Part shown: positions 1 through 46,333 of the stretch, one piece after another | How the letters are laid out: every line of letters begins with the position of its first letter | Position numbering within the stretch: the first letter of the stretch is position 1 | Source of the DNA: an uncultured Candidatus Saccharibacteria bacterium | GTDB taxonomy: Bacteria > Patescibacteriota > CALEFQ01 > G965231055 | Direction: 5' to 3' | Length of the DNA: 46,333 nucleotides | NCBI GenBank assembly: GCA_965231055.1 | Contig: OZ246411.1 | Coordinates: forward strand, 1-46,333 | The notes under the pieces: model-generated | Database searches by the model: none | Seen by the model: only the letters and a program-made list of their open reading frames with translations | Told to the model about the DNA's origin: nothing | Made by a program: the position numbers and the translations under genes

Positions 1-235
1 GTTGTGAAAAGTAACTCTGCGAAGCACAACGTCGACGTCTGGATCCCCGATCAAGTTGGGGATGACGACGAATGAATACCGTCCTTGATAAAACAACGCA
101 AACCACTTACTACTGTCATGCTGAATTCATTTCAGCATCTATTACGACATCGAAAACTCCAATTTAGACCCTGAAACAAGTTCAGGGTGACAATATTGGG
201 TGAATTGGAAACGAGAGTATGGCAATAGTACGTAA
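1..235. other. Non-coding, hairpin-rich segment at the window edge, downstream of argS. Function unknown.
   Basis: No ORF of 60 aa or more. Four stem-loops are readable by eye: GTTGTG..CACAAC (1-30), ATCCCC-gatcaagtt-GGGGAT (about 43-63), ATGCTGAA-ttcat-TTCAGCAT (about 118-138) and CCCTGAA-acaag-TTCAGGG (about 169-187). GC looks higher than in neighbouring DNA. Confidence 0.3.
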
Positions 236-291
236 ACTTAAAACCTAATCCCTAATACTTCTAAAACCTATCACCCAGAACCTAGTCGCTA
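236..291 (-). repeat. Degenerate TAG-containing heptad array that begins at the argS stop codon
   Basis: The minus strand reads TAG cgac TAGGTtc tgggtga TAGGTtt TAGaagt at TAGgg at TAGGTtt TAAG. On the plus strand, CTA occurs at 245, 252, 261, 268, 282 and 289, giving spacings of 7, 9, 7, 14 and 7. Confidence 0.55.
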
Positions 292-2133
292 CATCTCCTC
301 CGGTGCCTCTATGCCAAGCAACTCAAGCCCCTTGCTCAATGTTTTTGCAACAGCGGATATCAAAACAATTCGTGATTTCTTTTCTTCCTCCTCCGCCTTT
401 AATACTGGAACTTTTTGATAAAAAGAATTGAACTCGTGGCACAAATCTATTAGATAATTGGCTATACCAATTGGCTCAAGTTTTTCTCCAGCAGAAGCAA
501 CCACTTCATCAAAATGCATCAATAGTCTCGCTATGCTTTTTTCTTCAGGCAATTTGATCTCAAGTTTACCAAGATCAGAAATCCCTGCTTTTTTGAGAAT
601 TCCACAAATTCTAGCATGAGTGTACTGAATATATGGACCAGTATCTCCTTCAAAATTCAAAGCATCGTCAATATCAAAAGCCACTATTTTATTTAGTCCA
701 AATTTAAGCATATAAAATTTAATAGCACCTACTGCCACTTGCTTAGCCGCAACATCAGAAATCACCCTCTTGCCTTCTCTTTGTTTTTCTTTTACACCAT
801 CCAAAACTTGATCATAAAGATCGTCAGTTTTTACTCCAACTCCTTTTCGTCCTGACATCGGATATTCTTTTTTGTTATCAGAAACATCTACACCAAGTTT
901 TTTGGCAGTTTCTCTTGAAAGGGAGACGACTTCATATGCAACATGATTATAGTTTTTTGCCTGTTTTTCGAATCCTAATTTCTCAAGACATTTTTTCACC
1001 ACTTCCTGAGGGTAACTCTGCCTCACATCTATCACATTTACTATCCTATCGGCTTCACCAAAACCTGGAACATACTTTCCCTCAATAGAGGTGATGCTGG
1101 TGTTCTTATTTTCAACTTTTTTATATTTGAAATCAAAATCAGCAAGTCCAAATTTCCATAAATGTAGCGCAACATCTTTACCAGTATAAGTAGTTACACC
1201 ATCAGATTTAACCAAAATTTTATCTGGATTTTTGAGATCCTGCCCCTCGACAACGTTTTTAATAACCCACGCTTCTTTGTTTTCACCCTCGGTTTCTTTT
1301 ACAAACTCTCCGGTTTCCTTGAGTTTATTAATAGCTTTTCCTAAAAGTCCAGAATGTATGATCGCACTTTCCGAAACTAGAAGGTCATATTCTATATTGA
1401 ATAACTCCATGGTCTCTAGCTGAGCCGAGATTATTTTATTTACAAAATTCCAAACCTCTAAATCATTATCACCCTCTTCCATTTTTTTAAGAAGTTCGTC
1501 TCTTTCACTTTTCAATTTTTCATCAGACTCTAGTTGTTTGTAAATTTTCGAATACACGTCCCAAGCAAAATGATCAAATTTCTTGTAATTGCCTTGATCT
1601 TTTTTGTATTTTTTAATTCCGAGAAAACTATCAGCCACCTGAACCCCAGTATCATCAATATAATTTTCTACTTCTACTTTGTATCCGAGATATTTCAAAA
1701 CCTTGGCGATACTATCTCCTATGCAGGAGTTTCTGAGATGCCCTACATGCATCGCTTTGTTTGGATTTACAGCAGTATGCTCAACTATTATTTTTTCTGT
1801 TTTTTCTTTTGCGCCAAGTAGTCCTTTTTTTGCTATTTCAACTACTTTGTCGCTTATATTCGAATCAGCTAGAAAAATATTTATAAATCCTGGATGCACC
1901 ACTTCAACTTTGATGTGGGCAAAATCTTTATTCTTCATAAGTTCTTCCGCTATAGCTTCTGCTATTTTTACAGGATTTTGTTTTAGTTTCTTGGCGAGAA
2001 GCATAGCGGTATTCACAGCATAGTCACCAAATTTTGGATTTTCTGGTTTTTGCACTAAAACAAAATCAAGCTTTGTATTAAAAAGCTTTGAAACAATAGC
2101 TATTATTGTTTTTGAAATTAAATCGGAATCCAA
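289..2133 (-). CDS. argS: Arginine--tRNA ligase (ArgRS)
   Basis: A 614-aa ORF with the class I HIGH motif as HVGHLRN and a KMSKS-equivalent MSGRKG. It has the typical ArgRS N-terminal add-on domain and a C-terminal anticodon-binding (DALR-type) region. Confidence 0.95.
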   Translation of the reverse strand: MDSDLISKTIIAIVSKLFNTKLDFVLVQKPENPKFGDYAVNTAMLLAKKLKQNPVKIAEAIAEELMKNKDFAHIKVEVVHPGFINIFLADSNISDKVVEIAKKGLLGAKEKTEKIIVEHTAVNPNKAMHVGHLRNSCIGDSIAKVLKYLGYKVEVENYIDDTGVQVADSFLGIKKYKKDQGNYKKFDHFAWDVYSKIYKQLESDEKLKSERDELLKKMEEGDNDLEVWNFVNKIISAQLETMELFNIEYDLLVSESAIIHSGLLGKAINKLKETGEFVKETEGENKEAWVIKNVVEGQDLKNPDKILVKSDGVTTYTGKDVALHLWKFGLADFDFKYKKVENKNTSITSIEGKYVPGFGEADRIVNVIDVRQSYPQEVVKKCLEKLGFEKQAKNYNHVAYEVVSLSRETAKKLGVDVSDNKKEYPMSGRKGVGVKTDDLYDQVLDGVKEKQREGKRVISDVAAKQVAVGAIKFYMLKFGLNKIVAFDIDDALNFEGDTGPYIQYTHARICGILKKAGISDLGKLEIKLPEEKSIARLLMHFDEVVASAGEKLEPIGIANYLIDLCHEFNSFYQKVPVLKAEEEEKKSRIVLISAVAKTLSKGLELLGIEAPEEM

Positions 2134-2149
2134 TTGTAAATTTTATTTA

Positions 2150-3619
2150 TTATATATCTATATCTTCCGGATCTATATCTTTTGCTTTATTTGCAGAATA
2201 AGTTTCAAGCCCTAGAGATGATTTGGGTCTTTGTTTGTTTAGTCCTCCGCCAAGATCCATAGATCCCTTGGAAATATATCCCCTCGGCACACCTGAGGAG
2301 ACACTATTTTGTTCAGAAACTGGAGCTTCCGTAGATTGTTGTCCTTGAGATTTGAAATCATACAAATCGCCCTTTAGACTCTTTTCATTACCAACTATAT
2401 TGGGGTCTTTCATTACAACTCCTTTTCTTTCTCTTAGCGCCCTTCTTACTATATCTGCTCCTTGCTGAGATTTTTTACTCATATTACCTCCATCCTTTTT
2501 GGCTACTCTGAAAAATACCATCATTACAATAATCACCACCACAACTGCTACTCCTAAATATATTATGAATTTATTTGATAAAATACTCCCGAGCGCACTA
2601 TCACTGCCTTGAGCATCTTTCGTGCTAGATATAGGAGCTACATCTTCTACATTGATTGAAAAACTATACAAACCAAATTTTATTTTGGAAGAAGTTATGG
2701 GAGAAATATTGAAGTAAAGATCCTTGTCTTCGTACGAGGTCACATCTATTGAAACCTCCTGTCCTTCAGCCACGGAAGCTTTCTCAGAAATTACGGACCC
2801 TGTCGCATCCATAACCATTATTTTTAGCCCCAAAGTGGAAGCTGGCTTGATAGTGAAAATTGCTTTTGAATTGGTAGTTGCTGAAAATTTGAATGTATCA
2901 GCATTGTCCGTGGAACAATATTTATTAGTTCCGCATTTATTTACGCCTATATAATTTTGATCATACGAACCTTTTGATATCACAACTGGTCCCGAAGAAA
3001 TAGATTCACCTGCATCTTTTTGGGAATCCGCATCTGTCAGATCTTTCAAACTTGCCGTGAATGAATACGAAGTAACTTTTTCTTTAAGCTCAGAGGTTAC
3101 AGCCACTTTCATATAAACCATTTTGCCTGCAGTAGCAGAAGTCTCCTGACCTGGATAATAGAAAGTGGAAATTTCTTGTTTGCCATCGGCTAGATTTTGT
3201 CCTTGCGAAAGCATATTGCCAAGCTCGTCATATAGAGTGAAAGCCAAATAATTCATTTCATCTGAATTCTCAGTCTCTGAAAGCGCACTACCAATAATAG
3301 AAAGCTGATAGCCAGGATTTACAGTCGCTACTTTGTAAAAAACGCTACTACCAAATTCTACGGCATCACCGGAAACTTTTTGATCCAATGAAATAGATTT
3401 AGCTCCAGTAAATTCACTTGGCGTACTTGTGGATGGCGCCAAATCCTCATTTTCATCAGCTTCAAGCTCAACTCCATTTTCATCAACAGCTTTTGCTTCT
3501 GTATCTTTGGTGGTGGGATCTGTCCCCTCAACCAACATAGCAAAAGCATTGCCATTGAAGGCAAAAAACATAGATAAAACGAACATCGCCGAAACTAGCT
3601 TTAAACTTGTTTTTTTCAT
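2150..3619 (-). CDS. Secreted, single-pass membrane-anchored hypothetical protein with two PPC-like beta-sandwich segments
   Basis: The ORF runs 2150..3664. The second Met (at 3619) gives a canonical signal peptide, MKKTSLKLVSAMFVLSMFFAFNGNAFA. There is a TM helix (IIYLGVAVVVVIIVMMVFF) and a polar cytoplasmic tail. Two segments resemble the pre-peptidase C-terminal domain pattern (..FYKVATVNPGYQLSIIG.., ..DTFKFSATTNSKAIFTIKP..LKIMVMDATG). The start could instead be 3664. Confidence 0.6.
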   Translation of the reverse strand: MKKTSLKLVSAMFVLSMFFAFNGNAFAMLVEGTDPTTKDTEAKAVDENGVELEADENEDLAPSTSTPSEFTGAKSISLDQKVSGDAVEFGSSVFYKVATVNPGYQLSIIGSALSETENSDEMNYLAFTLYDELGNMLSQGQNLADGKQEISTFYYPGQETSATAGKMVYMKVAVTSELKEKVTSYSFTASLKDLTDADSQKDAGESISSGPVVISKGSYDQNYIGVNKCGTNKYCSTDNADTFKFSATTNSKAIFTIKPASTLGLKIMVMDATGSVISEKASVAEGQEVSIDVTSYEDKDLYFNISPITSSKIKFGLYSFSINVEDVAPISSTKDAQGSDSALGSILSNKFIIYLGVAVVVVIIVMMVFFRVAKKDGGNMSKKSQQGADIVRRALRERKGVVMKDPNIVGNEKSLKGDLYDFKSQGQQSTEAPVSEQNSVSSGVPRGYISKGSMDLGGGLNKQRPKSSLGLETYSANKAKDIDPEDIDI

Positions 3620-3685
3620 TTTTTTTGTTTTAGTATTTGTTTTTATTGTACAATAAACTGACAATATAGTAAATTAATAAGTATT

Positions 3686-3727
3686 CAGTGTTGAGTTTTC
3701 AGCGATCAGTGTTCAACAAACAATATT
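3686..3727 (+). repeat. Heptanucleotide tandem array, forward arm (CAGTGnn type)
   Basis: Six consecutive 7-mers: cagtgtt gagtttt cagcgat cagtgtt caacaaa caatatt. Confidence 0.6.
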
Positions 3728-3739
3728 ATTCATTGAATG

Positions 3740-3795
3740 CTGAAAACTTATGACTAATAGCTGACTGCTTAATACTGACCACTGATCACTAAATA
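3740..3795 (+). repeat. Heptanucleotide tandem array, inverted arm (CTnAnnn type)
   Basis: Eight consecutive 7-mers all start with CT: ctgaaaa cttatga ctaatag ctgactg cttaata ctgacca ctgatca ctaaata. Their reverse complement gives AGnnnnn heptads similar to the 3686-3727 arm. For example, AGTTTTC appears in both. Confidence 0.6.
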
Positions 3796-3805
3796 TCAAA
3801 AACCT

Positions 3806-4267
3806 GTGTCAATCATAGCCACAAACAAAACAGCGAGAAGAGATTATTTTCTGCAAGAAAGATTTGAAGCAGGAATTGTTTTGAGTGGACAAGAAGTAAA
3901 ATCAGCCAAAAAAGGAAATGCCAATCTAAAAGGAAGTTATGTAGTAATAAGAATAAGCAAACATGGTCGCCCAGAAGCCAACATAATAAACTTGCATATT
4001 TCTCCTTATGACAAAGCGGGAGAATTGAAAAAATATGATCCCACCAGAACCAGAAGGTTGCTACTCAAAAAAAGTGAGATGCAAGCACTGCTCGGAAAAA
4101 AATCAGCTCAAGGTTTGACAATTGTTCCAACGCAAATATATACTAAGAGGTCTTTGATAAAAGTTGAAGTAGCGACAGCTCGAGGAAAGAAAAAAACTGA
4201 TAAACGCGAAGATATAAAACGCAGAGAATCAAAACGCAACATTGCCAGATCATTGAAAAGGCATTAG
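3806..4267 (+). CDS. smpB: SsrA-binding protein SmpB
   Basis: A 153-aa ORF with a GTG start. The N-terminus (IATNKTARRDYFLQERFEAGIVLSGQEVKS..KGSYV) and the basic C-terminal tail are typical of SmpB. It lies directly upstream of the tmRNA gene. Confidence 0.93.
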   Translation: MSIIATNKTARRDYFLQERFEAGIVLSGQEVKSAKKGNANLKGSYVVIRISKHGRPEANIINLHISPYDKAGELKKYDPTRTRRLLLKKSEMQALLGKKSAQGLTIVPTQIYTKRSLIKVEVATARGKKKTDKREDIKRRESKRNIARSLKRH

Positions 4268-4302
4268 GTTGTAGGTGCTAGGTGTTAGGTTTTAGGTATT
4301 AG
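4265..4302 (+). repeat. TAGGTnn heptad array (5.4 copies) starting with the smpB stop codon
   Basis: Sequence: TAGGTtg TAGGTgc TAGGTgt TAGGTtt TAGGTat TAG. The period is exactly 7, so TAG falls in all three frames in turn. Confidence 0.75.
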
Positions 4303-4340
4303 ACGACGGTAAATCAAGAATTATCCTTGCCATTCATGAG

Positions 4341-4378
4341 CCTAGAACCTAAAACCTGAAAGCTAAAACCTAAAACCT
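4341..4378 (+). repeat. Inverted copy of the TAGGTnn heptad array (ACCTAaa type), ending 5 nt before ssrA
   Basis: Sequence: CCTAgaACCTAaaACCTgaaagCTAaaACCTAaaACCT, whose reverse complement is ..TAGGTtt TAGGTtt TAG.. It can pair with 4265-4302, including an 11-bp perfect run (AGGTTTTAGGT with ACCTAAAACCT). Confidence 0.7.
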
Positions 4379-4383
4379 CGCGT

Positions 4384-4777
4384 GGGGATGACAGGCATCG
4401 ATAGTTGTGGAGCGATTGGTATTCGTCATTAAGAGCTATAAGTCACTCTTGTAAAAAACTGACTTATAATCATAAGTGCAAAATCACTTGTAAGCAAAGT
4501 CAAGGCTGCTTTTAGCATGCCGGTCTTTGCACCTGTTGTTGCCTAAAAACCAACAACCATCGCCCCTGCTTGGCTAGAAGCGGGATCGGCGGTGTCATTA
4601 CCTAGCCTCTATCTCGAGCATTTCTTCCGGCTCTTGATGAAACTTTTAGGAAGATTGAAATTTGCATGTTTAGTTCCCTTTTAGTGCAAGTTTTGAAAAA
4701 ACAAAGGGTTCTAGATGACGTAAAAGTACCACATCAAACCCTTCTAGACGGGGGTTCAATTCCCCCCATCTCCACCA
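4384..4777 (+). ncRNA. ssrA: tmRNA (SsrA), one-piece, with CCA encoded
   Basis: The 5' GGGGATG pairs with the 3' CATCTCC-ACCA acceptor stem, including the G3:U wobble. The T-arm is GGGGG-TTCAATT-CCCCC. The candidate tag ORF runs from GCA at 4478 to TAA at 4544-4546 and encodes AKSLVSKVKAAFSMPVFAPVVA. The stop codon sits in the loop of the hairpin GTTGTTG-cctaaaaac-CAACAAC. The gene is adjacent to smpB. Confidence 0.9.
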
Positions 4778-4817
4778 ATACGAGTATTTAGTAGTTATCC
4801 CAGAAAATTTATAACAT

Positions 4818-4845
4818 AAAACCGCTCATGCTTGGCGGTTTTTTA
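4818..4845 (+). terminator. Intrinsic terminator after ssrA (usable in both directions)
   Basis: Stem AAAACCGC / GCGGTTTT with a 9-nt loop, followed by a T-run. Confidence 0.7.
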
Positions 4846-4853
4846 AAACAATA

Positions 4854-7800
4854 TTATCTAGTCTTTTTCATGCGAACAACAATAAAACCAATCGACCCAG
4901 CTAAAACGATAGAAATAATGACGAAAACCCAGATCCAATTCTTTCTGGTTGCAGAATTGTCCAATCCAGAATCTAAAACGTCAGAGCTATGAGATGATGA
5001 TTTCAAATCAACCCCAGCTCCATCAGAATCTATGTTTTCTTGCTCATCCCCCAAACTTGCCGAAAAATAATCTCTTGAATTATTAGAATTATTCGAGTGG
5101 TAATTTTCTTCACTTGAATCATCGATAGTATCCTCATGATCTTCTTCCATGGAAGAAGTAGTGGCATCTATAACTACCGGATCAGTTTCTACACCATCTC
5201 CGTTTCTATATCTCACTGAATAAGTGTATTCTGTACTATTTTTCAAACCATCATCCTGCCAAAAATTATCATTAATCCACCCCGAATTATTTCCATTAGT
5301 AGTATTCTCAAAATAGTATCCTGACAATCCATCGTCATCGTTTACAAATCTTTCTACTGATAGCAGAATATCATCTGAATCAATTGATGCAGAAAAATGA
5401 GTTGGACTTTCAACTAGAGTATAAACGGAATCAGACGTCTCGGAAGAATCGCCAAAACCCATATCGCTTCTATGCGCCTTTACCGAAACTGAATACTCTG
5501 TATTTGGTGAAAGATCTTCGTCAGTCCAAATTAAATTGGATCCCGAAGAGGATTTGGAATTTTGTGGATACAAATCACTTACACCCAAGGCTGCGCCTCC
5601 CCCATCATTATCATAATCAACACTATATGAGTCCTCTATTTCTGAATTATCAATCCATTTCCAAGTAATAGAGTTTGGAGAGTTTACAGTAGGGGTGTCG
5701 ATAGTGGGAGTATTTAAACTATTTGTACCCAATACCGTAAGGCTTACTGCATCCGAAGAAGATGATAGACCAGTAGAATCAGTGGCTGTAAAAACAACCT
5801 CCTCGGTACCAGTCCACTCTGCAGGCTGAGCGAAAGAAACACGATTATCACTATCAATTGTGACATCTATATACTCATTGTCATCTGTTGAGGCGGTGTA
5901 GGTTACAGCTTGATTTCTAGCTGGTATTGCTAGATTATTTTTTTCAATAAAGTAATCGTCTAAATCGAAAGATTCCAAATTATCATCCCCCTTTGACCAA
6001 CTTTGATCAAGAATCATTCCACCAGAATATAATAAATACGCGGCTCCTGCGCTAAAAACACCTTGCGGATCACTATAATCAGCACCAACAGCCACATCAT
6101 CCAGACCATCTCCATCTACATCAGAGAGGGAAGAAACCGATACCCCAAAGATGTCACCGCGACGTTCCCCTGTGTATCTTATTAACTCATTTCCACTACC
6201 AGAAGAAAGAATCGACACATAGCCCGAACCAAACTCTCCCCTAGCCCCAATCACAACATCATCCAAGCCATCATTGTCGATATCTGAGATTGAAGAGACG
6301 GACTCACCAAAACGATCCGCTGATTCCACTCCACTATACTGACGAATAAAATTTCCCGAGGAAGAATACAAATCTACAATCCCAACAGACACTAAGTTAT
6401 CCTCAACATCAGTGTAAGCAGGAGATGAAATAATTATGTCATCAAGCCCGTCACCATCTAGGTCTGTTATCGGAACAACGCTAGAACCAAAAGCGCCATT
6501 AGCGCCCGCTCCATCATAACGTTCAATTTGATTACCAGTTCCAGAAGAGAAAATAAAAGCTGATCCAGCGTAGGATACTCCGCCAGGGCTTGCCATATAG
6601 GCCCCAATTATAACGTCTTCCAAACCATCTCCATCTATATCTGAAATAGAAGAGACTGACGATCCTAAACCTTCCATTGCGCCACCGCTAAATTGTCTTA
6701 TAATATCACCGGAAGCTGAGGAATAAATATAAGCAGAGCCAGCATTGGAATTTGCAGAAGCAGCTCCTACTAGAATATCATCCAAGTCATCTCCATCAAT
6801 GTCTGAGATTGAACCAATTGCTTTACCGAAATTACTAAAAGCGCCCGCGGGACCGTCGTATCTTCTTATAAGCTCACCACTCCCAGATGAATACAGATAA
6901 ACAGAACCAGTATAATCTCCACCCATACTGGAATACTGGGAACCGATCAGAACATCGTCCAGACCATCTCCGTCTACATCTGAAATCGAAGAAACAGAGC
7001 CTCCAAAATAAATAGCACCAGCATCTCCCACATATTGCCGTAAAAGATCTCCCGTCTTAGAAGAATATATATATGCCTTATTAGAACCACTTTCTCCAAC
7101 TAGTATATCCTGAAATCCGTCACCATCTATATCTGATATAGAAGAGATCGCTGAACCAAATCTCCCCGAGGCAGTAGCTCCTTCATATTTTTTAAAACTA
7201 CCTGCTTCAGGAGCAGAATCGGAATCTAGGGGGTTGAAATTGTTTAACTCTTCGTATTCATCATCCCAACCATCATTGTCAGTGTCTGACTCATAGGGAT
7301 TTGTGTAATTTGTAAATAACTCGTCATAATCACTTACGCCATCATCGTCATAGTCTAGATCACCATCCTGGCTAATTCCCAGTGTGTCGATATTATTGGG
7401 AAGATTCAAGATAACAAAAGATCCTTGTTCGGGAGATGATATTACAGCGGGCTTACCAGAATTCTTAAAAGGCAGAATATTAAAATTATATATATCGTTT
7501 CCAAAAAAAGACCTGGCAGTTGCGGGCACTTGAGTTCCTGCATATAGGTTGTATCCACCAATATTATTTTCAGAATTGCTTCTGTCGATAGTGAAACTCT
7601 CTGTAGCTGTGGGTGTATATACGCCGGTACTTTCATATCCGAGAGTTGCTTGATTCTGAGTAGTATACCACCAAACATGATAATATATATTCGAAATCTC
7701 ATTGTTTTGAGAATAGGTTCCATTTTCGTCAAAAAAGAATTGTAACCATCCCCCGCAGTGCCTAGTCTCAGCAGAAACAGGAGCAGTTCTCGACAAAACC

Positions 7801-8414
7801 CCCAAATCGTCTCCCGATCCTGATGTATTATTGGCCTGATAATGCGTCTGCGCAGATGATCTTAGATAGTAGAGCCCATCGATATTGGTTTCTTCGTGTG
7901 AACTAAAAATCTGAAAATAGACACTGGATGTTGGACCATTTAGAACAGTATTCGCTGAGTTTTTTGTAGTAACTATAACTTGATAATTGTTTGCCAATGC
8001 GGAATTATTGACTATATTTCCTAAAACAATTGTCTTTAAGCCGGCAGCAGAAGATGTTCCAGAAGTTCTAGTTATCGTAATCACCTGTCCAGCCACTGTT
8101 AATGTTTTATTGCCATCAAATCCCGTCCAAGAACCAAAAGAAGCTCCGGACACATTGAATCCTGCAGGAAACTCAAGGGTCACCTTTCCCGTATTGGCAA
8201 TACTAGCTGTCGTCTTGAAAGTTATTGTATAACTTGATGCATTACCAGCAGTAACATCCGAGGGAGTGGCGGTTACTCGCGTAAGAGCTGCGGCCGCCGA
8301 AACATGCAATGGAAAAACAAAAAAACCAATATTATAAAAAACTATTGAAAAAATAATAATCAAAGAAAAAAACTTTTTGATTTTAGTTTTCGTTCTCAAA
8401 GATTTTAGCATCAC
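4854..8414 (-). CDS. Large cell-surface protein: N-terminal signal/anchor, seven FG-GAP repeats (beta-propeller), acidic Ca-binding-like segment, FN3-like modules and a C-terminal TM anchor
   Basis: A 1186-aa ORF. Seven copies of the motif FGxSVSSISDIDGDGLDDVxIGA lie at aa 418-780 (about nt 6015-7202). There is a DxDxDG-rich stretch (DGDLDYDDDGVSDYDE..DTDNDGWDDEYE). FN3-like segments follow (..NSITWKWIDNS.., ..TEYSVSVKAH.., ..STEYTYSVRYRNG). The C-terminal helix is WIWVFVIISIVLAGSIGFIVV. Confidence 0.8.
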   Translation of the reverse strand: MMLKSLRTKTKIKKFFSLIIIFSIVFYNIGFFVFPLHVSAAAALTRVTATPSDVTAGNASSYTITFKTTASIANTGKVTLEFPAGFNVSGASFGSWTGFDGNKTLTVAGQVITITRTSGTSSAAGLKTIVLGNIVNNSALANNYQVIVTTKNSANTVLNGPTSSVYFQIFSSHEETNIDGLYYLRSSAQTHYQANNTSGSGDDLGVLSRTAPVSAETRHCGGWLQFFFDENGTYSQNNEISNIYYHVWWYTTQNQATLGYESTGVYTPTATESFTIDRSNSENNIGGYNLYAGTQVPATARSFFGNDIYNFNILPFKNSGKPAVISSPEQGSFVILNLPNNIDTLGISQDGDLDYDDDGVSDYDELFTNYTNPYESDTDNDGWDDEYEELNNFNPLDSDSAPEAGSFKKYEGATASGRFGSAISSISDIDGDGFQDILVGESGSNKAYIYSSKTGDLLRQYVGDAGAIYFGGSVSSISDVDGDGLDDVLIGSQYSSMGGDYTGSVYLYSSGSGELIRRYDGPAGAFSNFGKAIGSISDIDGDDLDDILVGAASANSNAGSAYIYSSASGDIIRQFSGGAMEGLGSSVSSISDIDGDGLEDVIIGAYMASPGGVSYAGSAFIFSSGTGNQIERYDGAGANGAFGSSVVPITDLDGDGLDDIIISSPAYTDVEDNLVSVGIVDLYSSSGNFIRQYSGVESADRFGESVSSISDIDNDGLDDVVIGARGEFGSGYVSILSSGSGNELIRYTGERRGDIFGVSVSSLSDVDGDGLDDVAVGADYSDPQGVFSAGAAYLLYSGGMILDQSWSKGDDNLESFDLDDYFIEKNNLAIPARNQAVTYTASTDDNEYIDVTIDSDNRVSFAQPAEWTGTEEVVFTATDSTGLSSSSDAVSLTVLGTNSLNTPTIDTPTVNSPNSITWKWIDNSEIEDSYSVDYDNDGGGAALGVSDLYPQNSKSSSGSNLIWTDEDLSPNTEYSVSVKAHRSDMGFGDSSETSDSVYTLVESPTHFSASIDSDDILLSVERFVNDDDGLSGYYFENTTNGNNSGWINDNFWQDDGLKNSTEYTYSVRYRNGDGVETDPVVIDATTSSMEEDHEDTIDDSSEENYHSNNSNNSRDYFSASLGDEQENIDSDGAGVDLKSSSHSSDVLDSGLDNSATRKNWIWVFVIISIVLAGSIGFIVVRMKKTR

Positions 8415-8512
8415 TCCAGTCTGAAATTAGATATAATATATACTTAATATTATACAACATTAACCTAAATGGGTAAAACAGAAGACTTCATGCACAAAAA
8501 ACATAAATTCAT

Positions 8513-8541
8513 TTGACTTTATGGGGATTTTTCGCTACACT
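8513..8541 (+). promoter_or_regulatory. Candidate sigma-70-type promoter for infC-rpmI-rplT
   Basis: TTGACT (8513-8518), a 17-nt spacer, then TACACT (8536-8541), about 40 nt upstream of the infC start. Confidence 0.4.
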
Positions 8542-8579
8542 ATGCTCTGTTAAATTAATCTAAAACTATTAAGAATTTC

Positions 8580-9122
8580 ATGGGTAGGAGGAGATTTTTT
8601 CCTCGCAGACAACAAGACAATATCAGATATAATGATTTTATAAGAGTCCCTGAGGTTAGGGTTATAGATGAAAATGGAGAAAATCTGGGCGTGATGAACA
8701 CCATTGAAGCCAAAAATTTAGCCAAAGAAAAGGGTTTTGACCTAGTTGAAATCTCTCCAAAAGCAGTGCCACCAGTGTGCAAAATCATATTAATCGGATC
8801 TTTTAGATACCAGCAGATGAAGGAAGAGAAAAGGAAGAAGAAAAATGCAAAGAAAATTGAAACCAAAGGAGTAAGAATCAGTATCCGAACTGGAGAAAAC
8901 GATCTTAAATTCAAAGGCAAGCAGGCAGAAAAATTCATGAATGAAGGACACAGGGTCAAAATAGACTTAATGCTAAGAGGCAGAGAAAAAGCTAACAAGG
9001 CTTTTGCCGTAGATAAAATGAATGCCTTTATTGTAAATCATATTTCATTTGAAACAATAATTGAACAGCCTATTAAATTTGAAGGAAGAGGATTTACCAC
9101 GGTTATAAGAAAGAAGATCTAA
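8580..9122 (+). CDS. infC: Translation initiation factor IF-3
   Basis: A 180-aa ORF. The sequence ..IRVPEVRVIDENGENLGVMNTIEAKNLAKEKGFDLVEISPKAVPPVCKI.. and the C-domain are typical of IF-3. The operon order infC-rpmI-rplT supports the call. The exact start is uncertain because IF-3 genes often use non-ATG starts. Confidence 0.92.
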   Translation: MGRRRFFPRRQQDNIRYNDFIRVPEVRVIDENGENLGVMNTIEAKNLAKEKGFDLVEISPKAVPPVCKIILIGSFRYQQMKEEKRKKKNAKKIETKGVRISIRTGENDLKFKGKQAEKFMNEGHRVKIDLMLRGREKANKAFAVDKMNAFIVNHISFETIIEQPIKFEGRGFTTVIRKKI

Positions 9123-9157
9123 ATAAATTATTTTTAATTAAACTAAAATTCAATACT

Positions 9158-9352
9158 ATGGCAAAGGTTAAAACACACAAGGGCGCATCGAAAAGAATAA
9201 AGAAAACCAAATCAGGAAAATTCTTGAGACGCTATGCCTCGCAAGATCATTTCAACTCCAAAGAATCTGGTAGCAACAAGAGAAACAAAAGAAGAGTGCA
9301 GGTTGCTAAATCCATGAGCGTAAGCAAACTCAAAAAACTACTTCCCTACTAA
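9158..9352 (+). CDS. rpmI: 50S ribosomal protein L35
   Basis: A 64-aa basic ORF (MAKVKTHKGASKRIKKTKSGKF.RR) located between infC and rplT. Confidence 0.93.
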   Translation: MAKVKTHKGASKRIKKTKSGKFLRRYASQDHFNSKESGSNKRNKRRVQVAKSMSVSKLKKLLPY

Positions 9353-9392
9353 AACTATAGTAAATTTTATTTTGAAATACTAAACTACAATT

Positions 9393-9749
9393 ATGGCTAG
9401 AGTAAAACGAGGAAAAACAGCAAACAAGAGACGAAAGAATATAATCAAAAAAGCTAAAGGATATTCAAGGTCTCGTTCAAGTAAATTTAGATCCGCTAAA
9501 CAAGCAGTAATATGGGCAGGAAAGAAAGCCTACATAGGACGCAAGGCCCGTAAGCGTGATTTCAGATCACTTTGGCAACTACGAATCAGCAACGCTGTAA
9601 AACCAGAAGGTCTAAACTACAGCAAATTTATGAACGCACTAAAGAAAGCTAAAATAGGACTAAATAGAAAAATGCTTTCTGAACTCGCAGTAAATGAACC
9701 AAAGGCATTCAAGAAAATCGTAGAAGAAGCAAAGAAGATTATCAAATAA
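9393..9749 (+). CDS. rplT: 50S ribosomal protein L20
   Basis: A 118-aa ORF with MARVKRGKTANKRRKNIIKKAKGY..R and typical L20 sequence and position. Confidence 0.95.
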   Translation: MARVKRGKTANKRRKNIIKKAKGYSRSRSSKFRSAKQAVIWAGKKAYIGRKARKRDFRSLWQLRISNAVKPEGLNYSKFMNALKKAKIGLNRKMLSELAVNEPKAFKKIVEEAKKIIK

Positions 9750-9765
9750 TCACTTCAATAAAAAA

Positions 9766-9818
9766 GCCCTCGAATTTCGGGGGTTTTTTGTTGTATGGAA
9801 CGCAGATCTGCGTTCCAT
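9766..9818. terminator. Two tandem hairpins between convergent genes (bidirectional terminator region)
   Basis: First hairpin: CCCTCG-aattt-CGGGGG followed by T6 (9767-9789). Second: a perfect palindrome ATGGAACGCAGA/TCTGCGTTCCAT (9795-9818). Confidence 0.7.
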
Positions 9819-9829
9819 GTTTTAATCGT

Positions 9830-10585
9830 CTATTTCTCCAAACCTTTTGAAAAAATTGATGTGGCGATAGATAAAGTTACAACAGCAAATACAGCAAGAA
9901 TCATAATATCATAACCCACGCCAAACTCAGATACATTTACAAGTACGCCTCTCAATGCATCAACTCCATATGTAAGAGGATTTATATGAGCAAAAAATTG
10001 CAGAAAGGATGGAAGTCCATTTATAGGGAAAAATTCTCCCGATAGAAATATAAGCGGAATAAGTATAATAGTCATTAGCTGATTGTAGCTTCTTGCATTC
10101 TGTAGCGAAGAAGCAAGTATTATTCCAAGTCCGGCAAAGCCAAAAACGATCATAAACATGATTCCGAGTGCTTTTACTATTCCTAGCAATCCGGTATCTG
10201 ATTTGATATACACCATCATGATAGCCACAGCCACGGCAAGTGTAAAAATCTGAGTGGTGATCTCTGAAAGAATTTTTCCTATCATTATAGAATATCTAGA
10301 TATAGGAACCACCATGAGTTCTTTTACAAATCCTTTTTTATCTCTTATTAGAGAAAAACCTACGAACATAGCTGCACTTATAGAAAGCACCGCTATGGCT
10401 CCTGTACCAAAATACTCCAAATATCCTACTTCAAGACCTGGAATCTTTACAAAAGAACCAAGCCCCATGCCTATAATAAAAACTCCAAGCAGTGGTACCA
10501 CTATACTCGTCACAAAAAACGCTTTGTCTGCCCAAAACTTTTTCATCTCTCTAAGCCAGATTATGTATATTTCGTATGCGTTCAT
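9830..10585 (-). CDS. ABC-2 type transporter permease
   Basis: A 251-aa ORF with six predicted TM helices. It abuts the upstream ATPase gene (stop and start are adjacent) and has the typical ABC-2 architecture. Confidence 0.8.
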   Translation of the reverse strand: MNAYEIYIIWLREMKKFWADKAFFVTSIVVPLLGVFIIGMGLGSFVKIPGLEVGYLEYFGTGAIAVLSISAAMFVGFSLIRDKKGFVKELMVVPISRYSIMIGKILSEITTQIFTLAVAVAIMMVYIKSDTGLLGIVKALGIMFMIVFGFAGLGIILASSLQNARSYNQLMTIILIPLIFLSGEFFPINGLPSFLQFFAHINPLTYGVDALRGVLVNVSEFGVGYDIMILAVFAVVTLSIATSIFSKGLEK

Positions 10586-11527
10586 TTATTTTATGTTTTC
10601 TCCCGTGTAATGCAAAAACACATCATCAAGAGTAGGTTTTCTAAGATTGAATGAAAATATTTTTGCTTTGTACTTTTTTACAAACTCAATTATTTTAACA
10701 GCATTACTCTCTCCATTTGCAAGAGTTATCTCAACGTGTTGAATATCCTTAACTACTATTTTCTTAACGAATTTTAGTTTTCTAAATTTATCACTCAAAA
10801 TACAATCATGGTTACTAAGTCTCATCTCTATCAAATCACCGCCGAGCGATGCTTTGAGATTTTCAGGAGTATCTAGCGCTACTATTTTTCCTTTGTTCAT
10901 AATAGCAACTCGGTTGCACAGAAAATCTGCTTCCTCCAAATAATGAGTGGTTAAAACTATAGTTATACTTTCTGTTTCAATGAGTTTTTTTATGTGCTCC
11001 CAAATTTTTCTTCTGCTTTTAGGATCAAGCCCCGTAGTAGGCTCATCCAAAAACAAAACTTTTGGACCATGCACTAAACCTCGCGCTATTTCTAATCGCC
11101 TTTTCATCCCACCAGAAAAAGTATGCGCGAGATCTTTTTCTCTGCCATCAAGCCCAACTAGTTTAAAAAGCTTCTTTATATCTTTTTTTATTTTCTGCTT
11201 TGGGACTCTGTAAAATCTAGCATGCAATGCTAAATTGTCATAAGCCGAAAGATCCTCATCCAAAATAGTTTCTTGAAAAACCAATCCTATATTTTTTCTC
11301 ACTTCTTTTGAATTTTTCACAGTATCAAATCCGGCTATTTTTATGCTGCCTGAAGTCGGCTTGAGAAGTGTGGTCATCATTTGTATTGTGGTAGTTTTGC
11401 CCGCTCCATTTGGACCAATAAGTCCAAAAACTTCTCCGGCTGCTATATTAAAAGATGCTGAATCCACCGCCTTGGATTTGCTTTTTCGAAACAGCTTTTC
11501 CAGTTTTTGAACTTCTACGGTATTCAA
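10586..11527 (-). CDS. ABC transporter ATP-binding protein (ABC-2/DrrA-like)
   Basis: Walker A GPNGAGKTT, signature FSGGMKRRL and Walker B VLFLDEPTTGLD, plus a C-terminal accessory domain. Confidence 0.92.
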   Translation of the reverse strand: MNTVEVQKLEKLFRKSKSKAVDSASFNIAAGEVFGLIGPNGAGKTTTIQMMTTLLKPTSGSIKIAGFDTVKNSKEVRKNIGLVFQETILDEDLSAYDNLALHARFYRVPKQKIKKDIKKLFKLVGLDGREKDLAHTFSGGMKRRLEIARGLVHGPKVLFLDEPTTGLDPKSRRKIWEHIKKLIETESITIVLTTHYLEEADFLCNRVAIMNKGKIVALDTPENLKASLGGDLIEMRLSNHDCILSDKFRKLKFVKKIVVKDIQHVEITLANGESNAVKIIEFVKKYKAKIFSFNLRKPTLDDVFLHYTGENIK

Positions 11528-11546
11528 ATGTTTTTTAGTTTAAAAT

Positions 11547-11572
11547 AAATAGGCACACAAAAGAGCCTATTT
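11547..11572 (-). terminator. Hairpin downstream of the DUF1858 gene
   Basis: AAATAGGC-10 nt-GCCTATTT, followed by a T-rich stretch on the minus strand. Confidence 0.45.
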
Positions 11573-11576
11573 ATAA

Positions 11577-11798
11577 TTATTTTGAGATAGCTTCGTTGAG
11601 TTTTTTGAGAGTTGCTTCAAGTTCTTTTTCTCTCCCATGTGAACTAAGTGCCATTTCAATAGTCTCAAAAAATCTACCACCACACGCCATACAAGAAGAA
11701 CCTATAAAATCTTGAAGTATTTCGGGGGCTTCTTTGCTAGACTCCAAAGCCTCTGCAATTATAGTATCTTTTGTGATTTTATTTTTTGTTGTATTCAT
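11577..11798 (-). CDS. DUF1858 protein (hybrid-cluster-protein-associated redox disulfide domain)
   Basis: A 73-aa ORF. The pattern ITKDTIIAEAL...PEILQDFIGSSCMACGG...TIEMALSSHG....L..L matches the DUF1858 pattern known from memory. Confidence 0.6.
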   Translation of the reverse strand: MNTTKNKITKDTIIAEALESSKEAPEILQDFIGSSCMACGGRFFETIEMALSSHGREKELEATLKKLNEAISK

Positions 11799-11799
11799 G

Positions 11800-12189
11800 T
11801 TATTTCTTTCGTTTAATCAAATCATAAAGGGTTGTCCCCTCAAAAAGTTTTTCTATGTTCAATCTAGCTTTTTCAAAAACAGTATTCGTAATTTCATCAC
11901 TACCTTCTCCCGCGATAGATTTTTTGAGCTTCAATCTTCCCTCAAGCGCATTTATTATTTGTTTCAAGTTTATATTTTTCGCGGGTCTCGCTAGCTGAAA
12001 ACCACCGCCCATACCCCTTCTTGATTCCAAAATTCCATCTCTTTTAAGTCTTTGAAAGATTTTGTTTAGAAAGCTCTGGGGAATATTTTCTTGTTCCGAA
12101 ATATTTTTGACCAAAACATTGCTACCAGGTTTTCTACTGGCCAAATTTACAAGTCCTCTAATTCCGTAAGATGTTTTTTTGGTAAACAT
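11800..12189 (-). CDS. Rrf2-family transcriptional regulator (no Cys, so no Fe-S cluster ligands)
   Basis: A 129-aa ORF. The wHTH region reads TSYGIRGLVNLA...VKNISEQENIPQSFLNKIFQRLKRDGILESRRGMGGGFQLARP. The protein contains no cysteine. Confidence 0.85.
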   Translation of the reverse strand: MFTKKTSYGIRGLVNLASRKPGSNVLVKNISEQENIPQSFLNKIFQRLKRDGILESRRGMGGGFQLARPAKNINLKQIINALEGRLKLKKSIAGEGSDEITNTVFEKARLNIEKLFEGTTLYDLIKRKK

Positions 12190-12220
12190 TGTGGATAAAA
12201 ATTGTCCTGTTTAAGAAATA

Positions 12221-13030
12221 CTATCTTACCATTTTATCCCCCTGAGTCAACAAATCTTTCCTATGCTTAAACCCAATAATTAGCCATGTACAAACTGTTA
12301 TGGTAATAATCCCAATAATCTGAGCATAAGTAAGCCCCTTGAAGCTTTCTGTCGAAAAATACCTTGGATCAGCCAGTGGGATATCAGTAGCCCTAAAAAA
12401 GTCTATAGCAAGTCTCGAGAAACCTTCCAAAATCAAAAACCCCAAGAAAACAAAGCCATCAAACCACTTGTGTTTTCTCACCCAAAACCACACAAAAAGA
12501 AAGATAGCGAGATTAAAAATCACTAGATACAAAGAGGTTTCATGCCTAAGCTCACCATAATAACTTGCAGCCCAAGGCACCGTAGTAATTTCTCCAATAT
12601 GGTCCCTTATCAAGTGGCAACCAATTCTCCCTATAGTCAATCCGATAGCAAGTCCAGGAGCAAAAATATCCGCAGCTTTCCAAAAGTTTAGCTTTTTAAT
12701 TTTGACGTAAATCAAAACTCCAACCAGAGCCATTATAAATCCCCCATAATACGCCATCCCGCCATTCCATATCTTGAATATTTCCAAAAATCCTCTGCCC
12801 CTAAATTCATCCAAATACATCAATACATAAGCAAGTCTCGCCCCCACAAAAGTTCCAGCAAAAGCTATTATTATAATATCGAGTAGCTTATCTCTATTAA
12901 ACCCCTTATTTTTTCCTTCAAAAAGGATGAGCAAAATTGCCACCACCAAACCTACGGCAACCATAGTGCCCCAGGCCTGTAATGTCACGGGACCTATATT
13001 GAACTCTGTTATTTGAGGATACGGTAACAT
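12221..13030 (-). CDS. lgt: Prolipoprotein diacylglyceryl transferase
   Basis: A 269-aa polytopic ORF with Lgt motifs: ..GPVTLQAWG.., GARLAYV, GGMAYYGG, IGRIGCHL..DHIG..T..PWA. Confidence 0.88.
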   Translation of the reverse strand: MLPYPQITEFNIGPVTLQAWGTMVAVGLVVAILLILFEGKNKGFNRDKLLDIIIIAFAGTFVGARLAYVLMYLDEFRGRGFLEIFKIWNGGMAYYGGFIMALVGVLIYVKIKKLNFWKAADIFAPGLAIGLTIGRIGCHLIRDHIGEITTVPWAASYYGELRHETSLYLVIFNLAIFLFVWFWVRKHKWFDGFVFLGFLILEGFSRLAIDFFRATDIPLADPRYFSTESFKGLTYAQIIGIITITVCTWLIIGFKHRKDLLTQGDKMVR

Positions 13031-13056
13031 ATTTTTTTAAGCTAGCTATTAAAAAA

Positions 13057-14286
13057 TTAATTAACTCTAATAAATTTCGCAATCATATCTTCTTGCTGAA
13101 CAGTAGAACTATTCTTAATAAGCTCAATGTAGTTTTTCAGATTCTTCTCTATACCCAAAAGATTCAATTCAAATGGTGTCAAAATTTTACATTCAGTTAT
13201 TTTACCAGAATCATCTACTTCATAGTAGTGAAAAAGTGTACCGCTTGGAGATTCTATGACTCCCAAACCCTTTCCCGATTTTGGTTTGAATTTTGTATTT
13301 CCTTTTTCTAGATCAACCGCTAAAAGTTTTGGAACCACTTTTTTAATTTCCTCAAGTAGATGAACTATTTCTATCACTTGCGCCACTGGGGCATGAAATG
13401 GATTTGAATCAGGAAGTTTTATGGGAGACTCAGACAAGAGCTTCGTGGCTCTAGAATTGAGGTTATTTGAAGAAACATTAATTCTAGCAAGAGCGCCAAC
13501 ACAAATATTATTTTCTCCATAAATAAATCTGTTAGCTAAATCGTAATCTGTATTTGTTATTTTTATTTGATTATAAAATTTGGCATTTGAATTTATTTGC
13601 ATTCCATCAGAAAAAATCTCTCCGTCGCAAATAGGATAGCTTTTCTTTTTACTAAGCGCGAAATAATTTGACTCACTTTCAAATTCTGGAAACTTAAAAC
13701 CAAAAACAAATTTAACCATCTCTAGGGCTATCGGCATTATTTCATCTGACTCTAGCATAATTTTTTTAAGCTCACTCCTCCTTGGAAACGAGGTAAATCC
13801 ACCAACCTTGGGAGCAATAGGATGGATACTTCTACCTCCAATCAGAATGCATATTTTTCTAGCATACTCCTCTAGTTTCAATATCTTTTTGGAAAATTCA
13901 TAATATTTTTCTGAAAACTTCAATGCATCAACTGTTTTTGAAAAATCTGGAATTGAAGAAAAATGCAAATACATGACATGACTTTCTAAAATATGTCCGA
14001 TCATGAGTAGCTTACGCAAAAGTAAGGTCTGCTTTGAAGACCTTACCTGCATCGCGTTTTCTACCGCCTTGATAGCTGCTATCGCGTGAGATATAGAATA
14101 CCCGTGAAACAATCTAGGAGCTACTTCATGAACTTCATCATAGCTACTCCCAATAATCACATCTTCGGAATTCAAAGAATAATCATTTACAATGACTTTA
14201 GCAGTTTGTTGATTACCTTTCATGAGCTCAGATTCAAAACCGATATCACGACCAATCCTACTTATTTTATCTATTTTTATTTTCAT
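13057..14286 (-). CDS. [NiFe]-hydrogenase large-subunit homologue (group 3b alpha-like) lacking the Ni-Fe cysteine ligands
   Basis: A 409-aa ORF with conserved large-subunit blocks (GHILESHVMYLHF, GGRSIHPIAPKVGGF). The RxCGxCxxxH motif reads RLFHGYSISH. The protein ends at ..KFIRVN, before the position where DPCxxCxxH would start. It has a 4-nt ATGA overlap with the small-subunit gene. Confidence 0.8.
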   Translation of the reverse strand: MKIKIDKISRIGRDIGFESELMKGNQQTAKVIVNDYSLNSEDVIIGSSYDEVHEVAPRLFHGYSISHAIAAIKAVENAMQVRSSKQTLLLRKLLMIGHILESHVMYLHFSSIPDFSKTVDALKFSEKYYEFSKKILKLEEYARKICILIGGRSIHPIAPKVGGFTSFPRRSELKKIMLESDEIMPIALEMVKFVFGFKFPEFESESNYFALSKKKSYPICDGEIFSDGMQINSNAKFYNQIKITNTDYDLANRFIYGENNICVGALARINVSSNNLNSRATKLLSESPIKLPDSNPFHAPVAQVIEIVHLLEEIKKVVPKLLAVDLEKGNTKFKPKSGKGLGVIESPSGTLFHYYEVDDSGKITECKILTPFELNLLGIEKNLKNYIELIKNSSTVQQEDMIAKFIRVN

Positions 14287-14990
14287 TTAATTTTGCTATT
14301 TCCAAATCTTTTATATAACTCCTTTAGCCTATCTTCTGAAATTGTTTTACTCAAAGCTTTTTCTAAATTATTAGTACTTGCATCTTTCAAAAACCCCCTG
14401 CATCCATCACAAGCATATTTATTTTTTATACAAATAGCGCTACATCCACCTCTTGTCACCGGCCCTAGACATGGCTCGCCTTTTTGCAATAGACACTCAT
14501 ATTCATTTTTCTGGCATTCATAACACACGGGATTTTTGGTTGTTTTGAGTAGAACTCCTTCTCTTGCCGAATTGAGAACTCGTAGTGTTTCTTCAAAATC
14601 AGGAGGACATCCAGGAATAAATACATCCACCTTCACACACTCGCTGATTGATTTTATCTTCACTTCGTTATTGTTTTTTAGCCTTGAGACTCCTTTATAC
14701 ATAGCACACAATCCCAATGAAATGAGTATTTTTGAGTTTTCACGATAAAACTTTAATTTTTCAAGATCGCTTTCGTTCACAACTATGCCTTCAATAACAC
14801 AAACATCATAAAGAAATTTACCTTTGGAAGATTTTTGCCTCACTTCGTCTTTCAATAAATCAAAATTTTTTAAATCAACTGCATTTAAAAAATCAAAAAA
14901 CTTTTCTCCGCCTTGAAGTATGGTAAATAAGCACCCTCCGCACGAAGATAGGCTCACGAATGCAAATTTTGGTTTTATTTGGTTTTTCAT
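14283..14990 (-). CDS. [NiFe]-hydrogenase small subunit (group 3b delta-like, NuoB fold)
   Basis: A 235-aa ORF. Proximal-cluster ligands are present (SSCGGC, GLCAMYKG, PGCPP). The C-terminus is Cys-rich (CYEC..C..C..GGCSAIC..YACDGC). Confidence 0.8.
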   Translation of the reverse strand: MKNQIKPKFAFVSLSSCGGCLFTILQGGEKFFDFLNAVDLKNFDLLKDEVRQKSSKGKFLYDVCVIEGIVVNESDLEKLKFYRENSKILISLGLCAMYKGVSRLKNNNEVKIKSISECVKVDVFIPGCPPDFEETLRVLNSAREGVLLKTTKNPVCYECQKNEYECLLQKGEPCLGPVTRGGCSAICIKNKYACDGCRGFLKDASTNNLEKALSKTISEDRLKELYKRFGNSKIK

Positions 14991-15007
14991 TTCTATTTAA
15001 TCGTGTC

Positions 15008-15526
15008 TTATTTTATTTTGCCCACATCCTTTTCAATAATTCTTAGCGCGGAATTGTGAAGCAATGGATTGATATCGCTCATGCAAAGATCCTTTAGCAC
15101 CGTCACTTCATATCCTCGCTGAAACGCATCTCTCGCGGAAGTAAGCACACAACTCTCGGTGGCAATACCACAAAAAATAAGCTTAGTTATTCCAAGTCTC
15201 TTCAGATATTGCTCAAAGCCCTTGGCTGCAAAAACCGTATACACACTTCTGGTAAAAATCTTGTGATCGTTTTCAAATCCAGCAAGCTCTGTCAAAAGCA
15301 AGGTCTCCCTGTCAGTGCACAGCTCTCTAAACCCAAGTAGCTTGTAGATAGGACTTGATTTTGAATTTCTAAACCTAGCGAACGCAAAATCACCTTTGTA
15401 TTTTTTCAAAAATTTTACAAGTTTTTTTCCGTAAGCTCTCCCTTTCGTCTTATTTCCTTCGAAGAAAAATTCCTGAGGATCTACCACAACCAAAAGAGTG
15501 TTTGATAATTTTTTTGATTTTGTCAT
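15008..15526 (-). CDS. Isochorismatase-family (cysteine hydrolase) protein
   Basis: A 172-aa ORF with LLVVVDPQEFF (Asp) and a catalytic Cys context, FCGIATESCVLTSARDA. Confidence 0.75.
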   Translation of the reverse strand: MTKSKKLSNTLLVVVDPQEFFFEGNKTKGRAYGKKLVKFLKKYKGDFAFARFRNSKSSPIYKLLGFRELCTDRETLLLTELAGFENDHKIFTRSVYTVFAAKGFEQYLKRLGITKLIFCGIATESCVLTSARDAFQRGYEVTVLKDLCMSDINPLLHNSALRIIEKDVGKIK

Positions 15527-15543
15527 ATAAAAATATTAGATGA

Positions 15544-16368
15544 CTAAATATACTCTTTTACGTCGCTATATTTAAATACCGGTCCATCGTGACATACGTA
15601 TTTTTCCCCTATCGCGCAATGCTGACATATACCTATACCACAATTCATTCTGCGTTCAAGAGAAACATATATATTTGAAGAATCAATTCCAAGCTCAATG
15701 AGTTTTTCTGCAGAAGCTTTCATCATTCCTGATGGCCCCACGATAATAGCTATTGAGTCTGACGAAACTTTTTCTTTGCATATTAGGTTTGTTACCAAGC
15801 CAGTCCTATACTTCCAGTCTATTCCTTCTACACTATCTACGGTAATACAAAGTTCAATTCTTTTTTTCCACTCATTAAGCTCATCTTGAAAAAATATTTG
15901 AGAAGGAGTTTTGGCACCGTAGCACAAGGTAATTTTTTTATAACTATCACTCGAATCCATGGCAGATCTAATAAGAGATCGCACGGGAAAGATTCCCGTA
16001 CCCCCAGCTACAAGTACAGAATTTTTATTTTTCATTAATCCAATCGGAAAATACCCTTTTCCAAGAGGTCCCCTTATTCCCACTTCATCTCCCACCTTCA
16101 TATCGAAAAGTTTGGAGGTAACTTTACCTGTTTTCCTCACTCCCACTGCAATTTTTTTCTTATCAAAAACGCTAGAAGCATAAGCCAAAGGAATTTCTCC
16201 AGCAAAAGGCACCCAGAGCTCAAAAAACTGTCCTGGAAAAAACTTGTGCGATCCGTCTGGGGTGTGTGGATTTATGCCCTGAAGTTCCAGTTCAAAAAAT
16301 TTGGTTTCAGGATCCAGATCCTTGATCTTTAAAATTTTTGCTTTTTGTGGGATAAACGGACTTAGCAT
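15544..16368 (-). CDS. FAD/NAD(P)-binding oxidoreductase with a C-terminal 2Fe-2S site (group 3b gamma / PyrK-like)
   Basis: A 274-aa ORF with a nucleotide-binding VLVAGGTGIFP motif and the C-terminal CGIGICQHCAIG...C motif. Confidence 0.82.
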   Translation of the reverse strand: MLSPFIPQKAKILKIKDLDPETKFFELELQGINPHTPDGSHKFFPGQFFELWVPFAGEIPLAYASSVFDKKKIAVGVRKTGKVTSKLFDMKVGDEVGIRGPLGKGYFPIGLMKNKNSVLVAGGTGIFPVRSLIRSAMDSSDSYKKITLCYGAKTPSQIFFQDELNEWKKRIELCITVDSVEGIDWKYRTGLVTNLICKEKVSSDSIAIIVGPSGMMKASAEKLIELGIDSSNIYVSLERRMNCGIGICQHCAIGEKYVCHDGPVFKYSDVKEYI

Positions 16369-16373
16369 AAAAA

Positions 16374-17345
16374 TTATTTTGAATCTAAAAAGTTTTTGGA
16401 TTTCGAAAGCACTTCATTGATCTTTATCCCCACCGGACAAGTTTTTGAGCATCTTCCACATCCTACGCAACTAGGAGCACCATATTTTTCGAAATCCCTA
16501 ACAAATTTGTGAAAATACCAAAAATAAATTTTTTGTTTCGTGGTTTTAAGCACGCGTTCTCCACCAGTCATTTCACTAAATTCATCATAGAAACACGACG
16601 ACCATTCTCTTTGTCTCTTGCCTTCTCCATTTTTGACCCCGCAAACATCACACATTTCATAGCAATAGCACAAAGGACAAACCAACGAGCATTTTCCACA
16701 CGCAAGACAAATATCCCCCAACTCTTTCCAAAAATCAGCATCCCTTGAGAGCAAAATACTCTGTTTTATCTTTTCTTTTTCTGGATCCTTTTTATATCCC
16801 TCGTAAATAACATTGTTGTAATCACCGATATTCGCTTCATCGCAAATCTTTTGTCCCTCCTCTGAGCCAGTAATAAAATGATATTCTTTTTTCTGCATCT
16901 CTATGAAAATATCAAAAATCAAATGAGCTAACATGCTATTTTCATAAGTTTCTTGAAAAATATTGTACTCAACTTGCTCAGGTACCAAGCTCGTACCCAC
17001 CAAAACAATTCTTTTTATATTTTCCTGCACATATGGATCTTTTTCAAAAACCTGGAGCAAAGAAGTTATAGCTTTCATATCAAGCACATTCACACCAAAA
17101 AGCATGATTTTTCTATCCTTATTCTTGGGAAGAACTATTTTTGAATCTTTATATCTAAACAAATCTTCCTTGGAGGGCAATAGAAACTTTTTCCACGAAT
17201 ACTCGGGCATCTCTCCTCCAAAATAAATTTGATCTATTTTTAAAATTTTGGAAATCAAAATACGGTTCCCTGATTTTGTGGGAGCATAAAAAGCAAACTC
17301 CTTGATCCATTTTTCTATTATACTGTTTGTTTTTGTTTGATTCAC
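16374..17345 (-). CDS. 4Fe-4S dicluster subunit (group 3b beta / AsrA-like)
   Basis: A 323-aa ORF with CLACGKCSLVCPLCYC and CVGCGRCSKTCP motifs. Its length and position match HydB/AsrA-type subunits. Confidence 0.78.
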   Translation of the reverse strand: MNQTKTNSIIEKWIKEFAFYAPTKSGNRILISKILKIDQIYFGGEMPEYSWKKFLLPSKEDLFRYKDSKIVLPKNKDRKIMLFGVNVLDMKAITSLLQVFEKDPYVQENIKRIVLVGTSLVPEQVEYNIFQETYENSMLAHLIFDIFIEMQKKEYHFITGSEEGQKICDEANIGDYNNVIYEGYKKDPEKEKIKQSILLSRDADFWKELGDICLACGKCSLVCPLCYCYEMCDVCGVKNGEGKRQREWSSCFYDEFSEMTGGERVLKTTKQKIYFWYFHKFVRDFEKYGAPSCVGCGRCSKTCPVGIKINEVLSKSKNFLDSK

Positions 17346-17377
17346 GAGCGCAATACTATTTTAAATCAACTTATTAT

Positions 17378-17458
17378 CACCTAGTCACTAATGCATCCAA
17401 TCCCCCCCTATTCCCTCTAACCGAAACCTATAACCTGATCTCTGGCCGCTAGTACCTA
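17378..17458 (-). repeat. Degenerate TAG/AGGT heptad-like array starting at the ferredoxin stop codon
   Basis: The minus strand reads TAGGTac TAGcggc cagagatc AGGTta TAGGTtt cggt TAGaggg aa TAGggggggattggatgcat TAGtgac TAGGTga. Several spacings are exactly 7. Confidence 0.5.
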
Positions 17459-17653
17459 CTCTCCCCAACTAATAGCCTTCACAGGACATTCAGAAATAGC
17501 TTGGTCAATTTTTTCTTTTTGCGATGAATAATCTGACATTTCTTTTACTTTTGATTTACCACCATCACCACTCATATCAAATACTTCTGGGCACACGCCA
17601 GCGCAATTTCCGCAAGCTATGCATGCATTTTGATCTACTTTTGGTTTTGCCAT
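17456..17653 (-). CDS. Small 4Fe-4S ferredoxin
   Basis: A 65-aa ORF with CIACGNCAGVCP ... ECP, the single-cluster ferredoxin pattern. Confidence 0.85.
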   Translation of the reverse strand: MAKPKVDQNACIACGNCAGVCPEVFDMSGDGGKSKVKEMSDYSSQKEKIDQAISECPVKAISWGE

Positions 17654-17684
17654 TTTGTTTTATTATTTATAAATAATATCATAT

Positions 17685-18614
17685 TTAGATTCTCTCTACC
17701 ACGCGCATTTTGGCACTTCTGGATCTAGGATTTGTGTTTATTTCTTCATCCGAAGGTATGATGGGTTTTTGATTGATAATTTTTATGATCGCTTTTTTAT
17801 GACACGCACATTCGGGAAGATCCGTAGGACAAACGCATGGATTATTCATTTGTTTAAAAAGATTTTTAACTACCCTATCTTCAACAGAATGAAAAGTGAT
17901 TACGGCAACTCTTCCCCCGGTTTTTAAACTCTTGCAAGCGAGAGGTAGAGCTTTTTCAATACTCTCAAGCTCTTTATTTACTTCCATCCTAAGTGCCCTA
18001 AAAATGTCTGTAGCAAAATGTTTTCGTGAAGTTTTCACTCTCTTTGCCCCATACACTTTAGAAAGCAATGCTACTAGATCACCTACACTATAAAAATATT
18101 TTTCGTTTCTTCGTTTCACTATTTCATTTGCGATCTTGTTTGCGAGCTTCTCTTCACCGTAGTATTTAAAAATATATGCGAGACTTTCTCTCTCGTAGCT
18201 ATTTACCACATCAGATGCTTTTAGTTTTTGGCTCTGATCCATGCGCATATCCAAAGGAGCACTAGCCTCCAAAAAACTAAATCCCCTATCCATTTGATCC
18301 AGTTGAAAAGAAGAAACCCCCAAATCAAAAAGCACTCCATCAACACCACATTTGTATTTTTTAATGATCTCGTCAAAAGCTTCAGAGAAATTTGAATTTA
18401 TCGCACTGAAGTTTTCGTATTGTTTTAGACGCCCTACTGTCGTTTCTAAAATCTTTCTATCCCTATCTATCCCTACGACCTCACCCGTTCCATTTAAAAT
18501 TTTCAAAATTGCTTCGGCATGACCTCCTCCACCTAGAGTCGCATCTATATAAATACCACCAGATTTTACTCCGAGTGATTCAATGGCTTCTTTTTCTAAT
18601 ACCGGTATGTGCAT
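17685..18614 (-). CDS. rsmH: 16S rRNA (cytosine1402-N4)-methyltransferase RsmH (MraW)
   Basis: A 309-aa ORF with MHIPVL..E....L......YIDATLGGGGHA, DRD, DLGVSSFQLD and ITFHSVEDR motifs. Confidence 0.93.
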   Translation of the reverse strand: MHIPVLEKEAIESLGVKSGGIYIDATLGGGGHAEAILKILNGTGEVVGIDRDRKILETTVGRLKQYENFSAINSNFSEAFDEIIKKYKCGVDGVLFDLGVSSFQLDQMDRGFSFLEASAPLDMRMDQSQKLKASDVVNSYERESLAYIFKYYGEEKLANKIANEIVKRRNEKYFYSVGDLVALLSKVYGAKRVKTSRKHFATDIFRALRMEVNKELESIEKALPLACKSLKTGGRVAVITFHSVEDRVVKNLFKQMNNPCVCPTDLPECACHKKAIIKIINQKPIIPSDEEINTNPRSRSAKMRVVERI

Positions 18615-18749
18615 TTGTAGTATTCAATATAACGATAGTATTATACCTTTTTTTACTTCAAGAAAAAAGCGATTGATGCATGCCTTTTATCCATACAGAA
18701 TGCATATTTGTCAAAAAACCATGAGACATGCGCCCTAGAAGGCATTTTC

Positions 18750-18778
18750 TTGCTAAAATAAGCAAATATATGTAATAT
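18750..18778 (+). promoter_or_regulatory. Candidate promoter for leuS
   Basis: TTGCTA (18750-18755), a 17-nt spacer, then TAATAT (18773-18778), about 25 nt before the ATG. Confidence 0.4.
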
Positions 18779-18802
18779 AAATCCATAATATCACTTTTAT
18801 AC

Positions 18803-21661
18803 ATGCAAAAATACGAACCCAAAATAGTTGAGGAAAAGTGGCAAAAAATCTGGGAAGAACAAAAGGCTTTTAAAGCCAACGACAAAGACAAAAAACCCAA
18901 ATACTATGCCTTGGTTGAATTTCCTTATCCCTCAGGGGAAGGACTTCACTGTGGTCACCCAAGATCCTATACAGCGCTTGATGTAGTAGCAAGAAAAAGA
19001 CGCATGCAAGGCTACAATGTTTTGTATCCCATGGGATTTGACGCGTTTGGCCTTCCTGCGGAAAACTACGCTATAAAAACCAAATCCAACCCCAAGGATG
19101 TAGTAAAAAAGAATATAGAAAATTTTACCCGCCAGATGAAATCTATAGGATTTTCTTTTGATTGGGATAGAGTCGTAAATACTACTGAACCAGAATATTA
19201 TAAATGGACTCAGTGGATCTTTTTGAAACTTTTTGAAAAAGGACTCGCTTACCAAAAACAAATGCCAATCAATTGGTGCCCAAAATGCAAAATAGGTTTA
19301 GCCAACGAAGAAGCAATTGATGGTAAATGCGAAAGATGCGGAACAGAAGTAGAAAAAAAGGACATGAAACAATGGATGCTTGCTATCACCAAGTACGCCG
19401 ATAGGCTTATTGATGATCTAGATGATTTGGATTATCTAGAAAAAATAAAACTGCAACAAAAAAACTGGATCGGACGAAGTGAGGGCACTATCGCCAAATT
19501 CAAAATCAAAACACAGCAATCAGCCGAAAGCCAAAAGCCAAAAGCCAAAAGCTCATTAATTGAAATTTTTACCACAAGAATAGACACGATTTTTGGAGTT
19601 ACCTATATCGTACTAGCTCCCGAACATGAACTAGTAAGACAAATCACGACACCTGAACACCAAAAAGAAGTAGATAAATATATCAAGCAGACGAATTCCA
19701 AAACAGATATCCAAAGGAAGGATCTTGAAAAAGAAAAAACCGGAGTATTTACCGGCAGCTATGCAATAAACCCGGTTAACAACAAAGAGGTGCCAATTTG
19801 GATCGCTGACTATGTCGTAGCATCATACGGATCCGGAGCAGTAATGGCAGTCCCAGCGCATGATGAACGCGATTATGCATTCGCTAAAAAATATAATTTA
19901 CCAATAGAATACGTTATAGAACCAGTCACTGGAAAACCAAGAGAAAAAGAAGAATACAGAAAAAGCGTTGTAGTTGTCGTAGAAAATCCAAAGAATGGCA
20001 AGGTGCTTACTTTTAATTGGGGCAAAGAGCTTGGAGGATATTTAATCTTGGGAGGAGGAATGGAAACAAATGAAGACCCAATAGAAGCTGCTAAAAGAGA
20101 AATACTTGAGGAAACTGGATATAAAAATGTAGAATTCGTAGCGAAATCAGAAACTATTCACCATCACTACAGAGCGCACTCAAAAAATGTGAATAGATAT
20201 ATTGATGCGGTAGGCCTACACTTCAGACTGAAAGATGAATCCAAAGAAAATACAAAGCTCGAGGATAGCGAAAAAGGAAAATTCAAACTTGAATGGAAGG
20301 AAAAAAATGAAGTAGCTAATCTCATAGAAGACGAACTACATCATTATGTTTTTGCTAGATTTATTCTTGGAAACGCATTTACTGGGGATGGCATTTTGAT
20401 AGGTTCCGAAGATTTTTCAGGAATGGATTCCGAAAAAGCAAGAGAAGAAATTACAAAATGGTTAAATAAAAAGAATTTAGGAGATAAAAAAGTAGAATAC
20501 AGCCTGAGAGACTGGGTATTTTCAAGACAACACTATTGGGGAGAGCCAATACCAATAATACATTGTAAGAAATGTGGAATAGTGCCAGTGCCAGAAAAAG
20601 AACTTCCAATAGAACTTCCTTTTGTAGAGAATTACGAGCCAACAAACACCGGAGAATCCCCTCTTGCCAAAATCACAGACTGGGTAAATACTACTTGCCC
20701 GAAATGTGGCGCAAAGGCAAAAAGAGAAACAGACACAATGCCAAACTGGGCTGGATCAAGCTGGTATTTCATAAGATACATAGATCCCAAAAACGACAAA
20801 GAAATAGCCGACAAAAAGAAACTAAAACATTGGCTCCCTATTGACTGGTACAATGGCGGAATGGAACACACCACGCTACACCTTCTCTACTCTAGATTTT
20901 GGTACAAATTTCTCTATGATATAGGGGTTGTTCCCACTAAGGAACCTTATCAGAAGCGAACCTCTCATGGGATGATACTCGCAGAAGATGGACAAAAAAT
21001 GTCCAAATCCAGGGGTAATGTTATAAATCCTGACGACATAATTGAGAAGTTTGGAGCAGACACGCTCAGGATGTATGAAATGTTTATGGGACCCTTTTCC
21101 GAAGCGGTGGCTTGGAATACTGATAGTATTAAAGGGGTTAGAAAATTCTTGGATAGAGTTTGGAATAATTTTTCCGAATTACCAGGCAAAGAATCTGATA
21201 AAGAAATAGAGGTAAAACTACACCAAACAATAAAGAAAATCACAGAAGACATAGAGGCAATGCGATTCAATACTTGCATAAGCGCGTTAATGGAATTGCT
21301 AAATTTCATAGAAAACAAACCCACAACCAAAGAACAAGCCGAAATCTTCACCAAACTTCTATATCCATTTGCGCCACACATATCAGAAGAGCTATGGGAA
21401 AAACTTGGGCACACGCAAACAATCACCAATGAAGCTTGGCCAATTTTTGATGAATCAAAAATCAAAACCTCAACGGTCAAAATTGGAGTTCAGATCATGG
21501 GTAAAGTAAGGGGAACAATAGAGCTTTCTCAAGAAGCAACAGAAAAAGAGGCAGTAAAACTTGCAAAAGAAAATCCCAACATACAAAAACACCTCAGAGA
21601 TAAAAAAATTATCAAAACTATTTACGTTCCAGGAAAAATTCTAAACTTTGTGGCCAAATAA
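18803..21661 (+). CDS. leuS: Leucine--tRNA ligase with an in-frame Nudix-domain insertion
   Basis: A 952-aa ORF with HIGH as HCGHPRS and KMSKS as QKMSKSRGN. The CP1 editing motifs TTRIDTIFG and GSGAVMAVPAHDERD are present. A C-terminal domain is present. An extra segment at aa 378-525 carries the Nudix box GGMETNEDPIEAAKREILEETGY. Confidence 0.95.
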   Translation: MQKYEPKIVEEKWQKIWEEQKAFKANDKDKKPKYYALVEFPYPSGEGLHCGHPRSYTALDVVARKRRMQGYNVLYPMGFDAFGLPAENYAIKTKSNPKDVVKKNIENFTRQMKSIGFSFDWDRVVNTTEPEYYKWTQWIFLKLFEKGLAYQKQMPINWCPKCKIGLANEEAIDGKCERCGTEVEKKDMKQWMLAITKYADRLIDDLDDLDYLEKIKLQQKNWIGRSEGTIAKFKIKTQQSAESQKPKAKSSLIEIFTTRIDTIFGVTYIVLAPEHELVRQITTPEHQKEVDKYIKQTNSKTDIQRKDLEKEKTGVFTGSYAINPVNNKEVPIWIADYVVASYGSGAVMAVPAHDERDYAFAKKYNLPIEYVIEPVTGKPREKEEYRKSVVVVVENPKNGKVLTFNWGKELGGYLILGGGMETNEDPIEAAKREILEETGYKNVEFVAKSETIHHHYRAHSKNVNRYIDAVGLHFRLKDESKENTKLEDSEKGKFKLEWKEKNEVANLIEDELHHYVFARFILGNAFTGDGILIGSEDFSGMDSEKAREEITKWLNKKNLGDKKVEYSLRDWVFSRQHYWGEPIPIIHCKKCGIVPVPEKELPIELPFVENYEPTNTGESPLAKITDWVNTTCPKCGAKAKRETDTMPNWAGSSWYFIRYIDPKNDKEIADKKKLKHWLPIDWYNGGMEHTTLHLLYSRFWYKFLYDIGVVPTKEPYQKRTSHGMILAEDGQKMSKSRGNVINPDDIIEKFGADTLRMYEMFMGPFSEAVAWNTDSIKGVRKFLDRVWNNFSELPGKESDKEIEVKLHQTIKKITEDIEAMRFNTCISALMELLNFIENKPTTKEQAEIFTKLLYPFAPHISEELWEKLGHTQTITNEAWPIFDESKIKTSTVKIGVQIMGKVRGTIELSQEATEKEAVKLAKENPNIQKHLRDKKIIKTIYVPGKILNFVAK

Positions 21662-21665
21662 AAAT

Positions 21666-21720
21666 CACGCCCCTGACTTCTATTGTCATAATGTGACAAT
21701 ACAATATGGGGCGTGTTTTT
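21666..21720 (+). terminator. Long hairpin terminator after leuS (shared with the convergent gene)
   Basis: CACGCCCC ... GGGGCGTG encloses a nested hairpin TTGTCA-taatg-TGACAA and is followed by a T-run. Confidence 0.65.
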
Positions 21721-22840
21721 ATTTTTTCCTTAGAAATTGCCCCTTGATTTCGGGCTGAAATATCATGAAAAGAAGGATAGCATTTAGTACTACGCTAACC
21801 AAAGTTGTAGCAGGATTTGCATAAAAACCATATACACCAAAAATAAGTAAACTTGCAATAGTAAAAACTGCTGTCAAATACCAGCTCCATTTTTTGCGCT
21901 TGCGAAGTGCCCATCCAAATACTAGAAACATAGCCCCAAGAATAAACCCTGAATAAAAATCAGCTATAGATATAGGCGCAATAAAAACTACTTTTTCTAT
22001 AAAAATCCATCCTCTTGAAAAAAGCCAATAAGCTACGCCCTCACCTATAAATACAACTCCAAAAATCTGAATCATGTAAGTAGAAAGAGCAAATGCCTTT
22101 TTTGATTTAAGAAAAGCGTGAAATCCTTTTCTGATTCTTGATTCAGGAAGTTCAGTGTCGGGAAGATTACATTTTCTCATGGCGTTCTCGGCAAATTCAA
22201 GCTGCTTTTTATAAAAATCTATTTTGATTTCTATGTCAGTAGGATTTTTGGATTCTTCAAGCTCAGAATTAAGTTCAGATATTTTTAGTTTTATATCTTC
22301 TACTATCTGAAGGGCTTCATCTTTGGTAAGCAAGGTAAAATAATCTCTAAGTTTAATGATTCCACTCGCTACTGAGGCTCTTCTATTCTTTTGAAATGAA
22401 ATCGATACTATATAAAGTATAATAAATACTATTACTACAACGTATATAAGAGAAAAAGATCCTTTCCACCAATAATTGAGATCAGGAGTCATATACTCTC
22501 CCATCTCATCAATAAATAAACCAAGCCCCACTCCCAAAGTAACAGCAGAGGTGCGAAGCGCCGCATCATTTGAATATAAAATAGACCAAACGGCAGAGAT
22601 GATTATGAGTATTGCTCCGTAAAAATGATGCTGAATATGCAATCCCCCCAAATAAACAGATCCGACATTATCATAAAAGTATTCCATGAATAATCTAGTA
22701 CACAGCAAGGAAAGCAAGAAGAAAAATAGCACGCCAAAAATATAGGCAGAGGCGTTGTCTCTTGGAACAGCCTCATCTTTTATCATTCTGAGGCGCTTTT
22801 TCCTTATTTCTTTAATTTGTCTAAGTCTTGCTTTGTCCAT
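21719..22840 (-). CDS. Polytopic membrane protein with a central coiled-coil/charged segment, hypothetical
   Basis: A 373-aa ORF. About 4 TM helices in the N-terminal half and about 4-5 in the C-terminal half are separated by a charged helical linker (..EDIKLKISELNSELEESKN..). No motif was recognised. Confidence 0.55.
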   Translation of the reverse strand: MDKARLRQIKEIRKKRLRMIKDEAVPRDNASAYIFGVLFFFLLSLLCTRLFMEYFYDNVGSVYLGGLHIQHHFYGAILIIISAVWSILYSNDAALRTSAVTLGVGLGLFIDEMGEYMTPDLNYWWKGSFSLIYVVVIVFIILYIVSISFQKNRRASVASGIIKLRDYFTLLTKDEALQIVEDIKLKISELNSELEESKNPTDIEIKIDFYKKQLEFAENAMRKCNLPDTELPESRIRKGFHAFLKSKKAFALSTYMIQIFGVVFIGEGVAYWLFSRGWIFIEKVVFIAPISIADFYSGFILGAMFLVFGWALRKRKKWSWYLTAVFTIASLLIFGVYGFYANPATTLVSVVLNAILLFMIFQPEIKGQFLRKK

Positions 22841-22852
22841 AAGAATTAAATC

Positions 22853-22882
22853 AAAAGGTCTCTAATACAATAGAGACCTTTT
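22853..22882 (-). terminator. Hairpin terminator
   Basis: AAAAGGTCTCT-aatacaat-AGAGACCTTTT. Confidence 0.65.
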
Positions 22883-22898
22883 AACTATCTGTCAATTT

Positions 22899-23084
22899 CT
22901 ACTTAGCGGTAAAATAATCACAATGTCCCATGGGAGACGCCTCTCCATATTCAGCAAGAGCTTGTTCAAAATTCTTGTCAGGAGGCACGCATGCCTTTTT
23001 TCCATCTTTTTCTTGATACATTTTGCATCTCTGGCACTGGGAGTTTTCGTCTGCCCAACTAGGCGTGTAATTTACATCCGCCAT
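22899..23084 (-). CDS. Small four-cysteine protein (HiPIP-like Cys spacing), hypothetical
   Basis: A 61-aa ORF with C-x2-C-x11-C-x22-C-x2-F (..SQCQRCKMY..KACVPP..MGHCDYF). The spacing only loosely resembles the HiPIP pattern CxxC..C..GWCxxF. Confidence 0.4.
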   Translation of the reverse strand: MADVNYTPSWADENSQCQRCKMYQEKDGKKACVPPDKNFEQALAEYGEASPMGHCDYFTAK

Positions 23085-23113
23085 TTTTTTATTTTAGTGA
23101 TTAAAAATTAAAT

Positions 23114-24073
23114 TTAACTCCTTATAACCTCTTTTATATTGTAGCTGGTGGCGTGGGTAACTGAGTAGTGATTTTTTATCATAATATCAGCAAGTAATCC
23201 TGAAATAAAAATCTGAATACCGAACAAGAAAAAGAATCCTGCAAAAAAAGTCATAGCTGTGTCAGAGAGATCTGAGCCATGAAATATCTTGCGATAAAAA
23301 GCTATCCCAGCAAAAATAAAACTGGCAAGAATCATAAAAATACCCAAAATTCCAAACAAATGCACAGGTCTCGCGCTATATTTTCTCCAAAACCAAATAG
23401 AAATCATATCTACAAATCCTTTGAAAGCCCTAGTCCAGCTATATTTCGTTTTTCCTATAGTTCGAGATCTATGATCAACGACCTCTTCTGTTACTTTAAA
23501 ACCCTTGATCTTTAGTATAGCGGGGATAAAACGATGCATCTCTCCATGAAGATCCACGCCATCAAAACATTCTTTTTTGTATATTTTTAGCGTACACCCT
23601 GAATCATGAATACCGTCATGAACCAAAATCCAGCGCAAAAAATTGGCACCTCGTGAAAAAAAGCGTTTCATGGGACTATCTTTTCTATGCTTTCTCCATC
23701 CAGAAACTACATCAGCATCGGTCGCTTTCATTTTTACTAGTAACTTAGAAATTTCAGAGGGAGGATTTTGTAAATCTGCGTCTAGAGTAATTATAAGCTC
23801 TCCCTTTGCTTGCTTGATACCCGCATCCATCGCGGCAGTTTGACCGAAATTCTTTCTAAAATTTACAATGACCAAGGGTGAACAGCTTTTCATTTCTTCT
23901 AGTGTTTTATCAGTTGATCCATCATTTACAAAAATAATCTCAAAAGCCTCATTGAGTTTTTTTATTTCCTGTAAGATTTCATCGTGCAATTTCTTTACAT
24001 TGCCCTCTTCGTTATAGACAGGAACAACTACCGAATACTTTACGCTTTGCTGATTTGAATTTTCTGATTCCAT
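23114..24073 (-). CDS. Family 2 glycosyltransferase, polyprenyl-phosphate sugar transferase type (GtrB/ArnC/DPM1-like)
   Basis: A 319-aa ORF with YSVVVPVYNEE, FVNDGSTD and LDADLQNPP motifs, plus two C-terminal TM helices. Confidence 0.85.
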   Translation of the reverse strand: MESENSNQQSVKYSVVVPVYNEEGNVKKLHDEILQEIKKLNEAFEIIFVNDGSTDKTLEEMKSCSPLVIVNFRKNFGQTAAMDAGIKQAKGELIITLDADLQNPPSEISKLLVKMKATDADVVSGWRKHRKDSPMKRFFSRGANFLRWILVHDGIHDSGCTLKIYKKECFDGVDLHGEMHRFIPAILKIKGFKVTEEVVDHRSRTIGKTKYSWTRAFKGFVDMISIWFWRKYSARPVHLFGILGIFMILASFIFAGIAFYRKIFHGSDLSDTAMTFFAGFFFLFGIQIFISGLLADIMIKNHYSVTHATSYNIKEVIRS

Positions 24074-24088
24074 ATAAAAAATTATTGA

Positions 24089-25036
24089 TTATTTATCTAT
24101 ACAAGCATTATAATCCTCTACTTGCAAGTTATATTTGTTTATAAGCTCTTCTATCTTATTATAGAGTGCATTTGCATCCTCTATTTCTCTTTTTAACTCC
24201 TCAGCCGAATCTAACTTTGCGTTACCCTGATTCTGCAATCTTTTCCCCTCTTCCCAATAAGGCTCAGCCGAATCATTTCCACTAGTTTTTGCTATTTCAT
24301 TGCCCTCTGAAATTTTTGCATTTCCCGTTTCGATAAGCTTCTCGCTTTCTTTGACCATTTCATTGTACTGATCAACCAAGTCATCACCCTTTTCATAATT
24401 CGTTTGATAGTCCTCTATTTTTTGTTTCAAACTTTCATCTGGCAAAGTACAATTCGGAGAAGGTTTCGCAAAAACCTGAACCGAAAGCCAAACCTCAGTT
24501 CCCTCAAAATTTCCGAAAACAGAAGCAACTCCTATTTCCGTATATTTATCATTCATTATATTTGCCCTATGTCCCTCGCTATTCATCCACGCATCTACTA
24601 GCTCCTTTTCATTAGCAAAACCACCCATCGCTAGATTTTCACCCACCACAGAGTATTTATAACCTTGTTCGGTAACAACTACAGAAATTCCATCTCCGTT
24701 TGGATCTATATGTTCAAAGTATCCTTTATTAAGCATATCATTGGCTTTGATACTTGCGGACTTTGCAAGTTCAGCATTTTTTGAAAGCTCTGCGAGATCA
24801 CTTCCCGATCTATAATAATTTGTCCATTTTATAATCTCATCATCTGCAAGATTATTAGCAACTTTATCTGAATTTTGATTGGCGCGAAGTGGGCCAGGAT
24901 TTGAGATTTGTTCTGAAATATTTTTGAGTAGAGGAAATTTTTCTGTAAAAAATCTTTGGTGAATAAAAAAAGCACTAGCAGCGACGGCTGCAATTATTGC
25001 AAGTACAATTATAATAACCCTGGTTCTTTCTGACAT
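24089..25036 (-). CDS. Membrane-anchored CAP/SCP (PR-1-like, YkwD-type) domain protein with a C-terminal coiled coil
   Basis: A 315-aa ORF with an N-terminal TM helix. The CAP-domain signature region is ..GYFEHIDPNG.., WMNSEGHRANIMNDKYTEIGV. Confidence 0.6.
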   Translation of the reverse strand: MSERTRVIIIVLAIIAAVAASAFFIHQRFFTEKFPLLKNISEQISNPGPLRANQNSDKVANNLADDEIIKWTNYYRSGSDLAELSKNAELAKSASIKANDMLNKGYFEHIDPNGDGISVVVTEQGYKYSVVGENLAMGGFANEKELVDAWMNSEGHRANIMNDKYTEIGVASVFGNFEGTEVWLSVQVFAKPSPNCTLPDESLKQKIEDYQTNYEKGDDLVDQYNEMVKESEKLIETGNAKISEGNEIAKTSGNDSAEPYWEEGKRLQNQGNAKLDSAEELKREIEDANALYNKIEELINKYNLQVEDYNACIDK

Positions 25037-25049
25037 TTATATTTTCTAT

Positions 25050-25205
25050 TTAGAGTACGCCGAAATATCTCAATACAAAATGAATACCAACCATAATTAG
25101 ACCAAGAAGCAAAATCCAAAATCCCACTTTTACCAATGTCTTGATAAACATCATCAGGATGCTAAAACCTATGGCGATAATTGCGATTGTTAGAAGTAAT
25201 CCCAT
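25050..25205 (-). CDS. Unlisted small ORF: 51-aa two-TM membrane peptide
   Basis: My own translation of the minus strand gives MGLLLTIAIIAIGFSILMMFIKTLVKVGFWILLLGLIMVGIHFVLRYFGVL. It fills an otherwise empty 186-nt gap. The ORF is below the length cut-off of the supplied track. Confidence 0.4.
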   Translation of the reverse strand: MGLLLTIAIIAIGFSILMMFIKTLVKVGFWILLLGLIMVGIHFVLRYFGVL

Positions 25206-25222
25206 TTATTATATTTTAATTA

Positions 25223-25711
25223 TTAAGAAGCTTTTCTTATTGTATCGCTACCCCAACTTCTGTCATATGGCATTCCTTTTTGAAGACGCTTTGAGTTCTT
25301 CGCCTTAATGGAACGTTCTCTCCTTGGTTGATTGCGGTTTTCCATATCCATTCTTACTGGCTCATGCGAAGGTGAATCTTCTACATCAGTATAAATAGAT
25401 AAATCCTTCTCATGATTTTTAGCTCTAACTCGTAAATCATTTTGAGCTAGCTTTCCTCTGACTTCTGCCAATCTAGCTTTTTGATCCCGAGTATGATCCT
25501 TTTGTGGTTTTGAATCTACCGACATTTTGATCAAAACTCTCTCCATGGCGCTAACAGCTTCTGCTCTTTTTTCCTCTGGCAAATTTTGAATCATAGACTC
25601 GAGCTCTTGGATTTTTCCTGGTTTCAATTCATTTCTTTCATTCAAAAACTCAGTTTTGCGAGGAGATGGTTTAAATTCATTGGGCCAAATGGGCCTTTCT
25701 TGTTTTGACAT
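25223..25711 (-). CDS. Highly charged, basic hypothetical protein
   Basis: A 162-aa ORF rich in K/R/E with no TM helix. No motif was recognised. Confidence 0.45.
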   Translation of the reverse strand: MSKQERPIWPNEFKPSPRKTEFLNERNELKPGKIQELESMIQNLPEEKRAEAVSAMERVLIKMSVDSKPQKDHTRDQKARLAEVRGKLAQNDLRVRAKNHEKDLSIYTDVEDSPSHEPVRMDMENRNQPRRERSIKAKNSKRLQKGMPYDRSWGSDTIRKAS

Positions 25712-25771
25712 TGATTATGAGTATTAATTATATATGTTAATATTTTAGCGCAAAACGGGAGTAAAGTTAAG

Positions 25772-25792
25772 TGAATATTGCCAAAATATTCA
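25772..25792. promoter_or_regulatory. Perfect inverted repeat TGAATATT-N5-AATATTCA in a divergent promoter region (candidate operator)
   Basis: The 8-bp arms are read directly. The repeat lies between the divergent genes ending at 25711 (-) and starting at 25866 (+). Confidence 0.3.
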
Positions 25793-25865
25793 TTTCTGAT
25801 AGTGTATACCCAAGCTAAACAAGGTTGTTTTACGATCTTTAACAATTAATTGAAAGGGGCCAGAA

Positions 25866-26543
25866 ATGCAGTATTTTATTTTGTTGATATCGTTCCTCGC
25901 TATGCAAATATCGATAGCGCAAGCTGAATTGGGATTTTGGCAGTCGGTGGCTTCATACTCCGTAGGAACCATAACTCTCTCAACGCTATTCTCGTTTTCG
26001 ATACACGATAAATGGGGAAAGGAAATGCTATATGCGATATCACTGATAATGGTCATGGCAATATCATCAAATAACTACACAGCAGACTTTTCAAATGCTT
26101 ACACTGTTTTTGCAACTGGCATCATGGTTTCGTTGGGAATAATCATCGGAAGACAAACAATCTTTGTTGAAGATTTTATTCTCAAATACATTGTGATTAT
26201 GGGAATTCCTACGGCAATCATTGTGAGCCGGATAGTCCTTCGAAGATCTTTCGGGAAAGCATTGATGGAAACAGTAATATCTTCTGCAATAATCGGTTTC
26301 CTCATAGCGACTTGCTATCTACAATCCAGCAAAACTCTAAAAATTTTCTGGAAAAGAGAAGTTGTGGCATCAAATCTACATATATTCATCTTCTGGACAA
26401 CTCTTTTTGCCTCAATTATCAAGGCATTAGCAGAAAAAAGCTGGAGCTTCGTTCCAATTTCAACAGTACTGTACATCGCTTCAATACTGATACTGGAACT
26501 TGTGATCTCGCTTCTTCCTTTTCGCTACCCAAAATCAACATAA
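25866..26543 (+). CDS. Polytopic membrane protein, hypothetical
   Basis: A 225-aa ORF with about 7 hydrophobic helices, followed by a terminator at 26565-26603. Confidence 0.55.
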   Translation: MQYFILLISFLAMQISIAQAELGFWQSVASYSVGTITLSTLFSFSIHDKWGKEMLYAISLIMVMAISSNNYTADFSNAYTVFATGIMVSLGIIIGRQTIFVEDFILKYIVIMGIPTAIIVSRIVLRRSFGKALMETVISSAIIGFLIATCYLQSSKTLKIFWKREVVASNLHIFIFWTTLFASIIKALAEKSWSFVPISTVLYIASILILELVISLLPFRYPKST

Positions 26544-26564
26544 TAACAACCTTTCACAACAGAC

Positions 26565-26603
26565 ACCACTCAGCATACCCAAAGGCAACTGAGTGGTTTT
26601 TTT
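26565..26603 (+). terminator. Intrinsic terminator
   Basis: ACCACTCAG-15 nt-CTGAGTGGT followed by T7. Confidence 0.65.
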
Positions 26604-26641
26604 ATTCATTAATCCCAAAGTAAACCAAAAAAATTCACAAA

Positions 26642-26676
26642 CAAAAAAGCCCTTCAGGTCAAAGACCTTGGGGGCT
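26642..26676 (-). terminator. Intrinsic terminator for the 26683..27510 gene
   Basis: AGCCCTTCAGGTC-aaa-GACCTTGGGGGCT, an imperfect stem with G:U pairs. A T-run follows on the minus strand. Confidence 0.6.
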
Positions 26677-26682
26677 TCCTAT

Positions 26683-27510
26683 TCATAAAAGATCAAGCTT
26701 AGATTTGCTCATTTTTTCAGTTTGCATCTCCCACGCATCCTTGCATTCGGAGTAGCATGGATATTTGGTCAGAATCTTGAGTAACTCTCTCGCAAACATT
26801 CTTTCATCAGTTTTTTTATAAGCCTTGCACAGGTTAGCCAGATCAGGCGAATCTAGCCCAAAAGCGATAGTCCATTTACACGTAGATCTGTGAGCGAGAT
26901 ATTCTGACGCGTAATATTCGTTGCAACCTTTGCATCCATAATTTGTTGGGATACCCCTCTCACTTTGCTCTATCCATATTTTATAATGGACTGCTTCGTG
27001 ATCAAGAGTTACCCAGTAATCAAGAACTCTGGCAATTCTTTCTTGAGTATTGGCAACTGAAACCGCGGAGATTTGAGAGATAGTGTGGGCATTTATGACC
27101 AATATAGGCACACCATTATCAACCGCAAACCCGCCTTCACTCCCATCATCTTCAAAATCGATTGTTAATGCCAATTCGCCACTTTGCATTTTTTTATGCA
27201 GAAAGTCCTTCACATTTGGAATCGGACAACTGACAATTAATCTGCGAATATTTTCATCTATAACGGATCCCGCCCATGGGTCTTCGACTGAAAAAGCATG
27301 CAGCTCAGGGATATTGGCGTCAACAACAACTCTTTCGATTTCAGTTTGCGTCGTGCTTTCAGTGTCATAGCAACCTATCATCGAAAAGATGATTGGAGCA
27401 AGAATAAAACCCAAAGCCACAAAACAAAGGCTATAGATAAAACCTCCCCCAAAACCGGCCAAGGCACAATGCACAAACGAACGCTGTCCAAATGGTATGC
27501 TTTTTTTCAC
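26683..27510 (-). CDS. Membrane-anchored hypothetical protein with an HExxH motif and a Cys-rich C-terminal part (possible Zn metallopeptidase)
   Basis: A 275-aa ORF with a GTG start preceded by AAGGAGGA. It has an N-terminal TM helix, an HEAVH motif (..VTLDHEAVHYKIW..) and seven Cys after it. GC is visibly higher than the surroundings. Confidence 0.5.
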   Translation of the reverse strand: MKKSIPFGQRSFVHCALAGFGGGFIYSLCFVALGFILAPIIFSMIGCYDTESTTQTEIERVVVDANIPELHAFSVEDPWAGSVIDENIRRLIVSCPIPNVKDFLHKKMQSGELALTIDFEDDGSEGGFAVDNGVPILVINAHTISQISAVSVANTQERIARVLDYWVTLDHEAVHYKIWIEQSERGIPTNYGCKGCNEYYASEYLAHRSTCKWTIAFGLDSPDLANLCKAYKKTDERMFARELLKILTKYPCYSECKDAWEMQTEKMSKSKLDLL

Positions 27511-27625
27511 AGATATCCTCCTTGTTAATGTGTGAAAAGAACAAAACTATTAATACACAACCATATACGTTACTATTTGTCAAATCACAAACTTAGTGGC
27601 ATAATCAGAATGCATACAAAAACAC

Positions 27626-28165
27626 ATGGCACAAAAACAAATCAAAATTTGGACTATCTGGAGCACGATACTGATAATCATTATCGGCTCGCTTTCTCAT
27701 TTCATGTTTGCATGGCTAGGTTCAGCGAGACCTCTGGCACTAATATTCGCAGTAAATGAAAGTGTCTGGGAGCACCTAAAGTTGGCTTTTTGGCCCACCC
27801 TACTATTTGCAGTAATTGAATTTTTTATAATCAAAAATAAAAATTCAAATTTTTGGCTAGGTAAAGTGGTGAGTCTATATACAATGCCGATAGTAATAGT
27901 GGCTATGTTTTATATATATCACGCGGTCGCATCGGAAAATAATTTAGTGTATGATATAAGTTCCTTTTTTATCGCAGTGATACTTGGGCAATACCTAGGA
28001 TACAAAATAATAACACGAGAAAAGCAACTACTAAGAAGCAATACGACTTCCATTCTACTTTTCATTTTAATATTTTCTGCATTTTCTCTTCTTACTTATT
28101 TCCCTCCAAAACTTCCTATTTTTAAAGATGGAATAACTGGGGAATACGGAATTATGAATAAATAA
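27626..28165 (+). CDS. Small polytopic membrane protein, hypothetical
   Basis: A 179-aa ORF with about 5 TM helices and a conserved-looking NESVWEHLKLAFWP segment. It lies directly upstream of the MacB-type ABC pair. Confidence 0.5.
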   Translation: MAQKQIKIWTIWSTILIIIIGSLSHFMFAWLGSARPLALIFAVNESVWEHLKLAFWPTLLFAVIEFFIIKNKNSNFWLGKVVSLYTMPIVIVAMFYIYHAVASENNLVYDISSFFIAVILGQYLGYKIITREKQLLRSNTTSILLFILIFSAFSLLTYFPPKLPIFKDGITGEYGIMNK

Positions 28166-28187
28166 CAAATTAATTATATTGTAAAAT

Positions 28188-28868
28188 ATGGAAAACATCA
28201 TAGAGTTAAAAAACATAGATAAAGTCTATAAATCAGGAAAACTAGAAGTTAGAGCCTTGTCTGGTATAAACATTTCTATAAAAAAAGGCGAGGTGGTAGC
28301 AATTATGGGACCCTCTGGCTCGGGTAAATCTACGCTGATGAATATTTTGGGACTACTAGATAGACCTACATATGGAGAATTTATGCTTGATGGAAAGCCA
28401 ATTAGCTTGAATATGTCAGATAGAAAGCTTGCAAAGATACGATCAGAAAAAATTGGTTTTATCTTTCAATCCTTCAATCTACTTCCAAAAATGAGTGCGC
28501 TAGAAAATGTCACCCTACCCTCTTTTTACAGCAAAAAGCTTCGTGGAAAAGAAAGAGTAAAAAAAGCAAAACAAATTCTGGAGAGCGTTGGACTGGCAAC
28601 AAGAATAAAGCACAAGCCATCAGAACTCTCAGGAGGAGAAAAACAAAGAGTGGCTATCGCAAGATCTCTAACCAATGATCCAGAAATAATTTTGGCAGAT
28701 GAACCTACTGGAAATCTTGATAGCAAAAGCGGAACCGAAGTAATGAAAATACTCACCAAGCTCAATAAAGAAAAAGGCAAAACTTTGATAATTATCACTC
28801 ACGATCAAAACATATCAAAGCATTGCCAAAGAGTGATTAATTTATTAGATGGCCAAATAAAAATATGA
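28188..28868 (+). CDS. ABC transporter ATP-binding protein (MacB/LolD family)
   Basis: Walker A GPSGSGKST, signature LSGGEKQRVAIAR and Walker B ILADEPTGNLD. It has an ATGA overlap with the permease gene. Confidence 0.92.
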   Translation: MENIIELKNIDKVYKSGKLEVRALSGINISIKKGEVVAIMGPSGSGKSTLMNILGLLDRPTYGEFMLDGKPISLNMSDRKLAKIRSEKIGFIFQSFNLLPKMSALENVTLPSFYSKKLRGKERVKKAKQILESVGLATRIKHKPSELSGGEKQRVAIARSLTNDPEIILADEPTGNLDSKSGTEVMKILTKLNKEKGKTLIIITHDQNISKHCQRVINLLDGQIKI

Positions 28869-30094
28869 TCAATTATTTCAAAAGCGCGATCAAATCAATC
28901 TGGAGCAACAAAGCTAGAAGCTTCCTCACAACACTCGGAATTATTATAGGAGTGACATCGGTTACACTTCTAGTTTCATTAGGACAAGGACTACAAAAAG
29001 ATATGAGTAATCTGATTCAGGGGCTTGGCACCAATGTACTAGTGGTACTCAGCGGAAAAATTGAAATGACCAGTAGCACCTCTATGACGGGGTCAAATTC
29101 AAACATGAATCCTGCAAGCCTAATGTCACAAGATATACTTTCAATAGAAGACGTGAAACTAATAGAGGAAATCGCAGAAACCAAAACAGTAACTCCCATG
29201 TCTCTAGTTTCAAGATCAAATTTGAAATACAAAGACAAAACTCTTACCCCCATGACAATAGGAACCTATCCAAATATTTTGGAAAGTTTTGAACTCATAA
29301 CAATAGATCGGGGAAAGGGGTTTGAATCAAATGATGCTGGAAATGTAATAGTAGTTGGCCCTGGACTAAAAAAAGAATTGTTTGGAGATGAAGATGCGGT
29401 TGGCAAAAAAGTTACGCTAAATAACGAAGATTTTGAAATCATAGGAGTGACCGCTCAGCCCACTTCAACAAGCATGTTTGCCTCGGAATTTGATTTTGTA
29501 GCAGTACTTCCATACGACACCGCGACCAAACTCAACGAAGGCGAAGAAAGTGTATATAGAATTATTATAAAAGCAGATGAAGATGCTGATGTAAATGCTT
29601 TTAAAACAAAAATAGAAGAAACTCTTAAAAATAGTCACGATGGCGAAGAGGATTTCACAGTATTTACCCAGGACGATCTACTTGAAATGTTTGAACAATT
29701 TCTGGGAATGGCGACAGCTCTAGTTTCTGCAATAGCTGCAATCTCACTAATAGTTGGAGGCATAGGAATTATGAATATAATGCTAGTAACAGTAACCGAG
29801 CGCACCAAAGAGATAGGACTTCGTAAGGCCATAGGAGCCACAAAAGGCAATATTTTAGCTCAATTCCTCGTAGAATCAATCATTATCACCTTACTTGGTG
29901 GATTTATAGGACTAGGACTCGCCTTTGCTGGAGGTATCGCAGTAGCATCACAAACTCCTTTAACCCCTTCAATAACTCCAACGGTAATATTGATAGCAGT
30001 GGGGGTTTCGGTATTCATAGGAATTGTATTTGGAATTTGGCCAGCGCTAGTTGCTGCAAAAAAGGATCCGATAGAGGCGCTAAGACACGAATAA
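28865..30094 (+). CDS. ABC transporter permease, MacB/FtsX type
   Basis: A 409-aa ORF with TM1, a large extracytoplasmic domain, and a three-TM FtsX module (..VTERTKEIGLRKAIGATK..). Confidence 0.88.
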   Translation: MINYFKSAIKSIWSNKARSFLTTLGIIIGVTSVTLLVSLGQGLQKDMSNLIQGLGTNVLVVLSGKIEMTSSTSMTGSNSNMNPASLMSQDILSIEDVKLIEEIAETKTVTPMSLVSRSNLKYKDKTLTPMTIGTYPNILESFELITIDRGKGFESNDAGNVIVVGPGLKKELFGDEDAVGKKVTLNNEDFEIIGVTAQPTSTSMFASEFDFVAVLPYDTATKLNEGEESVYRIIIKADEDADVNAFKTKIEETLKNSHDGEEDFTVFTQDDLLEMFEQFLGMATALVSAIAAISLIVGGIGIMNIMLVTVTERTKEIGLRKAIGATKGNILAQFLVESIIITLLGGFIGLGLAFAGGIAVASQTPLTPSITPTVILIAVGVSVFIGIVFGIWPALVAAKKDPIEALRHE

Positions 30095-30108
30095 TCTATC
30101 TAAAAAAG

Positions 30109-30137
30109 AATGCACCTTTTTCACGGGTGCATTTTTA
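30109..30137 (+). terminator. Intrinsic terminator after the ABC pair
   Basis: ATGCACC-loop-GGTGCAT followed by a T-run. Confidence 0.6.
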
Positions 30138-30154
30138 TTCAAGATTTTCTGATT

Positions 30155-30550
30155 TTAAGGAACACTAGTCAATAGTTGATTCTTGATAAATGTAACCATG
30201 CCACTCGTAGAGGTGAATCTTCGCTGAGCAAAGAAACTAGAGCGAAATTTTTGAATAACAAGATTGAGAGATGAACTCACCTGCATGGGAAAATTACCAA
30301 AGACCAATACAACACTATGCGATACATTTCGAAGAAACAGGCTATTCACTTCATTTATTCTCTTTTCCATCACGGAATGGTTTTCTAAAGCATAAATGGC
30401 GATATCAAATTTTCCGCTAGCAATACCACCATTCTGAACTGAGATATTTTTCTCATTAATCCCAGCAAGAATCAATGCTTTAACCAAGGCCTCTCGATAC
30501 GAGTCATTTTCTGAAATCAGCAAAATCGCACTAAGATTTTTTTCGTTCAT
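30155..30550 (-). CDS. Hypothetical protein, possibly a degenerate CheY-like receiver fold
   Basis: A 131-aa ORF with a strong SD (AAGGAGGA). An alternating beta-alpha pattern (ILLISEND.., FDIAIYAL.., VVLVFG) is reminiscent of receiver domains, but the canonical acidic pocket and the T/K residues are not clear. Confidence 0.3.
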   Translation of the reverse strand: MNEKNLSAILLISENDSYREALVKALILAGINEKNISVQNGGIASGKFDIAIYALENHSVMEKRINEVNSLFLRNVSHSVVLVFGNFPMQVSSSLNLVIQKFRSSFFAQRRFTSTSGMVTFIKNQLLTSVP

Positions 30551-30625
30551 AAAATCCTCCTTAAAGAACGTTATTGGCTGTTTAAAATTTAATATACCAT
30601 TGAGTAGAAAAAAGTAAAGTGCAAT

Positions 30626-30658
30626 AAAAAAACCTCGAGCAATTGCTCGAGGTTTTTT
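30626..30658. terminator. Perfect palindromic bidirectional terminator
   Basis: AAAAAAACCTCGAGCAATTGCTCGAGGTTTTTT. Confidence 0.75.
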
Positions 30659-30680
30659 AATTCTTGAAAGTTATGAAAAA

Positions 30681-31460
30681 TTATTGTAACCGCTCCACAT
30701 CACCTGACCCTGAAATAGACTGAGAAACCTCTGGATTGCCCATATATTCCACACCACCACTTCCACTGATTTTAATATCTAGCTTCTCACTTACATTCAT
30801 TTGCACATCACCAGATCCGCTAATCTTAACAACCCCCTCTTTTCCCAAAAGATTGTTTCCAAAGTATTTGCCCGAACCAGAAATATCCAAATCCTGCTTT
30901 TCTGCATTACCATCAAGAGTAAATTCTCCCGAACCAGAAATATTTAGATTTAGATTTACCACATCAATATTTAAGACACCCTCACCACTACCATTTATAT
31001 CTATAACTAGATCATTTGATCTCAATTCATTTAGCGTCTCTATTTCACCTGAACCAGAAATTTTTATAGAATTAAGATCTTTAACTTTTATATCATAGAT
31101 CGTCTCTGTCATGGGAAAGAATAACAAGAAAAACTGTGTTTTAGGTTTTATATTGAGCACGCCATCCACAACTTCTGTTCTTATTTTTGGAACTACCCTA
31201 CTATCTCCTATTATTGTAATTGATTCTTCAGTGCCTTGTGTGATTTTGAGCACACCCGCTCCACTTAAATTTATTTTCTGAAAATCTTTAACTTCTCTAA
31301 CCGATTCGGTGGTTTCACCAGGACCCATAATAACAAAAGATCCGAAAGCAACAGAGACAAAAGCCAAGCCAGCCAGCACTAAGGCTATAATACTAAGCAC
31401 CAAAGCTGTCGTAGCTCTTTTGGAATGTTTTCGTTTTTCTTCAGTTGTTTGGCTTTCCAT
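30681..31460 (-). CDS. Membrane-anchored DUF2807-like (head GIN domain, beta-helix) protein
   Basis: A 259-aa ORF with an N-terminal TM helix and six repeats of the (I/L)SGSG(E/D/K) motif at 20-25 aa intervals, typical of DUF2807. Confidence 0.55.
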   Translation of the reverse strand: MESQTTEEKRKHSKRATTALVLSIIALVLAGLAFVSVAFGSFVIMGPGETTESVREVKDFQKINLSGAGVLKITQGTEESITIIGDSRVVPKIRTEVVDGVLNIKPKTQFFLLFFPMTETIYDIKVKDLNSIKISGSGEIETLNELRSNDLVIDINGSGEGVLNIDVVNLNLNISGSGEFTLDGNAEKQDLDISGSGKYFGNNLLGKEGVVKISGSGDVQMNVSEKLDIKISGSGGVEYMGNPEVSQSISGSGDVERLQ

Positions 31461-31489
31461 GAATTAAAATTAATGGATAAAATAAGATC

Positions 31490-31678
31490 TTATTCGCATT
31501 TGTCTAATTGCATCGGGCTACTTGGATTTCCATGCTTTACCCAGCTACCTTCCTTACAAACCCAAGAATCCTCTGGTCCACCAAAAACAAAACGCAAGAC
31601 TCCGAATATAATCAGAATTATCACTACGATCAATAAAATCCAAAACAATTTTTGATTTCCTTTATTGTCAGTAATCAT
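31490..31678 (-). CDS. Small single-TM protein with an extracellular Cys pair, hypothetical
   Basis: A 62-aa ORF with the TM helix LFWILLIVVIILIIFGVL, followed by ..DSWVCKEGSWVKHGNPSSP...KCE. Confidence 0.5.
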   Translation of the reverse strand: MITDNKGNQKLFWILLIVVIILIIFGVLRFVFGGPEDSWVCKEGSWVKHGNPSSPMQLDKCE

Positions 31679-31689
31679 GTTTTTGAATG

Positions 31690-32280
31690 TTAGTATCCCA
31701 TAAAACTAATATCTGCCCTCGCCATTTTGTGATAAAAATCAAATTCTTCCTTATTGGTTTTTGATTCAAAGAGGACCATATCAAATCCCTCCCAGAACAA
31801 AAACCATCCACCCGGCTCCATAACTATGATAAAAAATGTGACCCAAAAAGAACCCTCTCCAAATTCAAAAGCAAACCAAGCTGCCACAAGCATCAAGATA
31901 GTTCCAAAAATAATATATTTTATGCCTCTCTTGATTATATTCTTTTTTTCTTTTCTTAACTTATCTGCGTGATGCTTGAAGTGATCTTTGAGTCTTCGTT
32001 TTATCACGGCTTCTGTGGAATTACTACGATCCTTTTTTTGAACAAGCAAATGAAGTTCTACGCCCTCACCTTTTTCCATGCTTGCTCTTTTGGCTTCTGA
32101 AAGAAAATCATTGGATAAAGATCTTTTTATGTAGCTCCTGCCATCAAAATCAGAAAAAATATCATCATAACTATCCAAAAACAAACTAATCCTAGATGCT
32201 TCTATAATCTTAGCTTTTTCGTCTTCTTCAAAATTTTCTTTTATAGCTGAGCTCTCCATTTTTTCTTGTAGAAAAGGCAT
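31690..32280 (-). CDS. Hypothetical protein with an acidic N-domain and two C-terminal TM helices
   Basis: A 196-aa ORF with TM helices YIIFGTILMLVAAWFAF and FWVTFFIIVMEPGGWFLFW. No motif was recognised. Confidence 0.5.
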   Translation of the reverse strand: MPFLQEKMESSAIKENFEEDEKAKIIEASRISLFLDSYDDIFSDFDGRSYIKRSLSNDFLSEAKRASMEKGEGVELHLLVQKKDRSNSTEAVIKRRLKDHFKHHADKLRKEKKNIIKRGIKYIIFGTILMLVAAWFAFEFGEGSFWVTFFIIVMEPGGWFLFWEGFDMVLFESKTNKEEFDFYHKMARADISFMGY

Positions 32281-32339
32281 TTTTGTTTTATTAGCTTATT
32301 GGTCAATTATACCAAAAAATGATTTTTTTGTAATCAAAA

Positions 32340-32380
32340 TCCCCCAACCCAAGCCACAAAGTGGCTTAATGATTGGGGGA
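32340..32380 (-). terminator. Terminator hairpin after the heliorhodopsin gene
   Basis: TCCCCCAA ... TTGGGGGA with a nested AAGCCAC-aaa-GTGGCTT. TTTT follows on the minus strand. Confidence 0.6.
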
Positions 32381-32394
32381 CTGAAAACTAATAT

Positions 32395-33216
32395 TTAGAC
32401 TGGTCTAAGAGTGCCTGCCCAGACTTGCCATGCCAAAAGAGATTTGGCAACCAAGCTCAAGACAATATATGTATATTCTCCGTAAAGATAGTTGGACCAC
32501 TTTCCTGTTTTCTTGTACTGCAAAACCATATTAATGGCAAAGATATTGAATGTAACGAGTATTGTACCGAAAATCCAGTACACAAATGTAGGCACTTCTC
32601 CAGCTTCACTACCCGATCCCATAAGATAAATCAAAATTGCAATCCACGGCACAACCCCAGCAATCACTCCAAACCAATAAGGAAGCCATCTGACTTTTGT
32701 CTGACCTTGATTGTAAAGCTCCATCATCCAACCAAACAAGATCATCATGGCATTGAGCGCAAACATAAGCATAAGACTAGCTCCATCATACATTCCAAAA
32801 AGCATCGCAATAACAACTATCATAATCGATGAGCTAAAGCTGTATTCTATCCACCTAGCAGGATTGATTTTTTTCTTCAGATTATTCACATACCAGTTAT
32901 TGATCCCTGGAAGAGCGACTATGAGATGGGCTAGCGCAGAGAGAAACAAGAACGAAGCAACGAGTGGCCCCATCTTTATATCGAATGCAACTTCCTGAAA
33001 TGGCATTACTTTCTGAATAGCTGGATCAAACTTCAAGAAAGAGGTCGTTACAGGGAGAGTAAAATCATTGCTTACTACAAGCATCAAAAAACCCTGAATG
33101 GCGTGAAATATAGCCATTACCACATTGAAAATCCGGAGTTTTTTAAAGCTGATATCCGGCACAGCTTTTTTTTCATTTTTCATTTTTTTGTTTATATTAA
33201 CTTCTATGTTTAGCAT
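32395..33216 (-). CDS. Heliorhodopsin
   Basis: Collinear similarity to heliorhodopsin 48C12, recalled from memory: FHAIQ, LSALAHLIV, RWIEYSFSSSIMIVVIA, ILFGWMMELYN, PYWFGVIAGVVPWIAILIY, KWSNYLYGEYTYIVLSLVAKSLLAWQVWAGTLRP. The Schiff-base Lys (K258, codon 32443-32445) and the counterion Glu (E124) are present. The true start is probably Met12 at 33183, because the first ATG lies inside the -10 box. Confidence 0.9.
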   Translation of the reverse strand: MLNIEVNINKKMKNEKKAVPDISFKKLRIFNVVMAIFHAIQGFLMLVVSNDFTLPVTTSFLKFDPAIQKVMPFQEVAFDIKMGPLVASFLFLSALAHLIVALPGINNWYVNNLKKKINPARWIEYSFSSSIMIVVIAMLFGMYDGASLMLMFALNAMMILFGWMMELYNQGQTKVRWLPYWFGVIAGVVPWIAILIYLMGSGSEAGEVPTFVYWIFGTILVTFNIFAINMVLQYKKTGKWSNYLYGEYTYIVLSLVAKSLLAWQVWAGTLRPV

Positions 33217-33223
33217 TATAGCA
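33215..33223 (-). promoter_or_regulatory. Extended -10 element (TGcTATAAT) for the heliorhodopsin gene
   Basis: The minus strand reads gaTGcTATAATg, immediately after the upstream terminator. Confidence 0.4.
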
Positions 33224-33238
33224 TCTTTATCTCAAAAT

Positions 33239-33264
33239 AAAAAAGGCAGCAACGAATTGCCGCC
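33239..33264 (-). terminator. Terminator after the 33288..33686 gene
   Basis: The minus strand reads GGCGGCAA-ttcg-TTGCTGCC (one mismatch), followed by T6. Confidence 0.6.
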
Positions 33265-33287
33265 TCATTGACAAGCTAATGGACTAG

Positions 33288-33686
33288 TTAGGGAATCGCG
33301 AGGCCGAACACATTCATGGCGTCCTCAATGAATCTGGAATTTTCGATGCCACCATCATTGTCTCCAGAAATAATTTTTCCGTAAATTTGGGAAAGCCTTT
33401 CTTGAAAATTGCTTGAATCGTGCTTGGAAACAATCGCAATGGCAACCACTAACAGGCCGTGACTATCCCCATGAAGCATCGTTTTATAGGCTTCTTCACA
33501 GACAAGCTTGGCATGTTCGGGTGTTAAATCACTACCCGCAATGCAAAGTCCAGCAAAAATCGCCGCACCTTCCGCATCGTATCCAGTAATCCTGTAAATT
33601 GCGTCTGAAAGAACGGGTGGAAAAGATTCTGCAAATTTCTCCCATTCATTCAAAAAACCCAACCTGCAAAGTTCATCTAACCTCAT
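33288..33686 (-). CDS. Small helical hypothetical protein, paralogue B (higher GC)
   Basis: Start taken at Met65 of the listed ORF (MRLDEL..). It is preceded by AGGAGGA 6 nt upstream and lies downstream of a terminator at 33778-33797. It shares the ..VAIAIVSKHD....ERLSQIYG.. block with paralogue A. Confidence 0.6.
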   Translation of the reverse strand: MRLDELCRLGFLNEWEKFAESFPPVLSDAIYRITGYDAEGAAIFAGLCIAGSDLTPEHAKLVCEEAYKTMLHGDSHGLLVVAIAIVSKHDSSNFQERLSQIYGKIISGDNDGGIENSRFIEDAMNVFGLAIP

Positions 33687-33777
33687 AGAATCCTCCTGTT
33701 GTAAAGTAGCGTTATTTTCCACGACATTGTGGTATTTCGAAAAACTAACACTTGCAAAATATTGTGTCAACAAAAAA

Positions 33778-33797
33778 GAGCAACGCTGGCGTTGCTC
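33778..33797 (-). terminator. Hairpin between the two paralogues
   Basis: GAGCAACG-ctgg-CGTTGCTC, followed by T6 on the minus strand. Confidence 0.55.
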
Positions 33798-33819
33798 TAA
33801 AGAATTACCGATGAAACGA

Positions 33820-34278
33820 CTACAGGTTGCCATCCTCAACAAATGAATCAAGATTCTCTTCAAAAAAGGGAATGTCAAATTCTGACATAATGCTTTTTAG
33901 AATATCTGAATCCTGATATGAATCCTCGCTTATATCAATCGAGTCAATAATACCCAGAATCTCCTGCAGTCTTTCTCCGTGATGGGGATCGTGTTTCCTG
34001 ACAATAGCAACCAATACTCTAAGAAGTGGTTCATATTCGTTAATCACAATCTCATCATATATTTTCTGAAGTGATTGTAGGTCTAGGGGTTTTGAATCAG
34101 GATCAGACGCAGCAAAGCATAACCCCAAAACGATTTGAGCGCCACAATTCGAATCTACAAACCATTTCTGTGCCAACTCGTGCAGTTGCACTGGAAGATT
34201 ACTCTTGATTGTATCCACGCATTCGAGTTCTTTGCCAAACATTCCCAGCAAGCACGCATCGCTAAGTCCGAATCCCAT
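33820..34278 (-). CDS. Small helical hypothetical protein, paralogue A (higher GC)
   Basis: A 152-aa ORF with the SD AAGGAG and an acidic C-terminus. It shares ..LVAIVRKHDPHHGERLQEILG.. and GLCFAASD/GLCIAGSD blocks with paralogue B. Confidence 0.6.
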   Translation of the reverse strand: MGFGLSDACLLGMFGKELECVDTIKSNLPVQLHELAQKWFVDSNCGAQIVLGLCFAASDPDSKPLDLQSLQKIYDEIVINEYEPLLRVLVAIVRKHDPHHGERLQEILGIIDSIDISEDSYQDSDILKSIMSEFDIPFFEENLDSFVEDGNL

Positions 34279-34394
34279 GGTATTCTCCTTTATAAAGATC
34301 GAGGTGTTGCCACAAAATTGTGGTCAAATAAAAATATCACAAATAAATGCAATGTCAATAAAAAATCCGCGACTTTTATCGCGGATTCATTGTA

Positions 34395-36185
34395 TTATTT
34401 TTTTCTTTCAGATCTGATTCTATCGTTTTTTGAAAGATATTTTTTTCTAAGTCTTATGTTTTCAGGTGTAATTTCAAGATATTCATCTTCTTTCATAACT
34501 TCAAGTCCTCGTTCAAGAGTAAGTTCAATAGGAGGAACCAATCTAATTGCTTCATCAGAACCGGCAGCTCTTATGTTTGTAAGATGCTTTCCTTTTATAG
34601 GATTTACTTCCATATCATAACCTTTTGATGCATTTCCTATTACCATTCCTTCATAAACATCAGTATTTGCTTTGATATATAGCGATCCTCTATCCTGAAG
34701 ATTGTAAAGTGAAAAACCAAGTGCTTTTCCTGCAGCCATTGAAATCATTGAGCCAGTATCTCTGTGATCTATTTCTCCCACAAAAGGTTTGAATCCCACA
34801 ACTCTTCTAGAAAGAATTCCTTCACCCTTTGTATCTATCACAAATTCGCTTCGGTATCCAAGAAGTCCTCTAGTTGGAGCCATAAAAATCATACGAGTAT
34901 TTCTACCCTCTGGTTTCATTTCAGTCATCTCAGCTTTACGCTTAGCAAGTTTTTGCATTACAATTCCTGTAAGATTTTCCGGAATATCTATCGTTACCTC
35001 TTCGAATGGTTCTAGTTTTTCACCATTTTCTTCCTTGATAATAACTTGAGGCTGAGAGACCTGAATTTCATATCCTTCTCTGCGCATATTTTCTAGCAAA
35101 ATAGCAACGTGTAATTCCCCTCTTCCAGAAACTTTGAAATGATCCGATGGGGTAAAATCTATTTTTAGTCCCACGTTGACTTCCAATTCTTTTTCAAGTC
35201 GCTCTCTAATTTGTCTACTAGTAAGCAATGTTCCGTCCTGACCAGCAAATGGCGAACTATTTACAGCAAAATCAAGAGTAATAGTTGGTTCGTCAATTTT
35301 GATAGCTGGCAATGCTTTTTGGTCTGGATTTGAACAAATAGTTTCTCCTATAAAAATATCAGGTAGTCCTGCAAGCATAACTATATCTCCGGAGCTAGCA
35401 CTTTCTACCGATTCTCTTTGAATACCCTTGAAAGTAAAAAGCTTGGTTATTTTTCCACCCAAAGTCTCTCCGGCAATATTTTTTACAAAAACATTATCAC
35501 CAACTTTTATGGTTCCTTCATAAATTCTTCCTATTGCCATTCTTCCTAGATAATCATCGTAAGCAAGGTTGAAAGGCTGAAGCAATAAAGGATTTTTGGT
35601 TTTTTCTTCAGAAGATGCAGCTGGTACAAGTTTCAAAATAGTATCAAGTAACGGGGTGAGATCTTTGGACTCATCTTCCAATTTCATTTTGGCTATCCCC
35701 TCTCTTCCTATAGCATAGACCGTAGTGAAATCAAGCTGCTCATCAGTAGCTCCAAGATCCAAAAACAATTCAAAAACCATTTCCTGCACTATTTCAGGAC
35801 GAGCTGCCGGTTTATCTATTTTGTTTATAACTACAATGGGCTTGATCCCCAACTCCAAAGATTTTTTGAGCACAAATTTGGTTTGTGGCATAGGTCCTTC
35901 TTGAGCATCTACGACAAGCAAAACACAATCAATAGAACGAAGCACTCGCTCCACTTCAGAACCAAAATCAGCGTGCCCTGGGGTATCTACTATATTTATT
36001 TTAGTGTCTTTGTAAAAAACAGAAGTGTTTTTTGAGTAAATAGTAATACCGCGCTCTTGTTCAAGCGCATTACTGTCCATGCTTTCTTCCCCGGTAGACA
36101 TACCAGTTTGACGCATCAAAGAATCGGTAAGCTTGGTCTTACCGTGGTCTACGTGAGCTATAATAGCTATATTTCTTATTTCCAT
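34395..36185 (-). CDS. typA: Translational GTPase TypA/BipA
   Basis: A 596-aa ORF with G motifs AHVDHGKTT(L), DTPGH and NKID, plus collinear EF-G-like domains and the BipA C-terminal domain. Confidence 0.95.
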
Positions 36186-36269
36186 AATATTTATTCAAAT
36201 TGAAAAGCCGCAATTCATGCGACTTTGTTTGTTATAATCAAGCAAACTATCACAAGTTTCAGCTAGCCA

Positions 36270-36297
36270 GTTATAACAGTAAAAAAAGAATTTGTCA
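36270..36297 (-). promoter_or_regulatory. Candidate promoter for typA
   Basis: The minus strand reads TTGACA, a 17-nt spacer, then TATAAC. This leaves a leader of about 80 nt containing a GTCGCA-tgaat-TGCGGC hairpin. Confidence 0.45.
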
Positions 36298-36354
36298 AAA
36301 AATACAAGATCAGCGCCTAATTTAAATATTAACTCAAAACACCAAAGCTCGCCA

Positions 36355-36948
36355 TTATTCTAGCTCACCTACTATGGGATATTTTGAAATTTGGCTTTTA
36401 ACATGATAGCTGTAAAAATCGCTAGTAAGCTCCTTGCCAGCATAATGAGAAAAATGCGATCCATTTCTGAAAACGCTAGAGAGATCATAAACATTGCCAT
36501 CAACTGCAACATAAGCCGGATTTCCATCTTGTCCGTCGTATTTGGAGAGCTCTGAAAGAGTGAAAGTTTTTTTAGTTGAGGTTGATTCACTATTTGAAGA
36601 AGTTTGCACCCGTGAAGATTCTGAAACAACAGTTTCATTCTTTTTTTCATAATTTTCAAGGTACACAAAAAAGCATCCAAACAAAATAAAAAATATTATA
36701 AGCAAGCTTTTTGACAAAACATTCCACATCTTCCATCTCTTGAGTGCAAGATGAATTGCAAATGAAGCATGAACGATAAAAGCAATAGCAATAACATAAT
36801 TCAAAAAACCTGTGTGCAGTTTGGTTGCAAAAACAGGATCTATAAAACCCTTGGTCATTCCATATCCAGTTATAAAGTAGATAAACATTCCGATAAAAAG
36901 TATCCATGCAGCTACCCTATCCAATCTAATAAGATATTTTATAAGCAT
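36355..36948 (-). CDS. Membrane protein with a C-terminal cytochrome b5-like heme/steroid-binding domain
   Basis: A 197-aa ORF with about 4 N-terminal TM helices. The C-terminus (FTLSELSKYDGQDGNPAYVAVDGNVYDLSS.....H..AGKELT) is typical of the Cyt-b5/PGRMC-like fold. Confidence 0.6.
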   Translation of the reverse strand: MLIKYLIRLDRVAAWILFIGMFIYFITGYGMTKGFIDPVFATKLHTGFLNYVIAIAFIVHASFAIHLALKRWKMWNVLSKSLLIIFFILFGCFFVYLENYEKKNETVVSESSRVQTSSNSESTSTKKTFTLSELSKYDGQDGNPAYVAVDGNVYDLSSVFRNGSHFSHYAGKELTSDFYSYHVKSQISKYPIVGELE

Positions 36949-36976
36949 TTTGTTTTATTAATTTTTATATTATACC

Positions 36977-37010
36977 AAAATAGCATGGATTTGCACCATG
37001 CTATTTTTTT
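36977..37010. terminator. Bidirectional terminator after the RND gene
   Basis: AAAATAGCATGG-atttgca-CCATGCTATTTT, flanked by A and T runs. Confidence 0.65.
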
Positions 37011-37039
37011 AATCTGTTTTATTGGAACAGAGTAGCGAT

Positions 37040-40000
37040 TTAAATAAGATCATCTAGCGCGGATGTGGTTTGCCATTTTTTATCCAATCCTCTATTTTTC
37101 TTTCTTGAGAATGCATAGATTAGAGCGGGTATGACAAACAGTGTTCCAAGTGATGAAAATATTAATCCTGAAATCAAAGCAGTTCCGAGCCCAGTCCAGA
37201 AAGGATCATATATCGCCAAGGGTATAATACCGACAATCGTAGTAAGCGTAGTTGAAAGAATTGGTTTTAATCTACTCCTACCAGTTTCGGAAAGAGATTG
37301 TGCCAACGAAAATTCTGGATTGAGCTTTCGTATTTTGTTGAAAGAATCTATATAGACGATTGCATTGTTCACCACAATTCCCACAAGTGCAATTACTCCG
37401 AGTCCTGACACCATATCTAGTGTGCTACCAACAGCGAATAGCGAAGGGAAAACTCCAATAAGTCCAAATGGAATCGTAAGCATGATGACAAATGGCTGAC
37501 CATAGCTATTGAACTGATAAACCAAAACTAGATATACCAATATCAAGGCGATAGTAAATACCACTTGAAGATTACTCGAAGATTCCATAACGGAAGCATA
37601 TTCTCCACCGTATTTTACATCTTTCAATTCCAGACCAAATTCATTTAGCTTGTCTTCGCTGAGATAATTTTTTATTTCAGTTTCTAGAGCTGGTCCGTCT
37701 CCATCCTTATCCATTTTAATACTAATAGCAGAGATTCTTTCCTTTCCCAATCTGGAAATAGAATTGAGTTTTTCAACTTCTTTTACCGCAGCTACACTTC
37801 CAATGTTGGCAGAAGATACGCCAGAAGAACTTGATAAAGAAACATTTTTCAAATCATCTAGATCTTCCCTGGCTTCTTGGTTGTATTTGACTACCAGTTT
37901 ATCTGAAACACCGTCATCTCTGACAACTACTTTTCCAGCTTCGGATTCTGAGAAAACTGAATTAATAGACATGGAGCCGAAAAGCACATTGCTCTGCAAT
38001 TGGGCAAGCTTAGTGCTATCAAAATCCACCGAAACTGCAGAAAGCATCAGATCTTTTGGTCCATTTGAAATTCTTTCTATACCATCTTTATCCTTCACGA
38101 AGTTTTCAATATCATCTACGAGTTTGGCTGTTTTTTCGGTGTCGGAAGAAGCAAATTCAACCACTACATCAAACTCACTTGAAGGAGGTCCATAAGACTG
38201 AGGACTCACTGCTATTACTCTTTCGTCAATTCTAAATTTTTCCAGTTCATCATCGAGCATGTCAGAGATATCTTGCGCCGTAAGATCCGAATCTCTGTCT
38301 TTTGGTTCTTCAATAAACACCATGAAGCTTCCTTCCCAGAAGAAGAAACTTTCGAAATGAGGAATCGCTACAATTTTTTCTCCTATTTCATTATAAAGCT
38401 CTTTCTTTTCTGACAAAGGAGTTCCTGTAGGAAATTTCACAGACACATTGAGCTGCTCCGCATCGCTCGTTGGAAATTGAGAAAATGGAAGCTTTGGAAG
38501 AAAATAACCAAAGCTCACAACGAGCAGCACAACAGGAATCACGATAGTCAAGACCAGATTTTTCTTTTTTGAAAATACTTTCCTGATTGCTGAATAATAT
38601 TTATCAACCAATTTATCAATTCCTTTCTGAGCATAAAAAGCGAATACCGGAACAAAAAGTATTTTTTCTATCTTTTTGAACTTTTTCTCTTTTCGCTCAC
38701 CGCTACCCAAGATCCACTGACCGAAAAGTGGAGTAATACTTATCGCCAAGAAATAGGAGGCAACAAGCATAATAATAAGAATAATTGGAATATACTTAAA
38801 GAATTCTCCCATAATTCCTCCCATCATCGTGTAAGGAATCAATGCAATAATAGTAGTGACAGTTGCCGATAATATCGCTGGTGCGTAATCCTTTACGGAC
38901 TTAAGCGCAGCCGTTTTCTTATCCATTCCCCTTTTGAGATTATCAAGCATTCCAGATGAAATCACTATGGCATTGTCTACAAGCATACCAAGAGAAAGTA
39001 TCATCGCAAAAAGAGTAAGAATATTTAGAGTGTATCCAATCAAAGGCATCACGAACCAAGTTATAAGAAACGAGATAGGTAAAATTATTGAAACTAGTAT
39101 TCCAGCTCTCAAACTGACGAAGAACAATAGCACAACCAAAATAATTACAAGTCCAACTAGCCCATTGTCACTCAAATCTTTTATCAAGCTTCTAACATAT
39201 GGCGAGGTATCGTAAACCAAATTGAAATCTATATCTTCGGTGATAACTTTTTTATCATAGATTTTTTCTACAGCCTCCTTAACCGAATCAGAAACTCTCA
39301 AAACATCTCCATCGCCTTTTTTAGTAACTAAGATATATAGAGATTCTTTGGTAACTGCATCTCCATTTTCGTCTATAAATCCTGCCAAGGTAAAACCCTC
39401 TTCCGATGGAGCTCTTTTTACCTCTGCAAAATCTCCAAGCTTCATTGGCCCAAAAGAAATATTCTTTATATCTTCTATGCTACCAATCTCGCTTTCTATA
39501 ACTATAGCCTTTTCTTTTCCATCTTCACTTGTCACAAATCCTCCAGGTAAACTAGAAGTGACTCCTTTCAAAACAGAAACCACGGCATCTTTTGATAGTC
39601 CTAGTGAATTTAATTTGGCATAATCCAAAATTACCTGAATCTCCATTTCCGCAGAAGGCACAACATCAACTGATTTTATTTCTGAAGAAGTAGTTTCGAG
39701 ATAACTCACAATAGCCGGAGTTTTTTCCAAAAGCTCTGTTTGTGAAAAATTATCGCTAGTCACAGCATAAGCCAAAGTTGGCCCAGTAATATCTATCTGG
39801 GTAACCGCTACATCCACATCGTCTGGCAATACCACTTTTGATGTTTGATCTTGGACCTCTGATACTTTTTTATCTAGATCCTTGAAATCACTAAGCTCTA
39901 TAAATATACTTCCAAAATTATTTGAAGCAGACGATCTAAGTGTTTTTATCCCCTCTACTTCTGAAATTCTATTTTCAAGAGGAATAATAACTTCTCTTTC

Positions 40001-40243
40001 TATATCTTCGGCATTAGCACCGGGATAAACCGCAGTAGCTATCAGCATGTTAGCAGGAATATCTGGAAAATCTTGTTTAGGAATATCTCTCACTCCCATA
40101 ATTCCAGCAACTATAACCGCTATCAAAAGCAATATAGTTATTTTGTATTTATCAATAAAAAACTTTGCCCAGTTTGAAAATCCGCTTGGTTTGAATGTTT
40201 TTTGAGATTGCATATTGTTGTTTTGTTTATGAATAAATGCCAC
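37040..40243 (-). CDS. RND-superfamily efflux permease (AcrB/AcrD/AcrF family)
   Basis: A 1067-aa ORF with the 12-TM two-fold repeat architecture, two large extracytoplasmic loops and typical TM4/TM10 regions. An alternative start is Met11 (40213). Confidence 0.85.
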   Translation of the reverse strand: MAFIHKQNNNMQSQKTFKPSGFSNWAKFFIDKYKITILLLIAVIVAGIMGVRDIPKQDFPDIPANMLIATAVYPGANAEDIEREVIIPLENRISEVEGIKTLRSSASNNFGSIFIELSDFKDLDKKVSEVQDQTSKVVLPDDVDVAVTQIDITGPTLAYAVTSDNFSQTELLEKTPAIVSYLETTSSEIKSVDVVPSAEMEIQVILDYAKLNSLGLSKDAVVSVLKGVTSSLPGGFVTSEDGKEKAIVIESEIGSIEDIKNISFGPMKLGDFAEVKRAPSEEGFTLAGFIDENGDAVTKESLYILVTKKGDGDVLRVSDSVKEAVEKIYDKKVITEDIDFNLVYDTSPYVRSLIKDLSDNGLVGLVIILVVLLFFVSLRAGILVSIILPISFLITWFVMPLIGYTLNILTLFAMILSLGMLVDNAIVISSGMLDNLKRGMDKKTAALKSVKDYAPAILSATVTTIIALIPYTMMGGIMGEFFKYIPIILIIMLVASYFLAISITPLFGQWILGSGERKEKKFKKIEKILFVPVFAFYAQKGIDKLVDKYYSAIRKVFSKKKNLVLTIVIPVVLLVVSFGYFLPKLPFSQFPTSDAEQLNVSVKFPTGTPLSEKKELYNEIGEKIVAIPHFESFFFWEGSFMVFIEEPKDRDSDLTAQDISDMLDDELEKFRIDERVIAVSPQSYGPPSSEFDVVVEFASSDTEKTAKLVDDIENFVKDKDGIERISNGPKDLMLSAVSVDFDSTKLAQLQSNVLFGSMSINSVFSESEAGKVVVRDDGVSDKLVVKYNQEAREDLDDLKNVSLSSSSGVSSANIGSVAAVKEVEKLNSISRLGKERISAISIKMDKDGDGPALETEIKNYLSEDKLNEFGLELKDVKYGGEYASVMESSSNLQVVFTIALILVYLVLVYQFNSYGQPFVIMLTIPFGLIGVFPSLFAVGSTLDMVSGLGVIALVGIVVNNAIVYIDSFNKIRKLNPEFSLAQSLSETGRSRLKPILSTTLTTIVGIIPLAIYDPFWTGLGTALISGLIFSSLGTLFVIPALIYAFSRKKNRGLDKKWQTTSALDDLI

Positions 40244-40350
40244 GATATTTTAGCAGAAACAAATGAAATAAACAAACATCATAAGTATCTATTCACAAAA
40301 CAAATCTAGACAAAAAAAACAACCAGCAACTTCAGTTTTTAAAAGAACCT

Positions 40351-40824
40351 CTAAGAAACTGCTTGAAAAGCCATAACTCCAAAGGATACGAGTAATGAAA
40401 CCGCAATTCCTGAAATGACAACTCCAAGTGCTATTGCCAAGACCGACTTCCAAAAAGGCATACCCAAAACATGAGATGCTATGATCCCACTCCATGCACC
40501 AGTAAGAGGAAATGGAATAGCTACAAAAATCATGAGAGCCAAAAACTTCCAGTTAAATTTAGTGAAGTGCTCGCTGTGTTTGTTTTGAAATCTACTGTAT
40601 AGCCAAGTCATGAACCTATTAAAAAGATACCATTTGCGCATAAGAAGATCTGAAAACTTTTTCAATACAAATAGCACGGGAATAACTGGAAGCAAGTTTC
40701 CTATCAACCCCAAGAAATAAGCTTTTTCAATAGGAAAGCCAAAACCCACACCGAGAGGAATCGCTCCTCTTATTTCTGAAATAGGCAGCAAGCCCGTCAA
40801 TATTGTAAGTAATTCCTGTTGCAT
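40351..40824 (-). CDS. Small multidrug-export-like membrane protein (COG2426 type)
   Basis: A 157-aa ORF. The N-terminus (LLPISEIRGAIPLGV..G......F.G.IGN.LPV) is typical of this family. Confidence 0.6.
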   Translation of the reverse strand: MQQELLTILTGLLPISEIRGAIPLGVGFGFPIEKAYFLGLIGNLLPVIPVLFVLKKFSDLLMRKWYLFNRFMTWLYSRFQNKHSEHFTKFNWKFLALMIFVAIPFPLTGAWSGIIASHVLGMPFWKSVLAIALGVVISGIAVSLLVSFGVMAFQAVS

Positions 40825-41007
40825 ATTGATTTAATAATGCAAAAATAATACCATTTTTCTTTCCCAAACACAAACCTCAAAAAGTGAACATAAAACTAAT
40901 ATCTTCACACATTACGCTACTAGAATTTGCTAAACATTGTCTAATAACAAAAAACACCCCACAGACATGAGGTGTTTTTTTAAGTTACCAACGCCTAAGA
41001 GCTAGTC

Positions 41008-42180
41008 TTATTTCTTCAAATATCTTTTCAGAATCTTTGCCTTGTCTATTCTTTCCCACGTGAAATCTTTATCCTTTCTACCAAAATGTCCGTATGCGGA
41101 AGTTTTTACATATATTGGTCTTCTGAGTTTTAGCATTTTTTCTATAATCCCGTGAGGAGTAAGATCAAAATGCGTCTCTATTATCTTGGCTATTTTGTGA
41201 TCGGCTATTTTTCCAGTTCCAAAAGAATCCACAGATATAGATACGGGCTTTGCCACACCTATCGCATAAGCTACCTGCACTTCACACTTTTCTGCAATAC
41301 CCGAAGCGACTATGTTTTTCGCCACATATCTAGCAGCGTATGCTGCCGATCTGTCCACCTTTGTAGGATCTTTTCCTGAAAAGGCTCCACCACCGTGTCT
41401 ACCCATTCCACCATAAGTATCTACTATAATTTTTCTACCAGTAAGCCCCGCATCGCCCTGAGGTCCTCCAACTACAAAACGGCCAGTGGGATTTATGTGA
41501 TACTTGGTATTTGAATCAAGCCACTTACCACAAACTGGTTTTATAACTTTTTCCGTAATCTCTTTTTTTATTTTGTTATAACTAATTTCGGGATCATGCT
41601 GTGCCGAAACCACTACAGTATCCACGCGAACGGGTTTTCCTTTTTCATTGTATTCTACCGTAACTTGAGATTTGCCATCTGGACGAAGCCATTTGATTTC
41701 TCCATTCTTACGAACTTCGGCTAGACGCTTTGTGATTCTGTGTGCCAGAGCTATCAGCAAAGGCATATACTCAGGAGTTTCATTGGTCGCATATCCAAAC
41801 ATCATACCCTGATCTCCTGCACCTTGTTCTTTGTGTAAACCCTTGAGCGCATCAACGCCCTGCGCTATGTCCTGGCTTTGTTTATCAAGTGCCACGCTCA
41901 CACCACAATGCTCACCATCTATTCCGTATTCTGCATTATCATATCCCACATCCATTAATTGACGCCTTACCACTTTTGAAATATCCACATGCGCACTTGA
42001 GGTTATTTCCCCAAATACAAATACTTGCCCAGTAGTTACCGCTGTTTCGCACGCGACGCGCGAATACGGATCTTGCGTGAGCATAGCATCAAGCACCGCA
42101 TCAGATATACGGTCAGCCAACTTGTCAGGGTGACCTTCTGTCACCGATTCTGACGTAAACAGAGTGTTTACTTTTTCCAT
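41008..42180 (-). CDS. metK: S-adenosylmethionine synthetase
   Basis: Motifs [19 protein letters not shown] and GGGAFSGKD, with full-length collinearity. The start is taken at Met19 of the listed ORF ([12 protein letters not shown]..), which has an AAGAGG SD upstream. Confidence 0.95.
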
Positions 42181-42202
42181 TTGTTTTTTCAGCCTCTTTT
42201 TC

Positions 42203-42259
42203 GCCAAAAATAAAACTGGGTACAACACAACCAAGCAAAAGCTAGGTTAATTACCCAGT
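42203..42259 (-). terminator. Leader terminator (attenuator) upstream of metK
   Basis: The minus strand reads ACTGGGTA...TACCCAGT, extended by AACCTAGC-tttt-GCTTGGTT and followed by TTTTATTTTT. It lies 23 nt before the metK start region. Confidence 0.55.
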
Positions 42260-42274
42260 CAACTAGGAAAAAGA

Positions 42275-42357
42275 ATTCTAACGAGGCAACCTTAGGATAC
42301 CTTCATGCCTACTAGCTAAACGCTAGTTGGCACTGATCGGTGCCCGAAGATAAGAAC
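42275..42357 (-). promoter_or_regulatory. Candidate ligand-sensing RNA element (four-way junction) in the metK leader
   Basis: The minus-strand RNA has P1 GUUCU/AGAAU enclosing three hairpins: GGCAC-cgauca-GUGCC, ACUAGC-guuua-GCUAGU and AGGCA-17 nt-UGCCU. A terminator follows. Confidence 0.35.
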
Positions 42358-42451
42358 CATTACAATCCTTTTCTTGACTAAAGAAGACTGGATTATTGAA
42401 TTATCTAATTCAATTGTAGTTTGATCCCAAAATTTGTCCAGTATTTTGTGC

Positions 42452-42486
42452 ACAGTAAAAAAATACAGTATATAAATACTGTATTT
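42452..42486 (-). terminator. Terminator after the 42513..43787 gene
   Basis: AAATACAGTA-tataaa-TACTGTATTT, followed by T5 on the minus strand. Confidence 0.7.
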
Positions 42487-42512
42487 AGAATAGATTAATA
42501 CAACTCTTGATT

Positions 42513-43787
42513 TTAATTATTATTTTTTGGTGCCGGTTTATTGTCAGCAGATTCCCCCACAACAAATCCTGTACTCCAACAAACCTGTAAATTGAATCCG
42601 CCAGTCGGACCATCTATTCCCAAAATTTCGCCAGCAAAAAATAAGTTATCTATGATTTTTGATTTCATAGTTTTGTCATCTATTTCAGAAAGCAACACTC
42701 CTCCACTTGTAACCATGGCTTCATCAAAGCCTTTTACCCCCGCAATAGGTAGCTCAAGTCTTTTAATGCTATTTACAAAACTAAGTCTCTCTTTTTTTGT
42801 AACATTGCTTGCGATAATATTTGAATCAAAACCAGAAATTTTGGCAAACTCGACAATGAGTTTTTTAGTAAGCATGCCTGCTAAAATATTCTGAAAAGAT
42901 CTACTAGGAGCTTTGACAATTTTTTCTCTGATTTCTTGATCAAGTTTCATCTCGGTTATGTTTGGCAAAAAATCAATTTTGATATTGGCCTTATCATTTG
43001 CAATTATTTTACTCACGACTCCACTGATATTTAATATTGCGGGACCTGAAAATCCGAAATGAGTAAACAAAATATCGCCTCGTTCAGTAGCTTTCTTTTT
43101 CCCATTTTGCAATACAAAAATTTCTACATCGGCCATGCTCACTCCAGCAAGCTCCCTCACCCACTGCTCATTTACAATAATAGGAACAAGTGCGGGATAT
43201 CTATTTTTTACTTTATGACCCAGTGAATTTATCAAATCAAATCCACTTCCATTTGAACCCGTCTTTGGATATGAAGCTCCCCCTGTACAAAATACGTATG
43301 AGCTCGCAAAAATATCTCCCTCGCTAGTTTTTATTTTGTTTATGCGATTCTTAGTTTTTTCTATCGCTAGCACTTCACAGTCGCACATGACACTAACTTT
43401 GTTTTTGACTATGTATTCATCCAAAGAAGCTAAAACCTCTTTAGCTTTGTCGCTTTTAGGAAACACTTTGTTTCCCTCCAGTTTTGTCTCTACGCCAAGC
43501 GAATTGAAAAAAGCCACAGTTTCATCAGGACCAAAAGTAGAAAATGCGTGCCACAGAAATCTTCCTTTTTCTTTATATTTATTAACTAGCTCTCTTGTGG
43601 TAAATCCAGAATTGGTGATATTGCACCTCCCATTTCCCGTAAGTAGAAGTTTCTTTCCGAAGCTACTATTTTTTTCTACCAAAACCACGCTAGCACCTCT
43701 CTCGGCCAATTTTCCCGAAGCTATCAAGCCAGCGGGGCCTCCTCCAATTACTGCAAAATCAAATTTTGTTTTTTGATTGGCTTTCAT
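42513..43787 (-). CDS. FAD-dependent flavoprotein of the HI0933/YhiN/BaiN family
   Basis: A 424-aa ORF with FDFAVIGGGPAGLIA....ERG..V.L.EK......KLLLTGNGRCNITN and C-terminal FFAGEILGIDGPTGGFNLQ. Confidence 0.8.
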   Translation of the reverse strand: MKANQKTKFDFAVIGGGPAGLIASGKLAERGASVVLVEKNSSFGKKLLLTGNGRCNITNSGFTTRELVNKYKEKGRFLWHAFSTFGPDETVAFFNSLGVETKLEGNKVFPKSDKAKEVLASLDEYIVKNKVSVMCDCEVLAIEKTKNRINKIKTSEGDIFASSYVFCTGGASYPKTGSNGSGFDLINSLGHKVKNRYPALVPIIVNEQWVRELAGVSMADVEIFVLQNGKKKATERGDILFTHFGFSGPAILNISGVVSKIIANDKANIKIDFLPNITEMKLDQEIREKIVKAPSRSFQNILAGMLTKKLIVEFAKISGFDSNIIASNVTKKERLSFVNSIKRLELPIAGVKGFDEAMVTSGGVLLSEIDDKTMKSKIIDNLFFAGEILGIDGPTGGFNLQVCWSTGFVVGESADNKPAPKNNN

Positions 43788-43790
43788 TGA

Positions 43791-44045
43791 TTAGTTATTT
43801 TTATAATCCGCTGATAGCTTTAATTTTTCTATTCTAGATAGTTTTTTTATTTTGGCCTCGGCTCTTGATGCATTCGAACGAGAACGAAATCTTTTTGAAA
43901 ATACCAATTTCACAGGTCTACGAGACGAAGTATACTTTGCACCAAGTTTAGATAAATTGTGTTCACAAAGTCTTCTTTCAATATCAGTGGTAATACCTGT
44001 ATACAAACTACCATCAGAACAACTTACAATATATAGATAATACAT
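43791..44045 (-). CDS. GIY-YIG domain protein (UPF0213 type)
   Basis: An 84-aa ORF with YYLYIVSCSDGSLYTGITTDIERRLCEHN...GAKYT. Confidence 0.8.
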   Translation of the reverse strand: MYYLYIVSCSDGSLYTGITTDIERRLCEHNLSKLGAKYTSSRRPVKLVFSKRFRSRSNASRAEAKIKKLSRIEKLKLSADYKNN

Positions 44046-44221
44046 GTTTTGAATTTATAATCCATGTTATTATACCAGGAAAGCGCACATACAAGCTAAT
44101 AAACAAAAGTGCATTTGTTTATTTATGAATATTATGTATAATTAACATATATTTAAGTATTTAGAAAAATAAGTCGATTTTTTTACAGCTTAATATTTCA
44201 TTTATCTAAAAACAAAAAACC

Positions 44222-44425
44222 ATGACAGGAACAATCAAGAAAATTATTGGAGACAAGGGATTCGGATTCATAGCCGTTGAAGGCCAAGAAAAAGATCTCT
44301 TCTTCCACAGCAAGTCTTTGGTAGGTGTAGAATTCACCGAACTCAAAGAAGGTGACACAGTTTCTTTTGAAACAGAAACCACACCAAAAGGACCTGCAGC
44401 TATCAATGTACAAAAGGCTGCCTAG
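44222..44425 (+). CDS. cspA: Cold-shock domain protein
   Basis: A 67-aa ORF with the RNP1 motif KGFGFI and the RNP2-like motif DLFFH. Confidence 0.92.
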   Translation: MTGTIKKIIGDKGFGFIAVEGQEKDLFFHSKSLVGVEFTELKEGDTVSFETETTPKGPAAINVQKAA

Positions 44426-44432
44426 TCCGATC

Positions 44433-44464
44433 AAAAAAGCTATCTTTTATAGATAGCTTTTTTA
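44433..44464 (+). terminator. Intrinsic terminator after the cold-shock gene
   Basis: AGCTATCT-tttat-AGATAGCT, flanked by A6 and T6. Confidence 0.75.
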
Positions 44465-44488
44465 TTTCGCAAAATCTAATCCCAAAAC

Positions 44489-44533
44489 GAAAAAGAACCC
44501 CATGCTTTTAGAAAGCAACGGGGTTCTTAAAAA
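44489..44533 (-). terminator. Terminator after the 44553..46310 gene
   Basis: AAGAACCCC-18 nt-GGGGTTCTT, followed by a T-run on the minus strand. Confidence 0.6.
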
Positions 44534-44552
44534 TGCAAAAGATCAATCAGAA

Positions 44553-46310
44553 CTAGTTTACGTATCCGAGACTCCGAAGAGCTTCGAGCTGGTTTGTATC
44601 TACAGCAACTTGAGTTGAAGGAGAGTTTTCTTCACGAACCATAGCATATGCCTGATCCGGGGAGAGATATTGCGCACCTGGAAGAATAATTCCAGAGATT
44701 TCTTTTCTAGATCCTTTCCAATGAAAGAATCCATTTGGACGATGCATGATCTTATCAAGATCATAAGCAAATTCGTCCCTCTCAGGAAATTCTGTAGCAG
44801 GAACTCCCACTTCATTTTTTCGCACAACACCCATGTAAATAAAACTCTCTGTCTTGGTCTTGCGCTTTTCTTGGAATGGATAGCTCCTATAGCTAATCCA
44901 TGGTGATTGCCAAAGCAATCGCCGTTCTTTGTCCAAGATTCTTACAGCATAAACAGAATCACTTCCAGAAGAGCATGCAAAGGGCATATTTTCACCCATC
45001 GCCTGCCAGAAATTCGTTTTATCTTCCATGAGAGCTTGGAAATTCCCGTGTTCATCAAGTTTCCATTCCGATGCAATCACCTTAGTTCCAATGGCTTCAA
45101 ACACCAGATCGATGCCTTCAAGATAGTAAGCACCAGGAACCTTGACTGTTCCACTATACTCCGCGAAAAATTTACCATCCTCATTTGGATTCCACTCAAA
45201 CTCACCGTTATCAATGATGGAGTCTTCAAAATAGGATTTGAGCGAATCATAATCCTTAGTCCCAATTGAGGATGTCCCTGATCCAAATAAACGCCGACGA
45301 AATTTCAGATCCTTTTCCGGATCCGAAAGATAGGCCCACTTATCAGATAAACTGTAAGCCCTCCTGTGTTCCATCTGCGTTTTGCCCTGAATCACTGGAA
45401 GTAAATCTTTGCCGTCAATACCGGCAGGAGCAGATAGTCCAAGCACCGACACTATCGTAGGGAAAATGTCAGTTTGCTGACCGACACCGTTTGCGATTTT
45501 TCCAGCAGGAACAATCTCCTTGTTCGTATGGTAAAAAACCATAGGAATTCGGAGCACTTGTTCTGTGCCAATGACGTGTCCCCACAGATCTCCCTCTCCG
45601 AGGTTTTCGCCGTGATCGGCTACAAAGATGACCAGGGTATTTGGGATTTGAGAAATCTTATTCATGATTTTTCCCAAACCCTTGTCCCAATACTTCAACG
45701 CGCCGTAGTATTTGGCTAAAGTTGATTTTTTGGGATACCCGAGCTCATAGCCTGTTGGAATTTCCTCTTGACTTTCGTAGTCAAAAAAGGATTCTCCGTC
45801 AGCGACTTCGGAAAAAATCTGTGAATAGGGACTTGGGGGCGAGTAAGGATGGTGAGGATCGAAAGAGTGAATCCAGAGAAAAAATGGTTTTTCAGTTTGA
45901 GCCTTTTTGCTGTCGAGATATCCGCAAACGCCTTCCAGATAATCACCAGATCTTCTCCAGAACTTTTCGGGCATGTTCCTTTCTTCGAAATCTCTCGCAA
46001 GATCACCAAGAATTGAAACAGCGCAGAAACAGGCTGTCTCATAACCGTAACCCCGCAAAAATTTTGCAAGAGTCATCGATTCTTCCCCGAGAAGCGATTC
46101 ATTTCCGATCACTCCATGTCTATCCGGAAACTGACCGGTCATGATAGATGTGTGAGAAGGAAGAGTACAAGTAGCAACACTCACAGGAAATCTGATCTGG
46201 GTTCCGCTTTTTATCAAGCGGTCCAGATTTGGCATCAAGCCAGTTAAGTCACCGTACGACGAGAGTGATTCAGACCTTGTGGTGTCAGAAGAAATAATCA
46301 CGACATTCAT
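44553..46310 (-). CDS. Alkaline-phosphatase-superfamily hydrolase (sulfatase/NPP-like) with a Thr at the nucleophile position and a C-terminal extension of about 250 aa of unknown function
   Basis: A 585-aa ORF with the metal-site segments VVIISSDTTR and FVADHGENLGE. The nucleophile segment TLPSHTSIMTGQFPDRHGV aligns to both CxPSRxxxxTG (sulfatase) and TFPNHYSIVTG (NPP). GC is visibly higher than the window average. Confidence 0.7.
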   Translation of the reverse strand: MNVVIISSDTTRSESLSSYGDLTGLMPNLDRLIKSGTQIRFPVSVATCTLPSHTSIMTGQFPDRHGVIGNESLLGEESMTLAKFLRGYGYETACFCAVSILGDLARDFEERNMPEKFWRRSGDYLEGVCGYLDSKKAQTEKPFFLWIHSFDPHHPYSPPSPYSQIFSEVADGESFFDYESQEEIPTGYELGYPKKSTLAKYYGALKYWDKGLGKIMNKISQIPNTLVIFVADHGENLGEGDLWGHVIGTEQVLRIPMVFYHTNKEIVPAGKIANGVGQQTDIFPTIVSVLGLSAPAGIDGKDLLPVIQGKTQMEHRRAYSLSDKWAYLSDPEKDLKFRRRLFGSGTSSIGTKDYDSLKSYFEDSIIDNGEFEWNPNEDGKFFAEYSGTVKVPGAYYLEGIDLVFEAIGTKVIASEWKLDEHGNFQALMEDKTNFWQAMGENMPFACSSGSDSVYAVRILDKERRLLWQSPWISYRSYPFQEKRKTKTESFIYMGVVRKNEVGVPATEFPERDEFAYDLDKIMHRPNGFFHWKGSRKEISGIILPGAQYLSPDQAYAMVREENSPSTQVAVDTNQLEALRSLGYVN

Positions 46311-46333
46311 TCGAAGCTTGATTGGATCCGAGA

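Follow-up and report, generated by a model that had tools for sequence, protein, structure and literature searches.

A fast-changing inverted pair of heptanucleotide arrays fills the junction between smpB and the tmRNA gene in a Patescibacteria-like bacterium

The window, that is, the whole stretch of DNA analysed (46,333 nucleotides), carries smpB followed on the same strand by ssrA, the tmRNA gene. The smpB product matched PF01668 homologues with a best E value of 1.9e-86, and these SmpB homologues pointed to a Patescibacteria-like host. ssrA was detected by ARAGORN and by Rfam (104 bits), and its tag peptide reads AKSLVSKVKAAFSMPVFAPVVA. The junction is organised as follows:

3806-4267, plus strand: smpB, 153 aa, with a GTG start and a TAG stop at 4265-4267
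4259-4302, plus strand: left arm, a degenerate AGGCATT unit, then five perfect TAGGTnn units and a final TAG
4303-4340, plus strand: loop, 38 nt of non-repetitive sequence between the arms
4341-4378, minus strand: right arm, 5.4 heptads of the CCTAAAA type, equivalent to TAGGT-type units on the minus strand
4379-4383, plus strand: linker CGCGT, five unpaired nucleotides from the base of the hairpin to the tmRNA +1, which is the expected RNase P site
4384-4777, plus strand: ssrA (tmRNA)

The original prediction had described a pair of TAGGTnn arrays between the two genes, and both its coordinates and its statements were verified against the sequence. The left arm (4265-4302) reads TAGGTTG, TAGGTGC, TAGGTGT, TAGGTTT, TAGGTAT and TAG, and it is phased on the smpB stop codon. 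The degenerate unit before it, which begins at 4259, is AGG CAT T, made up of the last two smpB codons plus the initial T of the stop codon. With units of period 7, TAG occurs in all three frames in rotation. The right arm reads CCTAGAA, CCTAAAA, CCTGAAAG, CTAAAA, CCTAAAA and CCT, and one of its units contains a 1-nt insertion.

Heptad arrays in this DNA are far beyond chance. TRF assigned period 7 to both arms, with 5.6 and 5.4 copies, and a self-match scan of the 46 kb in 28-nt windows gave high scores at lag 7 only. When up to three mismatches were allowed, TAGGTNN x3 produced 14 matches, compared to 0.71 +/- 0.82 in shuffled sequences, and none of 100 shuffles reached 14. The arms, of 37 nt, are 78% complementary, and no other inverted repeat in the window is as long. 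AGGTTTTAGGT (4287-4297) is matched by exact complements at both 4368-4378 and 4347-4357, in agreement with the proposal that about three quarters of the positions could pair, including a perfect 11-bp run. The long hairpin expected exactly at the smpB/ssrA junction was also recovered by folding 4255-4390, which yielded -41.9 kcal/mol as RNA (z = -3.45) and -19.2 kcal/mol as DNA (z = -3.26). The predicted RNA hairpin comprises about 37 imperfect base pairs; its base lies at the stop codon and its other side ends 5 nt before the RNase P site. As read from the sequence, the stem mismatches coincide with the variable nn positions, and G-A rather than G-U predominates among them; therefore, the pairing is not optimised for RNA.

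Tandem repeats and palindromes are generally prone to mis-assembly, and the arrays might for that reason be an assembly or sequencing artefact, an explanation that we consider almost certainly wrong. Logan contigs of four separate runs covered 3600-4776 or further without any difference, at word depths of 29-138, and independent samples carried homologous yet different arrays. Since the same sequence appeared in four independent assemblies, the array is not an assembly artefact, and the concern raised with the original prediction was not borne out. No variation was observed within these four runs, which contain the window's own sequence.

Three further loci of the window carry heptad arrays:

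3692-3792, plus strand: second inverted heptad pair, upstream of smpB, nnnTCAG x3 (3692-3715) and nnACTRA x8 (3737-3792)
236-291, minus strand: argS array, TAGGT-type, from the TAG stop of argS (TAGCGAC, TAGGTTC, TGGGTGA, TAGGTTT, TAGAAGT and further units)
17379-17458, minus strand: ferredoxin array, degenerate TAGGT-type heptads from the TAG stop of a 65-aa ferredoxin gene

The nnACTRA array is TAACTGA-like and ends 13 nt before the GTG start of smpB, which is not preceded by a Shine-Dalgarno sequence; the same nnnTCAG/nnACTRA pair is present in a close relative, L001. For the argS array, the search for an inverted partner found only a 7-bp match and no clear partner. The ferredoxin array, read by eye, starts with TAGGTAC, TAGCGGC, CAGAGAT, CAGGTTA and TAGGTTT. 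TAGGT-type heptads followed three of the nine TAG-ending genes in the window and none of the approximately 33 genes ending in TAA or TGA. No second copy of the smpB-ssrA hairpin was present within the 46 kb, and the other arrays differ from it in sequence.

It had also been suggested that the arrays belong to a genome-wide repeat family comparable to the heptameric STRR repeats. The broader part of this idea agreed with our data, as period 7 and its multiples dominate the tandem repeats of the clade. A family defined by the TAGGT sequence was contradicted on several grounds. Within the 46 kb, no more than three arrays, at two loci, matched the relaxed TAGGT pattern; upstream of smpB the array is built from another heptad (nnACTRA); and L001, a 95%-identical relative, has TAGAGGnnn units of period 9. 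TAGGTNN x4 was found in more than 120 GTDB stretches from many phyla, Cyanobacteria included, and many phyla have comparable heptad hairpins elsewhere in their intergenic DNA. We considered TAGGT as a special cross-phylum element and rejected it, because permuted cores were equally common in viral contigs (100 arrays for TAGGT, 65 for TGTAG and 116 for GATGT). Because permuted cores form arrays about as often, the element is not a member of a sequence-defined TAGGT family. A general tie of such arrays to tRNA or tmRNA genes was likewise discarded, with two of 129 arrays lying within 300 nt of such a gene.

Further comparisons revealed that the junction changes rapidly among close relatives. 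In L001, whose SmpB is 95% identical and whose tmRNA 5′ end is identical, the same gap is occupied by a period-9 TAGAGGnnn pair that is bounded in the same way, by the TAG stop at one end and by a point 4-5 nt ahead of the tmRNA at the other. The period of 9 places every TAG in one frame, so the three-frame arrangement noted originally holds for the left arm of the window and is not conserved. A related strain in run X10 has 17 nt in place of 4284-4340, being about 40 nt shorter with TAGGT units kept; run X11 carries a different ACCT-type right arm beside an identical tmRNA, and run X7 a 100-nt smpB-ssrA spacer, each of these three spacers being known in part. The spacers of L183 and L198 differ by exactly two heptads. 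Copy number thus varies among relatives, and the differences in unit number, and even in period, at the same site favour the slipped-strand origin that had been put forward.

Among 56 Patescibacteria smpB-ssrA junctions, 28 had spacers of -9 to +26 nt, four of 38-43 nt and 24 of at least 50 nt. About 14 of the 24 long spacers presented both a significant fold (z <= -3.4) and lag-7 periodicity, and several of these 14 have a hairpin spanning from the stop codon to 5-9 nt before the tmRNA, that remainder being unpaired. Array density reached 5.0 per kb in the smpB-ssrA spacer versus 0.85 per kb in the other non-ORF DNA of the same loci (about sixfold), a comparison with some circularity, since the spacer consists for the most part of the arrays being counted. 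Long and short spacers were interleaved on the SmpB tree, indicating repeated gain and loss, and half of the related lineages are essentially devoid of a spacer, so the hairpin is dispensable. Arrays frequently keep phase with the stop codon of the gene that they follow: relatives with a TAA-ending smpB carried the TAA-phased units TAATTnG, TAAAGnT, TAAnTGn and TAAATCC. In about half of the related hairpins (L127, L129, L141, L166, L179), the C-rich, stop-poor arm comes first.

Two features are relevant to the transcription of the junction:

4115-4144, plus strand: sigma-70-type promoter-like motif inside smpB, TTGACA-18-TATACT, matching 11 of 12 consensus positions
4818-4844: stem and T-tract after ssrA, AAAACCGC-9 nt-GCGGTTTTTT, canonical as read from the sequence

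The motif embedded in smpB lies about 120 nt before the stop codon and is identical in L001 (TTGACA-N18-TATACT). At its site, the Leu codon was TTG in 59 of 60 loci (background 21%), the second Thr codon was ACT in all 60 (background 25%) and the Tyr codon was TAT in all 60 (background 72%). This codon conservation suggests that the motif is likely the ssrA promoter, so that the whole hairpin would be included in the pre-tmRNA leader. We also evaluated a sequence in the loop, TTGCCA-17-TAAAAC, which has a positional counterpart in L001, as a candidate ssrA promoter and rejected it, since the scan gave no support, and the smpB-embedded promoter would make it unnecessary. The original statement that the element is not a classic terminator was upheld: no terminator was found by a scan at 4260-4384, and the stem is followed by CGCGUGGGG, with no U-tract. 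The smpB-ssrA transcript probably ends at the 4818-4844 stem and T-tract, and this terminator would be common to the convergent gene; owing to its 9-nt loop, it was not picked up by the pattern scan. Most other transcription units and gene ends in the window show compact canonical terminators. Two sludge metatranscriptomes contained contigs of the tmRNA body only (4394-4605 and 4423-4689) and nothing of the spacer, and a search for RNA runs holding 4150-4395 listed none. A leader-trailer processing stalk as in rRNA operons was discarded, as both arms lie upstream of the tmRNA and the trailer has no complement.

The reading that we favour, with about an even chance of being right, is that the element is a locally born, fast-evolving inverted pair of heptad simple sequence repeats (SSRs), a labile pre-tmRNA leader hairpin generated by slippage that possibly caps the smpB mRNA. 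The smpB-ssrA gap would ancestrally have been only a few nucleotides long and would since have been filled by arrays. The left arm would have grown by tandem duplication and slippage from a seed, the final codons of smpB and its stop codon, and such seeding would explain why the unit carries, and starts at, the gene's own stop triplet. The right arm would be an inverted copy of the left, an inverted-duplication step that we assume, and both arms would then have gained and lost units independently. The element would be co-transcribed with ssrA from the smpB promoter and from the putative sigma-70-like promoter embedded in smpB; both arms would therefore be present in one RNA, as the pre-tmRNA 5′ leader and the smpB 3′ UTR. 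Cleavage by RNase P at 4383/4384 would release the tmRNA without the hairpin and leave a smpB message ending in the hairpin and a 5-nt tail. In that position the hairpin may cap the 3′ end of the smpB mRNA: it would protect the stop codon from erosion by 3′-to-5′ exonucleases, and it would also keep the leader from disturbing the folding of the tRNA-like domain.

A possible but clearly less probable alternative is that the arrays are neutral slippage junk, with a hairpin potential that is a mere consequence of their inverted origin and no fitness effect; they would be tolerated because the leader is discarded. Such neutrality is consistent with the patchy distribution of long and short spacers on the SmpB tree, with the half of the junctions that lack a spacer, with the replacement of sequence and even period between 95%-identical relatives and with the uncompensated mismatches of the stem, and comparable arrays are common for any core of the same composition. 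It is harder to reconcile with arrays about six times denser at the junction than in the other non-coding DNA of the same loci, with a two-arm architecture that many lineages show within the same limits although its sequence has turned over completely, and with a small, gene-dense genome (longest contig on record 844 kb) in which most gene ends of the window have compact canonical terminators. A tentative proposal, slightly less probable again, goes further and sees a selected, stop-anchored leader stem of inverted heptads, built and rebuilt by slippage, that after RNase P cleavage would keep exonucleases from converting the smpB message into a non-stop mRNA. In lineages without the hairpin, the smpB stop codon abuts or overlaps the tmRNA, and these spacerless lineages may use erosion as feedback on SmpB; the embedded promoter-like motif would belong to this compact organisation of the operon as well.

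The remaining functional explanations appear improbable. Occurrence of TAG in all three frames within 21 nt raised the idea of a stop or bumper, in which the TAG heptads would be selected to halt ribosomes in any frame, and the stem to obstruct them physically, before they unfold the pre-tmRNA; stop-codon-phased arrays in the window and in several relatives, and TGA or TAA in most units of the array upstream of smpB, would fit it. We judge it unlikely, since all TAGs of the period-9 array in L001 share one frame, about half of the related hairpins begin with the stop-poor arm, AT-rich heptads often contain stop triplets by chance and most pre-tmRNA would probably come from the embedded promoter and not be translated. 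Nearly the same low probability applies to a protein-binding heptad array on duplex DNA, operator- or centromere-like. In inc18 plasmids, the omega ribbon-helix-helix repressor binds 7-bp heptads; here the two arrays converge, two helical turns arithmetically equal three heptads, and five perfect TAGGT cores with variation confined to positions 6-7 would arise at random with a probability of about (2/7)^5 = 0.002. The architecture is compatible with omega-type operators or centromeres, but the motif is not conserved: it differs between loci of the same genome (nnACTRA versus TAGGTnn), and near-identical strains have different motifs at one and the same locus. In addition, the TAGGT core is no commoner than permuted cores, and no candidate binding protein was identified. 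Least probable of these, and very doubtful, is an unconventional smpB terminator combined with a separate ssrA promoter in the loop or right arm, TTGCCA (4327-4332)-17-TAAAAC (4350-4355). L001 offers TTGTTA-17-TGAAAC at the same 28-nt distance from the tmRNA +1, and heptad hairpins of relatives occur just after the tmRNA 3′ end, where a terminator is expected. Nevertheless, both candidate -10 hexamers miss the conserved final T, the stem lacks a U-tract and the scan found no terminator- or promoter-like site there, while smpB contains a near-consensus promoter-like motif with constrained synonymous sites and most other transcription units in the window end in canonical terminators. Altogether, the element is neither a terminator nor a sequence-specific TAGGT element.

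With its head-to-tail 7-nt units and its turnover among close relatives, the element is a heptanucleotide long SSR, and it represents a genuine, rapidly changing member of a class of bacterial repeats that was known before. STRR motifs (CCCCAGT, TTGGTCA, CAACAGT) occur in high copy in heterocystous cyanobacteria. The closest precedent is provided by the (GGGANTN)n pairs of Xanthomonas, with the cyanobacterial STRR and the TAACTGA repeats being related. In Xanthomonas, heterogeneous heptamers, (GGGAATC)n or (GGGANTN)n, form about 70 inverted pairs per genome; the arrays usually have about four units, are intergenic, lie on average 28 nt downstream of the upstream ORF and are not shared by related species at the same genes (Rehm et al. 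2015, PMC4692102). Both systems have a 7-nt unit with a conserved core and variable positions and often convergent arrays able to form stem-loops, and the opposite-strand arrays described here are convergent and close (37-nt arms, 78% complementary, 39 nt apart). They differ from those of Xanthomonas in the TAGGT core, which contains GG only and not G-tracts of at least three, so it has no G-quadruplex potential. They also differ in the Patescibacteria host, in starting on the stop codon itself and in lying inside the leader of a stable RNA, with recurrence at one gene junction across the clade.

According to the summary of Mrazek et al. (2007) given in PMC4679880, heptanucleotides are the most abundant class of prokaryotic long SSRs with units of 5-11 nt. 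The period-7 tandem arrays longer than chance, with slippage as the accepted mechanism, correspond to those found here; as summarised there, the survey concerns abundance and not inverted pairs, stop-codon phasing or an association with ssrA. STRR heptamers, reported for Calothrix PCC 7601 as cited in PMC4692102, are similarly tandem heptanucleotide arrays in non-coding DNA. The TAGGTnn unit, the Patescibacteria-like host and the fact that only three arrays at two loci matched the relaxed pattern in 46 kb set the present arrays apart from STRR. TAACTGA direct repeats are found in marine Beggiatoaceae, Cyanobacteria and Bacteroidetes; most of them closely precede a start codon, and only one indirect repeat was reported in BOGUAY (MacGregor 2015, PMC4679880). 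Like the arrays studied here, they are intergenic heptamers with stop triplets in short sets, and the nnACTRA x8 array upstream of smpB resembles them in sequence and position. In contrast, the smpB-ssrA arrays have a TAGGTnn unit, follow a stop codon and form an inverted pair. At the RNA level, 3′-terminal stem-loops and REP-type hairpins of bacterial mRNAs block 3′-to-5′ exonucleases, and REP elements are sequence-conserved, multi-copy and GC-rich. The smpB-ssrA stem is proposed to act likewise, as a stable structure at the 3′ end of an mRNA, but this stem is unique in sequence, AT-rich and tandem-built, and it would be exposed by RNase P and not by termination.

Among the long simple repeats of prokaryotes, those with heptanucleotide units are the commonest. 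In the junction described here, an inverted heptad pair is precisely placed, with a stop codon on one side and an expected RNase P site on the other, in a transcript with predictable ends. Natural variants in near-identical strains and repeated origin across the clade make it a simple, testable system for asking whether repeat-built hairpins act on RNA, through 3′-end protection or leader insulation, or are merely tolerated products of slippage. Our literature searches yielded no account of heptad hairpins in the candidate phyla radiation, nor of any ssrA promoter located within smpB. What is new here is that the same gap holds different repeats in close relatives, that the smpB-ssrA gap of Patescibacteria either measures at most 26 nt or is mostly a heptad hairpin, with arrays about sixfold denser than in other non-coding DNA, that arrays are often phased on stop codons and that a conserved promoter-like motif lies inside smpB.

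Relatives were also observed to carry heptad hairpins directly beyond the 3′ end of the tmRNA. The stop codon of smpB is located within the tmRNA in some lineages, and such a stop codon, together with the promoter-like motif in synonymous sites of smpB across Patescibacteria, bears on the trans-translation genes of ultra-small genomes.

The smpB gene and the tmRNA gene (ssrA) are separated in the window by two heptad arrays in opposite orientation. The annotated elements of this region, together with the other heptad arrays of the window, are the following.

Heptad arrays of the window and elements of the smpB-ssrA junction
236-291, minus strand: TAGGT-type array beginning exactly at the argS TAG stop, without clear inverted partner
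3692-3792, 5' of smpB: second inverted heptad pair, with a long arm (nnACTRA)x8
3806-4267, plus strand: smpB, GTG start, 153 aa, clear PF01668 homologues
Last two smpB codons (overlapping), plus strand: degenerate extra unit AGGCATT
4265-4302, plus strand: left arm, TAGGTTG TAGGTGC TAGGTGT TAGGTTT TAGGTAT TAG, from the smpB TAG stop
Between the two arms: loop of 38 nt
4341-4378: right arm, CCTAGAA CCTAAAA CCTGAAAG CTAAAA CCTAAAA CCT
From the right arm to the first G of the tmRNA: linker CGCGT, 5 nt
4384-4777, plus strand: tmRNA (ssrA), on which ARAGORN and Rfam agree
4818-4844: canonical terminator after ssrA
17379-17458, minus strand: degenerate TAGGT-type array beginning exactly at the TAG stop of the gene for a 65-aa ferredoxin, without clear inverted partner

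The layout of the original prediction, a TAGGTnn array from the smpB stop, a 38-nt spacer and a reverse-complement array reaching to 5 nt before ssrA, was found in the sequence, and TRF assigned period 7 to both arrays. The arms, expected to pair over about three quarters of their positions, were 78% complementary over 37 nt, contained the perfect 11-bp run and constituted the longest inverted repeat of the window (G+C 37%). As anticipated, the junction was predicted to fold into a long hairpin, both as RNA (-41.9 kcal/mol, z = -3.45) and as DNA (-19.2 kcal/mol, z = -3.26). When lags 4-12 were scanned over the 46 kb, only lag 7 gave a high-scoring self-match window, and TAGGTNN x3 with up to 3 mismatches matched 14 times, compared to 0.71 +/- 0.82 in shuffles. 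The arrays were assembled identically in four separate runs at depths of 29-138 and are therefore not an assembly artefact, a possibility that had been raised beforehand. Compact canonical terminators close most genes of the window, and a scan for terminator-like sites between smpB and ssrA found none, so that the element is not an intrinsic terminator, as already proposed.

A near-consensus sigma-70-like promoter (TTGACA-18-TATACT) was located inside smpB at 4115-4144 and was identical in L001 (2494-2523), a close relative with a 95% identical SmpB. The motif overlaps the conserved SmpB peptide GLTxxPxxxYT, and its synonymous sites were almost fixed among 60 Patescibacteria loci. There, the Leu codon was TTG in 59/60 (21% background in the same genes), the first Thr codon ACA in 45/60 (26%), the Tyr codon TAT in 60/60 (72%) and the second Thr codon ACT in 60/60 (25%). 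This codon bias suggests that the motif is probably the ssrA promoter. Its position within smpB would explain how ssrA can be expressed across a gap of only a few nucleotides and would place both hairpin arms in the leader of the pre-tmRNA irrespective of the promoter used. We found no description in the literature of an ssrA promoter motif written into smpB codons.

Close relatives differed markedly at this site. The tmRNA 5' end of L001 was identical, while its spacer measured 107 nt vs 119 in the window. Its left array, TAGAGGCAC TAGAAGAAT TAGAGGAAT, had period 9 and started at the TAG stop, the codons just before the stop (AAGAGGTAT) represented one more period-9 unit, and the complementary period-9 arm ended 4-5 nt 5' of the tmRNA. 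The 34-nt arms were 79% complementary (-30.7 kcal/mol, z = -3.1). Among strain variants recovered from sequencing runs, the X10 variant was ~40 nt shorter, with the TAGGT units kept and the loop replaced, X11 carried a different ACCT-type right arm beside an identical tmRNA, and X7 had 100 nt between smpB and tmRNA. The element is therefore hypervariable between conserved flanks. A direct example of unit-number change was provided by the near-identical relatives L183 (663-790) and L198 (706-835), whose spacers differed by exactly two heptads (ATTCAAA ATTCCAA). On the 3' side of ssrA, the window encodes a 1186-aa FG-GAP/fibronectin-III protein (4854-8414, minus strand) and L001 a free-standing NUDIX gene (3140-3816), thus indicating an insertion or deletion there.

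The nearest named relatives of SmpB were Patescibacteria MAGs with at most 58% identity. A profile search yielded 80 Patescibacteria smpB loci (45-56% identity), 56 of which had the tmRNA 5' motif directly after smpB. Their spacers fell into two groups, 28 at -9 to +26 nt and 24 at 50 nt or more, with four at 38-43 nt, and long and short spacers were interleaved in the SmpB tree. About 14 of the 24 long spacers combined a significant fold (z <= -3.4) with lag-7 periodicity, and in several loci (L127, L128, L132, L166) the hairpin extended from the stop codon almost to the tmRNA, leaving 5-9 nt. Both arm orders occurred and the units varied by lineage (TAATTnG, TAAAGnT, TAAnTGn, TAAATCC, AATTTTC, TCTAATT), often being TAA-phased where smpB ended in TAA. 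Period 7 accounted for 31 tandem arrays in these loci, period 14 for 18, period 21 for 6 and any other for at most 10. Array density reached 5.0/kb in the smpB-ssrA spacer, ~6-fold above the 0.85/kb of the remaining non-ORF DNA in those loci (Poisson P ~1e-7); since the spacers owe most of their length to the arrays, this comparison is in part circular. In seven loci (L148, L165, L170, L172, L181, L185 and L190; spacer -9 to -5 nt), the smpB stop codon was embedded in the 5'-terminal bases of the tmRNA gene (GGGGnTGA...). If such a locus is co-transcribed, cleavage by RNase P would take the stop codon off and leave a non-stop smpB mRNA, which could provide feedback via trans-translation itself.

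Inverted heptad-array hairpins (ATTTCAG / AAATCTG and similar) also followed stable-RNA-like 3' ends, directly after the tmRNA end (...CCATCTCCAC) in L132 (2437-2505) and L128 (2453-2487), and ~500 nt past the tmRNA, after ...ACTCCCACC, in L124 (2923-2992). None of these three was followed by a U-tract. TAGGTNN x4 was present in >120 stretches of GTDB genomes vs ~1 expected by chance according to our own arithmetic, including cyanobacteria, Bacteroidota, Patescibacteria, Fibrobacter, Omnitrophota and others; ~20 had an inverted partner and ~10 supplied the stop of a long ORF. A general association with tRNA or tmRNA genes was not found. In viral contigs, TAGGT and permuted cores gave similar counts (100, 65, 116). 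TAGGT is therefore one variety of a general heptad-repeat phenomenon and not a sequence-defined element.

The proposed kinship with cyanobacterial STRR held at the level of the heptad-repeat class, but the junction element classified neither as STRR nor as a G-quadruplex repeat. As to a mobile hairpin element, the 46 kb contained no second copy of the hairpin, and its other arrays differed in sequence. In the window, the suggested check for enrichment after TAG stops showed TAGGT-type heptads after 3/9 TAG-ending vs 0/~33 TAA- or TGA-ending genes. Among described systems, the Xanthomonas (GGGANTN)n heptamer comes closest, with ~186 arrays per genome, 70-75 of them inverted pairs, located ~28 nt downstream of the preceding ORF and not conserved between species (PMC4692102). 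Among the long SSRs of prokaryotes, heptanucleotides are described in one survey (summarised in PMC4679880) as the commonest class. The junction element is a genuine and clearly bounded new representative of this known repeat class, and its position and comparative pattern are unusually informative. Slippage seeded at the stop-codon region may have expanded an originally minimal smpB-ssrA gap, the second arm being made by an inverted copy. RNase P would cut the RNA hairpin off the tmRNA, so that the smpB message would end in this hairpin, which could shield the stop codon from exonucleolytic erosion; it could also prevent the leader from perturbing the fold of the tmRNA. Three observations speak against a strong function: the element was absent from half of the lineages, its stem mismatches were uncompensated and similar hairpins were present at other sites.

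The nnACTRA arm upstream of smpB resembled the TAACTGA repeats of Beggiatoaceae and ended 13 nt 5' of the GTG start, where a Shine-Dalgarno sequence was absent; its pair has a counterpart in L001 (2060-2176), the long arm comprising (nnACTRA)x8-9 over both strains. Short hairpins such as GGATCCCCGATCAAGTTGGGGATGAC, GTCATGCTGAATTCATTTCAGCATC and GACCCTGAAACAAGTTCAGGGTGAC, each followed by GAC or ATC, were clustered 3' of argS (30-200). In the leucyl-tRNA synthetase ORF (18803-21661), the editing domain was immediately followed by a NUDIX domain (residues 385-507). This essential coding sequence also contained 4.4 copies of an AGCCAAA heptad repeat (19522-19552), in which one unit gained or lost would shift the reading frame.

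Follow-up and report, generated by a model that had tools for sequence, protein, structure and literature searches.

The loss of the metal site from a hydrogenase large subunit has an accepted precedent in group 4, of which NuoD/Nqo4 of complex I and the Ehr complexes are Ni-free, functional descendants. The soluble sulfhydrogenases of group 3b carry a beta–gamma module that is homologous to AsrAB, and in Pyrococcus sulfur or polysulfide reduction has been described for this module. Group 3b [NiFe]-hydrogenases include P. furiosus SHI (9nez, 9nf0, 9e1j, 9e15) and Thermococcus HyhL (5yxy), as well as CPR-specific enzymes described as 'hyd1/hyd2' (Jaffe et al., 2020; PMC7304191) and complexes from Berkelbacteria and Moranbacteria (PMC10811913). 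Jaffe et al. report cysteine loss only for group-4 Ehr proteins (PMC7304191), and Ni-free 3b forms are mentioned in neither publication.

The 46-kb stretch of DNA analysed here (the window) comes from a small AT-rich bacterial genome that probably belongs to the Candidate Phyla Radiation (CPR). Its minus strand carries, at 13057-17345, genes for the beta, gamma, delta and alpha subunits of a group-3b-type enzyme, the same subunit types in the same order as in SHI and HyhL (Table 1). A preliminary description of this DNA had called the order canonical; the four subunits and their sequence along the strand were given correctly, but an isochorismatase-family gene inserted between gamma and delta was overlooked. 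No homologue of this gene was found in 84 comparison loci, 65 of them with all four subunits. The start of the alpha homologue overlaps the delta stop in a shared ATGA at 14286-14283, the overlap given in the preliminary description. The lgt gene follows on the same strand with its ATG at 13030, 26 nt past the alpha stop, and a terminator scan detected no terminator-like site between the two.

Table 1. Features of the hydrogenase-derived cluster and its flanks (window coordinates).
Feature	Coordinates	Strand	Supporting evidence
DrrA-type ABC ATPase and ABC-2 permease, downstream	9830..11527	-	
lgt (prolipoprotein diacylglyceryl transferase), directly downstream of the alpha homologue	12221..13030	-	PF01790 E = 5e-53
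Shortened alpha C-terminus: codon Asn409, TAA 13059-13057, 26-nt spacer to lgt	13031..13062	-	
Alpha homologue, 409-aa large subunit without Ni-Fe ligation	13057..14286	-	PF00374 E = 1e-12; ShyA 191 bits
L4 remnant E-S-P-S-G for E-A-P-R-G, alpha residues 345-349	13240..13254	-	
L1 remnant R-L-F-H-G-Y-S-I-S-H for R-I-C-G-I-C-P-V-V-H, alpha residues 58-67	14086..14115	-	
L0 remnant R-I-G-R-D for R/K-x-E-G-H, alpha residues 10-14	14245..14259	-	
Delta (small) subunit, 235 aa	14283..14990	-	PF01058 E = 5e-22; ShyD/HydD matches
Isochorismatase-family (cysteine hydrolase) ORF, 172 aa	15008..15526	-	PF00857 E = 1e-25
Gamma subunit (HydG/ShyC/AsrB-like, 274 aa; FAD/NAD(P)-binding, 2Fe-2S)	15544..16368	-	PF00970, PF00175, PF10418
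Beta subunit (HydB/ShyB/AsrA-like, 323 aa)	16374..17345	-	two CxxCxxCxxxCP motifs; PF17179 E = 2e-26
Single-cluster 4Fe-4S ferredoxin, 65 aa, 110 nt upstream of beta	17456..17653	-	Pfam Fer4_13 E = 5e-18

Models and chains of SHI and SHII are the best or near-best matches for all four subunits, and the best or near-best NCBIfam matches are the sulfhydrogenase ShyA/B/C/D and HydA/B/D/G models, with every score far under its equivalog cut-off (for ShyA, 191 bits against 700). These low scores, the isochorismatase-family insert and the absence of hyp genes nearby set the locus apart from SHI operons. Beta matches both AsrA and ShyB under their cut-offs, and the best NCBIfam matches of beta and gamma are AsrA (124 bits; cut-off 323) and AsrB (213 bits; cut-off 289), respectively. 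Unlike AsrAB(C), however, the beta–gamma pair is linked here to hydrogenase delta and alpha homologues, and no AsrC-like siroheme subunit was found among the window ORFs scanned. For the alpha homologue, a PDB sequence search returned P. furiosus SHI alpha as the best match (E = 3e-34), with no NuoD chain among the matches. Its large-subunit fold is predicted to be kept, on the basis of an AF2 model (pLDDT 90.9; TM 0.96 to 9nf0_H, the SHI alpha chain) that is driven by the alignment of intact relatives and says little on the stability of this particular sequence.

The principal departure from SHI lies in this alpha homologue, which lacks all four Ni-Fe cysteines, the Glu and His of L0 and the arginine of L4, and which ends before the DPCxxCxxH motif. 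L1 is encoded by AGA TTG TTT CAC GGG TAT TCT ATA TCT CAC, the first six codons lying exactly at 14115-14098 as originally reported; its flanking Arg and His are retained, while both Cys and the Gly are replaced. In a 32-sequence alignment, Phe and Tyr occupy the two L1 Cys columns and RIGRD falls in the columns of RxEGH, which confirms the substitutions first read from the sequence alone. In L4, EAPRG has become ESPSG, with the active-site arginine gone, and further invariant residues are replaced (G13, R38, G61, H106, T372, Y409). The protein ends in ...KFIRVN-TAA at 13057, one residue ahead of the D of DPCxxCxxH in the same alignment; both this stop and the short distance to lgt had been described correctly. 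Judged from these residues, the alpha homologue cannot bind or mature an Ni-Fe(CN)2CO centre, and the earlier claim that such a centre cannot be ligated follows directly from the protein sequence. Residues 1-407 align to intact relatives in one frame, so the loss is not a frameshift, and no frame of the window encodes a DPCxxCxxH or an RxCGxCxxxH peptide; the ORF is intact rather than simply broken, as had been proposed. The window contains no second large-subunit gene.

Degeneration is limited to alpha, and beta, gamma and delta stand at or near control levels of conservation. Of 66 columns with conservation of 90% or more, the alpha homologue differs at 26 (39%; control median 1.5%, maximum 16%). 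The corresponding counts are 4 of 31 conserved columns for delta and 3 of 40 highly conserved columns for gamma, neither of which exceeds the control range, and 9 of 32 for beta. Because these three subunits remained near control levels as alpha diverged, they appear to have stayed under selection meanwhile. The cofactor motifs quoted for them in the preliminary description are all present in the ORF translations. Delta, like its SHI counterpart, has all three sets of cluster cysteines (all four proximal and all eight medial/distal, in comparison with P. furiosus SHI delta and relatives), and its GxCA-PGCPP linker is the shortest among the relatives compared. Gamma likewise shares with SHI the FAD/NAD(P) and 2Fe-2S motifs, with all four 2Fe-2S cysteines present. 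Beta lacks three N-domain cysteines that are conserved in non-CPR betas, a CPR-type loss that is also found in a CPR relative whose alpha is intact (L007).

The nearest relatives of the alpha homologue are Patescibacteria/CPR sequences (P0002-P0005, followed by Portnoybacteria-type sequences); it nests with the intact P0002 and P0003, and the nearest relative, at 49% identity, is fully intact. Among the best 120 matches of a word-index search it is the only full-length homologue without Ni-Fe motifs. No close relative was found in 5.8 billion protein clusters, GTDB representative genomes or JGI metagenome contigs, and just one genome is known to have this form. Unlike the alpha homologue, the CPR 3b members checked keep RICG(I/V)CP(V/I)(V/I)H and DPC(I/L)(S/T)CATH, and those looked up have hyp genes nearby; among intact loci, HypC is encoded at the syntenic L089 and HypA, C, D, E and F at L002/L003. 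Here, in agreement with the preliminary description, tblastn and Pfam scans of the 46 kb detected no Hyp protein or endopeptidase. Relatives in this clade end exactly at ...CATH, so that a C-terminal extension or protease is not expected and the missing protease is uninformative.

Public data also contain two deep clades of Ni-free or remodelled 3b-like sequences, D1 and D2 (for example P0193, P0254, P0206, P0292; P0228, P0202, P0182), with members at less than 50% identity; no publication describing them was found in the literature searched. The three Ni-free members whose contigs were examined, covering both clades, occur in full four-subunit operons (L085, L086/L087 and L088; in L088 the contig ends within the beta ORF). 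Fe-S cysteines are retained in their delta subunits, and the DNA retrieved around them had no detectable hyp genes. The analogy to Ni-free hydrogenase relatives drawn in the preliminary description was reasonable, and it is strengthened by these independent Ni-free 3b-type operons in other CPR bacteria and one archaeon. Like the alpha homologue, D1 and D2 have lost the second L1 Cys, the L4 Arg (as ESPxG) and L0, and in L5 they are either degenerate or cut short, with P0202 ending in ...AYGTSFN; they also retain the same set of conserved scaffold residues. They are only 24-32% identical to it, and because of this distance and its nesting with intact P0002/P0003, its loss is independent of theirs. 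Of the four cysteines, D1 retains three, and it has acquired an invariant Cys beside the L4 Glu; the alpha homologue has lost all four. As in NuoD and Ehr, the large-subunit fold is predicted to be kept without the metal cysteines and the paired small subunit keeps a cluster near the former site. Unlike in those systems, the nearest matches in sequence and structure are soluble enzymes of group 3b, the operon has no membrane or antiporter-like subunits, and electrons would enter through an AsrAB-like beta–gamma pair, where complex I uses NuoEFG.

On balance, it seems somewhat probable that the alpha homologue has a scaffolding, non-catalytic role in a flavin/Fe-S complex linked to NAD(P)H, and that this complex would be unable to handle H2. 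The cluster would have descended from a CPR-type group 3b [NiFe]-hydrogenase whose hydrogen-activating site was lost—the four metal cysteines, the proton-relay Glu/His of L0, the L4 arginine and the C-terminal strand. From the integrity of the ORF, the particular residues kept and the parallel cases, we infer that the protein is still produced and serves the Fe-S small subunit as a non-catalytic structural partner, with purifying selection on it weakened but real. The electron chain, predicted to be intact, would run from NAD(P)H to the FAD and [2Fe-2S] of gamma, the [4Fe-4S] of beta and the three [4Fe-4S] clusters of delta, and the complex would most likely be a soluble, NAD(P)H-linked oxidoreductase whose electrons go to a non-proton acceptor. 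Candidate acceptors may include sulfur or polysulfide and the ferredoxin encoded upstream, a possible redox partner by gene context, although no ferredoxin gene was seen in this position in the related operons L085, L088 and L089; the NAD(P)H:ferredoxin or NAD(P)H:polysulfide activity put forward in the preliminary description is conjectural. The operon is complete, its catalytic subunit stripped of every Ni-Fe-holding residue and yet apparently maintained by selection, and genes of this kind are probably now miscounted as hydrogen-metabolism genes.

It is also conceivable, though rather unlikely, that this is a recently inactivated hydrogenase: H2 metabolism, hyp genes and Ni insertion would have been lost, leaving the alpha homologue as a functionless but still unbroken relic, while beta–gamma, perhaps together with delta, may remain in use, or else the entire operon may be on its way to being deleted, as often happens in reduced genomes. 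The singleton status of the alpha homologue beside an intact nearest homologue, the lack of hyp genes in the window and a C-terminal truncation that resembles a deletion or nonsense event would all accord with such a history, as would the strong acceleration of replacement. Lineage-specific changes are 2-3.7 times more numerous in the protein than in its sister P0002, and inferred ancestral residues are changed fairly evenly across conservation classes (33%, 40% and 53%, against 4%, 17% and 27% in the sister), an excess of roughly 20-30% by our own estimate from the class counts. Of the non-motif columns that are highly conserved in the clade, 22% are changed, against 4% of all such columns in controls. 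Constraint is clearly relaxed beyond the active site, and the relaxed non-motif columns would suit both a protein in the course of being lost and a scaffold that tolerates more change.

However, an open frame of 409 codons is improbable after so much neutral change: in drift simulations the frame stays open with P = 0.004-0.02 at 20% divergence and P <= 0.0015 at 30%, both before indels, for an overall probability of ~0.0005-0.02 with indels uncounted. The residues retained also match those of the long-lived Ni-free clades. A set of 234 intact homologues gives 46 columns with at least 90% conservation; of these, the alpha homologue changed 19, 15 of which are changed in D1 and D2 too, and kept 27, 24 of which are likewise kept there (Fisher p = 6e-6). 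Beta, gamma and delta are without comparable decay, the ATGA coupling and a normal codon-position composition are preserved, and dead genes are usually deleted quickly in reduced genomes. The alpha homologue looks unlike a drifting pseudogene and still under protein-level constraint. The open frame might also be kept for a non-protein reason: because lgt lies so close downstream with no terminator-like site between, premature stops might be disfavoured by polarity or translational coupling.

A special case of the reading preferred here, and one we consider doubtful, would have the former Ni-Fe pocket beside the proximal cluster bind a new substrate, as in NuoD/NuoB; alpha and delta would then be the catalytic end of a new reductase, and alpha more than a passive scaffold. 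In L1, every one of the eight residues that separate the retained Arg and His has been replaced, with bulky or polar Phe, His and Tyr at former ligand positions; in at least four independent Ni-free lineages EAPRG has become ESPxG, a hint of convergent remodelling, and the Cys gained in D1 would fit as well. But the replacements at ligand positions differ from those of D1 and D2, no conserved new motif is definable in a singleton lineage, and the general relaxation of constraint speaks against a finely tuned new site. That a frameshift, chimera, selenocysteine/readthrough event or error of sequencing, assembly or gene calling masks a normal hydrogenase is scarcely credible: the short C-terminus is the sole reason to consider it and no supporting evidence was found, whereas, beyond the single-frame alignment and the absence of both motifs from every frame, the stop is TAA and not TGA with lgt beginning 26 nt later, the losses amount to ~20 independent substitutions spread across the gene, and two contigs have the identical protein on record, which speaks weakly against an assembly artefact.

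Further downstream, the arrangement is shared with relatives: the CPR operons L085, L088 and L089 also have a DrrA-type ABC and ABC-2 pair after alpha.

All four genes of an alpha–beta–gamma–delta heterotetramer are present in the window, within a run of five closely packed ORFs that is, by descent and architecture, a CPR-type group 3b hydrogenase operon. Cofactor motifs of the Fe-S small subunit and of the FAD/NAD(P) diaphorase-like module are detected, and Pfam and NCBIfam assign the four redox subunits to sulfhydrogenase subunits, with ShyA/B/C/D and HydA/B/D/G models best or near best. The AsrA and AsrB models score alongside these for beta and gamma (124 bits for AsrA against a cut-off of 323, and 213 for AsrB against 289), and all four subunits score far under their NCBIfam equivalog cut-offs; no ORF resembling AsrC, the siroheme subunit of AsrABC, was found among the window ORFs scanned. 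The preliminary description of a canonical beta-gamma-delta-alpha operon holds for the presence of the four subunits but left unmentioned an isochorismatase-family ORF in the gamma/delta gap. The ATGA shared by the delta stop and the alpha start is as described there, and the alpha gene stops 26 nt before the start of lgt. In the inserted ORF, the Asp of VVVDPQ and the Cys of ATESCV look by eye to be catalytic; no homologue of it occurs in the 84 comparison loci. The same slot is filled by an SDR gene in L088, a locus with a Ni-free large subunit.

Coordinates of the operon, the conserved transporter pair, and other genes of the window
Feature	Source	Coordinates	Strand	Length or remark
Operon	window	17345–13057	−	five ORFs
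beta	window	17345–16374	−	323 aa
gamma	window	16368–15544	−	274 aa
Isochorismatase-family ORF (cysteine hydrolase)	window	15526–15008	−	172 aa; between gamma and delta
delta	window	14990–14283	−	235 aa
alpha* (P0001)	window	14286–13057	−	409 aa
Rrf2-family regulator and DUF1858 protein	window	11577–12189	−	between lgt and the ABC transporter genes
DrrA-type ABC ATPase and ABC-2 permease	window	9830–11527	−	downstream of alpha gene
DrrA-type ABC ATPase and ABC-2 permease	L085	9742–11427		downstream of alpha gene
DrrA-type ABC ATPase and ABC-2 permease	L088	4239–5928		downstream of alpha gene
DrrA-type ABC ATPase and ABC-2 permease	L089	10280–11963		downstream of alpha gene
SmpB and tmRNA genes	window	3806–4777	+	adjoining
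Leucyl-tRNA synthetase	window	18803–21661	+	NUDIX insert, residues 385–507
Heliorhodopsin	window	32395–33216	−	15 kb from operon
Cytochrome b5-like domain protein	window	36355–36948	−	197 aa

The large-subunit homologue, here alpha*, belongs to the [NiFe] large-subunit family (PF00374, E = 1e-12), and its nearest members are of group 3b: the best NCBIfam matches are ShyA and HydA, and the best PDB match is the alpha subunit of the Pyrococcus furiosus sulfhydrogenase, SHI (E = 3e-34). The motifs quoted for it in the preliminary description were all found again, and a 32-sequence alignment places them in the active-site columns. The L1 motif, RxCGxCxxxH, is encoded at 14115–14086 as R-L-F-H-G-Y-S-I-S-H, with Phe and Tyr exactly in both Cys columns; RIGRD aligns on the L0 motif RxEGH, with Glu and His gone; ESPSG aligns on the L4 motif EAPRG, so that its arginine is lost as well; and the L5 motif, DPCxxCxxH, is absent, as the protein ends ...KFIRVN-TAA, one residue short of the Asp. 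In other [NiFe] hydrogenases the L0 Glu and His and the L4 Arg are conserved second-shell catalytic residues. No DPCxxCxxH or RxCGxCxxxH peptide is encoded in the six frames of the window. Selenocysteine, readthrough, and a split gene were considered and rejected, the stop being TAA with no motif downstream or in other frames. The earlier claim that alpha* cannot ligate a Ni-Fe centre is thus borne out by its sequence. The window resembles a functional group 3b hydrogenase in family and in its four subunits, but departs from it at L1, L5, the L0 Glu and His, and the L4 Arg; judged by these residues, alpha* is not to be filed as a functional [NiFe]-hydrogenase. The large-subunit fold is predicted to be kept: an AlphaFold2 model reaches a pLDDT of 90.9 and fits SHI alpha at a TM of 0.96, although this is a slight indication, because the input alignment of homologues drives the model.

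When 5.8 billion protein clusters were searched by word index, 347 homologues were recovered, on which the names Portnoybacteria, Komeilibacteria, and Moranbacteria appear; among the best 120 of the 347, alpha* is the only full-length protein without L1, L4, and L5 together. Its nearest relative, P0002 (49% identity), is intact, reading RICGICPIVH ... EAPRG ... DPCISCATH. Two contigs are on record with the alpha* protein, and the longer measures 843,892 bp; this size, like the names on the homologues, agrees with a small genome of the CPR/Patescibacteria type. No close relative was found in GTDB representative genomes or JGI metagenome contigs. In a neighbor-joining tree of 251 sequences, alpha* groups with the intact P0002 and P0003, and then with P0004 and P0005, all from CPR.

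The partner subunits present a different picture. From 80 group 3b loci and four further contigs, all four subunits were extracted from 65 loci, and each window protein was scored at columns at least 90% conserved, with leave-one-out controls. alpha* differs at 26 of 66 columns (39%; control median 1.5%, maximum 16%), delta and gamma lie inside the control range (4 of 31 and 3 of 40), and beta lies above it (9 of 32; control maximum 22%). The gamma differences also occur in CPR relatives. Three N-domain Cys with at least 90% conservation among other 3b beta subunits are missing from beta (positions 88, 120, and 131 of the window protein). These losses were rejected as part of the degeneration of alpha*, since L007, a CPR relative whose alpha is intact, is without the same three Cys, which makes their absence a clade trait; going by these residues, the complexes of the window and of L007 are probably one Fe-S cluster short of the non-CPR enzymes. 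Delta retains its four proximal-cluster and eight medial/distal-cluster Cys. Its linker is the shortest among the deltas compared, and the corresponding 19-aa gap was dismissed as a sign of decay, the linker being about as short in intact CPR deltas such as that of L089. With delta and gamma in the control range, the beta losses a clade trait, and the delta Cys kept, the electron-input and Fe-S relay parts are under ordinary purifying selection while alpha* has diverged.

The reported absence of hyp maturation genes from the 46-kb window was reproduced by tblastn, which found Hyp genes only at the intact-alpha loci L002, L003, and L089 and none in L085–L088 or the window; a HypC gene occurs in intact L089 and not in the syntenic L085. 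In a HypD search with the L003 query, no cluster from a contig of the length of the source contig (roughly 844 kb) is among the best 120 matches, a saturated set with all members at 50–62% identity and E < 1e-122 that does include HypD from the 1,136,458-bp contig of P0005.

We lean toward reading alpha*, on the basis of one genome, as a scaffold without catalytic function within a redox complex linked to NAD(P)H. This reading includes the case of an alpha* with a new catalytic pocket, which taken by itself is quite improbable. That alpha* is instead a late-stage relic is unlikely, if a serious possibility, and it is favored by a clear relaxation of constraint. Lineage-specific substitutions in alpha* are 2–3.7 times those of its sister P0002 (Tajima-type tests, 28 of 30 outgroups); synonymous sites are saturated at the 49% amino-acid identity of this nearest comparison. 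Where P0002, P0003, and P0004 agree on the ancestral state, alpha* has replaced 33% of residues in the high conservation class, 40% in the medium, and 53% in the low, compared with about 4%, 17%, and 27% in control lineages, which we read as an extra replacement of roughly 20–30%, spread fairly evenly. The gradient persists in alpha* when the motif columns are left out (22%, 38%, and 53%; p = 0.02).

Two further observations, however, argue against free drift and make a relic less probable. The ORF is unbroken and still coupled to delta, with the codon-position composition of its neighbours; under simulated random substitution of the alpha* and P0002 genes (indels not counted), the frame stays open with P = 0.004–0.02 at 20% amino-acid divergence and P ≤ 0.0015 at 30%. 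Avoidance of premature stops could partly reflect polarity onto lgt, because this gene follows so closely with no terminator-like site in between; the promoter and terminator scan found no site above shuffled expectation. Polarity would not explain the second observation, which is that residue retention is non-random. In 234 intact homologues, 46 columns reach at least 90% conservation. alpha* has changed 19 of them, 15 of which are changed in independent Ni-free clades as well, and has kept 27, of which 24 are kept in those clades too (Fisher p = 6e-6; odds ratio near 24 in a hand recount without the C-terminal rows). Lost are L0, E35/R38, the L1 interior, H106, R348, T372, and L5; kept are R58, H67, E76, R91, H103, the GGRxxHP and GGF blocks, Y217, R268, E306, E345, P347, G349, G361, and P371. 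An artefactual sequence is barely conceivable, as residues 1–407 match intact relatives in a single frame by tblastn, with no sign of a frameshift, and run to a TAA stop with no motif in an alternative frame.

The Ni-free clades came to light when 1.84 billion representatives were scanned exhaustively with HMMER, which yielded about 15 further large-subunit homologues lacking at least one ligand that the word-index search had not shown. In the neighbor-joining tree these form two deep clades, D1 (P0159, P0164, P0193, P0206, and P0254, with P0292 added later) and D2 (P0161, P0182, P0202, P0217, and P0228), along with the pair P0171/P0177; P0251 and the window protein are isolated. Members of the set commonly lack the second L1 Cys and L0, read ESPxG where intact forms have EAPRG, and have an L5 that is degenerate or truncated; the C-terminus of P0202 reads ...AYGTSFN. 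The three members whose context was read each lie in an operon of beta-gamma-delta-alpha order, with deltas that retain their Fe-S Cys. Two of these loci, L085 and L088, belong to D1 and have Patescibacteria-type synteny (the L088 beta ORF runs off the contig end), L085 being syntenic with intact L089 (PfkB-FBA-PGK / beta-gamma-delta-alpha / ABC-ABC2 / GAPDH-TIM-CofD-UvrC). The third, L086/L087 in D2, adjoins eIF-1A and TFIIE and is therefore on an archaeal contig.

The two clades have their own peculiarities. The L086/L087 alpha, P0228, is without all four ligand Cys (RTYGNSSVSY ... ESPEG ... SYNMPFIGSTH), and its contig, with eIF-1A and TFIIE alpha, is identical in two samples (Logan SRR28370467 and SRR28370465). 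D1 (P0193, P0254, P0206, P0159, P0164, and P0292; loci L085 and L088) retains the first of the L1 Cys and usually the two of L5, and has gained an invariant Cys right before the L4 Glu (C-E-x-x-x-G). D1 is remodelled rather than Cys-less, and its four Cys could serve as ligands of another kind of metal centre or cluster.

alpha* shares with D1 and D2 the pattern of active-site residues lost and scaffold residues kept, inside a beta-gamma-delta-alpha operon, but differs from them in descent, at 24–32% identity to their members versus 49% to P0002. Because it nests with the intact P0002 and P0003, its ligand loss is independent. These parallels show that Ni-free complexes of the 3b type can last through long stretches of evolution, and so lend credibility to a maintained non-hydrogenase role of the window complex.

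In such a role, the complex would assemble as SHI does, with alpha* as a structural partner of delta. Beta, gamma, and delta hold the residues for FAD/NAD(P), one [2Fe-2S] cluster, and a [4Fe-4S] relay, and electrons would move between NAD(P)(H) and some acceptor that is not H+/H2. One candidate acceptor is the 65-aa ferredoxin encoded 110 nt upstream of the operon. Sulfur or polysulfide is another, by analogy with the Pyrococcus sulfhydrogenase, to which sulfur-reductase activity is attributed. A third candidate, by analogy with NuoD/NuoB, would be a ligand in the remodelled pocket beside the proximal cluster. NuoD has a quinone-binding Tyr and His near the former Ni-Fe site, and F60, H61, and Y63 of alpha* may be taken, purely as a lead, as their candidate counterparts. 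That five genes of this module are retained in a genome of ~0.85 Mb suggests a redox function of importance to the organism.

The comparison with NuoD and Ehr proposed in the preliminary description is apt for ligand loss. NuoD/Nqo4 and Ehr lost the Ni-Fe Cys and kept the large-subunit fold, as alpha* is predicted to have done. It does not extend to kinship, which is no closer than for any group 3 enzyme, or to membrane partners. NuoD and Ehr are affiliated with group 4 and complex I, whereas the sequences and structures nearest alpha* are of group 3 (3b, then 3c/3a/3d), with no NuoD chain among its PDB sequence matches; and the NuoH/NuoL-type membrane subunits of NuoD and Ehr modules are absent from the operon neighbours in the window. 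For CPR, the searchable literature was found to note the Ni-free form only for Ehr, in group 4 (PMC7304191), and papers on the group 3b enzymes treat them as hydrogenases (PMC7304191; PMC10811913). Large subunits of group 3b without Ni were not found described in that literature, where absence is not proof of non-existence. Hydrogenase-derived Ni-free large subunits were known already; here they occur in the soluble group 3b lineage, and apparently recurrently.

Ni-Fe loss appears to have occurred in soluble group 3b several times independently, with the electron-input module left intact. A broader proposal is that soluble sulfhydrogenase-type complexes have lost the Ni-Fe centre on at least four or five occasions, among CPR and in a probably DPANN archaeon, and were kept as unrecognised NAD(P)H-linked Fe-S/flavin reductases. 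A new acceptor would be served at the remodelled interface of alpha* with delta, where the active-site pocket once lay beside the proximal cluster. This proposal is improbable as it stands. If true, it would provide a soluble counterpart of the hydrogenase-to-complex-I transition, with the window carrying its most extreme case, in which all four Cys and the C-terminal strand are missing. Group 4 hydrogenases gave rise to complex I through a step in which the Ni-Fe site was lost and the large-subunit scaffold retained, and the same step in group 3b would give tractable soluble models of the conversion of a hydrogenase to another oxidoreductase.

There are consequences for annotation as well. 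alpha* passes PF00374 and is closest to 3b models, so pipelines built on those models would list it among the group 3b hydrogenases, and about 15 further 3b-like clusters, Ni-free or degenerate in part, are open to the same miscounting. Because group 3b enzymes are a main basis for inferences of H2 and sulfur metabolism in CPR and DPANN, some of these inferences are likely wrong. A check of the L1, L4 (ESPxG), and L5 motifs would flag the Ni-free forms.

The operon neighbours in the window are ferredoxin, isochorismatase-family, lgt, Rrf2, DUF1858, and ABC transporter genes. The DrrA-type ABC ATPase and ABC-2 permease pair also follows the alpha gene in three further CPR operons of the 3b type, with intact and Ni-free forms alike, which suggests a conserved linkage. 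The Rrf2-family protein is Cys-free and lies beside the small DUF1858 protein in the same direction as the operon; DUF1858 is a domain tied to redox and Fe-S repair, and the two are possible candidate regulators.

Several other genes of the window deserve mention. The adjoining SmpB and tmRNA genes (tag peptide AKSLVSKVKAAFSMPVFAPVVA) are an ordinary arrangement. In the leucyl-tRNA synthetase, the editing domain is followed at once by an inserted NUDIX hydrolase domain (PF00293, E = 2e-11), an unusual fusion. A cytochrome b5-like haem-binding domain (PF00173, E = 8e-9) forms the C-terminus of another protein and is, to our knowledge, uncommon in genomes of this type. Finally, this small AT-rich genome encodes a heliorhodopsin (PF18761, E = 1e-100).

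What the first reader, a model, noticed from the sequence alone, without database searches (positions are those of the whole stretch)
19934..20377. Nudix hydrolase domain inserted in-frame inside leucyl-tRNA synthetase
The LeuRS is otherwise complete. It has HCGH, the TTRIDT and GSGAVMAVPAHDERD editing motifs, KMSKS and the C-terminal domain. E. coli LeuRS, recalled from memory, has about 24 residues linking the end of the CP1 region (..KYGLNIKPVI..) to ..GVLFNSGEF... Here that link is about 150 residues.

The insert begins with a beta-strand-like KSVVVVVENPKNGKVLTF. It contains a perfect Nudix box, G-x5-E-x7-REUxEExGU, read as G418-GMETN-E-DPIEAAK-RE-I-L-EE-T-G-Y440 (nt 20054-20122). The frame is continuous throughout the insert.

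Aminoacyl-tRNA synthetases are known to produce Ap4A-type dinucleotides, and Nudix enzymes commonly hydrolyse them. A fused Nudix module could therefore clear such by-products or act on an adenylate. That functional idea is inference. I am not aware of a described LeuRS with this architecture.
Basis: partly seen in the sequence, partly recalled or inferred. Interest (0 to 1): 0.75.

Follow-up and report, generated by a model that had tools for sequence, protein, structure and literature searches.

The report
Nudix hydrolase embedded in leucyl-tRNA synthetase
This bacterium's leucyl-tRNA synthetase carries a complete, apparently active Nudix pyrophosphatase inside its proofreading domain; the same design turns out to be shared by hundreds of uncultured small-genome bacteria, but we found no publication describing it.

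Summary
ORF 18803-21661 (+) encodes a 952-aa bacterial LeuRS (TIGR00396, 1049 bits). About 144 residues (aa 380-523, nt 19940-20371) replace a short surface loop: about 6 residues in T. thermophilus, 18 in E. coli, 13-20 in insert-free relatives. The insert matches PF00293 above its cut-off, has a perfect Nudix box (G418-Y440) and is predicted as a Nudix fold (pLDDT 94).

It is not an assembly chimera and not unique. The same insert sits at the same site in 112 of the 120 best homologs. It is in-frame within LeuRS in 78 of 80 GTDB species-representative loci, mostly Patescibacteria. A large gut lineage labelled Bacilli also carries it. Catalytic glutamates are nearly invariant, and free-standing 164-aa homologs exist.

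The loop that sets Nudix substrate specificity carries the tyrosine typical of diadenosine-polyphosphate hydrolases. The weak best matches are RppH and Ap4A hydrolases. The substrate has not been tested.

Relatives carry extra Nudix, Ham1 or alpha/beta-hydrolase modules in the same editing domain. Eight literature searches found no description. Verdict: a real, widespread but undescribed LeuRS variant, with the proposed function inferred and not shown.

The parts
18803..21661 (+). leuS ORF, 952 aa plus stop: bacterial-type leucyl-tRNA synthetase carrying the insert
   Evidence: ORF list. TIGR00396 scores 1049 bits against a cut-off of 548. E = 6e-239 to T. thermophilus LeuRS 1h3n. AF2 model: pLDDT 90.6, pTM 0.82.
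18947..18958 (+). HIGH signature (HCGH, aa 49-52) of the class I synthetic site
   Evidence: Sequence position. H49, G51 and H52 are invariant in 96 homologs.
19460..19939 (+). CP1 editing domain, N-terminal part (aa 220-379), with the T-rich motif TTRIDT (nt 19571-19588) and AVPAHDERD (nt 19847-19873)
   Evidence: PF13603 matches aa 220-384, model positions 1-155 of 185. T257, T258, R259, T262, H353, D354, R356 and D357 are invariant.
19514..19552 (+). Disordered loop QQSAESQKPKAKS (aa 238-250). This is the second insertion hot spot of CP1 in relatives; it is empty in the window protein
   Evidence: pLDDT is below 50 at aa 244-248. Relatives carry an alpha/beta hydrolase, Ham1 or a second Nudix starting around their aa 243-253. 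That this corresponds to the window's aa 238-250 loop is inferred from PF13603 model positions; no direct alignment was made.
19940..20371 (+). Inserted Nudix hydrolase domain (aa 380-523)
   Evidence: The borders come from the gap in the alignments to T. thermophilus and E. coli LeuRS. PF00293 matches aa 385-507. The domain-only AF2 model has pLDDT 93.9. Foldseek matches Nudix structures at TM 0.65-0.71. The domain aligns along its full length with free-standing 164-aa Nudix proteins.
20054..20122 (+). Nudix box GX5EX7REUXEEXGU (G418-Y440); catalytic E433, E436 and E437
   Evidence: Sequence position. In 112 insert-bearing homologs E433, E436 and E437 are 100% conserved, G418 100%, and R432 95%.
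20159..20197 (+). Specificity loop (X-loop) and basic strand HHHYRAHSKNVNR (aa 453-465): Y456 at +16 from the box, K461 (99% conserved), R465 (92%)
   Evidence: The significance of the X-loop comes from PMC5389931.
20270..20296 (+). Conserved E490 (93%) and W498 (100%) of the Nudix domain. Both are also conserved in the free-standing homologs, so they are likely substrate-binding or catalytic residues (inference)
20372..20470 (+). CP1 editing domain, C-terminal part after the insert (aa 524-556): strand GILIGS and a helix
   Evidence: Aligns to T. thermophilus residues 375 onward. AF2 gives strand 530-532 and helix 543-556. G530 and S535 are invariant.
20996..21010 (+). KMSKS signature (aa 732-736). 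The leucine-specific domain that precedes it in E. coli and T. thermophilus is absent
21197..21547 (+). Anticodon-binding-type helical domain (aa 799-915)
   Evidence: PF08264, 80.3 bits.

Best explanation
What it is (confidence about 0.97): a complete Nudix pyrophosphohydrolase gene has been inserted into a surface loop of the CP1 editing domain of the housekeeping LeuRS. The loop lies between the strands IEYVIEPV and GILIGS. The same Nudix family also exists as free-standing proteins of about 164 aa in Patescibacteria. The LeuRS keeps all its aminoacylation and editing signatures, so it still charges and proofreads tRNA-Leu. The arrangement is inherited and conserved in many Patescibacteria and in a gut lineage labelled Bacilli.

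How it most likely works (inferred, confidence about 0.35-0.4): the embedded module is an autonomous, metal-dependent Nudix hydrolase of the ApnA-hydrolase/RppH functional class. It would cleave the polyphosphate bridge of dinucleoside polyphosphates such as Ap4A. Aminoacyl-tRNA synthetases make these when ATP attacks the enzyme-bound aminoacyl-adenylate. Because the hydrolase is tethered to the synthetase by short, confidently modelled linkers, it is produced 1:1 with a producer of these nucleotides. In a minimal genome that lacks dedicated regulation, this would keep ApnA from accumulating.

Shown: the architecture, the fold, conservation of catalytic residues, and the distribution. Inferred: catalytic activity, the substrate, and any coupling to LeuRS chemistry.
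For: Architecture:
- The ORF is uninterrupted, and the HMM and PDB alignments define the insert.
- The AF2 full-length model has pLDDT 90.6. Block-mean pLDDT is 89-97 across the insert and 93-96 at both junctions.
- The domain model is a Nudix fold, matching 2azw at TM 0.71, RppH at 0.67-0.69 and Aquifex Ap4A hydrolase at 0.67/0.76.

Real and selected:
- 112 of the 120 best homologs have the insert at the same site.
- 78 of 80 GTDB species loci have it in-frame between the LeuRS N- and C-terminal cores.
- 119 of 120 homologs in the Bacilli-labelled lineage carry PF00293.
- The insert is only 38% identical to the window on average, against 60% for the core, yet E433, E436, E437 and G418 are 100% conserved and K461 99%.

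Origin: free-standing 164-aa Nudix proteins align end to end with the insert and share its invariant residues.

Substrate class:
- Tyr lies at +15 to +18 from the box in 195 of 225 domains, and an aromatic residue in 224 of 225. The ADP-ribose proline and the NADH motif occur in none.
- Tyr in this loop is the published marker of ApnA hydrolases (PMC5389931).
- The profile hits lupin Ap4A hydrolase 1f3y at 2e-9 and Aquifex Ap4A hydrolase 3i7u at 2.4e-7.
- RppH models are the most consistent NCBIfam resemblance, matching 34 of 36 members. From memory, E. coli RppH/NudH also hydrolyses ApnA.

Analogy: fusions of a HIGH-motif nucleotidyltransferase with a Nudix domain that degrades its product are described for NMNAT-Nudix (PMC7824862).
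Against: - No biochemical data exist. All similarity to characterised Nudix enzymes is remote (15-23% identity). Every NCBIfam equivalog score is far below its cut-off (about 30 bits or less against 116 or more). The top PDB sequence hit (AvrM14) and several structural hits are RNA-decapping enzymes, not ApnA hydrolases.
- The X-loop tyrosine is a correlate, not a proof.
- LeuRS is not, from memory, among the strongest Ap4A producers.
- The Nudix sits on the editing domain, so no channelling from the synthetic site is evident.
- Sister proteins carry Ham1/ITPase or alpha/beta-hydrolase modules in the same domain. This fits a generic 'housekeeping enzyme hitch-hiking on LeuRS' explanation as well as an Ap4A-specific one.
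- About 6% of clusters in the Bacilli-labelled lineage have substitutions in catalytic box residues but keep the domain.
- Insert-free LeuRS nest next to the window protein in the tree. The module is therefore dispensable in some lineages.
Confidence: 0.4

Rival explanations
1. RNA 5'-end pyrophosphohydrolase or decapping enzyme (RppH-like). The embedded Nudix would remove pyrophosphate or an Np4/NAD-type cap from RNA 5' ends. The target could be mRNA, with LeuRS serving only as a carrier, or tRNA-Leu precursors or other RNAs brought near the editing domain when tRNA binds.
For: RppH models are the most consistent NCBIfam resemblance (34 of 36 members). E. coli RppH structures are among the best Foldseek matches (TM 0.67-0.69). 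The best PDB sequence hit is AvrM14 (1e-9, aligned over profile positions 31-150 of 160); Dcp2 and an oomycete decapping Nudix also appear. The decapping activity of AvrM14 is recalled from memory. The insert sits on the domain that engages the tRNA acceptor end (established LeuRS structural knowledge).
Against: All RppH scores are far below the equivalog cut-offs. No RNA-binding extension is evident. Free-standing homologs show no RNA-related gene neighbourhood. Mature tRNA has a 5' monophosphate, which leaves nothing for such an enzyme to remove. ApnA hydrolases and RppH overlap in fold and in substrates, so the same evidence fits the main explanation.
Confidence: 0.22
2. Nucleotide-pool sanitation enzyme with no mechanistic link to leucylation. 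The Nudix would be a MutT/NudB/NudI-like 'house-cleaning' NTP pyrophosphatase that was captured in a permissive loop of an essential, constitutively expressed gene. In streamlined genomes this guarantees expression and saves regulatory sequence.
For: The same CP1 domain in relatives hosts a Ham1/ITPase (P0070), which is another house-cleaning NTP pyrophosphatase. It also hosts extra Nudix copies (P0061, P0063, P0132, P0140, P0141, P0148) and alpha/beta hydrolases (P0012, P0045). NudB models match 26 of 36 members, and NudI and MutT match some. The family exists free-standing. The insert has been lost in a subgroup nested within the insert-bearing LeuRS. The insert evolves faster than the core: 38% against 60% identity, and 66% against 78% in the Bacilli-labelled lineage.
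Against: The X-loop Tyr points to ApnA-type rather than NTP-type substrates. MutT and NudB scores are far below their cut-offs. Repeated capture by LeuRS in particular, at conserved sites and in two distant lineages, suggests more than chance. A systematic check of whether other synthetases carry this domain was not made.
Confidence: 0.2
3. Mainly non-catalytic role. The Nudix fold would act as a structural, tRNA-contacting or ligand-sensing module that modulates the movement of the editing domain or LeuRS activity in response to a nucleotide. Some Nudix-fold proteins, such as NrtR-type regulators, work this way (from memory).
For: The linkers are short and confidently modelled (pLDDT 93-96 at both junctions). 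The domain is retained in about 6% of Bacilli-lineage clusters despite substitutions in catalytic box residues. The insert is placed in the mobile editing domain.
Against: The catalytic glutamates are 100% conserved in 112 diverse Patescibacteria-type members, and the strict box is present in 108 of 115 Bacilli-lineage clusters. The invariant residues are shared with the free-standing homologs, so they serve the Nudix function itself, not an interface with LeuRS. Insert-free relatives retain the same LeuRS signature motifs and domain set, so LeuRS does not appear to need the module.
Confidence: 0.08
4. Artefact: a chimeric assembly or a mis-joined contig created an apparent fusion.
For: None found. 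This was only an a priori possibility for metagenome-derived sequence.
Against: The same in-frame architecture occurs in hundreds of independent assemblies from different studies and habitats. There is no GC discontinuity at 19.9-20.4 kb: GC is 0.36-0.37 against 0.34-0.42 in the flanks. The frame is continuous. AF2 models the junctions with high confidence.
Confidence: 0.005

Closest known systems
Bacterial leucyl-tRNA synthetase (T. thermophilus 1H3N/2BYT; E. coli 4AQ7/4ARC)
   Same: It has the same domain order and signatures: HIGH, the Zn module, a CP1 editing domain with the T-rich motif and the conserved Asp, KMSKS, the anticodon-binding domain and the C-terminal domain. TIGR00396 scores 1049 bits, and E = 6e-239 to 1h3n.
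   Different: A 144-residue Nudix domain replaces a loop of 6-18 residues inside CP1. The leucine-specific domain is absent, as it is in the roughly 800-aa insert-free relatives.
Free-standing Patescibacteria Nudix proteins of about 164 aa (P0002-P0007; NCBI 'NUDIX domain-containing protein [Candidatus Parcubacteria bacterium]')
   Same: They align end to end with the insert at 25-38% identity to the window. They share an almost identical box (GGIEGEEDPVEAAKREILEETGYKNVEF) and the same invariant K and W residues.
   Different: They are independent genes with unrelated neighbours. Their function is uncharacterised, so they give no substrate information.
Nudix ApnA hydrolases and RppH/NudH (lupin 1F3Y, Aquifex 3I7U, human NUDT2 4IJX, E. 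coli RppH 4S2W)
   Same: They share the Nudix fold and box, a Tyr or other aromatic residue in the X-loop about 16-17 residues after the box, and basic residues on the following strand. They are the best sequence and structure matches among characterised enzymes.
   Different: Identity is only 15-23%, and scores are far below the family cut-offs. The known enzymes are free-standing, and none is embedded in a synthetase.
Other enzymes of the HIGH-motif nucleotidyltransferase class joined to an extra catalytic domain: NMNAT-Nudix (NadM-type) fusions, and IleRS with a GNAT domain (NCBIfam NF040702)
   Same: The principle is the same: an adenylate-forming HIGH-class enzyme is joined to a second catalytic domain. 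In NMNAT-Nudix the Nudix degrades the product of the adenylyltransferase (PMC7824862). The existence of ileS_w_GNAT is shown by its listing.
   Different: As far as I know those are terminal fusions. Here the Nudix is nested inside the editing domain. The enzyme is also different (LeuRS), and no functional coupling has been demonstrated.

Membership tests
Bacterial-type leucyl-tRNA synthetase (TIGR00396 leuS_bact) | Whole-protein HMM score above the curated equivalog cut-off | tested here: met
   1049 bits against a cut-off of 548.4.
Bacterial-type leucyl-tRNA synthetase (TIGR00396 leuS_bact) | Class I signatures HIGH and KMSKS | tested here: met
   HCGH at aa 49-52 and KMSKS at aa 732-736. 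Both are invariant or nearly invariant in 96 homologs.
Bacterial-type leucyl-tRNA synthetase (TIGR00396 leuS_bact) | CP1 editing domain with the T-rich motif and the conserved Asp | tested here: met
   PF13603 scores 215 bits. TTRIDT and AVPAHDERD are present, and T257, T258, R259, T262 and D354 are invariant.
Bacterial-type leucyl-tRNA synthetase (TIGR00396 leuS_bact) | Leucylation of tRNA-Leu and hydrolysis of mischarged tRNA | not testable with these tools
   This needs enzymology.
Nudix hydrolase superfamily (PF00293) | HMM score above Pfam's gathering cut-off | tested here: met
   44.7 bits in the whole protein and 49.4 bits for the insert alone, against a cut-off of 21.1.
Nudix hydrolase superfamily (PF00293) | Nudix box GX5EX7REUXEEXGU | tested here: met
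   G418-Y440 is a perfect match. The strict box was found in about 100 of 112 Patescibacteria-type members and in 108 of 115 Bacilli-lineage members.
Nudix hydrolase superfamily (PF00293) | Nudix alpha/beta/alpha fold | tested here: met
   The AF2 domain model has pLDDT 93.9. Foldseek probability is 1.00 to many Nudix structures, with TM up to 0.71-0.76.
Nudix hydrolase superfamily (PF00293) | Metal-dependent pyrophosphohydrolase activity | not testable with these tools
   This needs an assay. Conservation of E433, E436 and E437 is only indirect support.
Nudix diadenosine-polyphosphate (ApnA) hydrolases | Tyrosine in the X-loop about 16-18 residues downstream of the box (Dunn 1999, as cited in PMC5389931) | tested here: met
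   Y456 is at +16. Tyr lies at +15 to +18 in 195 of 225 family members.
Nudix diadenosine-polyphosphate (ApnA) hydrolases | Clear sequence or structure grouping with characterised ApnA hydrolases | tested here: inconclusive
   1f3y at 2e-9, aligned mainly over the box region; 3i7u at 2.4e-7, nearly full length, TM 0.67/0.76, 21% identity. The match is no better than to RppH, NudB or uncharacterised Nudix proteins.
RppH RNA pyrophosphohydrolase (NCBIfam PRK00714 models; TIGR02705 YtkD) | Score above the equivalog cut-off | tested here: not met
   Best score 29.7 bits against a cut-off of 116; YtkD 25 bits against 154.
MutT 8-oxo-dGTP diphosphatase (TIGR00586 / PRK10776) | Score above the equivalog cut-off | tested here: not met
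   14-16 bits against cut-offs of 98-148.
ADP-ribose and NADH Nudix diphosphatases | Proline in the X-loop (ADP-ribose enzymes) or the SQPWPFPQS motif (NADH enzymes) downstream of the box | tested here: not met
   0 of 225 domains have Pro at +14 to +17, and 0 of 225 have the NADH motif. The motifs are taken from PMC5389931.

The most novel reading that the evidence does not exclude
The CP1 editing domain of LeuRS in small-genome bacteria (Patescibacteria and a gut lineage labelled Bacilli) would be an evolved docking platform for nucleotide-pyrophosphatase modules that are mechanistically coupled to the synthetase. One enzyme would then both generate and destroy Ap4A/Np4N alarmones, or would remove Np4A-type caps from RNAs. 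This would tie translational quality control directly to alarmone or RNA-cap turnover. The extra Nudix, Ham1 and alpha/beta-hydrolase inserts in relatives would be elaborations of the same principle.
Probability: 0.15. Interest if true: 0.8.

Novelty: new variant of a known kind. Interest (0 to 1): 0.58.

Why it matters
Aminoacyl-tRNA synthetases are among the most conserved enzymes known. In bacteria they are rarely seen to gain whole new catalytic domains.

Here a second hydrolase that looks active is nested in the proofreading domain of an essential synthetase. It has been kept for a long evolutionary time in a large share of the uncultured Patescibacteria and in an abundant gut lineage labelled Bacilli.

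If the module degrades Ap4A-type dinucleotides or RNA 5' caps, it gives a concrete and testable link between synthetases and alarmone or cap metabolism. That link has long been discussed, mostly on the basis of side reactions seen in vitro.

If the module is simply a hitch-hiking housekeeping enzyme, it illustrates how minimal genomes pack functions into essential genes.

There is also a practical point. NCBI's pipeline names many of these proteins only 'class I tRNA ligase family protein'. The insert may be the reason they are not named leucine--tRNA ligase; this was not tested.

Tried and rejected
1. Homolog search with the insert alone. It returned only 7 proteins and suggested rarity. This was an artefact of the 5-residue word index on a fast-evolving segment. 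Full-length and exhaustive searches overturned it.

2. Genome scan with the 36-sequence insert alignment. It failed because the alignment was too diverse. A tighter 8-sequence alignment worked.

3. Chimeric assembly or recent foreign insertion. Rejected: there is no GC break, and hundreds of independent assemblies share the site.

4. Separate expression of the Nudix from an internal promoter. Promoter-like and terminator-like sites inside leuS are at or below the number expected from shuffles.

5. ADP-ribose or NADH pyrophosphatase. The X-loop motifs are absent in 225 of 225 domains.

6. Membership in RppH, MutT or NudB. All scores are far below the curated cut-offs.

7. Gene neighbourhoods of a free-standing homolog (L082) and of an insert-free LeuRS (L083). 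Neither gave a functional hint, and no Nudix gene lies next to the insert-free leuS.

8. Docking geometry. The structure tool gives no coordinates or PAE. The distance from the Nudix site to the synthetic site, the editing site or the tRNA ends could not be measured.

9. Literature. Eight full-text searches and three papers read gave no description of a LeuRS-Nudix architecture. The AvrM14 paper held in the library did not give its substrate.

10. P0128 (4135 aa), the top hit of the exhaustive search, looks like an unrelated giant protein: Pfam found no Nudix or LeuRS domain in it, and its best matched stretch covers only 31 query residues.

Full report

Yes. The window holds one uninterrupted ORF, 18803-21661 on the + strand, encoding 952 aa. 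It is a bacterial-type leucyl-tRNA synthetase. TIGR00396 scores 1049 bits against a cut-off of 548, and the E-value to T. thermophilus LeuRS 1h3n is 6e-239.

Pfam finds a NUDIX domain (PF00293) at aa 385-507. HCGH, TTRIDT, AVPAHDERD and KMSKS are all present.

**2. Borders and placement.**

- Against T. thermophilus LeuRS, window aa 1-379 align to Tt 1-368 and aa 524-729 align to Tt 375-581. About 144 residues therefore replace about 6.
- In a direct alignment, E. coli has 18 residues (LAADGSEPDLSQQALTEK) between the strands IKPVI and GVLFNS. Insert-free close relatives have 13-20 residues there. The window has 157 (E373-D529).
- The best PF13603 stretch stops at model position 155 of 185, and a second stretch is reported. 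A strand and a helix of the editing domain follow the insert. So the Nudix is nested inside CP1, not appended after it.
- The leucine-specific domain of E. coli and T. thermophilus is missing. It is equally missing in the roughly 800-aa insert-free relatives, so this is the normal short LeuRS type for these organisms.
- Base composition shows no break at the insert.
- Promoter-like and terminator-like sites inside the gene do not exceed the number expected from shuffles.

**3. Structure.**

- The AlphaFold2 model of the whole protein, built on 96 homologs, has mean pLDDT 90.6 and pTM 0.82. Block-mean pLDDT is 89-97 across the insert and 93-96 at both junctions.
- The insert modelled alone has pLDDT 93.9 and the strand-helix-strand pattern of a Nudix fold.
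- Foldseek against the PDB gives probability 1.00 to many Nudix enzymes. The best is an uncharacterised E. faecalis protein, 2azw (TM 0.71). Next come E. coli RppH (0.67-0.69), Aquifex Ap4A hydrolase 3i7u (0.67/0.76), NudB, the mycobacterial MutT1/Rv2985 ApnA hydrolase, human Ap4A hydrolase and an oomycete decapping effector. All are 15-23% identical.
I could not measure where the Nudix active site points relative to the synthetic site, the editing site or the tRNA.

**4. How widespread is it?**

A first search with the insert alone found only one other fused protein and six free-standing Nudix proteins of 161-164 aa. That suggested rarity, but it was a sensitivity artefact of the word index. 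The later searches show the following.

- Full-length search: about 105 of the 120 best homologs (940-1380 aa, 50-58% identical) carry PF00293. Source names include Patescibacteria group, Taylorbacteria and Uhrbacteria.
- My alignment shows 112 of 120 with an insert at the same site.
- The exhaustive search of 1.84 billion cluster representatives gave 369 representatives at E <= 0.001. Many are 940-1280 aa long with the match at about residue 370-560.
- A scan of GTDB species-representative genomes for REIxEETGY gave at least 241 confirmed loci among the first 600 pattern hits. Of the best 80, 78 have the Nudix in the same frame directly between the LeuRS N- and C-terminal cores. Only L073 and L076 are free-standing genes.
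- Labelled lineages include Saccharibacteria, Paceibacterota/Parcubacteria, Minisyncoccia, Uhr-, Magasanik-, Berkel- and Taylorbacteria.
- About 30 loci come from low-GC (0.25-0.34) animal-gut MAGs labelled Bacilli, Tenericutes, Mycoplasmatota or Erysipelotrichaceae. They form their own clades. Their LeuRS has a different, cysteine-free zinc-module sequence; that this form is typical of Firmicutes is from memory.
- A search with one of these proteins returned 120 of 120 hits of 919-1105 aa. Of these, 119 are flagged with PF00293, and some clusters hold up to 599 member sequences. Two are named by NCBI 'leucine--tRNA ligase [Bacilli bacterium]'.

A chimeric assembly is therefore excluded, and the architecture is common in public data. 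The window itself is most similar to Paceibacterota/Minisyncoccia proteins (L011 insert 71%, L008 core 58-59%). Its protein sits on a contig of up to 843,892 nt in the collection.

**5. Is the module under selection as an enzyme?**

- Across the 112 Patescibacteria-type members, the insert is on average 38% identical to the window, against 60% for the core. Even so, G418, E433, E436 and E437 are 100% conserved. K461 is 99%, W498 100%, G439 98%, Y440 96%, R432 95%, R386 94%, E490 93% and R465 92%.
- The same invariant residues occur in the free-standing 161-164-aa proteins, which align with the insert end to end. These residues therefore serve the Nudix function itself, not an interface with LeuRS. 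A whole gene of this family appears to have been captured.
- Two sequence subtypes of the insert exist. The window belongs to the 'HHHYFAxSKNVxR' type. The other type, 'AHKDENR', is closer to the free-standing proteins.
- Caveats. A small subgroup has the variant box GQ...RME...EE. In the Bacilli-labelled lineage, 7 of 115 clusters have substitutions in catalytic positions while keeping the domain. Insert-free LeuRS such as P0057, P0093 and P0111 nest beside the window protein in a neighbour-joining tree, which suggests secondary loss.

**6. What does it most likely do?**

Nudix enzymes cleave pyrophosphate linkages.

The published specificity determinants sit in the X-loop, about 17 residues after the box. 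Tyr marks ApnA hydrolases, Pro marks ADP-ribose diphosphatases, and SQPWPFPQS marks NADH diphosphatases (PMC5389931). The window has Y456 at +16. Of 225 LeuRS-embedded domains, 195 have Tyr at +15 to +18 and 224 have an aromatic residue there. None has the Pro or the NADH motif.

A profile of the insert family hits the following in the PDB:
- the flax-rust effector AvrM14 (1e-9; an mRNA-decapping Nudix, from memory);
- lupin Ap4A hydrolase (2e-9);
- 2azw;
- Aquifex Ap4A hydrolase;
- Dcp2, DIPP and NudB.

Against NCBIfam, RppH models are matched by 34 of 36 members and NudB by 26. All scores are about 30 bits or less, against cut-offs of 103 or more.

My best reading is an autonomous hydrolase of the ApnA-hydrolase/RppH class, acting on dinucleoside polyphosphates. 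Synthetases generate these from the aminoacyl-adenylate and ATP. The hydrolase would be made 1:1 with LeuRS. I put this at about 0.35-0.4.

The rivals are:
- an RppH-like RNA 5'-end enzyme (about 0.22);
- a generic nucleotide-sanitising enzyme hitch-hiking in a permissive loop (about 0.2);
- a mainly non-catalytic role (about 0.08).

The hitch-hiking view gains weight from sister proteins, in which the same CP1 domain carries other modules:
- a Ham1/ITPase (P0070);
- alpha/beta hydrolases (P0012, P0045);
- second or third Nudix domains (P0061, P0063, P0084, P0132, P0140, P0141, P0148);
- a duplicated editing domain (P0077).

Gene neighbourhoods of a free-standing homolog and of an insert-free leuS gave no hint. 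In the window, leuS stands alone on the + strand between rsmH and a gene for an unannotated 373-aa protein.

**7. Comparison with what is known.**

- The protein is a member of bacterial LeuRS, and the insert is a member of the Nudix superfamily. All features testable here are met.
- The insert is not a member of the curated RppH, MutT, NudB, ADP-ribose or NADH subfamilies (tested, not met).
- It shares the one sequence marker of ApnA hydrolases, but its grouping with them is inconclusive.
- The closest analogues in principle are HIGH-class nucleotidyltransferase-Nudix fusions, such as NMNAT-Nudix, where the Nudix degrades the product (PMC7824862). Another is IleRS with a GNAT domain, which has its own NCBIfam model (listed).
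- Eight full-text searches found no paper describing a LeuRS-Nudix architecture. The library lacks many subscription journals, so absence is not proof.

**8. Verdict.**

The domain is real and looks active, and the Ap4A idea is the best-supported guess but remains untested. The architecture is not a singular oddity. It is a widespread, conserved, automatically flagged but apparently undescribed variant of LeuRS. I rate it 'new variant of a known kind', with interest 0.58.

Noticed in passing
window 19514-19552 (aa 238-250); relatives P0045, P0063, P0070: A second insertion hot spot exists in the CP1 editing domain. In the window it is only a disordered Lys/Gln-rich loop (pLDDT below 50 at aa 244-248). 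At what appears to be the corresponding site (inferred from PF13603 model positions, not from a direct alignment), relatives carry an alpha/beta hydrolase (P0045 aa 244-366), a Ham1/ITPase (P0070 aa 243-398) or a second Nudix (P0063 aa 253-319).
   Followed up: partly
relatives P0132, P0140, P0141, P0148, P0061, P0084, P0012, P0077: Some LeuRS carry two or three Nudix domains. P0012 (1380 aa) has a Nudix plus a Ser_hydrolase domain after it and about 215 extra residues before CP1. P0077 has two tandem editing domains and no Nudix.
   Followed up: partly
L001 940-1752 (protein P0001): This is a complete 270-aa ORF flanked by unrelated genes, not a contig-end fragment. It consists of a degenerate C-terminal half of a CP1 editing domain (VTRPDLLFG; AHNQED in place of AHDERD), the Nudix domain (54% identical to the window insert) and the strand that follows it. 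It could be a free-standing CP1-Nudix protein or a gene remnant.
   Followed up: no
window 20987-21010 (aa 729-736): The leucine-specific domain that precedes KMSKS in E. coli and T. thermophilus LeuRS is absent. The sequence runs ...ILAEDGQKMSKS. The same is true of the insert-free relatives.
   Followed up: partly
L009-L060 subset (loci labelled Bacilli, Tenericutes or Mycoplasmatota); P0277-P0396: A large low-GC gut lineage labelled Bacilli has the same Nudix insert at the same site. Its LeuRS core, however, has a cysteine-free zinc module. This raises the possibility of transfer or recombination of the CP1-Nudix segment between Patescibacteria and this lineage. Some members, such as P0277 and L048, have KMGKR in place of KMSKS.
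   Followed up: partly
P0279, P0283, P0289, P0294, P0299, P0320, P0379: These clusters from the Bacilli-labelled lineage keep the Nudix domain but have substitutions in catalytic box residues (REVLAETGY, REIEEATGY, HEIKEETGY, RSIIEKTGY, RKIKEETGY). Activity may have been lost in some lineages.
   Followed up: partly
L002-L004, L015, L028, L043, L057, L064, L067, L074: These MAG records are labelled Gammaproteobacteria, Muribaculaceae, Methanosarcinales or Woesearchaeota, yet they carry LeuRS-Nudix genes that group with Patescibacteria or with the Bacilli-labelled lineage. The taxonomic labels of these records look unreliable.
   Followed up: no
homologs listed (for example P0013, P0016, P0044, P0071, P0080, P0100, P0125): NCBI names many insert-bearing LeuRS only 'class I tRNA ligase family protein', while insert-free relatives are named 'leucine--tRNA ligase'. 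The insert may be what prevents the specific name; this was not tested.
   Followed up: no
window 4384-4777 (+): A tmRNA gene (RF00023, 104 bits, full-length match) is the only Rfam hit in the window.
   Followed up: no
window 4854-8414 (-) and 37040-40243 (-): There is a large FG-GAP/fibronectin-type surface-protein candidate (1186 aa) and an AcrB-family transporter (1067 aa). The rest of the sampled context is ordinary: rsmH, a glycosyltransferase, BipA and a sulfatase-family protein.
   Followed up: no

Follow-up and report, generated by a model that had tools for sequence, protein, structure and literature searches.

metK is the classic riboswitch-controlled gene, and each new class of RNA found there has shown a different recognition of SAM or of one of its relatives. 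In the general design of SAM-I, an antiterminator competes with helix P1 of the aptamer, and in several SAM classes uracil-lined pockets hold the sulfonium group. To our knowledge, the metK-only riboswitches known so far all sense SAM, or SAM and SAH. The pbuE adenine and yybP-ykoY Mn2+ riboswitches are transcriptional riboswitches of the ON type, in which the basal aptamer helix shares a strand with the terminator, and the PyrR-, TRAP- and LicT-type systems are typical examples of protein-dependent attenuators. According to one account, SAM-III and SAM-VI are three-stem aptamers with a three-way junction that hide the Shine-Dalgarno (SD) sequence and thereby control translation; in SAM-VI the SD lies in the three-way junction itself, and a strand of the 5' leader, named P0, competes with the closing helix of the sensor (PMC6914780). 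Gene regulation in the CPR, or Patescibacteria, is very little known, and no riboswitch or structured RNA linked to metK in these bacteria appears in the titles and abstracts of the searchable literature.

The window, i.e., the whole stretch of DNA analysed here (46,333 bases), is the start of the closed 843,892-bp genome G000, the relatives of which have genomes of 0.5-2 Mb. The controlled gene, metK, encodes a methionine adenosyltransferase on the minus strand (41008-42180; TIGR01034, 587.7 bits, E 8.9e-177). It is preceded by a real leader of about 200 nt with a terminator (minus strand, about 42406-42205), which contains a conserved and structured domain. This leader begins upstream of the segment 42203-42357 in which the earlier note had placed it, and those boundaries left out its 5' third, namely the lower P1, the pyrimidine linker and the antiterminator strand 42393-42386. 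The segment 42203-42357 on its own (minus strand) has a minimum free energy (MFE) of -51.8 kcal/mol (z = -4.78), and none of 200 shuffles was as good.

The gene upstream of the leader, coding for a flavoprotein of the aminoacetone-oxidase family (42513-43787), ends with an AU-rich hairpin and U run of its own at about 42486-42457, as read from the sequence. Between the end of this gene (42513) and metK, the minus strand presents a single promoter-like site (42413-42440), made of a -35 TGGACA, a 16-nt spacer and a -10 TACAAT with 10 of 12 consensus matches, and transcription is predicted to start near 42406. Comparable promoter-like sites can be read 10-20 nt 5' of the CCAGUC motif, described below, in the two related genomes G001 and G002. 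Since just 25 nt separate the U-tract of the terminator from the ATG of metK in G000, there is no space for a promoter of metK's own, so that read-through of the terminator is the only route to its expression.

A BLAST search of the leader against 61 relatives returned real matches in G001 and G002 only, with identities of 26-27 nt; those in G014 and G052 were short chance matches. G001 and G002 are mutually congeneric, belong to the same order as G000 and to a different family, and carry the same element directly before a metK whose product is 75% and 73% identical, respectively, to MetK of G000. The three genomes share a 5' block, AAAAGGRUUKUAAUGGUUCUUAUCUU, a 3' block, AAGGUUGCYUCRUUARAAUUCUUUU, and, as a third part, the terminator stem GACUGGGU...ACCCAGU with its U's; no relationship exists across them in the stretch that separates the blocks (49-78 nt) or in the loops of the terminator. 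The element is thus kept in orthologous leaders, the very point by which the earlier note had proposed to judge it. A covariance model, R1, scores 98.8, 124.5 and 112.6 bits in G000, G001 and G002, with one copy per genome. Among the six species genomes of the class, three carry the motif, which are exactly the three with metK as judged by a protein query and the family HMM, and the three genomes without motif and without metK are 91%, 78% and 99% complete. The flanking genes differ: G000 has the flavoprotein upstream and a small exporter and AcrB downstream, G001 has a FG-GAP protein downstream, and G002 has ATP synthase genes downstream.

In the phylum, metK is a frequent gene, present in 148 of 401 genomes. 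Over 151 genomes of the phylum, 145 of them outside the class, R1 gave seven further weak matches (E 0.1-0.86), none in a locus with a MetK match. Similarly, it gave two matches close to the end of one locus (E 0.95 and 3.3) in the 27 best metK loci of the phylum, and two (E 0.3 and 1.3), neither upstream of metK, in 80 other metK loci on genome contigs. When both conserved blocks were searched with up to two mismatches in 107 metK upstream regions, none had both and nine had one. Metagenome contigs were scanned with one pattern, restricted to leaders with a gap of 48-78 and an unchanged core, and yielded 57 stretches, none of which was confirmed by R1 (the best, L026, reached 16.7 bits in coding-looking sequence); one pattern run over viral contigs yielded three stretches, none confirmed. 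In the rest of the G000 genome, blastn-short of the leader and a fuzzy search of both blocks found chance-level matches only, with no mimicry of rRNA or other sequences. The distribution of the leader is accordingly very narrow, i.e., one small class of Patescibacteria.

By folding, the sensor is a single rod composed of a 16-bp P1, an internal loop GUUCUU/UGCYU, a 5-bp P1a and a variable tip, all on the minus strand. P1 pairs GAAAAGGAUUGUAAUG (42358-42373) with CGUUAGAAUUCUUUUU (42268-42283), as given by the alignment and by the MFE and centroid structures, where the pairing is the same in the three leaders. It starts at 42373, outside the start given by the earlier note, and counts 16 bp in G000 and G001 and 15 bp in G002. 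The 5' side of the internal loop, GUUCUU (42352-42357), is invariant in the three genomes and in a metagenomic variant presented below; its 3' side is UGCCU in G000 (42284-42288; consensus UGCYU). P1a joins the two invariant strands AUCUU (42347-42351) and AAGGU (42289-42293), and its five pairs form in all three sequences without any of them varying. The distal region (42294-42346) is a hairpin in all three genomes, and neither its sequence nor its length (53 nt in G000, 49 nt in G001, 78 nt in G002) is kept between families. The internal loop can be drawn as a near-helix (G.U, U.Y, U.C, C-G, U.U), no K-turn-like GA motif was seen on reading it, and the conserved core has no multi-helix junction. 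The 16-bp P1 is predicted by folding to be stable without any ligand.

The rod is both the MFE and the centroid structure in G000, G001 and G002 (z = -5.40, -5.36 and -6.05; none of 200 shuffles as good). In the three-sequence alignment, 97.1% of the cells are paired (95.8% in P1), compared to 46-66% when the partners are slid, and 18 of the 23 modelled pairs never vary. Two pairs changed on both sides, a level of covariation that was reached in 112 of 500 column shuffles of these three sequences, two of which are congeneric. Among individual positions, one P1 pair is U.G in G000, U-A in G001 and G002 and C-G in the variant, the G.G mismatch of G000 is a U-A pair in G001 and G002, and compensatory changes between G001 and G002, e.g., U-A to C-G and A-U to U-A, can be read in the distal stems. 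The predicted rod is thus well supported by energy and conservation, and weakly by covariation.

The earlier note had instead folded this region into a compact four-way junction, an aptamer in its proposal. The complementary segments that it listed are all present at their places on the minus strand: GUUCU 42357-42353 with AGAAU 42279-42275, GGCAC...GUGCC 42344-42329, ACUAGC...GCUAGU 42327-42311, AGGCA 42310-42306 with UGCCU 42288-42284, and, for the terminator, ACUGGGUA...UACCCAGU followed by UUUUAUUUUU (42215-42206). The junction itself is not the favoured fold, and energies and homologues both speak against it. Over the same 83 nt it reaches -21.8 kcal/mol, compared to an MFE of -28.3 kcal/mol, and in the 112-nt domain -22.5 versus -42.8 kcal/mol, i.e., 20 kcal/mol worse than the rod, the ensemble pair probability of its P1 being 0.0. 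In addition, this P1 is broken in G001 and G002 (AGAAU to AAAAU), where two of the three hairpins have no counterpart.

In the metagenome runs X6 and X8, a contig matches the entire leader at about 95% identity (record 9 spans 42120-42462, with 13 substitutions and 3 indels). In the sensor (42373-42268), all three substitutions at paired positions keep the pair, each of them one-sided: U42359>C turns U.G into C-G and C42283>U turns G-C into G.U in P1, and C42330>U turns C-G into U.G in the distal hairpin. The three others lie in loops or at the Y of UGCYU, the latter changed by C42285>U to the same alternative as in G001 and G002; G42338>A falls in an internal loop of the distal hairpin, and the tip loop is rearranged at 42315-42319. 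The variant is unchanged across 42360-42418 and in GACUGGGU, and its promoter region differs at 42419 and 42426 only, both hexamers being the same. Its terminator differs at 42252, 42249, 42244, 42242 and 42222/42221, with some changes that improve pairs and one that breaks a pair.

Downstream of the sensor, a hairpin followed by a U-tract is found in all three leaders and is, by sequence and folding, an intrinsic terminator. In G000 it occupies 42214-42260 (minus strand), with a 5' strand GACUGGGU (42260-42253), a variable inner branch (42249-42228) and the U-tract UUUUAUUUUU (42206-42215); U runs lie directly 3' of the stem in G001 and G002 too. The stem GACUGGGU/ACCCAGU is kept in the three genomes and the loops differ completely, a pattern which fits a strand with two partners and a third pairing partner for the stem. 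Such a partner is offered by the 5' strand AUCCAGUC (42386-42393, minus strand). Its core CCAGUC, located 13 nt upstream of P1, stands out as identical in the three genomes amid 5' sequence that has diverged, and is complementary to the GACUGG at the start of the 5' strand of the terminator. In the predicted folds of nascent RNA, the resulting helix P0, AUCCAGUC with GACUGGGU, encloses the sensor hairpin and excludes the terminator, the 5' strand of which doubles as the 3' strand of P0.

P0 is part of the MFE structure of all three leaders when the transcript is cut after the 5' strand of the terminator, and in the cut transcripts of G001 and G002 it is prolonged by a second helix, giving a three-way junction with an extra hairpin. 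When P0 is forced in the full leader, the cost is 1.7, 2.0 and 0.4 kcal/mol in G000, G001 and G002, respectively, so that the terminator state wins by a small margin and the two states are almost equal in energy. When the 5' segment was shuffled 2000 times, a duplex as good as P0 arose in only 12, 32 and 28 cases in the three leaders. The mutually exclusive terminator and P0 pairings are thus predicted to be present. In folds of the nascent RNA, the linker between P0 and P1 (42374-42385, minus strand), which holds a pyrimidine tract (UUCUUU...), can pair with the lower 5' strand of P1, a small hairpin with AAGAA/AAAAG being seen in G000 and G001 and, at one of two lengths, in G002.

The 5' segment has another potential partner in the 20 nt before the start codon (42189-42208, minus strand), which include an SD-like GAGG (42196-42193) and appear complementary to 42391-42373. 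This duplex is predicted at -14.7, -17.1 and -23.2 kcal/mol in the three leaders and was equalled by 28, 21 and 33 of 2000 shuffles, such matches being made easier by the purine and pyrimidine tracts. When the start region is included in the fold, the MFE structures of the G000 and G002 leaders contain this long-range helix. As a lead, a 5' strand that is not engaged in P0 may cover the ribosome-binding site. A pseudoknot that would capture the 5' strand through AACCA and the internal-loop UGGUU, suggested by the nascent folds of G001 and G002, was rejected as too weak (five of five pairs in G001 and G002, four of five in G000, three of five in the variant), and a triple helix of the pyrimidine linker with P1 was ruled out by reasoning on strand polarity.

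The best reading of this leader, which we regard as evenly poised, is an undescribed cis-acting leader of metK that acts by transcription attenuation through a riboswitch-type sensor, most likely for a metabolite of the SAM cycle. The promoter near 42440-42413 would yield an RNA with the rod-shaped sensor hairpin and then the intrinsic terminator. The invariant, pyrimidine-rich internal loop would be the putative effector site, and binding of the effector would bias a near-balanced choice between P0, with read-through and a free start region, and the terminator, with a stop and a free 5' strand. The effector would most likely be a small molecule of the SAM cycle, in which case the leader would represent a new riboswitch class. 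The earlier note had seen an aptamer followed by a terminator, the classic layout of an attenuating riboswitch. What stands is a conserved structured leader, then an intrinsic terminator, directly before metK. The layout is not the classic OFF design of P1 versus antiterminator; the antiterminator here extends the sensor helix basally, as in ON switches.

Because P0 prolongs the sensor helix at its base, a stabilised sensor should favour read-through (ON), which points to SAH or methionine and not to SAM. In a SAM-OFF variant, the 5' strand would have to be captured once the ligand is bound, and no well-supported pairing able to do so was found in the leaders. An ON switch for metK sensing methionine or SAH, as a new class native to the CPR, is in itself unlikely; a further SAM-OFF class is more probable than this, if still doubtful, and within the riboswitch reading the chances of a SAM-OFF and of an ON response to SAH or methionine are roughly even. 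G000 has no ahcY and no luxS and only a weak match to an MTA/SAH-nucleosidase-like gene, so that its SAM/SAH balance may rest largely on MetK, a consideration that does not decide the ligand.

Some observations on the architecture weigh against a riboswitch. The 16-bp P1 puts about one and a half helical turns between the loop and P0, and the allosteric path is not evident. The conserved core has no multi-helix junction, and the comparative set consists of three more or less independent sequences and one variant at 95%. The ON-type layout conflicts with the SAM-OFF precedent of metK-only riboswitches. Finally, helices conserved in sequence suit recognition by a protein at least as well as they suit a metabolite pocket.

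The strongest of the other readings is an attenuator that depends on a protein or another trans-factor, where the rod and its loop would be bound by an RNA-binding protein, possibly one sensing SAM or methionine, that shifts the balance between P0 and terminator. We consider it a serious contender with a minority share of the probability. P1 and P1a are kept in sequence (the invariant pairs cited above hold between families) and the distal hairpin and terminator loops have fully diverged; P1 is too long to need a ligand, in a rod without junction; and with terminator and antiterminator within 2 kcal/mol of each other, any bound factor could tip the balance. Against this reading, the genes on either side vary, so that no regulator accompanies the leader, and no candidate protein was found; the internal loop, as read, shows no K-turn-like GA motif; and metK leaders elsewhere, this phylum included, are direct RNA sensors.

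A leader that senses nothing, be it a constitutive one (with fixed read-through, or with a role in stability or in processing of the RNase III type) or a small RNA gene of its own placed before metK, is improbable. Such a view draws on the self-contained unit of about 200 nt with its own promoter and terminator, on the long, near-perfect helices, and on G001, where about 220 nt separate the terminator from the start of metK and leave room for another metK promoter. It has to face the dependence of metK on read-through imposed by the 25 nt of G000, the presence of the leader in all three class genomes with metK and in none of the three without it despite different neighbours, and a conserved antiterminator strand balanced against the terminator, which is hard to explain without regulation.

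Whether the leader could be a member of a described family was addressed with all families of Rfam 15, at gathering thresholds over the window and with E up to 10 on 42150-42520 (371 nt) and on the 461-nt leader of G001. The window gave the tmRNA at 4384-4777 only and nothing at the metK leader at gathering thresholds, and neither leader matched any family with E up to 10. This includes SAM-II, SAM-IV, SAM-I/IV, SAM-V and the T-box (RF00230) on both leaders and SAM-III, or SMK box (RF01767), on 42150-42520. Over the whole genome, SAM-I (RF00162, gathering 44.4 bits), SAM-VI (RF02885, gathering 57.5) and SAH (RF01057) each had no match with E up to 10, and SAM-SAH (RF01727) had 15 weak matches of at most 13.9 bits, none of them at the metK leader. 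The earlier note had recognized neither the signatures of SAM-I nor any obvious likeness to SAM-II, SAM-III or SAM-VI, and both statements hold in these scans, as no Rfam family, SAM/SAH or other, matches the leader. A T-box was also rejected on another ground: the core has a single AUG, which reads ACG in the variant.

The same search performs well on positive controls. Among the closest MetK relatives outside the class (Bacillota, 60-66% identical), 12 of 20 loci, the 20 run through Rfam out of 80 kept, carry SAM-I (11 loci, 59.8-83.5 bits) or SAM-III (one locus, L079, 71.8 bits) directly before metK, and locus L089 carries a T-box at 115.7 bits. Two of 20 metK loci of Patescibacteria carry SAM-I, barely above the threshold of 44.4 bits (46.3 and 44.6 bits). 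SAM-I and SAM-III before metK in relatives, together with SAM-I in this phylum, indicate that metK is commonly controlled by riboswitches, the phylum included.

A highly diverged member of a known SAM or SAH class (SAM-I/IV, SAM-II/V, SAM-III, SAM-VI, SAM-SAH or SAH) would fit the position before metK, the 5' block with its UCUUAUC-like string, which resembles the P1 of the S-box (a resemblance only), and the existence of these barely detectable SAM-I elements in the phylum. It is very unlikely given the blank scans of the G000 and G001 leaders and of the genome, where RF01727 alone gave hits, weak and elsewhere, given the recovery of SAM-I, SAM-III and T-box in the control loci, and given a core in which two strands form an internal loop, unlike SAM-I with its four-way junction and unlike SAM-III and SAM-VI with their three-way junction (PMC6914780). 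Attenuation by a leader peptide, in which translation of a 14-codon frame (MVLIF..., part of the ORF 42316-42453) opened by the AUG 42360-42358 behind AAGGA would control the terminator, has next to no probability. In its favour, the SD-like AAGGA/AAGGG, the AUG and the first five codons are kept in G000, G001 and G002. Against it, nothing is common after residue 5, the lengths differ, the AUG is ACG in the variant contigs (42359), the frame of G000 does not reach the 3' block, which is just as conserved, AUG and SD-like string are buried in P1, and the peptide has no internal Met codon through which methionine could be sensed. The leader is a candidate for an undescribed RNA family within a known kind, that of cis-acting attenuators and riboswitches.

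Should the leader bind a metabolite, it would add a new fold to the set of metK riboswitches and show how the methyl cycle is balanced in a genome of less than 1 Mb without SAH hydrolase or LuxS. If it proved to be an ON switch, metK leaders could no longer be expected to act as feedback-OFF devices, and this one would count as either the first methionine-responsive riboswitch in nature or a second SAH class unrelated to the known one. If it is bound by a protein, it would point to an unknown RNA-binding regulator. The leader is short, self-contained and directly testable in vitro.

Compared to known systems, the metK leader described here is closest in its distribution to SAM-III (RF01767) and SAM-VI (RF02885), which are likewise small, found almost only before metK and each restricted to one narrow lineage, and it shares with SAM-VI the involvement of a strand of the 5' leader (P0 in both). 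It differs from these two by its core, an internal loop in a rod, and by its output, an intrinsic terminator, and neither model scores on it. Similarly, it resembles SAM-I (S-box, RF00162) as a metK leader that terminates transcription, but has no four-way junction and no match to that model, and its antiterminator extends P1. The SAH riboswitch (RF01057), without match in G000, would be a functional analogue if the leader is an ON switch in the SAM cycle. In its switching layout, the leader has the same topology as the pbuE and yybP-ykoY riboswitches, the 3' strand of the helix closing the sensor being the 5' strand of the terminator; it has no kinship to them in sequence or structure, a 16-bp helix separates its conserved loop from its switching helix, and its response to a ligand is putative.

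Immediately 3' of the flavoprotein gene that lies upstream of the metK leader, an AU-rich hairpin followed by a U run (42457-42486, minus strand) is likely the terminator of that gene, and was overlooked by the consensus scan because it contains fewer than three G-C pairs. This predicted terminator likely shields the leader from upstream transcription. Downstream of metK, the minus-strand interval 37040-40824 holds genes for an AcrB/RND transporter (PF00873, 481 bits) and for a small protein of a multidrug-export family (PF06695); in neither of the same-order genomes with a homologous leader, G001 and G002, does metK have these neighbours.

Within P1, the 16-bp helix of the rod-shaped sensor hairpin, an AUG preceded by AAGGA opens a frame of 14 codons starting MVLIF (42316-42360, minus strand). 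This frame is probably no gene, since ACG replaces its start codon in the variant contigs of metagenome runs X6 and X8, whose leader is about 95% identical. In G001, a GC-rich stretch of about 220 nt, absent from G002 and from the genome under study, separates the leader terminator from the metK start (locus L004, about 1670-1890). It opens with a perfect 19-nt palindrome, TTCACCATATTATGGTGAA (1689-1707), and may represent an inserted element or an operator.

The MetK proteins of the class, including that of the window (41008-42180), match those of Bacillota (Lachnospiraceae and others) at 60-66% and the best MetK of other Patescibacteria at up to 66%, i.e., with about the same closeness (80 loci outside the class, L076-L155, and the 27 best of the phylum, L156-L182). 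Moreover, metK is absent from three of the six class genomes and from 253 of the 401 phylum genomes searched, a patchy occurrence that is compatible with loss and transfer. Neither ahcY nor luxS was found in the whole genome harboring the window, and its sole MTA/SAH-nucleosidase-like match is weak (contig C1, 126324-126923, minus strand; 37.4 bits versus a cut-off of 73.8). The window also carries a tmRNA gene (4384-4777, plus strand; RF00023, 104.4 bits).

Elsewhere in the Patescibacteria, diverged SAM-I riboswitches directly precede metK in two genomes, G146 and G007 (loci L164, 2604-2740, minus strand, and L170, 854-968, plus strand). With scores of 46.3 and 44.6 bits against the Rfam model, whose gathering score is 44.4 bits, the SAM-I riboswitches of this phylum lie at the edge of that model.
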